From positions 1 through 28,577 of the forward strand of contig JBIKWF010000051.1 of the NCBI GenBank assembly GCA_044356455.1: DNA of 28,577 nucleotides. Direction: 5' to 3'. The DNA is from Bdellovibrionota bacterium. Its GTDB lineage: Bacteria; Bdellovibrionota_C; UBA2361; JBGSMV01. Under the pieces are notes generated by a model. That model was given only the letters and a program-made list of their open reading frames with translations. It searched no databases and was not told where the DNA came from. Each line of letters opens with the position of its first letter. The first letter of the stretch is position 1. Position numbers and translations under genes: made by a program. Positions 1 through 28,577 of the stretch are shown here, one piece after another.

Positions 1-116
1 GTAAAAACTTGCATTCGATCGACCTGACCGTGGGCTAAAAAATGTGGGTGGCGCTAGGCTCTCTCTTCGAATGGCGCTCAGCCCCCGGGGCCGAAGCCTG
101 GGCGCGTTAAGCCGCC

Positions 117-165
117 TTCTCATTGGTTATGGTTGGTTATGGTTCTCATTGGTGGTTCTCATTGG
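117..165. repeat. Short imperfect tandem repeat (TTCTCATTGG x3 interspersed with GGTTAT units)
   Basis: Read directly: ttctcattggttatggttggttatggttctcattggtggttctcattgg, in non-coding DNA. Confidence 0.6.
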
Positions 166-348
166 AAATACTACCGTACCTGGGCAAACCTCTGGGGAGC
201 TAAACATCTGAAATTGCTAATCACCCCACTACGACCTGTGCCGCTCGATAGAGTAGAGTGGATGTCCTAGGAGGCATGCGCGCGAGCTTTCCGTGTCCAA
301 AGGTACGTTTGATGCATCAAAAGACTCAAAAGGGACTGTGCAATCTAA

Positions 349-478
349 GGAGCCTCTGAAAAACCCTCATTCTTAAGACACCTCTGTGTACCTTCGTGTT
401 CTCTGTGGTGAATTTCTTCATGAAGATATCACCACAGAGGACTCAGAGTTACACAGAGGTGAGTTTTTTAGAGGTTCC
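349..478. mobile_element. 130-bp MITE-like foldback element (IS5-like ends), complete copy
   Basis: Left end GGAGCCTCTGAAAAAC; reverse complement of right end GGAACCTCTAAAAAAC. Flanked by direct repeat CTAA (345-348 and 479-482). Internal imperfect inverted arms ~379-411 and ~429-461. Second copy at 22551-22666. Confidence 0.8.
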
Positions 479-565
479 CTAATTTTTAAAAGCGAGAGCC
501 TGCTGCAAGTGCGCATGCATAGTGGGCCGACTAGTTTGAGGCACGGAATATGGGGATTGGAGATC

Positions 566-1708
566 ATGAGTATCAAATTTAATTGTTGGCTGTTTTTTTC
601 ATGGATGTTGATTGCGATGGCATCCCAAGCAAGCGCTGAAATTCCTGCAGTCGCATCAGCGCCAGGCGCGAACAGCAAGACTAGTGGTTTATCTCACGTT
701 GAGACCAACAAAACGTATGAACAAGCCTTTGATTTCGTCCGGGTAGAGCCACAACCTATTCGCCTCGAAATCTCGCAACCGGCATGTCCTCCCATCGACG
801 CCGATTCTTTGCCCCTTCGTAGCTGCCCAGATGGAAAGGACCCCCCAAAGGAAACGGCCCCGAGTGGTCAAGTCGAATGGACCGCCCCCAGGGACGCAGG
901 TCCGGATTGTCAGAGGGTGAAGGTGAAGTGTGAAAGTGGTAACCCAACGTGCGACTCCTCGAATGACACCCTCACCTTTCCGTTTCTGATTTGCAGAGGT
1001 TTAGGGCTCGATAGTGGAAGGTACTGCGCAGATTGCTTGGAGCGGCTCGCGTCGGACCGTTCGCTTCCAGACTCTACAACCGTGCCCGACGTGGGACTGG
1101 CGCTTGTTGATCGATGCGTCCTTCGCCACGAATACACACATCTCAACGATTTTTTGCGAGATCGTTCAATCTCTTCCTGTCAAACGGAGCAGAATGCGGG
1201 ACGCGCCGAATTGGATTGCCTGAAACTTCTAAAAAAGCAGTATTGCCGTGCATTAGAGGACGAACCTTGGTCACCGGAGTGTCGTGAGATTCTGTCTCGT
1301 ATCTGCAATGCTAATCGCATAATAGCCGTTAATCAGTGCGTCTGCGAAAAAAATGGGAATGGACAGCAAGTGAGCATTCCTGGTTGTTTAGATTGTGAGG
1401 ACGCTTGCGATTCTGCTCGTTGCCCAGTCTCGGAGGGCGCAGCAACCTGCGAACGCCTTACCATGGTCTACTGTGGACAGCAGCTTGGCCAAAATATAAG
1501 GAGTGATCCTTCGGTTGGCGAAGTAGATGAGGCATGCCTTTCAACGTTGGAGTCAACCTATAGAAGTTGTCTGAACTTCGGAGAAGATCGGTTAGAGATG
1601 TGTTCAGCGGAGTGTCGGCGTGTGGTACAAAGTGCACCTGAGTGCAGGTATGACAACCTCAGCGACAATGCAAGGCAGTTGCTCGATAGAATGTGTGGCG
1701 CCTTTTGA
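566..1708 (+). CDS. Secreted Cys-rich protein with HExxH (putative zinc metallopeptidase) motif
   Basis: ATG 566 preceded by GGAG; signal peptide ending ASA; 28 Cys in the mature part; LRHEYTH followed by a candidate third ligand in QTEQNA. The ORF-track start at 386 lies inside the MITE. Confidence 0.75.
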   Translation: MSIKFNCWLFFSWMLIAMASQASAEIPAVASAPGANSKTSGLSHVETNKTYEQAFDFVRVEPQPIRLEISQPACPPIDADSLPLRSCPDGKDPPKETAPSGQVEWTAPRDAGPDCQRVKVKCESGNPTCDSSNDTLTFPFLICRGLGLDSGRYCADCLERLASDRSLPDSTTVPDVGLALVDRCVLRHEYTHLNDFLRDRSISSCQTEQNAGRAELDCLKLLKKQYCRALEDEPWSPECREILSRICNANRIIAVNQCVCEKNGNGQQVSIPGCLDCEDACDSARCPVSEGAATCERLTMVYCGQQLGQNIRSDPSVGEVDEACLSTLESTYRSCLNFGEDRLEMCSAECRRVVQSAPECRYDNLSDNARQLLDRMCGAF

Positions 1709-1910
1709 CGAATTGGGGATAGCGGGAGGATGCTGGTTTGGAGGTAAATTGGTCCATCCCAACTCGGTAGAGCTGCAACGTTCCTCCCGTCCAACTCTCA
1801 AGAATTAGATGTAAAGGTTTGATTTTGAAGAACGTGTCTCGCAAAAAGTTGGGGGCACAAATGGGCCTAGCTGAGATCTCAAAGCGCGGCGCGATCGAAA
1901 CTTTAGCTTT

Positions 1911-3173
1911 CTAAGATTTGAATTGGCGCAGAAGTTCTTGGGTTCGCGAAAGGCGAGTCCAGTCCCTTGAGGACGAAGTCTGAAACTCTTCAGCCTTAAG
2001 CGGGCGGCCGCAAAGACGCTCCACTACCCGAATTGCGAGCTCGAAAGCCTCTCGCTTCGTTGGAGTAATCTGATCGCGTAGCTCGGCTCCGGTCGCATCT
2101 ATTTTGGTCAGTATTAGTCCCTTGCAACGACGAACCTGGGCATCGGTCCCAAGGCTAAGAGCGAGAGATCTCGACGCTGCCACTCTGTCGGCGTCATCTT
2201 TTAGATAAATCACAATGGGGTCGCGCCGCGAAAAGAAAGAGCTTTCCATCACTTTGAATGAGTTTACCTCGGGAGTATTTCGGCAGAAGTCAGCAACGCT
2301 TCCAAACATTCCTTGAATAGCCTCGGGTTCACCGGAGGCAGGACGAACTGCAAGCCGGAGATCTTGACTACGGCCGGACACGATTCGTCCCTTCACAAAA
2401 AAGTGTTCGCCAGTTTCGATATCATGCGAGGATAAAAGAAACGCACTCCTCCGTAAGCTGTCGAGGCCGTCCTGTAGTGCCTGTGAGGCTTGCGTACCCT
2501 CGGGAATCGGATCGGATCTTCTCTTTATTCGAGAATAAATTTCATCCTGAATTTTATCGATTAAGACCGCTATTTGAGCGGGTGTCGCGCCGCGATTCAG
2601 ATGCCGTGGGTCGATTTTGGTCCCTAACGCTCTCTCAATATGCTCTCGGTAGTGTGCGGAAGAACCAAGGGTGGGAAGAGCGCCTGACCGTAAATCAAAT
2701 TCATTAAATAGTTTGACTTCGGCTGCGCTAGATTCTGGAGTCCATGATCGGTCGTCTTCTATCGTATGGGCGCGAGGAGCATTGGACTTAAAGCAGTACT
2801 GAAGCTCGGTAGCTAGAATTGTGGATTGCTGCTCAGTCAACTCGAGTCTTGTCACCCCGGCGGCTGTGCGAATGGTCAACTGGTCGGTGGAGAAAGATAA
2901 TTCAGCGTCGCGTAGCTGAATGTCGGGGAATGTTGAAGGCGCCCTTGCAATCGATCTCGTGGGAGTGAGCTCGCCAAGAAGCAAAGGAGCATCGCTTGTG
3001 TTCATGTTAGCCCCCAAGTCTACAAGAGCCTTATGCAGCTTCTGCGTCTGGCCATCGGTCAGATGAAGGACAGTCGCCGCTTGCTGCGGCTGTTCGAGGT
3101 GCAGGTCCATTCCGAGCAGGGTAAGCTCAACACCGGAAGCGACGGTTAGGGGGGAGGCAATCTCAGCAAACAT
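1911..3173 (-). CDS. Hypothetical protein; C-terminal half resembles HopA1-family domain
   Basis: 420-aa ORF with no signal peptide. Motif LRLAV...SFKVMESSFFSRRDPIVIYL matches the FKV..R-x-D-x-x-V-x-Y pattern of HopA1-like proteins. The family call is tentative. Confidence 0.6.
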   Translation of the reverse strand: MFAEIASPLTVASGVELTLLGMDLHLEQPQQAATVLHLTDGQTQKLHKALVDLGANMNTSDAPLLLGELTPTRSIARAPSTFPDIQLRDAELSFSTDQLTIRTAAGVTRLELTEQQSTILATELQYCFKSNAPRAHTIEDDRSWTPESSAAEVKLFNEFDLRSGALPTLGSSAHYREHIERALGTKIDPRHLNRGATPAQIAVLIDKIQDEIYSRIKRRSDPIPEGTQASQALQDGLDSLRRSAFLLSSHDIETGEHFFVKGRIVSGRSQDLRLAVRPASGEPEAIQGMFGSVADFCRNTPEVNSFKVMESSFFSRRDPIVIYLKDDADRVAASRSLALSLGTDAQVRRCKGLILTKIDATGAELRDQITPTKREAFELAIRVVERLCGRPLKAEEFQTSSSRDWTRLSRTQELLRQFKS

Positions 3174-3541
3174 TATGAAGAGTTATCTCTCGTTTCCTGG
3201 AAAGTATGACATAAGCAGAGAGATGCAATGGCTCGATATGATTATAGTTTTCTCTTATTTCAGTCTTTGTTTGCTCGGAATGTATTCCTTAGAACACCTT
3301 TCACGTGTTGAGTTGAAGGGGCGCCGCTTTTGGTTGCGCTGCAAGGGAAGAGGCGCCGTTGTGTTTGTGAACTCTTTTATGCACATCAATGAATGAGCTG
3401 ATGCAGGCCGCCATGGTTTGGCGGTCAAGGGGATGCTTGAGAGAAGGAAAGAGGGGACAATCCTAAGTGTGGACGTCTCAGAGAGAGAGTTGGGGAGGGC
3501 TCCCATGAGTACCGCGCATTAATGGTGATACTTTTTCCCTC

Positions 3542-4837
3542 CTAACGTAGGAGTTGCAGGGCAATTTGTGGCTGAAGGTTCGCTTGCGACAGAACCTGGG
3601 CCCCCGCCTGTTGCAGAATTTGAAGGCGGACGAGCTTTGCTGATTCGTCTGCTATGTCAGCATCAGTGATGCGTGACCGGGCTGCGCTTAAGGTCTCACT
3701 CGCTACGAGGCTCAGAGAGGCAGCGCTGGAAAGTCGACTTTCAAATGCGCCGAGTCGGCCTTGAAAGAGAGCAAGTTCTGACAATCTTTGTTTGAGGCTC
3801 TCAAGTGCTGAAAGTGCTCTCGAGGAGGAGTCGACGCCTGTAAATTCGAGTGCAGTTCCGTAGCCTGCTGCTGCTCCGCTCGAAGGCGCGTTGAGGAGTC
3901 TCAGGCCGGACAAATCAAGCGAGAAGTTGATACCGCCGCCCGCATTGATATCGACGGAGCTCTGATTGAACGTGCCGGTGGATGCGTTAACACTAAGGGA
4001 GGTGGAAACGTTGTCAAAGACGCGATCGTAGCGAGATTGGCCCTGTGCGGTTATTTCGAAAAGTCCTGTAGTAGAATTCTTCACGAACGAAATCGCTTCG
4101 AAGTTCGTCTCTGCAGCCGAGTCATACATCAAGCCCACGATGACAGTTTGCTCTACTCCTTGAGCGTCATACACCCTGCGCTCAACATAGCTATTCCCAA
4201 ATATTGTAGCGATTTCATCCCTGGAAAGAGGTCCAAACACATAGTCACGATCGGTAGGGTCATTAAATCCGTCTCTATTGGTATCGGATGTCGCAAGCGC
4301 CGCCCAATTAATCGAGCCACTTAAGGAACCGGTATCGGAGAGGCTGATTGAGATCTGAGAGGTGTTATTACCTCTAGTTCCCGCTTGAATGGATAAGTTT
4401 GAAAGGCCATCTGTGCGAAAGGCGCGGAGGAGCTTGTTTCCATTGAACTCAGTAGAGTCACCTAACCTCCCAAATTCAGAAAGGAGTTCCTGATACTCAC
4501 GGTTGAGAGTGAGTCGCTGTGTTGAAGAGAAGGTCCCATTAGCAGACTGCTCCGCAAGCTCTGAGAGACGCGAAAGAATTCCGGATTGCTGAGAGAGCGT
4601 TGAACTTGCAATGGAAACCGCTGAGATGCCGTCATTAATGTTTCGGACCGCTACATTCGATAGCCGGGTGTCAGTGCGAAGCCGCTCAGCAACGGATAGC
4701 CCCGCCGCATCATCTGCGGCGCTATTGATGCGCTGCCCTGAAGAGAGCCTCTCATAGGTGCGCGCAAGGGCGTCCGTCGACTCAAAGAGTCGGCGCTGCG
4801 CCTGCAGGCTCGCTATGTTGCTCCCGATTCGAATCAA
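3542..4837 (-). CDS. fliC: Flagellin
   Basis: N-terminal NIASLQAQRRL..ERLSSGQRINSAADDAAGL; C-terminal SRITDADIADESAKLVRLQILQQAGAQVLSQAN. TTG start with GGAG upstream. Confidence 0.97.
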   Translation of the reverse strand: MIRIGSNIASLQAQRRLFESTDALARTYERLSSGQRINSAADDAAGLSVAERLRTDTRLSNVAVRNINDGISAVSIASSTLSQQSGILSRLSELAEQSANGTFSSTQRLTLNREYQELLSEFGRLGDSTEFNGNKLLRAFRTDGLSNLSIQAGTRGNNTSQISISLSDTGSLSGSINWAALATSDTNRDGFNDPTDRDYVFGPLSRDEIATIFGNSYVERRVYDAQGVEQTVIVGLMYDSAAETNFEAISFVKNSTTGLFEITAQGQSRYDRVFDNVSTSLSVNASTGTFNQSSVDINAGGGINFSLDLSGLRLLNAPSSGAAAGYGTALEFTGVDSSSRALSALESLKQRLSELALFQGRLGAFESRLSSAASLSLVASETLSAARSRITDADIADESAKLVRLQILQQAGAQVLSQANLQPQIALQLLR

Positions 4838-5114
4838 GGCGGATCTCCGATCAGCAATCTTTAAGAAGGGTTAAATTTCAACACCTCACCATCTGATATC
4901 GGAGATTTAAGGTGCTGACAAAAATGGTTTCCTCGAGCGGTATGTGTAAGCACCTCGGGAACGAAAGCCCAGGTCAGCAATTTTCCTAGTTGCATGAGTT
5001 TGAGTATGGGGGGGGCCGGCTAAGGGGAACAGCCGATGCGGTGGGCGCCTTCCACAAGTACAAATGAAGCAAACTCCAGAGACGCAAGGACTCATAGATG
5101 AGCACTAAGGCGGT

Positions 5115-5429
5115 ATGGCGTATATGAGAGTTTCTACTAAGAAAATATCGCAGCGTCTACAATCGCGCCAATCAGGCGCAGCGCTCATTGAACACGTCCT
5201 GCTCCTTGCAACAGTCGCCTCGGGCGCGTTGCTCTTCGGCTTTTTCGCAAATGATCTCGGACAGCAGTTGTCTCAGAACATGGATGTTGCCTTCAGACTG
5301 GACGCAGACGCTCCGCTCCTTAATGGAGGAGGTTCCCAAGGTACGGGAACTGTTGGCGGAGAGGAACTTGTCTGTGATGGGCGAGATTGGTACGGGAGGC
5401 TCTGCGCACCGCTAGGGGATCCTCCTTAA
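5115..5429 (+). CDS. Flp/Tad-type (type IVb/c) prepilin-like protein
   Basis: Basic leader, then G|AALIEH (Gly at -1, Glu at +5) and a hydrophobic helix; short C-terminal tail with two Cys. Confidence 0.7.
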   Translation: MAYMRVSTKKISQRLQSRQSGAALIEHVLLLATVASGALLFGFFANDLGQQLSQNMDVAFRLDADAPLLNGGGSQGTGTVGGEELVCDGRDWYGRLCAPLGDPP

Positions 5430-5476
5430 TCTTTTCCGCCGGATTCCTTCACCGTTTTAGTGCATCCTTCCTCATG

Positions 5477-6283
5477 CTACTTACTCCGGCCCACCTTCTC
5501 CCCGAGGGTAGCAAGAAAGGCTGTCACCACGACCCTGGTTTTTGAACTAGTTTTATTCTGCGGAAGTACCGGATTAACGTCCGCATCATAACCCGAGAGA
5601 CGTTCTCGCATACGCTTGTGAAACGCCCGCCCCTCTTCGAGGACAAATTGCTTTATCTCCGCCACGAAGGCTTCAGGAATGTTATCGAATTCAGTCCGAA
5701 TATGCAGTTTCTTTAGCTCCTCGTTGGAGCTTATATTCTCAGTGACAGTGGAAGAAAGTGCTTCAATCTCTTGAGCCAAAAGAGCGAGCGCCTGTTCTGT
5801 GTTCCCACCTGTTTCGAGTGCAGCCTTTTTTAAGCGCAAGCCTTGAGGGGTCTTTACCGCGCTTCCAGAGCGGCAGATTTCGAAAAGCACCGTCCCTGGG
5901 TTAAGATGTGAACTTACCCTGTTCACCAGAGTTGCAAATTCGCTGTCGGGCCCTGCATAGGTAAGAATTCGAGGAGCCTGCCGACGATCCTTGTATTCGG
6001 GGAGCTGCTCCCAAAGGGTCAAAACTCGCGCGGTCAGACTCTGAGAAAGGCTCTCCGGCTCCTTTGATTCAAGAAGCCGCTGGACTTCGCTACGATAAAT
6101 TCCAGTCATGGCTGAGATTCTGCTCACGTTCACTTTCGCGTTTGCGTCAGTGAGCTGCTCGGCAGCTTTTTCTACAAAGGCTCGTTTTGCAAGTTCGTTG
6201 AACTGGCTCAGGCTTAAGCCAAATCGCATACAAACTGCGACGGTAGCTCGAATTACCGCGTATAGCCCTTGGGCGGGAATCAT
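5477..6283 (-). CDS. DUF6502-like family protein (N-terminal HTH-like segment)
   Basis: F.ELAKRAFVE..A...NVSRISAMTGI.R.EV.RL, VL..W and F..LV....HLNPGTVL.E patterns typical of DUF6502, recognised by eye. Confidence 0.75.
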   Translation of the reverse strand: MIPAQGLYAVIRATVAVCMRFGLSLSQFNELAKRAFVEKAAEQLTDANAKVNVSRISAMTGIYRSEVQRLLESKEPESLSQSLTARVLTLWEQLPEYKDRRQAPRILTYAGPDSEFATLVNRVSSHLNPGTVLFEICRSGSAVKTPQGLRLKKAALETGGNTEQALALLAQEIEALSSTVTENISSNEELKKLHIRTEFDNIPEAFVAEIKQFVLEEGRAFHKRMRERLSGYDADVNPVLPQNKTSSKTRVVVTAFLATLGEKVGRSK

Positions 6284-6533
6284 CAGTGCAGCGCCTAGTA
6301 GTTAGTCATGCCTATTATCGACACTAAAAGCGCTTCTCAGTAGTATGATAAAGTTACTTGCATAACCCATGGAACCTACAGGATATTTATTCGGCTTCCC
6401 AAAATAAAAATGCAGAATCTTTGCATTTTAGGAAACATTCCTTCGGCGCCCCCTAATAACCCTAGGCAAACAATCTGCCAGCAAGAGCAATTCGTTCTTT
6501 TCCTGGCAAGGTTCACGTTGTGGGGAGGAAGAA

Positions 6534-7646
6534 ATGAAAAAGGTTGGTTCGTTTGCGAGTGTCATCTTAGTGGGCAGTCTATTCCTTGGAGCTGAAAGTA
6601 AGGCTCAAGAGTTACAAGCTCCGCTTCTTTGTCAGCGCAAAAATGTTGGCGAAGTGAAAAACCCGCGCACACGTGTTCAGTCCCTGAAGCTAGTCAAGGG
6701 CAAAACGTGCCCGAAGGGTTTTGAGACTATTGGATCCTTTGTAACCCCCGACCTTCTTCAATCCTCAATCAAGAGCGCCACGATCGCTGGACCTAAGGGA
6801 GAAAAGGGGGACAAGGGAGACTCGGCTTCACCTGCGGAAGTCGCTGGAGTTCTCCAGAACATTGCAGCTTTTCGTGAGGCGGTGCGGGGAGAGCCTGGCC
6901 GGCGAGGAGAGCAAGGCGTGCCGGGTGCTTCTGGAGTAGCAGGCCCCCAAGGGGAAACCGGACCGCAGGGGTTGAAAGGAGATAAGGGTGAACGCGGGGA
7001 AGTCGGACCACAGGGGCCCCAGGGCCAGGATGGATTGGTTGGAGCGCAAGGTGCGAAAGGAGATAAGGGCGACACTGGTAGCCAAGGAGCAAAAGGTGAC
7101 CGTGGTGAGATCGGCCCTATGGGTCCGCAGGGACCAGCAGGACCAGTTGCCATTTACGACCAGGCACTATTTGGCGGAATGTACGGCACGGGGTACGGGA
7201 ATCCGCTCGCGGAAGGGGCTGAAGGATGTCCCGCTGGATTTGAGTCGCACCGACTTCTCGGTACACCGAATGTCGATTGGGATCTCTTCGTGTGCCTCGG
7301 AATTCCTGGCCGCGTTGAACCAATCGCGCACTTTGGTGGAATAATCTCACAAGGGCGCAACCCCATCAACGCGGTAACGGGATCTGAGAGCTGTCCAAAC
7401 GCATATCGGCAGCAGCAGGTCTTTGGAAGATTCCCGATCGATGTCGGCGTGGCGTACTGTTACACCACGGACGTCAGCAATCCAGTGCTTACAAGATTCG
7501 GTGGAATGTTTGGAACGGTTCATGGGCAGCTTTCGCCGAATCCAGTTACGGGCAACAGCTCGTGCTGGTGGGGTTACTCGAAAGGTGTCGGAGCTGGAAC
7601 TCCCAATGTTGATTTCCCATTCTACTACTGCTTTGAGAAGAATTGA
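6534..7646 (+). CDS. Secreted collagen-like protein with C-terminal three-repeat Cys-containing domain (MPEG1 P2/MABP-like)
   Basis: GGAGG RBS; signal peptide ending SKA; 29 uninterrupted Gly-X-Y triplets; three FGG-x-NP-x-TG-x-SC-..-C repeats. Confidence 0.9.
   Translation: MKKVGSFASVILVGSLFLGAESKAQELQAPLLCQRKNVGEVKNPRTRVQSLKLVKGKTCPKGFETIGSFVTPDLLQSSIKSATIAGPKGEKGDKGDSASPAEVAGVLQNIAAFREAVRGEPGRRGEQGVPGASGVAGPQGETGPQGLKGDKGERGEVGPQGPQGQDGLVGAQGAKGDKGDTGSQGAKGDRGEIGPMGPQGPAGPVAIYDQALFGGMYGTGYGNPLAEGAEGCPAGFESHRLLGTPNVDWDLFVCLGIPGRVEPIAHFGGIISQGRNPINAVTGSESCPNAYRQQQVFGRFPIDVGVAYCYTTDVSNPVLTRFGGMFGTVHGQLSPNPVTGNSSCWWGYSKGVGAGTPNVDFPFYYCFEKN
6888..7148 (+). repeat. Collagen (Gly-X-Y)29 coding repeat
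   Basis: GEP GRR GEQ ... GPA GPV counted from the translation. Confidence 0.95.
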
Positions 7647-7939
7647 GGGTTCACGCAAGATTAGCTGGGCAAATCATGGGATTGCTCGATTTTGCCCAGC
7701 TCTATGAAATCCTTTAGGTTTGTGGGCCGCGCGGTAATCGAGGTGGTTTTCATAAATAAAAGGGGACGAGACACACCATCTACGTCTCTAGCATTGAATC
7801 TGACTATGCCTAAGGGTAGCTAAAAGGCTGAAATCGATCCTCACCTCACCGCGGCATAGGCCGCTCGATGGAGAAGAGTGGGTGTCTCAAAGATTTCACT
7901 AACGTCTCAGATAGGGTAGGGGGAGCCCTATGCGGCTCT

Positions 7940-8506
7940 TCACTTCCTAAGTACTATCTCTCGAAGTTCAAGAAACTTCTCCGTTGCCATATCAGAGAAG
8001 CAGAAATGTCCAAGGTTTGGAAAAAAGTGCGTGTGCGCTCCGGGAAGTGCACTTTGAATTGCTTTTACCGAAGAGTTTATATCCGAGGTGTCGTTATCAG
8101 ACACGACGACATGAAGCTCAGTTCGAGAAGTCAGATTACTATTTATCGTAAATTGAAAGAACTCTGGGTCTTTCTCTCTGCTCGGGTCGAGCCAGGGAGC
8201 AACTAGGACAACCCTTTTGGGGGTGAGGTGGTTTTCGCTTAGCCAGCGCAGAAGAAACCCTCCGCCACAGCTATGGCCCACTAGAATCGATTCGTCCGAA
8301 ATACGGTACCTTTCAATCGTTCTTTTCCACTCAGAGTATCTCGGGAGATAGGCGACTGGCATCTCTGGAGTTTCGGTCTCGAATCCAGCAATAAGCATTT
8401 GCTTTTGAAGCCACGGGAGCCAGTGGCTGTTGGAGAGACTAGGATACGTGTCGCTAAAGTATTCCTCCTGGTCACAGGTCCCGTGGATTATGAGTGCCGT
8501 TTTCAT
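7940..8506 (-). CDS. RBBP9/YdeN-family alpha/beta hydrolase
   Basis: MKTALIIHG start, HWLPWL, nucleophile elbow VGHSCGG, LVAPW, SDND and GHF catalytic motifs. Start moved from the ORF-track 8683 to 8506. Confidence 0.9.
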   Translation of the reverse strand: MKTALIIHGTCDQEEYFSDTYPSLSNSHWLPWLQKQMLIAGFETETPEMPVAYLPRYSEWKRTIERYRISDESILVGHSCGGGFLLRWLSENHLTPKRVVLVAPWLDPSREKDPEFFQFTINSNLTSRTELHVVVSDNDTSDINSSVKAIQSALPGAHTHFFPNLGHFCFSDMATEKFLELREIVLRK

Positions 8507-8681
8507 GGTGCCTTTTCCATTTTTCTCGACTTGAGCCATCGCCGAACTCTCTTTACAACGCAGCCGCTCATTTTCCAACCTACTACGGGCTACATTTGGG
8601 GGGGGGGCAGATTTGATCACAGAATTCTCCCCCTTCAAAAGGCGCGTTTCGCCAGGGGCGTGGGTGTCGTAACCTCCCTCC

Positions 8682-9362
8682 ATGGAAAGAAAAGTAACCT
8701 ACACTTTCGAATTAGAGAACGGCTCGCGCTGGGAGTATCAGCTCATGTTTGACGCCGAGCACCGCTATATCCCGCCGCCCCAGGCTGCCCCAAGAGAATG
8801 GACGCGGCTCGATTTTAATAAATGCCCGCATTGTCCTCTGCAATCTAGCTCGTCTCCTCAGTGTCCCGTGGCGCGAAACTTAGATAGCGTTGTTGAAGAT
8901 TCTAAATCTACCCTCTCTTATACGCGTGCAGTGGTAACGGTTGTTACCAAAGAGAGGAGTTACTCTAAGGCCTGCGCCACTCAAGAGGGGCTTCGCTCTC
9001 TGTTTGGGCTTCTTATGGCCTCAAGTGGTTGTCCACATCTTGATTGGCTTCGCCCTTTGGCGCGCTTTCATCTCCCGTTCGGTGATGCGGACGAAAGTCT
9101 CTTTCGCATTCTCTCGCTTCAGCTTCTCGAGGCTTATTTCTCGGGGAAGGGGGACTCTATGTCTCAGTGCGCCAAGGAAATAGAAACACGCTACAAAAAA
9201 GTTGAAGCAGTGAACCATACGTTCAAAAAACGCATTCGTGATCACTGCGAGAAAGATGCCGATAAGAATGCTATTGCCGCGTTAGATGTGTTCGTGCAGA
9301 TGTTCAACTTTCAGGCCGAAAGCAATTTCAGTTCTTTGAGGAAGTACTTTTCTCCCAAGTAG
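8682..9362 (+). CDS. DUF6901-like Cys-containing protein
   Basis: GGAGG-type spacing not clear, but motifs WT.L...KCPHCPL..CP.A and SL.GL.MASSGCP....RP.ARFHLPF are characteristic of DUF6901. Confidence 0.75.
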   Translation: MERKVTYTFELENGSRWEYQLMFDAEHRYIPPPQAAPREWTRLDFNKCPHCPLQSSSSPQCPVARNLDSVVEDSKSTLSYTRAVVTVVTKERSYSKACATQEGLRSLFGLLMASSGCPHLDWLRPLARFHLPFGDADESLFRILSLQLLEAYFSGKGDSMSQCAKEIETRYKKVEAVNHTFKKRIRDHCEKDADKNAIAALDVFVQMFNFQAESNFSSLRKYFSPK

Positions 9363-9513
9363 TGGGGCCTCGAGGACTTGCCACAAGCCTCCTTCTTAAG
9401 AGGGGGCTAGAAGGCTCTTCTGTCCTGTCGTGAATTCATAAAATATATTCTTTGCTTGAAAGGAATACTCTTCCCTGCCATATATCTTCAGTTGCCTTTA
9501 AAGGGGAGAAGAT

Positions 9514-11484
9514 ATGCGAAGCCTTTTTCGCTATTTCAGTATCGCGGCGGTTCTTTCGATTATTGCCGCCTCTTTTGGAGGAGGGCTTTCGGCCCATGCC
9601 GATTCGGTAAATTCCCCCAACATCACGCTCAATGTCGATACCAATAGAAACACGGGGCCGGGAGCAGGGAATGTTGCCGTCTCTCTGAACACCATTACTG
9701 TCGCAGAAACGCAGCTTGCAGAGTATAGCTCAGGAAGCGGCAAAGCTATTTCCATTTCAGTGCGCCCTGGATATCGAGTGCCTGCAGGCACCTCGATAAC
9801 GGCTCAAAGTGCGACTATCGGCTTTAATGGTGGCGGGATTAATTCGGTAGCTACCGTCGTTTCATCAGGGACCGAGAATGAAACATTCACCTTTTCACTT
9901 ACCTCGGGAACTAACGCAGGCCTGCAGGATATTATACGCTTTAATGGACTCAGAATTTTGATAGGAAGTGCACTCGGTGCGGCTGGCCCTGCGCAAAATA
10001 CGATGCAGGTTACGACGTCATCGGCGGGGGGAGCTTTCACTGGGCAGTCGATTCTGGCCGCATCTATTACGAAGGGAGCTGCAGATAGGTTAGTGTTCGT
10101 TGCGCAGCCGGGGAGCTCAAGCGCCGGCGCCGACCTCTTGCCAAGTGTTCGTATCGTGGATTTCGGCGGAAATGTAGTGACCACCGATCCGCGCACTATC
10201 TCGCTTTCGATTCAGTCAAATCCAGGTAGCGCGGTCTTGAGCGGGGTTCTTTCTCGGCTGTCAAGCAACGGTACTGCGGTGTGGAATGCCTCTGACAACC
10301 TGGCGATAACTTCAGCGGCAAGTGGCTACACTCTGTTGGCTTCTCATTCAGGTAATAGTTTTCTCTCGGGTGATACCGTTGAAAGTGCGGCATTTGCCAT
10401 CACCGCAGGTAATCCAGGTGGGCTGGCATTCGAAACCCAGCCAACGGAGGTTTCGGCGGGCGGGGACATTATTACGGTAGTAAAGGTAGTTGATGAATTC
10501 GGCAATCTTGTGACCAATGTTCCTACCGAGATCTCGCTTGATTCTCTCTCTCCCAATGCGAATTGGCCACTTTTGGTAGAGACTAGTCTGACCAAAACAT
10601 CCTCGGCGGGCCTTGCGGCGTGGGGTGTTTCAGACCATCTGCGAATCAATAAAGCAGTTGGCTCTTATAGTCTTGTCGCTTCCGGGTTGGGTGCGCCGAT
10701 TGAATCTAATTCCTTTAACGTGGTGCCGGGAGTTGCAAGTGTGGTGCAGTTTGTTCAGCAGCCGTCGAATGTTCGCGTTCTTGAAACCATGAGCCCTGCT
10801 GTGTCTGCTGAAATTGTGGATGCCCTGGGTAATCGCACTTCTTCTAATGCCACGGTCAGCTTGGCTTACCTTGGAACAGCCTGCTCCGGCGCGCTTACGG
10901 GGACAACAGCGCAGGCCGCAAGTGGGCTCGCTGAGTTCTCCTCCCTCAGTTTCGATAAGGCTTGTAGTGGCGGCGAGCTTGTAGCAAGCATCGAGTCTAC
11001 TAATCTCGTGGGGGTCTCGGACCCCTTTGATGTCAAAGCGCTCGATTCACGGACGATTGCGGTGCGGAGCGCTCGGCTCCGCACCGGTAGAAGTTTTGAG
11101 TTTTCCGCAAGTGGACCTTTCACTATATCTTCCAAGAAGATTGACGATCCTTCCAAGAGAGGAGCGGTGCTTTCAGTAACGGGCACCACGGGCACTGTGC
11201 GCTTTTCTTTGCCGAAGCAGGGATGGAAGAAAGTGGGCGCGAAGAGCTTCCAGTTTTCTGGCTCCAAATGCACGTCTGTTGTTGTCAGTCCAAGCCGCAT
11301 CTCCGCGCTCTGTAAGGGCAGAACTGGCAGCTTCTCGCTCCCTGAGCCTGGCCCTGTTGATATCGCTCTGACGCTGGGAGCAGGGACGGCTGAGTTCTGT
11401 GGACAATGCGGGGGGGCCTCGCGAGGGGACGAAACGAAGGTGTTTCGGCGGGTGAACTGTCAAGCGCCTACGCTTTGCCCCTAA
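9514..11484 (+). CDS. Secreted/surface protein with three Ig-like (invasin-type) repeats and a Cys-containing C-terminal domain
   Basis: GGGGAG RBS; signal peptide ending AHA; Ser/Thr/Gly/Ala-rich. Repeats begin RLVFVAQP, LAFETQP and VQFVQQP, each followed by V.(I/V)VD..GN, about 110 aa apart. Confidence 0.85.
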   Translation: MRSLFRYFSIAAVLSIIAASFGGGLSAHADSVNSPNITLNVDTNRNTGPGAGNVAVSLNTITVAETQLAEYSSGSGKAISISVRPGYRVPAGTSITAQSATIGFNGGGINSVATVVSSGTENETFTFSLTSGTNAGLQDIIRFNGLRILIGSALGAAGPAQNTMQVTTSSAGGAFTGQSILAASITKGAADRLVFVAQPGSSSAGADLLPSVRIVDFGGNVVTTDPRTISLSIQSNPGSAVLSGVLSRLSSNGTAVWNASDNLAITSAASGYTLLASHSGNSFLSGDTVESAAFAITAGNPGGLAFETQPTEVSAGGDIITVVKVVDEFGNLVTNVPTEISLDSLSPNANWPLLVETSLTKTSSAGLAAWGVSDHLRINKAVGSYSLVASGLGAPIESNSFNVVPGVASVVQFVQQPSNVRVLETMSPAVSAEIVDALGNRTSSNATVSLAYLGTACSGALTGTTAQAASGLAEFSSLSFDKACSGGELVASIESTNLVGVSDPFDVKALDSRTIAVRSARLRTGRSFEFSASGPFTISSKKIDDPSKRGAVLSVTGTTGTVRFSLPKQGWKKVGAKSFQFSGSKCTSVVVSPSRISALCKGRTGSFSLPEPGPVDIALTLGAGTAEFCGQCGGASRGDETKVFRRVNCQAPTLCP

Positions 11485-11504
11485 CGGGTTGACCCGTATT
11501 TTTT
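11484..11504 (+). terminator. Possible intrinsic terminator
   Basis: ACGGG-TTGA-CCCGT hairpin followed by ATTTTTT directly after the stop codon; the stem is short. Confidence 0.4.
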
Positions 11505-12201
11505 GCCCGCAGGAGTAATGGCGCGAAGGAGGATTTTCTTTTCAACTCCTTGGTCGGCAACGCAGATCCGTATGAGGAAGTCCCTCAGAGGTCAGCATAA
11601 GTTCGTCCGCTGCCGCGCGTATCTCCTTACCGAGGGCGGTGAACTTCTTTTTATCTTGAGTGATATCCTGCGCTAACACGAGTCTCGTTGCTCGATTTGA
11701 GATGGGCGGCGGTTCGGGAGGTTCTGGTGTTGTCGATGCTGGCGGATGTGATTTCATCCAGCCAACCTTGTATTGCTCGAGTTCCGCTTCGGCAATTCCT
11801 GATTAATCTTAGCTTGCGGACCCGCTGGAATGTCGTGAGCAAAAGAGTAGCGGCCCCAGCAAAATGCCCCATCGCCTACGCTCCTCTCGTGCTTGGGCTT
11901 GTAAGTGAGCGATATTCTTGGTGTGAAGATGCGCAAGACGCGAAATTATTCACTGTCTTTCCGAGCTTCCAAAGAGTGATTGAGAAATTACGCCGCCTGG
12001 TTTATTAAGCGCCTCCGCTCTTTAACATGATTTTGATGTGTGCACTTCACTTCTGTGTTTAACGAAAGATGCCGTGCCTAGGCGCTCATCTTGCGTGGGC
12101 AGAGCAGCGAAGTGCAGTTCCTTGAGATTAAAGGTTTTATACTTTTTTAAGATGCGCTCCTCGCGTAGCGCTTACCCCTTATCCACTTTTTTCGTGGAGA
12201 G

Positions 12202-12555
12202 TTGATGAGGGGTAGGCGCATAGCGTTGAAGAAGGGGGCCAAAGGGCAGGTCACGTTTGAGCCTGAGCTCTCTGCAGCCTGTTTTACGGTGGCGGGTTTG
12301 CCAGATCGAGTTCGCTCGTCTCGCAAAAGACACGTGACCTGTGGCTCCTCGGCCGCATCGCTTGAGTTTACCCAATCCCTGGGCAGGATGTTTTCAGACA
12401 GAGCAGACGACTCTGCTTTTCATGTGTCGCTTCCAACGACCTTGAGAGGCACCGAAAGCTCCGAGAAAACAAAGTATGAGGCAGATTTATCCGGCCTTGG
12501 AGTACCCGTGACCTCTCGAATGGGATTTCGATGTCACGGCAACTTCCATTCCTGA
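12202..12555 (+). CDS. Hypothetical protein (doubtful)
   Basis: 117-aa ORF with GGAGAG upstream of TTG/ATG in an otherwise empty gap; no recognisable motif. Confidence 0.3.
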   Translation: MMRGRRIALKKGAKGQVTFEPELSAACFTVAGLPDRVRSSRKRHVTCGSSAASLEFTQSLGRMFSDRADDSAFHVSLPTTLRGTESSEKTKYEADLSGLGVPVTSRMGFRCHGNFHS

Positions 12556-12670
12556 TCTAGGGATGACCAATAGGTGTCAAGGAACTGCCTCGCCCCTAAG
12601 CGTAAATTCGCCAAATACCCAATGTAAGCCTCGCGTTTTGAGGGAACTTATCTTTGTATGAGTCTTTGCT

Positions 12671-13993
12671 ATGGATTTATGGACTCCAGCCCAGATGCCC
12701 TCGGTGACTTCCTTCTCGTCTGACCGAGATAGTCTTGGGGCGCCATGGTTAATTCGCATACGCTGGGCTGCGGCATTTGGACAGCTGCTTGTCTTTCTGG
12801 GGGCCTTGTTTGCCTGGGGAGTTTCGCTTTCTTGGGGACCCCTTATTGCCGTCTCCTTTGTTATCGTTGTTTCGAATCTGCTGCTGCTCTTACCGCAAGG
12901 GACTCTTTGGCTACGCAAGAGGAGCTCTCAGGGCATTATTCTGAGTCTCGATGTCTTTCTTCTTACGGGGCTACTTTTCTTTTATGGAGGGCACACCAAT
13001 CCCTTCAGTATGGCCTACCTTATTCATGTAGTACTCGCAGCTCTCCTTCTGGGCGCCGGATGGACATGGGGGGTGTCTATTCTTTGCTCCATACTCTATG
13101 CCCTCCTATTTGTTTGGTATGTTCCGGTTCCTGAACTGTCTATGGGACACCATCATGGGGGAGGCGGGCCGGAATTCAATCTGCATCTTCAGGGGATGCT
13201 CGCGGGGTTCGTTTTAATATCGTTCTTAATAAGCGGTTTCCTCCAGAAAATGCGCGCAGAAATTGATTGGCGTGAAAAGGAACTCGTGCGGAGGAGATCG
13301 AATGAGGAAAAGCTCGCCGCAGTTACTACCGTTTCTGCCTCTGTGGCGCACGAACTAGGAACTCCGCTCGGCTCGATGATGCTCGTAGTAAGTGATATGC
13401 AAGAGGAGCTTAGGTCTGGCAGGAATGGCGGGGCAATTCGAGAGGATCTTGAGGTAATTCGCCAGCAGCTCGAGCGCTGTGCGGAAGCGATTACGCGTCT
13501 TGGACAGAATTCTGGAGAGCTATTTGGAGAAATGCCACTTGAGTTCTCTCTTGAGAGCGTATTCAAATCTTTAGGTGAGCGACTTACTGATGGCCAGAGG
13601 GCCAGAGTCGATTTCTCGTCGGGACCGGGTTTGCGACCGGTAATTCTCCCCAAAGAGGGTCTGCAGCATGTGCTCCATGCTCTTGTCAAAAACGCCCTTG
13701 AGGCGAGCGGGGAGCAAACAAGGGTACTTGTGTCTGGGGAGGAGAAGGGGGAAGCCCTCTGCCTCCGCATTCAAGATTCCGGAGCGGGGATGAGTCAAGA
13801 GGATCTCAAACGGGTAGGCGAGCCTTTTTTCACTACCAAGGATAGCGGAAGGGGCATGGGACTTGGCCTTTTCATCGCCAAGCTCTTCACTGAACGCTTG
13901 GGCGGAACTTTCGATATTGTGAGTACTTTGGGTATGGGCACGCGGGTCGAGATGCAACTGCCGCGGGTTACTTCTTGGAAAGCAACGCCATGA
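12671..13993 (+). CDS. regB: RegB/PrrB/ActS-family sensor histidine kinase
   Basis: Multi-TM N-terminus with L..IRW and GGHTNPF (GGxxNPF motif); H-box AHELGTPL; N box KNALEA; G boxes DSGAGM, EPFFTTK and GMGLGL. Confidence 0.92.
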   Translation: MDLWTPAQMPSVTSFSSDRDSLGAPWLIRIRWAAAFGQLLVFLGALFAWGVSLSWGPLIAVSFVIVVSNLLLLLPQGTLWLRKRSSQGIILSLDVFLLTGLLFFYGGHTNPFSMAYLIHVVLAALLLGAGWTWGVSILCSILYALLFVWYVPVPELSMGHHHGGGGPEFNLHLQGMLAGFVLISFLISGFLQKMRAEIDWREKELVRRRSNEEKLAAVTTVSASVAHELGTPLGSMMLVVSDMQEELRSGRNGGAIREDLEVIRQQLERCAEAITRLGQNSGELFGEMPLEFSLESVFKSLGERLTDGQRARVDFSSGPGLRPVILPKEGLQHVLHALVKNALEASGEQTRVLVSGEEKGEALCLRIQDSGAGMSQEDLKRVGEPFFTTKDSGRGMGLGLFIAKLFTERLGGTFDIVSTLGMGTRVEMQLPRVTSWKATP

Positions 13994-14508
13994 AATACCT
14001 TGTGGTAGATGATGACGAAACTTTTAGGGAGCGCTTGGTGCTCGCCTTGAAGAGGCGAGGGGATGAGGCGTACGCAGCTGCAACGGCTAGAGAGGGGCGC
14101 GAGCTCGCGGTCCTCAATGCCCCCGATCGGGCGATTGTAGATCTTCGCATGCCTGGAGAGACAGGTTTACAGCTTATCTCATGGCTTAGGGAAGATCATC
14201 CCGCCATGCCTATCGTGGTACTCACGGGTTTTGGAAGTATTGCGACGACCCAAGAGGCGATTTTGAGGGGGGCGCATAGTTACCTAACTAAACCTTGCTC
14301 GATAGAGCGAATACTGCTCGCATTCAGCCCCGAGCCACCTAGCGCCGTTCGACCACTTCCCATCCCTACACTGGATCAAGTCGAGTGGGAGCACGTACAA
14401 CGAGTTCTAGCGGATTTTGAGGGAAATGTAACTCATGCCGCTAAGGCTTTGGGTATGGACCGCCGCTCATTGCAGCGTCGGCTCTCCAAGGCCCCAAAAC
14501 TCAGATGA
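13990..14508 (+). CDS. regA: RegA/PrrA/ActR-family response regulator
   Basis: ATGA overlap with the kinase stop; receiver motifs LVVDDD, DLRM, LTGFGSIAT, YLTKP; Fis-type HTH VEWEHVQRVL...GNVTHAAKALGMDRRSLQRRL. Confidence 0.95.
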   Translation: MKYLVVDDDETFRERLVLALKRRGDEAYAAATAREGRELAVLNAPDRAIVDLRMPGETGLQLISWLREDHPAMPIVVLTGFGSIATTQEAILRGAHSYLTKPCSIERILLAFSPEPPSAVRPLPIPTLDQVEWEHVQRVLADFEGNVTHAAKALGMDRRSLQRRLSKAPKLR

Positions 14509-14511
14509 AGG

Positions 14512-14529
14512 TGCGGCGCAAATGCCGCA
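14512..14529. promoter_or_regulatory. Putative RegA/RegR box
   Basis: TGCGGC-GCAAAT-GCCGCA, perfect 6-bp inverted arms resembling the GCGGC-N5/6-G(T/C)CGC RegR/PrrA consensus. It lies just after regA and ~115 bp upstream of the next gene. Confidence 0.7.
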
Positions 14530-14642
14530 TCCAACTTTACTATCTCACGCGATATGCTTTCCCGGCTCGAAATAGCTCAGCGCGCGCTGAGCCGAGCAGG
14601 ATTTTCTCTTTGGGGCTGAGCCTCATAGAAAGGACGGGCGTC

Positions 14643-14954
14643 ATGTGCCCTCTGTGTTGGGCGGCTTTGGTCGCCCAGGTTTTTTTCTATGTCACACTGG
14701 GGCTGTTCCTGGTGGTGATCACTGATACGAAGGTCGGCCTCCCGCTTTCGCTGGTTTCCCTGACGATTGCGGCGGGGAACCTGTGGGACTGGTGGAGCCT
14801 GCCCGAATGGATGCTGTACGCGCTGGGGGCTTTGCTCTTGGCGCGTGGTGTCTGGGTTCTTGTTAAGCACGAGAACAACTGGGTTCGGCGCATCGCTCTT
14901 CGCATCGGTGGATGGCTGAGGCGCAAGCTTCGGCCTCTTGTGTACGGTTCTTAG
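14643..14954 (+). CDS. Small membrane protein with N-terminal CxxC (MCPLC)
   Basis: AAAGGA RBS before ATG 14643; about three hydrophobic segments; basic amphipathic C-terminus; 103 aa. Confidence 0.75.
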   Translation: MCPLCWAALVAQVFFYVTLGLFLVVITDTKVGLPLSLVSLTIAAGNLWDWWSLPEWMLYALGALLLARGVWVLVKHENNWVRRIALRIGGWLRRKLRPLVYGS

Positions 14955-15032
14955 GCTTGTGTAGGTCGTGCCTTCAAACGATCTCAAATCGTTCCTTTTG
15001 GGGGAACGAGGGTTCAAAGAGAGGTTTTACAC

Positions 15033-15692
15033 ATGTGTATGTATCACGAAGGACTCCGTCATCTTGCCACTTGGTGGCGGGACAACGGAGTGAAGGGTGT
15101 GCAGGAGCGCGACTTGGCTCTGGCCTTGGCGGTTCTGCCGGCGAAGGAGAAGTCTCACCCGTTCCTGGACTGGTTCGAGAGAAACGGGCCAGCTGGTCTC
15201 TGGCAGGTGCAGGTACTGCGCAAGGCAGCGCAGGCCTGCTCGGGCGGTCTGATGGACCAGATTCGGGAGCTTCCGGACGAGAGATGGGAGTGGGGCGTGA
15301 AGCAAGTGCTTCCGCACCTTGCCCTCGAGGACATCGCGAACCAGTGCACCGATGAGCCTCCCACCATCTTCCACTGGATGATGGTGAGGGACGGCCTCAC
15401 GGTGGAGGAGATCCTCTCCATCGGGGTTCTTCAGGGAGTTCGCCCGCGCACCACGTGCCTTAAGTGGTACGAGGAGCATAAGGGCGAGAGCGGAGAGGGC
15501 TGGCCCATTCCGCTCTTTGAGACGCTCGCGGCTCAGGTCTTCAACGGGAAGCTTCTCGACACAATCGAGGCGCTGGACTCGTCTGATGCCGGCGCCGCGC
15601 GTGGTCTCGAGCTTCTCCGCGAGATTCTCAAGGCTCCGCCGTCGTGCTGCAGTAGTTCCGCTCCGCCGAAGAAGCGAAATTGCTGTGGCTGA
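15033..15692 (+). CDS. Hypothetical protein, possibly heme-oxygenase-like diiron (HDO) fold, with Cys-Cys tail
   Basis: GAGAGG RBS; GC-ending codons; HLALED-x13-H and LFETLAAQ segments; C-terminal SCCSSSAPPKKRNCCG. Confidence 0.7.
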   Translation: MCMYHEGLRHLATWWRDNGVKGVQERDLALALAVLPAKEKSHPFLDWFERNGPAGLWQVQVLRKAAQACSGGLMDQIRELPDERWEWGVKQVLPHLALEDIANQCTDEPPTIFHWMMVRDGLTVEEILSIGVLQGVRPRTTCLKWYEEHKGESGEGWPIPLFETLAAQVFNGKLLDTIEALDSSDAGAARGLELLREILKAPPSCCSSSAPPKKRNCCG

Positions 15693-15794
15693 ACAAGTTC
15701 AATCCTGCGGGGGATGCACACACCATGCACAGGTTCACTTTACGGTTCCTTTTTCCCCCCAAGGGAACCAACTTTTATTTTGTTGGTTCCGCCA

Positions 15795-17306
15795 ATGTCG
15801 CGTGATGCCGAGATGTCAGAAAGCAAGTGCTGCGGCACCTGTGGGTGTAAATCTACCTGTGCGGTTTCTCCGCGTGTGGATGCACTCACCGCCTCAGTTC
15901 TTAGGGAGCGCTCGCTGCTCTTGCAGCAGATCCAATCCAAGGGCTCTCCTTTAAATGTGGTGATGCCCCAAACCGTGATACGTAACCACGAAGCTTTCGT
16001 CTCTGTGCTTTCGCGGAACAGTATTCGCGGGGAGGTGCTCTTTACCTCAAAACCAAACAAGTCTAAGGCCATCCTCTCAAGCCTTGCCTTGCGAGGAGCC
16101 TCTGTTGATGTTTCATCTGAAGGTGCGTTGGCTCATGCGCTCGAGTGCGGTGTCAAAAACGAGCACCTTCAATGCTCTGGTCCTAAATCAAGAGAATACC
16201 TCTCCCGCGCTCTTCTCCATGGAACTATTTTGAGTATTGATAGCTTCGATGAGTTCGATCACATGTGCCAGCTTTTGGCGAGTAATCGAAATCTGCCCGA
16301 CGCTCGATTTTTTATCCGCATCTCAGGATTTCAGTCCGATAGGATAAAATTTGCTCCTTCTGATGCTCCCTTTGGGATACGATTTGAAAAAATCCGTGAT
16401 GCGCTCGAGCGTGCCAAGAACGTAGCTCCGCGTGCGCGATTTGAGGGGATACATTTTCATCTGCTCAGCGGAGATCGCGAGGAACGCCTTGTCGCCTTTG
16501 AGAATGCCCTCGAGGGAACTCAGCAGGCCCAGAAAATGGGCTTAAGACCACGTGGCATCAATATCGGTGGCGGATTTAAGATTCAGTATGCGGCGCATGC
16601 CGAAGAGTGGCAGCGCTTTCAAAGCTACTTGCGCGCCTCGGTCCTAGGAAAGGTGAAGCCTGTTACGTGGGATGGATCGGGGCTTGGATTTCGGGCCGAG
16701 GCAGGGCGGATTGTGGGGGCAGCTGCTTTTGCCGATCACTACCCGCAGGAGACAGGGCCAGCGGCGCTTGAATCGTTTCTCTCTCAGCGCTCTCCGGTGT
16801 TTGACCATTGTACCGTGGGAGAGCTCCTTAGAGACATGATGCTCGAGCTAAGAGTTGAGCCGGGACGTGCCTTGCTCGATTGTGCGGGCATCACGGCTTG
16901 TGAAATTAACGCGGTGAAAGAGTCAGCCTCGGGACAGCCCCTCCTTATGCTGAATATGAACCATTCAAACTTATTAAGCCGAGAGCAGAAGCTGCTCACG
17001 CAGCCAATTTTTATTCCTTCAGGCCAGCGCGCGCCCTCAACGCAGAGCTATTTCTTATTTGGAAATTTGTGCATCGCAAGTGATCTAATACAGTATCAAA
17101 AAGTCTACCCCGAGTTTGAGCCGCAGCGGGGTGATGTGGTCATTTTTGTCAATACTGCAGCCTATCTCATGGACTTTGCGGAAGCGGAACTCTTGCATCA
17201 ACCAACTGCAAAGAAAATTGTTGCACTTGAAGGTGCGCAAGGCCTGAGTTTTTGTGAGGATCGCTGTCTTTCAGCGGAGGAAATTCGCTTGGAGGAACAC
17301 CTATGA
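15795..17306 (+). CDS. Y4yA-like PLP-dependent enzyme (fold-type III, diaminopimelate-decarboxylase-like)
   Basis: PLP-Lys motif FTSKPNKS, DVSS.G.L, SGPK, GIHFHL, INIGGGF, VEPGRALLD.AG, GNLCIASD, FVNTAAY.MDF.E. Start uncertain (15780-15813). Confidence 0.88.
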   Translation: MSRDAEMSESKCCGTCGCKSTCAVSPRVDALTASVLRERSLLLQQIQSKGSPLNVVMPQTVIRNHEAFVSVLSRNSIRGEVLFTSKPNKSKAILSSLALRGASVDVSSEGALAHALECGVKNEHLQCSGPKSREYLSRALLHGTILSIDSFDEFDHMCQLLASNRNLPDARFFIRISGFQSDRIKFAPSDAPFGIRFEKIRDALERAKNVAPRARFEGIHFHLLSGDREERLVAFENALEGTQQAQKMGLRPRGINIGGGFKIQYAAHAEEWQRFQSYLRASVLGKVKPVTWDGSGLGFRAEAGRIVGAAAFADHYPQETGPAALESFLSQRSPVFDHCTVGELLRDMMLELRVEPGRALLDCAGITACEINAVKESASGQPLLMLNMNHSNLLSREQKLLTQPIFIPSGQRAPSTQSYFLFGNLCIASDLIQYQKVYPEFEPQRGDVVIFVNTAAYLMDFAEAELLHQPTAKKIVALEGAQGLSFCEDRCLSAEEIRLEEHL

Positions 17307-18616
17307 TTATTGAAGATGTTACCGAGGCTATTGGAAATACCCCTCTGCTAAGAATTCCCTCTTCAGTGACGCAGCTCCGAAATATTGATCTGTTTGCAAA
17401 GCTTGAATTTCTCAATCCTTTCGGATCCGTAAAGGATAGAATTGCCTGGGGCATGCTTCGAGAGGCTCTCTCCGGAATAAAAGAGAGGGGGCAGGGAATT
17501 ATCGAAAATTCGAGCGGAAATACTGCCAAGGCACTTGCAGTGCTTGCCAGGCGTCAAGGGGTGCCGTTCAAGCTTGTGAGCGCGATGGTGAAAGTTAAGG
17601 AAACCAAAGACATACTCGCGCTATTAGGCGCTGAGCTTGAGGAGGTTTCGGGTTCACTCAATTGTTACGACCCAAGCGACCCGAACGATCCACAGTATCT
17701 GATTGAACGAGAGGTCGCACGGGCACAAGGCAAGCTTTTTTTTACTTCTCAATTCACTAATCCACGTAACCCTGAAACTCATAAGGAAAGCACGGCTCAA
17801 GAAATCCTACGAGATCTGGGGCGCGTAGATTACTTCTGCTCAGGGTTGGGAACGGCGGGGTCCACTCTTGGAATTGCAGAGGGCTTACGCGAGAGAAACG
17901 CAACGCTTAGACTCGTGGGCATCACCGCGGGAAAGTCCGATTACATCCCGGGGATTCGAACCATCGACCAGTTGCAGGAAGCCGGAATCTTTACGCCTGA
18001 GGCGTATGACGAGATTGTCACCGTAGAATCTTCCGAAGCCATAGATGGGGTGCTGACGCTTATTCGTGAATGCGGCGTATTGGGTGGTCCCTCCTCTGGT
18101 GCGCACTTGAATGGAACTTTAGCGTACCTTAGAAAGGTTGACGCGAGTCTTGCCTCTCGGGCGACTGCAGTGACCATCGTTTGCGATAGAGTGGAATGGT
18201 ATTTGTCCTATCTTCGCGAGCGTAGGCCAGAGCTTTTTAATGAAAAGAAAAAGCCAAGGTCCATTTATTCGCTGACGCCAATGGAAATTTCAAGAGCGCC
18301 TCTTGTCGGGTTTCGCGATGCTGAGCGCTGGGTAACCAACAACGGCGCTCTCGTAATTGATGTGCGCGCTGCTGTGGCTTACGAATCAGGCACGTTCCCG
18401 GGCGCTATTAATATCCCTACGGAGTCTCTTGAAAAACTTCTTGATTCAAGAGTCCCCTTTGTCGGTGAGGAGCGAGCGGTGCTTTTTGTTTGCCCAGTCG
18501 GCGAGCAGTCGAAGCGTTTTGCAGCCCAACTCACTAGAATTGGAGGGCGAGGGTTTAGTTTGGAAGGTGGCCTTGTCTCCTGGCGTAGTGCGCGTGCAGG
18601 GGAGCGGGATCTATGA
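17303..18616 (+). CDS. Cysteine-synthase-family (fold-type II PLP) enzyme fused to C-terminal rhodanese domain
   Basis: IGNTPL, KLEFLNPFGSVKDR, ENSSGNT, GLGTAGS, GPSSGA; then VIDVR...GTFPGAINIP, VCPVGEQS, SLEGG..SW. ATGA overlap with the upstream gene and GGAGG RBS. Confidence 0.93.
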   Translation: MIIEDVTEAIGNTPLLRIPSSVTQLRNIDLFAKLEFLNPFGSVKDRIAWGMLREALSGIKERGQGIIENSSGNTAKALAVLARRQGVPFKLVSAMVKVKETKDILALLGAELEEVSGSLNCYDPSDPNDPQYLIEREVARAQGKLFFTSQFTNPRNPETHKESTAQEILRDLGRVDYFCSGLGTAGSTLGIAEGLRERNATLRLVGITAGKSDYIPGIRTIDQLQEAGIFTPEAYDEIVTVESSEAIDGVLTLIRECGVLGGPSSGAHLNGTLAYLRKVDASLASRATAVTIVCDRVEWYLSYLRERRPELFNEKKKPRSIYSLTPMEISRAPLVGFRDAERWVTNNGALVIDVRAAVAYESGTFPGAINIPTESLEKLLDSRVPFVGEERAVLFVCPVGEQSKRFAAQLTRIGGRGFSLEGGLVSWRSARAGERDL

Positions 18617-18729
18617 TGGACTACCGGGAGAGGGCGCCAAGGTAAAAGAAGCGAGTCCCGTGGCAGTTCGATACACTCTCGTGGAAAGAATATCTCACGG
18701 AGCCGTAGGGGCGCCGCGAGATATTGGGG

Positions 18730-19347
18730 CTATCGTAGTGCTGCCACAATTTGAGGAGCATTCACTAAGCGCTCTAATATCTCGCGTTGCTTCGCTGTCA
18801 CCCTGCGTTCTGACGCGCCTACCGGATTCCAGAAGCTCCCGTCTATGGAATCGTTTCCCTCAACGGCGTTCTTAGCGAGCACTTTGCGGCTTCTATCTTG
18901 AACAGACGCTTCGAGGTGGTAAGTGAAATTTACGTTCGTCATCGTGTCACTTTTCCACTTCTTGATGCGAAGTACGAGGGCGCGGTCCTTAGAAAAAGGT
19001 ACAGTCTCAAGGTTTCCTCTTAGGGGAACCGCGTTCACCTCTGGGCTCGCACCTGACCGGCGAAAGCTCTGAGCGAGAGAGTTTCCTAACTCCTCGGCAA
19101 GCGGCTTGCCACTCTCGGTATGAACTCCATACGGGATACCAAATCCGGCCCGCTGCAAACCAATCCATTGCGGCGTTTTATCCCCACTAAGAACTTCAGG
19201 CCTTTCATCAACGGCAACGATCTGAAGCGAACGAGAACCAACATTGGGAACCGATACCGAGGTCGATTGCAGACTCATTTTGGTGCCGAACGCACAGGAT
19301 GAGAGGAGTAGTGATACTGCGATTAAAACGAAGAGGCGTCGGTTCAT
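18730..19347 (-). CDS. Lipoprotein (YajG-like, uncharacterised)
   Basis: GGAGG RBS; lipobox LLSS|C; V.AVDERP motif. Confidence 0.8.
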   Translation of the reverse strand: MNRRLFVLIAVSLLLSSCAFGTKMSLQSTSVSVPNVGSRSLQIVAVDERPEVLSGDKTPQWIGLQRAGFGIPYGVHTESGKPLAEELGNSLAQSFRRSGASPEVNAVPLRGNLETVPFSKDRALVLRIKKWKSDTMTNVNFTYHLEASVQDRSRKVLAKNAVEGNDSIDGSFWNPVGASERRVTAKQREILERLVNAPQIVAALR

Positions 19348-19502
19348 GAGTCCCTCCAGGAAGAGTTTAGGTCAGTTATTTCTACTTAATTCTACTTTCT
19401 GAGGCCAGATGGAGAGGTGCGCGAACCTTACTCTTCGGCTCAGTTCCGCTATTACCCTTAACGAGTATGGTGGCGTTGTCCACTACGAGAAGGGAATTTG
19501 CT

Positions 19503-20150
19503 ATGCAACGGTCACTCTTGGGCACGCTCGGGGCTACGGCTGCACTTGCTTTGGCTTCAACTTCGTTTGCCACTCCTCAAGTAGCAGACCAACCACTTGA
19601 TACCTCGAGCAGTGTCCTTAGCTTACGCGGCGCTTTGTCTGGGGTTCAGCCTCCTCGCTATGATGGGCCCGTAAAGTGGGACTCCGGTTCTCGAACGTCC
19701 GGCACAGGCTATCTCCTTGGTGGCGCTGCGCTCGGACTATTTGGGGGCGCGTTTCTCGCGGTAGGACTCACCCCTAAACACGATTACCGCGGGACAGAAA
19801 AGGTCCTGGCAGGTGCCATGATTGGTATGGTGCTTGGATTCGGAGCGGGAGGGATGGGTATCTCGAACTCTCCAAAGGCTATCGAGTTTCAGACTACTGT
19901 AGGTGAAGTGGTGGATGGAACTGCTCCCCACACTGAAATGGTGAGAGTGCAAAGTGGGAAAACATCGCATCTGCGGGAGCAGGGACCATACTTTGGGCAA
20001 ATTATCGCGATCCCAGAATCAGATTTTATATTAGCTGCCAATAGCTATCAGTCCCCACTGGTTCTTGGACAGAAAATTAATGCGACCTTCTTTGTGGATA
20101 AAGCGGATAATTCAATTTTATCTTGGTCAGCGGTTGCTGCTCCGCGCTAG
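19503..20150 (+). CDS. Hypothetical exported/membrane protein
   Basis: AAGGGA RBS; signal peptide ending SFA; two Gly-rich TM segments; small beta-rich C-terminal domain. Confidence 0.7.
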   Translation: MQRSLLGTLGATAALALASTSFATPQVADQPLDTSSSVLSLRGALSGVQPPRYDGPVKWDSGSRTSGTGYLLGGAALGLFGGAFLAVGLTPKHDYRGTEKVLAGAMIGMVLGFGAGGMGISNSPKAIEFQTTVGEVVDGTAPHTEMVRVQSGKTSHLREQGPYFGQIIAIPESDFILAANSYQSPLVLGQKINATFFVDKADNSILSWSAVAAPR

Positions 20151-20166
20151 CGAGGCAGAAGTTCCT

Positions 20167-20317
20167 TAGGTAGGGCGCGCCGTCCCCGGCGTGCCGATTC
20201 AACGGCTAGGGTTCACCCATGAGAGGTTCTGATTGCCCATTAGCGGAGTGGGGAAATACAGGCCACGTGCCAGTGCGAGAGATCTTGCGGCACCCTGGGG
20301 ACAGGGAGCCCTACCTA
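20167..20317. repeat. GTAG-type REP pair (REPIN-like)
   Basis: 30-bp arms TAGGTAGGGCGCGCCGTCCCCGGCGTGCCG (20167-20196) and its inverted partner (20288-20317), 5 mismatches, 91-bp spacer. Each arm is itself an imperfect palindrome following GTAG. Confidence 0.8.
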
Positions 20318-20440
20318 TATGGTTCAATGGCTCGCTAGCCCCCTACGGGGCACACTCCTAGGAGAATTTCTTAAGTTACCTAAACACTCAAAGTCGCCAC
20401 AACCTCTGCAAAGTTTGAGGATATTCTATCCCAAGAGAAG

Positions 20441-20791
20441 GTGATCATGGGCGCGGTGGCAGAATTAGAGGATTCAGAATTAGATTCAGAAGTGCAAAGT
20501 AACACCCGTGGAGTGGCTTCGCGTGTGAGCGCGGCGCGCCAACCCGGGTTTGCGCCAGGAGTGGATACTCTTGGTTCGTTGGGAATTGCCGTTGATAAGA
20601 GAGCTGGACTTCAGCGCAGTGTTTCCAAGGCTCCGTTTTGTGACGCAAATAATCCTACTGCAGGAAGAGAAGAGGCTTCGATTCACGCGCCTCAGCAGCC
20701 TGAGCTAAGAGCGGCGACTTCAGCTGAAATAAAGAGTGCCGCCGCGTGTCTTTCCATGCAGCGCGACGATAGTTTGGCCGGTAGGGCGTGA
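20441..20791 (+). CDS. Hypothetical protein
   Basis: 116-aa low-structure ORF with AGAAGGT upstream of the ATG; GTGA overlap with the next ORF. Confidence 0.45.
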   Translation: MIMGAVAELEDSELDSEVQSNTRGVASRVSAARQPGFAPGVDTLGSLGIAVDKRAGLQRSVSKAPFCDANNPTAGREEASIHAPQQPELRAATSAEIKSAAACLSMQRDDSLAGRA

Positions 20792-21339
20792 GCCTTGTCG
20801 ACTCCCTGGGCTCATGGGGCGACAGGCGAGGTCTCGGGCCCACAAGAAGATCAGATAAAGTTGAAGGCGCAGACTTGACGCATCAAGCAGGCGTGAAGGC
20901 GGATTTTGAACACACAAGGTCTCAAGCTACCGACGCGTTGTTTCGCGAAATGAATGGCCAGCCTGATGTTCCCCGAGTCCCAAGCGGAGTTGCTCCCGGC
21001 AAATGGCTTGGAGTAGTGAGTAAAGCTGCTACCGTAGCCGATGGATTAAGCGGAGCTATGTCCGTAATTGTCCAGTTTCACCGCGACCGAGAGCGTTGTG
21101 ATTCGTCTTATCTGGGAACCATCAAAGAGGTCGGTTTCTCTGGTGCTCAGATTCTCTCTGGAGTGATCAGTGGAAATAGCGCGATGGCAGTTGCGGGAGG
21201 CTTAGCCTACGGCATGGGGGCCGCGACGGCTTCCGCGGGCATCATGGCTGTTTCCGCAGGTGTGCTAGTGGGGCTCGGAGTTTCTTATGTCGTGGGCAAA
21301 GGGTTCGATTGGGCGAGGGAGCGCTGGGGGAGTCCGTAA
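20788..21339 (+). CDS. Hypothetical protein with Gly/Ala-rich hydrophobic C-terminal hairpin (pore-former-like)
   Basis: GKWLGVVSKAATVADG...AVAGGLAYGMGAATASAGIMAVSAGVLVGLGVSYVVGKGFDW. Confidence 0.6.
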   Translation: MSLVDSLGSWGDRRGLGPTRRSDKVEGADLTHQAGVKADFEHTRSQATDALFREMNGQPDVPRVPSGVAPGKWLGVVSKAATVADGLSGAMSVIVQFHRDRERCDSSYLGTIKEVGFSGAQILSGVISGNSAMAVAGGLAYGMGAATASAGIMAVSAGVLVGLGVSYVVGKGFDWARERWGSP

Positions 21340-21373
21340 TGGGCGGCGCCTCGTCCTGCCATCTCCAGACCAA

Positions 21374-21803
21374 TTAGTCATGATAACGAGGATTCACCCG
21401 GATCTGATCGCCACTCCGTTTTAGTCCTAAGGTTTGTAAGGAGCTTGCAACCTTTGAGGCGTAGACGGGAATCCCGAATTGAGATCTCAACGTGTCCGCA
21501 ATGCCGCCTTGAATATCGCCGTAGCACATTTCAAGTACGAGAGCCGTTTCGGCGCGGCGCAGGCGATGCGCAATCGCTTCGATCGCAGCTGCGTAACGGA
21601 CTTGAAGCGCCGGTCCCCTCAGGCAATTTCTTAACTGGCTCGTAAACTTATCAAGTGAGTACCCGGGTTCCCCCGTGTCAGCAGCAAAGTAGCGGTCAGC
21701 CTGCACGTAGTTAGGTTTGCAGAGCCTCGATTGCCTGAGCGTAGGGTATAGCAGCAGTTTTGCGTGTGCTTTGGGGGAGTTGTGGGGCAGGGCCGAGAGT
21801 CAT
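21374..21803 (-). pseudogene. Probable frameshifted hypothetical gene
   Basis: ATG 21803 gives MTLGPAPQLPQSTRKTAAIPYAQAIEALQT* (stop 21711-21713). An overlapping frame without its own ATG continues to 21374. YAQAIEAL is echoed by YAAAIEAI downstream. Confidence 0.45.
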
Positions 21804-22057
21804 AGAAACATCTAAATTAGGGGAAGGGATAATAGCGCAGAGCAGCGCGCTATTCGAGTATTGCTGGTATTCCTGCGCAGAAGTTCCCTCGTAGGGGAAT
21901 TTTCGGTCTTGCGGAGCGCAGCCTCATAAGACTAACTACCCTATGCAATTTGTCTTTTTGGGGCAAAACACGAGGGGACCTTCCTAACCCCGCGCGGTTT
22001 GGCAGGTATGTCTAAATCCTTGGCTTAGAGGATTTCCCGCAGTTAAGAGGAATAACC

Positions 22058-22441
22058 ATGAAAATTGCAGTGGTGATTGTACGCACGTTGATGGGACTGC
22101 TCTTTCTCTTTGCTTCCATAAGCTATCTCGCCAACCTAGTGCCCCAGCCAGAGCTATCGGGAAATGTTAAGCTATTCATGGATGGCATGCTGGCAACTGG
22201 CTACATGATGACGCTCATTAAAGGGACTGAGCTTGTGTGCGGAATTGCATTTGTTACGGGTAGGTTCGTGCCGCTCGCCATGCTTGTCATAACTCCAGTG
22301 ATTGTGAACATCTTTCTCTTTCACCTTTTTGTAGAGACTTCAGGGCTGCCGGTCGGGGTTGCTCTTGTACTTGGAAATCTCTTTCTTGCCCATGCCCATT
22401 GGGGAACTTTTAAGCCGCTGCTTTCTGCTCGCAGTGCTTGA
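22058..22441 (+). CDS. DoxX-family membrane protein
   Basis: GAGGA RBS; R.LMGL.F, F...M.ATGY....K..E..CG, RFVPLA....P..VNI..FH motifs; four TM segments. Confidence 0.9.
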   Translation: MKIAVVIVRTLMGLLFLFASISYLANLVPQPELSGNVKLFMDGMLATGYMMTLIKGTELVCGIAFVTGRFVPLAMLVITPVIVNIFLFHLFVETSGLPVGVALVLGNLFLAHAHWGTFKPLLSARSA

Positions 22442-22550
22442 GGAGCATGCGGTAAGTTTTTGAGAGGTCCGCATTACAAACCGCTCTGTGCAAAAGTATG
22501 AGAAGTCCCGGGAGGCTGTTCGGGTGGCGACAGATTCGGTGCTTGAGTCT

Positions 22551-22666
22551 ACCCCCATTCTTAATACACCTCTGTGTACCTCCGTGCTCTCTGTGGTGAA
22601 TTCCTTCATGAAACTTTCACCAAAAAGGGCGAAAAGGTATACAGAGGTGAGTTTTTCAGAGGTTCC
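22551..22666. mobile_element. Second (left-truncated) copy of the foldback MITE
   Basis: Colinear with 363-478, 99/116 identical by manual count. Retains the right TIR GTTTTTCAGAGGTTCC followed by TTAG; the left TIR is absent. Confidence 0.85.
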
Positions 22667-22732
22667 TTAGATTATTTGAGTTCCTCCTCTTACTGTCTTT
22701 GGCTTCGCGAGCATGCGGGAATGAGGTCTTCG

Positions 22733-23923
22733 ATGTTGGAAAAGAAGCAGACACTTGTTGTTGGTGCTGGTGTGGGAGGACTCGCCGCCTCAATTTTTCT
22801 AAGGAGAATTGGGCACCAGGTCGCCATCTTTGAGCAGGCTGAAGCGCTAGGCCCCGTGGGTGCTGGAATTCTACTCCCTCCTGCCGGGCAAGCCGTTCTT
22901 CGTGAACTTGGGCTTCTTGAGCGGGTGAAAGGAGACAGCGCGGTAATCAGCCGTGTTCGAGCAGAGCAATCCTCTGGTTCTAGAATTCTTGATCTGCGTT
23001 ATGAATCACTCAGTCCGTCTCTTCGTGCCCTAGGGACACCGCGCCATGTTCTGTTTAACGCTCTTCGCGAGGAGGCAGAGCGCTCAGGAGTTGCAATCGT
23101 TCCGAATAGCTGTGTTGAGGCATTACATCCGATGACCGATGGCGCTCGTGTGACCACTCGCGATGGACGCGAGTCTCATTATCCGCTCGTGGTGGTCGCT
23201 GATGGGAGCAGGAGCCACTTAGGGCAATCTCTTGGACTTAGACGCCTGGCCATCGAGTACTCTCATGAGGCTCTCTGGACTACTGGCGAGATTGACTCTC
23301 CCTCTCAGGACTTTCTGCTTCAACGCATGAGTGGCGTACGGCGGCTTTCTGGACTACTTCCGCTGGGGAAGGGCCAAGCAAGTTTCTTCTGGGGGATGAG
23401 AAAAGACGAGGTTCTTAGCGATTGGGATAGTTTTAAGGCTGAGGCCCTCGCTCTGATGCCTGAGGCGAGCAGAATTATTGAGAGACTAAGCGCCGATCAC
23501 GTTGCCACGCGCGTAGGCTATAGAACTACGCTGCATTACCCTTGGTATCGGGGCAATGTCGTGCTTCTTGGAGACGCCGCACACTCGATGCCGCCTCACC
23601 TCGGCCAGGGCGCAAGTCTCGCGCTTGTAGATGCGGCTAGGTTAGGTCGGGCGCTTCGTGCCTTCCCGAGCGATCACCAGGCCGCCTTTTCAAGTTATCA
23701 GCGCGATCGGTTTTGGAAGTCGTTGTATTATACCGCCGCCTCTCTGGTTACTTCCCCGTTCTTTCAGTCTGATTGGGGTGTCTTGGCATCATTTCGAAAT
23801 TTTGTTCTTCCGCTGCTTCAACGCTTCCCCTGGATTGAGCGCCAGATGGTTTCCACTATGAGCGGTCTTAAAGCAAAGTTGTTCGTGACCCGCATGCGAG
23901 AGGATGAGCTTGGGAGCCTCTGA
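22733..23923 (+). CDS. FAD-dependent monooxygenase (UbiH/salicylate-hydroxylase-like)
   Basis: VVGAGVGGL, VGAGI.L, VVADGSRS, LLGDAAHSMPPHLGQGAS motifs; GAGGT RBS before ATG 22733 (22721 is an alternative). Confidence 0.92.
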   Translation: MLEKKQTLVVGAGVGGLAASIFLRRIGHQVAIFEQAEALGPVGAGILLPPAGQAVLRELGLLERVKGDSAVISRVRAEQSSGSRILDLRYESLSPSLRALGTPRHVLFNALREEAERSGVAIVPNSCVEALHPMTDGARVTTRDGRESHYPLVVVADGSRSHLGQSLGLRRLAIEYSHEALWTTGEIDSPSQDFLLQRMSGVRRLSGLLPLGKGQASFFWGMRKDEVLSDWDSFKAEALALMPEASRIIERLSADHVATRVGYRTTLHYPWYRGNVVLLGDAAHSMPPHLGQGASLALVDAARLGRALRAFPSDHQAAFSSYQRDRFWKSLYYTAASLVTSPFFQSDWGVLASFRNFVLPLLQRFPWIERQMVSTMSGLKAKLFVTRMREDELGSL

Positions 23924-23997
23924 AGAATTTGGTTTTTTTTGGGGGGGGGGGCAACCACTAAGGACACGAAGGAGAGGGACTTTTTCAGGCAGGGCTC
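23913..23997. mobile_element. Degenerate MITE-related remnant
   Basis: GGAGCCTCTGAAGAA (left-TIR-like; contains the monooxygenase stop codon), T8G11 tract, ACCACTAAGGACACGAAG, then TTTTTCAGGCAGGGCTC (interrupted right-TIR-like). Confidence 0.5.
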
Positions 23998-24046
23998 GTA
24001 TGTCATCCTGGATCCAGCTTTCGTCTTGTGGTGATTAGGATCGATT

Positions 24047-24421
24047 ATGCAGCCCAAATTTTTCCAGACATTCCTTGCGCCGTTTCTTGTACTCCTTCTT
24101 CTTGTTTGGTTGTCTGGCTGTAAGAGTTATCTGGTTGAAGACGGAAAAATAACCGTCATCAATGACTCGAGAGACTCAGAGTATAATACCCTTCAGATCT
24201 CTGGCAGCGGCTTCTCGCATGAACTCGACCCCGGCGAGTTTGCGATTCTTCCTAAAGGTACAAGGTCAATTTACTTTTCTCGGATTTATAAGGACTACAC
24301 GCGGTCCTACGAGGTGCGTTGTCCTGAAGTAGAGGGCTCCGGCATTCGCATGAAACTTATTGATGTGCACGTAAATCGAATTGCTGGCGGTTGTGAGACG
24401 GTTGCTTCTAGCAAGGGCTAG
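24047..24421 (+). CDS. Lipoprotein, hypothetical
   Basis: AGGA RBS; lipobox LSG|C; small beta-rich domain with two further Cys. Confidence 0.8.
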   Translation: MQPKFFQTFLAPFLVLLLLVWLSGCKSYLVEDGKITVINDSRDSEYNTLQISGSGFSHELDPGEFAILPKGTRSIYFSRIYKDYTRSYEVRCPEVEGSGIRMKLIDVHVNRIAGGCETVASSKG

Positions 24422-24438
24422 CGCCTCATCACGGTACG

Positions 24439-25803
24439 CTACTGAGGCCGAGGAGGCAGGGCTATTCCCTTTTCTGACACCCACGCGAGAAAATCCTCGC
24501 GCACCTCTTGATGGTATTCAAAAAGCACCGCATTTAGGTATTCCAGAGGAATGCCTTCTTCTGTGAATATCTGAAGCATGCGTAGTGCAGCATCGCACTC
24601 GCCTGCTTGATTGTCCAAATCACTTGGCCTCGCATACCTTTTTAGACGCTCTTCAGCGACTACGTATTGGGCTGAGAGAGGGCAGAGAAGAGAGTCTTGC
24701 ATGCGATCTCTTTCGGAGTCGTTCCCCTCGCGAGCAGCATCTGCGCACCGCTTTTCGGCTTGGAGAATCTGCTGAGCGTGAATGAGCTCCTCAATGTAAA
24801 TTACGAGCATCCCTCGCAGAATATGTTTCTCAGCCTCAATATCGGGCGAGAGCATGCGCCTCACGCCATCGTGCCTTACCACAAGTGGAGCGCCAATATC
24901 GAAGGTACTTGGTCGACCGCCGCGTGAGTTGAATACTCCAACATCTTCTATGATGCGATTCAGTATCTCTGAGGGCGGGGTAGAGGCGATTTCTTTTTCC
25001 GGTATCAGAGTGGTAGCCTCGGCGCATGGCGGTACCGGGAAGCCAGTAAGGGGGCCAAGGACTTTCGTGTTGACGGCCAAACCTCCAAGAGATGCGCTCA
25101 TCTTATCAGGGGAAAGGAGAGATCGAGAAGTGTCGCGAATAATTCTTTCAAGAAGAGCCGTGCGTTGCTCATAGTCGTCTGTTGCGAGAGGAGCGAGGCG
25201 TCGTAGGTCTTCCCACAGCGCAAGTCCCGCTGCATAGCCCTGAAAGATAGCTTGAGAGACTCGACTGTCGGGATACATTCTGCGGAATTGAAGATTGAAT
25301 TGTAGCTCAACATCTTCGGCGGTTACTGTGCTAGGATCCCCTGGCGGTATCTCAATCTGTGAAGAGGCTGCCCAAGCTTCTTGGCGAATAACTCTGCGTG
25401 TGACAGCAATCTGACGGGCGGTCAGGAGACCCTCCTCAATTCCTTGGACAATCCGTGCTATCTCTGGGCACCAGGCGGCATCATTGGCGGCGATGTAAGC
25501 TTTAAAAGCATCATACACGGGTGCAGGAAGATTTCGAGACAGCACTTCTCGTTCAGGTACCGGAATCGAGGCTCTGTTCGCTGAGTTTCTGAGGCAGGAA
25601 AGTGCCGATTTTCGCTCCTCGGGCGTGAGCTGCAGTTTGAGCAGAGGCTCTCCTTCAGACCGATAGTTCCAACCAGTGGGAGCGTCTTCGATATTCTTGA
25701 GGACTTGATTGAAAGGGCGGGGGCGCGTCAATTCCGCGCAAGGCACCTCCTGGTGAAGCGAGGGGGGCTGCCCTCGTGTATCCTGCTGAGAAGTATTTGT
25801 CAC
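24439..25803 (-). CDS. Hypothetical protein with EExxH zincin-like motif
   Basis: Long open frame; YIEELIHAQQ followed later by AGECDAA. Start uncertain: the ORF-track start at 25983 lies in a repeat hairpin, so GTG 25803 was chosen. Confidence 0.7.
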   Translation of the reverse strand: MTNTSQQDTRGQPPSLHQEVPCAELTRPRPFNQVLKNIEDAPTGWNYRSEGEPLLKLQLTPEERKSALSCLRNSANRASIPVPEREVLSRNLPAPVYDAFKAYIAANDAAWCPEIARIVQGIEEGLLTARQIAVTRRVIRQEAWAASSQIEIPPGDPSTVTAEDVELQFNLQFRRMYPDSRVSQAIFQGYAAGLALWEDLRRLAPLATDDYEQRTALLERIIRDTSRSLLSPDKMSASLGGLAVNTKVLGPLTGFPVPPCAEATTLIPEKEIASTPPSEILNRIIEDVGVFNSRGGRPSTFDIGAPLVVRHDGVRRMLSPDIEAEKHILRGMLVIYIEELIHAQQILQAEKRCADAAREGNDSERDRMQDSLLCPLSAQYVVAEERLKRYARPSDLDNQAGECDAALRMLQIFTEEGIPLEYLNAVLFEYHQEVREDFLAWVSEKGIALPPRPQ

Positions 25804-25959
25804 AAGTGCCGCGTGTAAAGAAGAATTCTGAAATAAAGCTCTTTGGAGTCCGTCCCGCAGAGAAGTTTCACTACCACATGTAGTGTTGGCAATGGGACAC
25901 GATTCTAGGTTATGGCGAGATCTTCCCCTGCGGCTGCATAGGGCATTGGAATGTTTCCA

Positions 25960-26021
25960 CCACAAAGGACGCAGGGGACACACTCCTAGATTATATTGAG
26001 CGTTCTTTGTGTCCTTGGTGG
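25960..26021. repeat. Imperfect inverted repeat of the CCACAxAGGACACAxAG family
   Basis: CCACAAAGGACGCAGGGGAC (25960-25979) pairs with GTTCTTTGTGTCCTTGGTGG (26002-26021), most differences being G:U compatible. Same motif family as the MITE arms. Confidence 0.6.
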
Positions 26022-26149
26022 CCCACTAATATCTCACATAATTTTAGAGTGTTACGCCGAATAATCTTGGCCTTGTAAGGTTAGGCGCGGTCAAATCAAA
26101 AGTTGCGCATAACTCCCCAGAATTAGAACACAAAGCACCGCGTGTCCCC

Positions 26150-27397
26150 ATGGCTATCACCGCTCAAGCGAAACAAGAAGTTGGGCGTCTGCCCCCTCCA
26201 TCGGAAACTTTGGCGTTTCCCAGGAATAAGCGTGAAGAGCCACATGGCGCTTCTCTTGCGTCCATTCTTTCCTCGTGCGCAGAGCGCGTTGCTGCATCCC
26301 CGCACACCCTGCTTGTTGAACTGCGAAGAGGGGAGTGTCTTCTCTTAAGGGCAGCGAGCAAACCAGAACTTGAGCTCTTAACTCTCGCCGTCGCTCGCTT
26401 TGTAAAGACGCATGGCAAAACGCCAGATGGACTGCGTGAAGTAACGGTGGTCCCTAAGGTAGAAGTTTCAGCTGCGTTTGCCGCGTCAGGAAAGAGTTTG
26501 CCTGGCAATGCGGTCGGTACTACGCCCGATGAGAATGGGCGAGTGGTTCTTAGTTCTGCGGTATTCGAGCGTAGTGGAGTGTTCGGTTCTTGGGGGAAGC
26601 TTAGAAGTTCAGCGAGGCTTGAAAACATCCTTGCTTTTCTAGATGAGCGTGAGAGCGCTCTTTTAGGAGCTTTTCATCAAAATCCAGAACTTCGAGTTCG
26701 GACCTTGCAGGCTCAGAGACTTAGAATTGGCCAGGCTGAGGTAAATCTAGCGCCTCAGGAGGGAGCTCCCTATGGAGTAATCCAAGGCCGTCCAATTCTT
26801 GGAAGAGATATGCCTGTCCTTGAATCCGTGTATGCGGGTTCTGCGGGGAGAGTCCTCAAGGTGGTAAAGGCCGAGGCAGGGAGTCTTCTTCATAGGGAGG
26901 TCTCCGAGCTTCAACGGTGTATTCGGCAGCGGGAGATTGAGCGAAACGGAGCCCTTTCTTCTGGGGAAGTTCTGCGTGCGGTCTTTGACCATGTAACGAT
27001 GGCTATGGAGTACGATCTAGAGGCCGACAATAAAGTCCTGAAGCGGCTTGGAGTCTGGCACTCCCAGGCACTGGATCAGATCAAGGTCGATTTTAATTAT
27101 TGGGTCGAACTAGGCCGCGGCGTATGCGGGGATATGGCGATATTCGCCGCGTCTCTTAGCGAGTTATTGGTGCGAAATGGTACGCTCAACGCCGCGATTT
27201 CGTTTGAGCGCAGCAACATGCGAGACGGCACCGCGCACGCATGGGCTCGGGCAACAACCTCAGAGGGACAGGTTTATTTTCTTGACCCTGCAGGTACGTT
27301 TTTTGGTGGAAGGGAAGAGGTTCCCTTCGATATGTTGGAATATTTGCGTCCCGAAGATAGTAAGTTTCTTCTCTCTACTCCCCAGCTGCTTGGGTAA
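26150..27397 (+). CDS. Transglutaminase-like (Cys-His-Asp triad) domain protein
   Basis: AVFDHV...MEYD, GRGVCGDMA, AHAWA and YFLDP in the C-terminal third; no signal peptide. Confidence 0.75.
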   Translation: MAITAQAKQEVGRLPPPSETLAFPRNKREEPHGASLASILSSCAERVAASPHTLLVELRRGECLLLRAASKPELELLTLAVARFVKTHGKTPDGLREVTVVPKVEVSAAFAASGKSLPGNAVGTTPDENGRVVLSSAVFERSGVFGSWGKLRSSARLENILAFLDERESALLGAFHQNPELRVRTLQAQRLRIGQAEVNLAPQEGAPYGVIQGRPILGRDMPVLESVYAGSAGRVLKVVKAEAGSLLHREVSELQRCIRQREIERNGALSSGEVLRAVFDHVTMAMEYDLEADNKVLKRLGVWHSQALDQIKVDFNYWVELGRGVCGDMAIFAASLSELLVRNGTLNAAISFERSNMRDGTAHAWARATTSEGQVYFLDPAGTFFGGREEVPFDMLEYLRPEDSKFLLSTPQLLG

Positions 27398-27465
27398 GCC
27401 TGAAGGTCTTCTTCATACACAGAGGTGTATGAAGTCTGGAAGTTTACTAGTGCTTCCGTCGGCTG

Positions 27466-28524
27466 CTATTTGGAGTGACTAAGCAGCAGGAAATTGCAAA
27501 GCTTATAAAGCATTCTCGCACCCACATTCGCGTCCCACTCAGTTTCCCCGGGTGAAACTTCGTTCAAATCAAAACCTATAAGCTTTCGCCCAGAACTGAC
27601 CACTTCGCGAATTAGGTACACGGCCTGTTCAAATTCAAGCCCGCCAGGTACGGGGGTTCCCGTGTGAGGGCAAAGCTTTGGATCCAGACCGTCAATGTCG
27701 AAACTGAGGTACACCTTTTCAGGCAGGTCGTTCACTATTCTTGTGCAAATGGATTTCCAGGAGTGACCCGCGTAGAGGTCCGCCTTGAGGCTGGCATCGA
27801 AATACGTTTTGACACGGCCCTTTGAGCCACTGATGACATTGGCTTCCGCCTCGCAAAAGTCTCGGATTCCGACTTGTACTAGCTTTTTCACTTGAGGAAT
27901 GGTGAGGGCATTCCACATGATAGAAGCGTGCGAATAGGTAAAGCCCTCGTAGGCGTCTCGCAAATCACAGTGCGCATCGATTTGTAGAATGCAGAAACTG
28001 TCATGTATTTCAGAGAGAGCGTCAATAAATCCAAGGGGAGTGCTGTGGTCGCCCCCTACAAGTCCGACAAGCTTTCCCGCCTTTAAGAGGGTTGAGGTGC
28101 GGGACTTCATTTCTTGCCGAAACTTTGCGCACGCCGCATTTATTTCATCACGGATCTCTCGCATCGCTTGGTCGGAAGAGAGCTCTCCGCCTTCAGAGAG
28201 AAACGAGATATAACGCTCTGCCTTTGGCCGTAGCTGCCCAGAAATCTGAGCCCACTCAGAAGGGATTTCCTGCATTGCAAAACCCTGCTTCCAGCCGCCG
28301 GGAAAGTCTTGGTCGTGAAGGTCAACCTGGTACGAGGCTTCGAGAATCGCAGCTGGACCCTCTTTTGTTCCCGCGCGGTACGATACCGTCGTATCCCAAG
28401 GGGCGGGGACAAGGATTATTTTTGATTCTTCTTCACTGAGCGGAAGCCCAAAGATTTGGTTTGAGGCGAGTCCGACGTCGTTAGGGTCAAAGTCTTCTAG
28501 TTTCTTTAGGTCAGGGGTGCTCAT
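27466..28524 (-). CDS. speB: Agmatinase/arginase-family ureohydrolase
   Basis: PWDTTVSYRAGT..GP.AI, GGDHS, QIDAHCDLR, SHAS, SFDIDGLDP...TGTPVPGG and D.NEV metal-binding motifs. Confidence 0.92.
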   Translation of the reverse strand: MSTPDLKKLEDFDPNDVGLASNQIFGLPLSEEESKIILVPAPWDTTVSYRAGTKEGPAAILEASYQVDLHDQDFPGGWKQGFAMQEIPSEWAQISGQLRPKAERYISFLSEGGELSSDQAMREIRDEINAACAKFRQEMKSRTSTLLKAGKLVGLVGGDHSTPLGFIDALSEIHDSFCILQIDAHCDLRDAYEGFTYSHASIMWNALTIPQVKKLVQVGIRDFCEAEANVISGSKGRVKTYFDASLKADLYAGHSWKSICTRIVNDLPEKVYLSFDIDGLDPKLCPHTGTPVPGGLEFEQAVYLIREVVSSGRKLIGFDLNEVSPGETEWDANVGARMLYKLCNFLLLSHSK

Positions 28525-28577
28525 GAGAACTTAAGTTTAGGAAGGGTTGTAAAATAAGAAGGCGGTGCTTGAGGAGC

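Follow-up and report, generated by a model that had tools for sequence, protein, structure and literature searches.

A conserved operon with a RegA-type operator joins a Y4yA-like decarboxylase to a PLP–rhodanese fusion and may make a metal ligand in a Bdellovibrionota bacterium

The window, a stretch of 28,577 nucleotides, holds six genes and a palindrome, all on the + strand in its list of open reading frames (ORFs), as the initial annotation had described. Together with the further elements recognised here, these are:

12671..13993, + strand: RegB/PrrB-like membrane histidine kinase, 440 aa (best match NF033792; motifs)
13990..14508, + strand: RegA/PrrA-like response regulator, 172 aa, receiver plus Fis-type HTH (best match NF033791)
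14512..14529, + strand: putative RegA-type palindromic operator TGCGGC-N6-GCCGCA, TGCGGCGCAAATGCCGCA (conserved sub-clade boxes)
14551..14558, + strand: conserved G-N-TAT(A/G) element, probably a −10 region (gap-free alignment)
14565..14597, + strand: RNA element E1 (covariation)
14643..14954, + strand: MCPLC membrane protein, 103 aa (ORF; CxxC ahead of the first hydrophobic helix)
14962..15014, + strand: RNA element E2 (covariation)
15033..15692, + strand: 219-aa protein with C-terminal end SCCSSSAPPKKRNCCG (ORF, repeat test, AlphaFold)
15704..15779, + strand: RNA element E3 (8 loci; pair tables)
15795..17306, + strand: Y4yA-like fold-III PLP decarboxylase, 503 aa (PF02784; homologue alignment)
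17303..18616, + strand: fold-II PLP and rhodanese fusion (PALP+rhodanese), 437 aa (Pfam; structural match)

ATGA overlaps join the regB-like to the regA-like gene and the decarboxylase gene to the fusion gene, the latter bearing out the translational coupling proposed earlier. No IucA/IucC synthetase or NRPS was detected in the 24 window ORFs scanned, as had also been claimed, and the window operon encodes neither a CooC-like ATPase nor a desulfurase. The decarboxylase, whose N-terminus reads CCGTCGC, has an invariant PLP lysine, GGG, EPGR and GNLC cysteine in the homologue alignment, and matches proteins named ‘Y4yA family’ at 27–37% identity over ~90% of its length; structure 6KNH, a ‘probable DAP decarboxylase’ that we take to be SbnH, is among its matches. 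Its assignment as a Y4yA-like fold-III PLP enzyme thereby stood, but the start given with it did not: translation most likely begins at ATG 15795 (503 aa, MSRDAEMSESKCCGTCGC, P0011) or 15813, which makes KCC... residue 11 onward, and the ORF-finder start at 15714 falls within a conserved RNA element.

In the fusion, K44, C121 and the rhodanese C397 are kept in 91/91 homologues and R219 in 90/91. The top match in structure searches was aspergillomarasmine A (AMA) synthase (8H4H/8H4Q, Foldseek ranks 1–4, VIA ranks 1–2), which gave the sole top rows aligned across both domains (Z 37.3, 408 aligned, rmsd 21); the rmsd of ~21 Å reflects a different placement of the domains in the model. This match stood ~1 Z unit above the next PLP enzymes, at 21–22% identity, and AMA synthase was also the top match for a homologue (L034); it ranked 7–8 in profile searches, and 8H4H was absent from the best 60 matches of a single-sequence search with the window fusion. 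Signatures common to the two are SSG, a P-x-P-N-D insert, PG(P/I)RS and the rhodanese cysteine. C121, on the other hand, is invariant in bacteria and non-Cys at the aligned AMA synthase positions; it aligns with the ‘GM’ loop of CysM, presumably an active-site position, and the fusion has a CysM-like IPGIR loop.

AMA synthase of Aspergillus oryzae joins O-phosphoserine (OPS) to Asp, and Fda4 of Fusarium poae, with PLP and rhodanese-like domains, joins OPS to Ala, each through a C–N bond (excerpts of PMC12751119). A beta-replacement of this kind is predicted for the fusion, which shares with these enzymes a fold-II PLP domain, a C-terminal rhodanese, and insert and loop motifs; unlike AMA synthase, it has the bacterial-only Cys121, an obligate decarboxylase partner and another placement of the domains in the model. 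Because AMA synthase makes C–N bonds with the same two domains, the rhodanese domain is no proof of sulfur chemistry; such chemistry may still take place, given that Cys121 is an additional invariant residue and that desulfurase genes are common neighbours.

The gene-neighbourhood analysis bore out the idea of a conserved operon, 79/80 Y4yA-like loci from GTDB having an intact PLP/rhodanese fusion partner, although these loci are not independent (35 are from Actinobacteria). The pair occurs in Actinomycetota, Micavibrio-like bacteria, Melainabacteria, Chloroflexota and the window's order. Within 8 kb, 41/80 loci had zinc-type markers (Fur family, COG0523, ZnuA/B, Zrg), against 6/396 17-kb tiles of the window's genome, and one COG0523 neighbour exceeds the ZigA cut-off (626 > 600). 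The Zur-type box GCAAC-N3-GTTGC was present in 12/92 sequences where 1.3 sites were expected, nearly all upstream of Y4yA, COG0523, Fur or zrgA genes; in the window's own genome it precedes both a znuA-znuB operon and a paralogue of the pair (C209:24293), the exact motif being genome-wide in no excess (4 sites, 4.9 expected). The box was found in only 5/36 actinobacterial copies. A de novo EM search recovered a Zur-like palindrome upstream of Melainabacteria copies (LL 82.6, 27–30 in shuffled sequences), while palindromic EM on actinobacterial and alphaproteobacterial upstream regions gave a promoter-like motif or nothing clear. From these boxes and neighbours (Zur, COG0523/ZigA, ZnuABC, Zrg), the family context of the pair is read as zinc/metal supply, uptake rather than efflux, with expression that would normally rise when zinc is short, and the redox or detoxification setting first envisaged was not borne out.

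Other neighbours include a desulfurase-like gene at 54/80 loci (catalytic-Cys motif in 57/61 such proteins, of three sub-types) and, beside some copies, Cys/Met lyase-like genes. No exporter was matched in the 80 loci by four single seeds, an insensitive test whose outcome sits poorly with a secreted chelator; IucA/C (rhizobial seed 0/80), opine dehydrogenase, OCD and ParB-like seeds likewise gave no match there. Y4yA-family enzymes elsewhere neighbour SbnA-like, opine-dehydrogenase or OCD genes, plus IucA/C or MATE genes. SbnA/SbnH, which make precursors of staphyloferrin B, and the clusters with rhizobial Y4yA (ParB-like, Y4yA, CysK-like, opine dehydrogenase, IucA/C, MFS) resemble the window in setting a Y4yA-family decarboxylase beside a cysteine-synthase-like enzyme, but the window's partner carries a rhodanese and belongs to a separate tree branch; the SbnA model TIGR03945 was not reached (147.6 < 349.95). 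A further parallel is the EDDS pathway, in which a cysteine-synthase-like enzyme works together with a decarboxylase. [S,S]-EDDS of Amycolatopsis japonicum is a Zur-repressed aminopolycarboxylate zinc chelator (excerpts of PMC7586795 and PMC9252823), and the likeness drawn here is one of Zur-repressed metal-chelator context; unlike that pathway, pair loci have no recurrent C–N lyase or MATE gene. An open-access search, outside whose scope most subscription papers fall, returned no description of the pair, and papers on Zur regulons with a desulfurase did not name it in title or abstract.

Within its order the window falls in a single monophyletic sub-clade of 13 copies in 12/91 genomes, in which a RegA-type box substitutes for the Zur box: the RegA-box clade forms one branch with SH-aLRT support of 99 and has Zur-box copies as its sister group (97), and between 11400 and 19000 the window has no GCAAC-N3-GTTGC or TGAnAAnnnTTnTCA at ≤1 mismatch. 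The RegA-type box was present at ≤1 mismatch in 11/13 sub-clade copies versus 1/17 others, using a pattern composed only after the module boxes had been seen. Also unlike the Zur-box copies, the window has the MCPLC and MCxxH proteins, a CCGxCGC decarboxylase N-terminus and E1–E3, and lacks the CooC-like ATPase and desulfurase in its operon; vicinal cysteines are restricted to this sub-clade. Another copy of the pair is held by 8/12 sub-clade genomes, so the signals that the copies answer to may differ.

RegB/RegA systems (PrrB/PrrA, ActS/ActR) are marked by a GGxxNPF motif and a conserved cytoplasmic cysteine in the kinase, and RegA operators follow a GCGNC...GNCGC-type consensus. The window's proteins have the RegB and RegA models as best NCBIfam matches, as first annotated, but score below the cut-offs (207.6 < 350 for NF033792; 129.3 < 250 for NF033791). 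The kinase has GGHTNPF, an AHELGTP H-box and an ERC cysteine; across 23 RegB sequences the GGxxNPF-type motif is kept in 23/23 and, with loose matching, an xRC cysteine in 20/23. Unlike the redox systems, its periplasmic loop is rich in His (MGHHHGGGGPEFNLHLQGM), with at least two His ahead of HLxGM in 22/23 RegB loops, which points to metal as the signal; moreover, 11/18 other regBA loci adjoin metal-handling-type genes (labels by the analyst). An open-access search for RegB/RegA with a His-rich loop, zinc or COG0523 found no match.

The palindrome pattern, derived from the module boxes, has exactly two sites in the 4.7-Mb genome, each before a module copy, and a second count, of the RegA-type pattern, gave seven exact sites, a number by which RegBA appears local here rather than global. 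A sigma-70 scan found no canonical promoter; in 6 loci the spacing between the palindrome and the TAT(A/G)-type element is fixed and free of gaps. The 6-nt spacer is conserved in the six regBA-adjacent copies, the other seven sub-clade copies having 5-nt versions (two of the sub-clade boxes are TGCAAC-N5-GTTGC variants), and the same box occurs beside regA or its target in 4/18 other regBA loci. A RegA-like gene was found in 11/12 sub-clade genomes (not in G081, 90% complete), compared with 48/91 in the order at a stricter threshold. For the RegA control originally suggested, then, the operator marks the whole sub-clade, but regBA is adjacent in only 6/13 copies, and in 3/80 GTDB loci. Elsewhere in this genome one RegA-type box lies upstream of a bufferin-type MNIO operon; a conserved RegA–bufferin link was dropped, since at ≤1 mismatch the box occurs in just 2/30 MNIO loci.

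The MCPLC protein had no match in Pfam, NCBIfam or the Atlas; eight copies occur in 7/91 genomes of the order, and in one genome it is fused to the next protein (P0008). MerC, MerT and MerF profiles did not match seven MCPLC-type proteins at E ≤ 3, and two accessory proteins of Micavibrio loci match MerC weakly (E 0.015–0.019). The 219-aa protein consists of two tandem copies of a ~105-aa all-helical domain (internal repeat 33.8–67.7 bits, against ≤5.1 in 1400 shuffles), with an MCxxH N-terminus and a flexible tail bearing CC. It was initially called an orphan, but nine other homologues share 57–70% identity with it, alongside shorter single-domain relatives, and a search of 1.84 billion representatives gave the family 13 plausible members. 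Its AlphaFold model (pLDDT 89.3, pTM 0.86) had no fold match (best Z 3.7; best Foldseek E 0.75), which is not proof of a new fold. The ESM Atlas held no usable match for either small protein, a single-protein genome scan gave no match, and scanning metagenomes for relatives of the 219-aa protein turned up a single locus, judged spurious. GC3 is 0.72 in the MCPLC ORF and 0.75 in the 219-aa ORF, and codon use in both resembles that of GroEL and EF-Tu; a foreign origin was set aside as less likely, since the bias is seen again at three other loci and is that of highly expressed genes. Stop-codon read-through joining the two ORFs was also dropped, the frames agreeing in 3/6 unfused loci (by eye).

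E1, with which the transcript probably begins, comprises a 5-bp outer stem (GCTCG/CGAGC), a 5-nt bulge, a 7-bp inner stem and a 4-nt loop; 60/60 cells are paired, four pairs change on both sides, 1–2/500 shuffles scored as high, and the held-out locus L170 keeps 11/12 pairs (by eye). E2 is a hairpin with a conserved GCCxxCAA loop, a second hairpin that folds in 7/7, and A(A/G)GGTT. Its first helix covaries too (98.4% paired, four pairs changed on both sides, 0/500 shuffles), and the element is retained even within the fused MCPLC/219-aa ORF; a 3-bp pseudoknot is invariant and hence unsupported. E3, found in 8 loci with pair tables and two alternative MFE folds for 7, has a CCTG/CAGG stem around a G4–6 run, a GGTTCC/GGAACC stem around a C4–6 run and a U-rich tail; it includes a terminator-like match (15744–15769), of a kind no commoner overall than in shuffles. 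Rfam 15 gave one chance match (18 bits, gathering 40) in 11400–19500, and the region had no listed RNA holder. Models of E2 and E3 re-found just the 8 module loci in 91 genomes (59–83 bits; next best below 24), so the idea that they are general riboswitches of the order was set aside, and classical attenuation by a ribosome stalled on the terminal CC codons was dropped because the distance from stop to E3 varies (6–46 nt).

The reading we prefer, at a probability of roughly 0.45, is that a RegA-type-activated operon makes a decarboxylated beta-substituted-alanine metal ligand. It draws on gene order, conservation, the motif dichotomy, phylogeny, the fold match and the covariation of E1 and E2, and proposes from them a chemistry, a signal and roles for the accessory proteins and RNAs. 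The His-loop RegB-like kinase would sense a metal state not covered by the Zur-controlled sister copy (or possibly a redox signal), and phosphorylated RegA-like protein at the palindrome would switch on a single transcript. The 437-aa enzyme would act on O-phospho- or O-acetyl-serine, eliminating the phosphate or acetate, and a nucleophile, most likely an amino-acid amine as in AMA synthase, Fda4 and SbnA, would add to the PLP-aminoacrylate; the Y4yA-like enzyme would then decarboxylate the newly added alanyl unit to give a product of N-(2-aminoethyl)-amino-acid type, an EDDS/marasmine-like metal ligand made with no IucA/IucC step. The beta-replacement, decarboxylation and missing synthetase of the earlier proposal thus find support at the level of sequence. 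Both small Cys-tipped proteins are probably abundant products that bind or pass on metal, and E1–E3 may set mRNA stability and gene-by-gene output, with E3 perhaps throttling read-through into the enzyme genes.

A possible reading, though not the favoured one, keeps the regulation and the metal link and makes sulfur the nucleophile, yielding a thiol or thioether ligand: desulfurase would load persulfide on Cys397, to be passed via Cys121 by the PLP site to the aminoacrylate, or cysteine would add to give lanthionine, with decarboxylation to a cysteamine- or thialysine-type ligand. The invariance of both cysteines, the position of C121, the CysM-like IPGIR loop and the desulfurase- and lyase-like neighbours favour it, as does the replacement of Cys121 in AMA synthase; yet AMA synthase keeps the rhodanese Cys while its reaction is reported as sulfur-free (excerpts of PMC12751119), the sub-clade operon has no desulfurase, and cysteine made from desulfurase sulfur would be futile. 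Of the sulfur incorporation first suggested, then, the possibility stands, as one option only. A bolder combination, in which this His-loop RegB/RegA branch is a metal sensor, the product possibly a sulfur-containing metallophore built by an extra-Cys persulfide relay, E3 (one of three undescribed structured RNAs on the transcript) a switch controlled by a ligand such as metal, cysteine or the pathway product, and the MCxxH protein a new-fold metal carrier, seems unlikely.

Slightly harder still to credit is a redox-induced unit that releases sulfide or persulfide or detoxifies metal, its Cys tails and H2S buffering or precipitating excess Cu, Cd or Hg. The kept RegB motifs, the vicinal cysteines, the second pair copies and the box before the bufferin-type operon agree with it, but that last link seldom recurs, the RegB loops are His-bearing, the family context is uptake, and the obligate decarboxylase is left unexplained. 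It is improbable that the chelator pathway is real and the RegBA link incidental, another factor or the RNA elements regulating it: partial adjacency, unequal spacers and the two variant boxes would fit, whereas the recurrence of this box beside regA at regBA loci unrelated to the module, the fixed spacing to the −10-like element and the near-constant RegA-like gene in the sub-clade do not. Ordinary LysA and CysK/CysM paralogues are very improbable, as the initial proposal implied: these are the best family-model matches and no canonical LysA was identified elsewhere in the genome, but scores are far under the cut-offs (101.7 < 297.9 for LysA TIGR01048; 183.9 < 344.15, 168.4 < 394.2 and 154.8 < 350.95 for TIGR01136/01138/01139), a separate 305-aa cysteine-synthase-like gene lies on C175, and the pair is patchy (21/91 genomes), up to triplicated.

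Among bacterial systems, the pair comes closest to the fungal enzyme behind the zinc chelator aspergillomarasmine A; its product could be learned from just two purified proteins, and the pair might also clarify the role of the rhodanese domain across this enzyme family. The window copy is a clean instance, within a single clade, of a Zur box giving way to a RegA-type box. It hints, in a way open to experiment, that metal is sensed by some RegB/RegA systems, and it contributes a small protein family that lacks a fold match, along with three RNAs that are candidates for cis-regulation and amenable to probing in vitro.

The six ORFs of the module, its two ATGA overlaps and its palindrome all lie where the initial annotation had placed them; the decarboxylase start given there is probably displaced, ATG 15795 most likely being the one used. 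Pfam assigned HisKA/HATPase to the regB-like product, a receiver and HTH_8 to the regA-like product, Orn_Arg_deC_N to the decarboxylase, and PALP and Rhodanese to the PLP/rhodanese fusion, the two small ORFs having no Pfam match of any kind. Every score against the NCBIfam equivalogs RegB, RegA, LysA, CysK/M and SbnA fell below cut-off, and membership of these proteins in the redox RegBA or CysK/LysA families is, at the level of sequence, not borne out. In the 4.7-Mb genome of which the window is contig C202, we identified no canonical LysA; another fold-III decarboxylase-like gene there (G000:C174, L122 8677–13879) shares an apparent operon with DUF1611 and two genes lacking annotation. Elsewhere, the window encodes a probably secreted 440-aa protein (386–1708) that contains 30 cysteines and matches no Pfam family, as well as a flagellin with a large insert (3542–4837), a collagen-repeat protein (6534–7646) and an arginase/agmatinase-family enzyme (27466–28524), for none of which three was a link to the module seen.

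The enzyme pair—Y4yA-like decarboxylase and fusion—is old and widespread. A GTDB profile scan confirmed 543 stretches, and locus counts were made on the best 80 of these, which are not independent (35 are from Actinobacteria). The conservation of neighbourhood proposed earlier as a check was found, with the two genes side by side in 79 of these best 80 loci; they were accompanied by a desulfurase-like gene in 54/80, a CooC-like ATPase in 33/80, a methyltransferase in 31/80 and regBA in 3/80. Fur-family, COG0523, ZnuA/B or Zrg genes occurred in 41 of the same 80, compared with 6/396 tiles of the window's own genome. Seeds for IucA/C, opine dehydrogenase, OCD, ParB-like, MFS and MATE genes, drawn from the Y4yA clusters of rhizobia and mycobacteria, matched none of the 80, a weak test for transporters, and the module is not an NIS cluster. 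On mycobacterial plasmids (L108, L109) a Y4yA gene is accompanied by cysteine-synthase-like, OCD and MATE genes but by no synthetase, one cluster adjoining copper-resistance genes. Micavibrio-like Zur-class loci (L033–L082) encode extra unannotated proteins (an MCKFH/MCRWH family, DUF2946 and a 236-aa family), and their CooC-like ATPase bears a G-x-x-C-Y-H motif.

Many copies of the pair are preceded by Zur-type boxes. GCAAC-N3-GTTGC was present in 12/92 sequences (1.3 sites expected), nearly always directly upstream of Y4yA, COG0523, Fur or zrgA. In the window's own genome two of four exact sites, a total not above chance, precede zinc genes, one being the znuA-znuB operon; this site (G000:C117:220; L121 264–3602), which lies ahead of the genes for an outer-membrane-like, His-rich protein and for ZnuA and ZnuB, probably represents the order's Zur box. 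De novo motif discovery gave a Zur-like palindrome upstream of Melainabacteria copies, and TGAnAAnnnTTnTCA, a form of the Zur-type box, was recovered in 6/14 Melainabacteria loci (0.24 expected) and in only 5/36 actinobacterial loci (0.1 expected). TGTTATA-N-TATAACA occurred within two mismatches in 14/19 Micavibrio-like loci, a raw count with no chance baseline.

The window's copy is, on this reading of its upstream region, rewired, having a RegA-type box and no Zur-type box. Thirty decarboxylase copies were found in 21 of 91 genomes of the order, 13 of them, from 12 genomes, constituting the window's group. In a quick IQ-TREE analysis, omitting four duplicate loci, proteins <380 aa and 23/35 actinobacterial rows, the 12 rows from the group fell together on a single branch (SH-aLRT 99), whose sister comprises Zur-boxed copies (97). 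A Zur-type box preceded 0/13 copies of the group, compared with 7/17 other copies of the order, whereas a RegA-type pattern lay within 1.5 kb of 10/13 and of 0/17, respectively; for the remaining three it was found in larger loci or on an adjoining contig. When the arms were taken from four regA loci outside the module (a test that was not blind) and ≤1 mismatch was allowed, the pattern was recovered in 11/13 copies (0.03 expected), compared with 1/17 selected others. Genes for regBA adjoin 6/13 copies, a RegA-like gene was found in 11/12 genomes of the group, and 8/12 keep another copy of the pair.

Three conserved intergenic RNA elements had been overlooked:

14565–14597, E1: pairing in 60/60 cells; inner stem largely exchanged in the window
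14962–15014, E2: four pairs changed on both sides; exceeds 500/500 shuffles, such figures overstating support because the structures were read from the same few related sequences
15704–15779, E3 (candidate): can fold either as two stems with a U-rich tail or as one long helix between its G-run and C-run

E1 kept 11/12 pairs in a held-out locus, E2 was retained within a fused ORF, and the predicted fold of E3 alternated across seven homologues. Rfam gave no match, and models of E2 and E3 re-found only module loci among the 91 genomes.

The 219-aa MCxxH protein, encoded at 15033–15692, is not the orphan it was taken for, nine other close homologues having been found. It is a tandem duplicate: scored with a profile built from first halves together with single-domain relatives, second halves reached 33.8–67.7 bits, compared with ≤5.1 in 1400 shuffles. 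All 14 family members in the study loci lie directly upstream of decarboxylases of the window's group, and 1.84 billion representatives yielded only 16 matches, of which three were chance matches over short stretches of giant proteins. Its model is confident and helical, with no fold match in structure searches. For the window's protein, identity is 65% with a homologue in a different family within the order, compared with 31% for its own-genome paralogue (L029 and L016 being the loci compared), a pattern unlike that of its neighbour genes; this contrast suggests that the gene may have been exchanged between the conserved RNA elements. The paralogue belongs to a second full module copy (G000:C209; L016 3026–17116), otherwise 66–82% identical to the window's; this second copy has an extra Cys-rich membrane ORF and faces a third, Zur-boxed pair divergent from two COG0523 genes. 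MCPLC, the 103-aa membrane protein, was found in 7/91 genomes of the order. Both small ORFs have GC3 of 0.72–0.75 (genome mean 0.54, sd 0.04) and codon choices resembling those of GroEL and EF-Tu, from which the enzyme genes differ, and are therefore probably highly expressed.

The window's RegB-like kinase keeps a GGxxNPF-type motif and the ERC cysteine, which are motifs of the redox type. We nevertheless prefer metal to redox as its putative signal, because RegB loops are His-rich (≥2 His before HLxGM in 22/23 proteins examined) and regBA loci have metal-type neighbours. By our own labels, with no background control, 6/18 other regBA loci of the order adjoin CxxC/His-rich beta-barrels, and one each adjoins a TonB receptor with PepSY, a CobW-type gene, an RND adaptor, a P-type ATPase and an MCPLC-like gene. 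The six barrels (L177, L178, L180, L183, L185, L186) are outer-membrane proteins with an N-terminal CxxC, His-rich loops and weak PF13557 matches, three with a RegA-type box upstream. At locus L170 (G015:C100, 6240–6960), regBA, a box and the E1 hairpin lie upstream of an MCPLC-like membrane protein of greater length (MAPCCWALL), which is not followed by enzyme genes. In the window's own genome a perfect RegA-type box at G000:C48:16053 (L217 5554–7826) precedes an operon of the bufferin type, encoding a BufA2-like peptide and an MNIO protein that scores above the BufB cut-off; this link was dropped, the box not being conserved in relatives.

In the fusion, K44, the SSGN loop, C121 and rhodanese C397 were invariant in 91/91 homologues, and R219 was present in 90/91. 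The family profile placed fungal aspergillomarasmine A (AMA) synthase (PDB 8H4Q/8H4H) at rank 7–8, the sole matches to reach the rhodanese domain; for one homologue they were the top match, with insert motifs, loop motifs and rhodanese Cys in common. They were absent from the top 60 in a single-sequence search with the window's fusion. Searched with its AlphaFold model (pLDDT 88), Foldseek and VIA-align ranked them first (Z 37.3, next 36.2), VIA-align aligning 408 residues at rmsd 21 Å and 22% identity. PMC12751119 describes AMA synthase as coupling O-phosphoserine to Asp, and reports that the PLP enzyme Fda4, which also has a rhodanese-like domain, couples it to Ala; SbnA, CmnB and Tln5 are given as similar C-N formers in bioRxiv 10.1101/2025.10.30.685158. 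Because of the AMA synthase match and the reported chemistry of these enzymes we slightly prefer, by analogy, a C-N adduct that would then be decarboxylated. A close rival has sulfur as nucleophile, with a persulfide relay: AMA synthase lacks C121, which is invariant in the bacterial homologues, and 57/61 proteins among the desulfurase partners carry a catalytic-Cys motif. On the preferred reading, the pathway would work like the metal-ligand syntheses of AMA, EDDS and SbnA-SbnH. EDDS is described in PMC7586795 and PMC9252823 as a zincophore under Zur repression. We found no paper on this operon or pathway in the open-access literature. The operon is real and conserved: a form of an uncharacterised bacterial pathway that is new in its regulation and its accessory genes.
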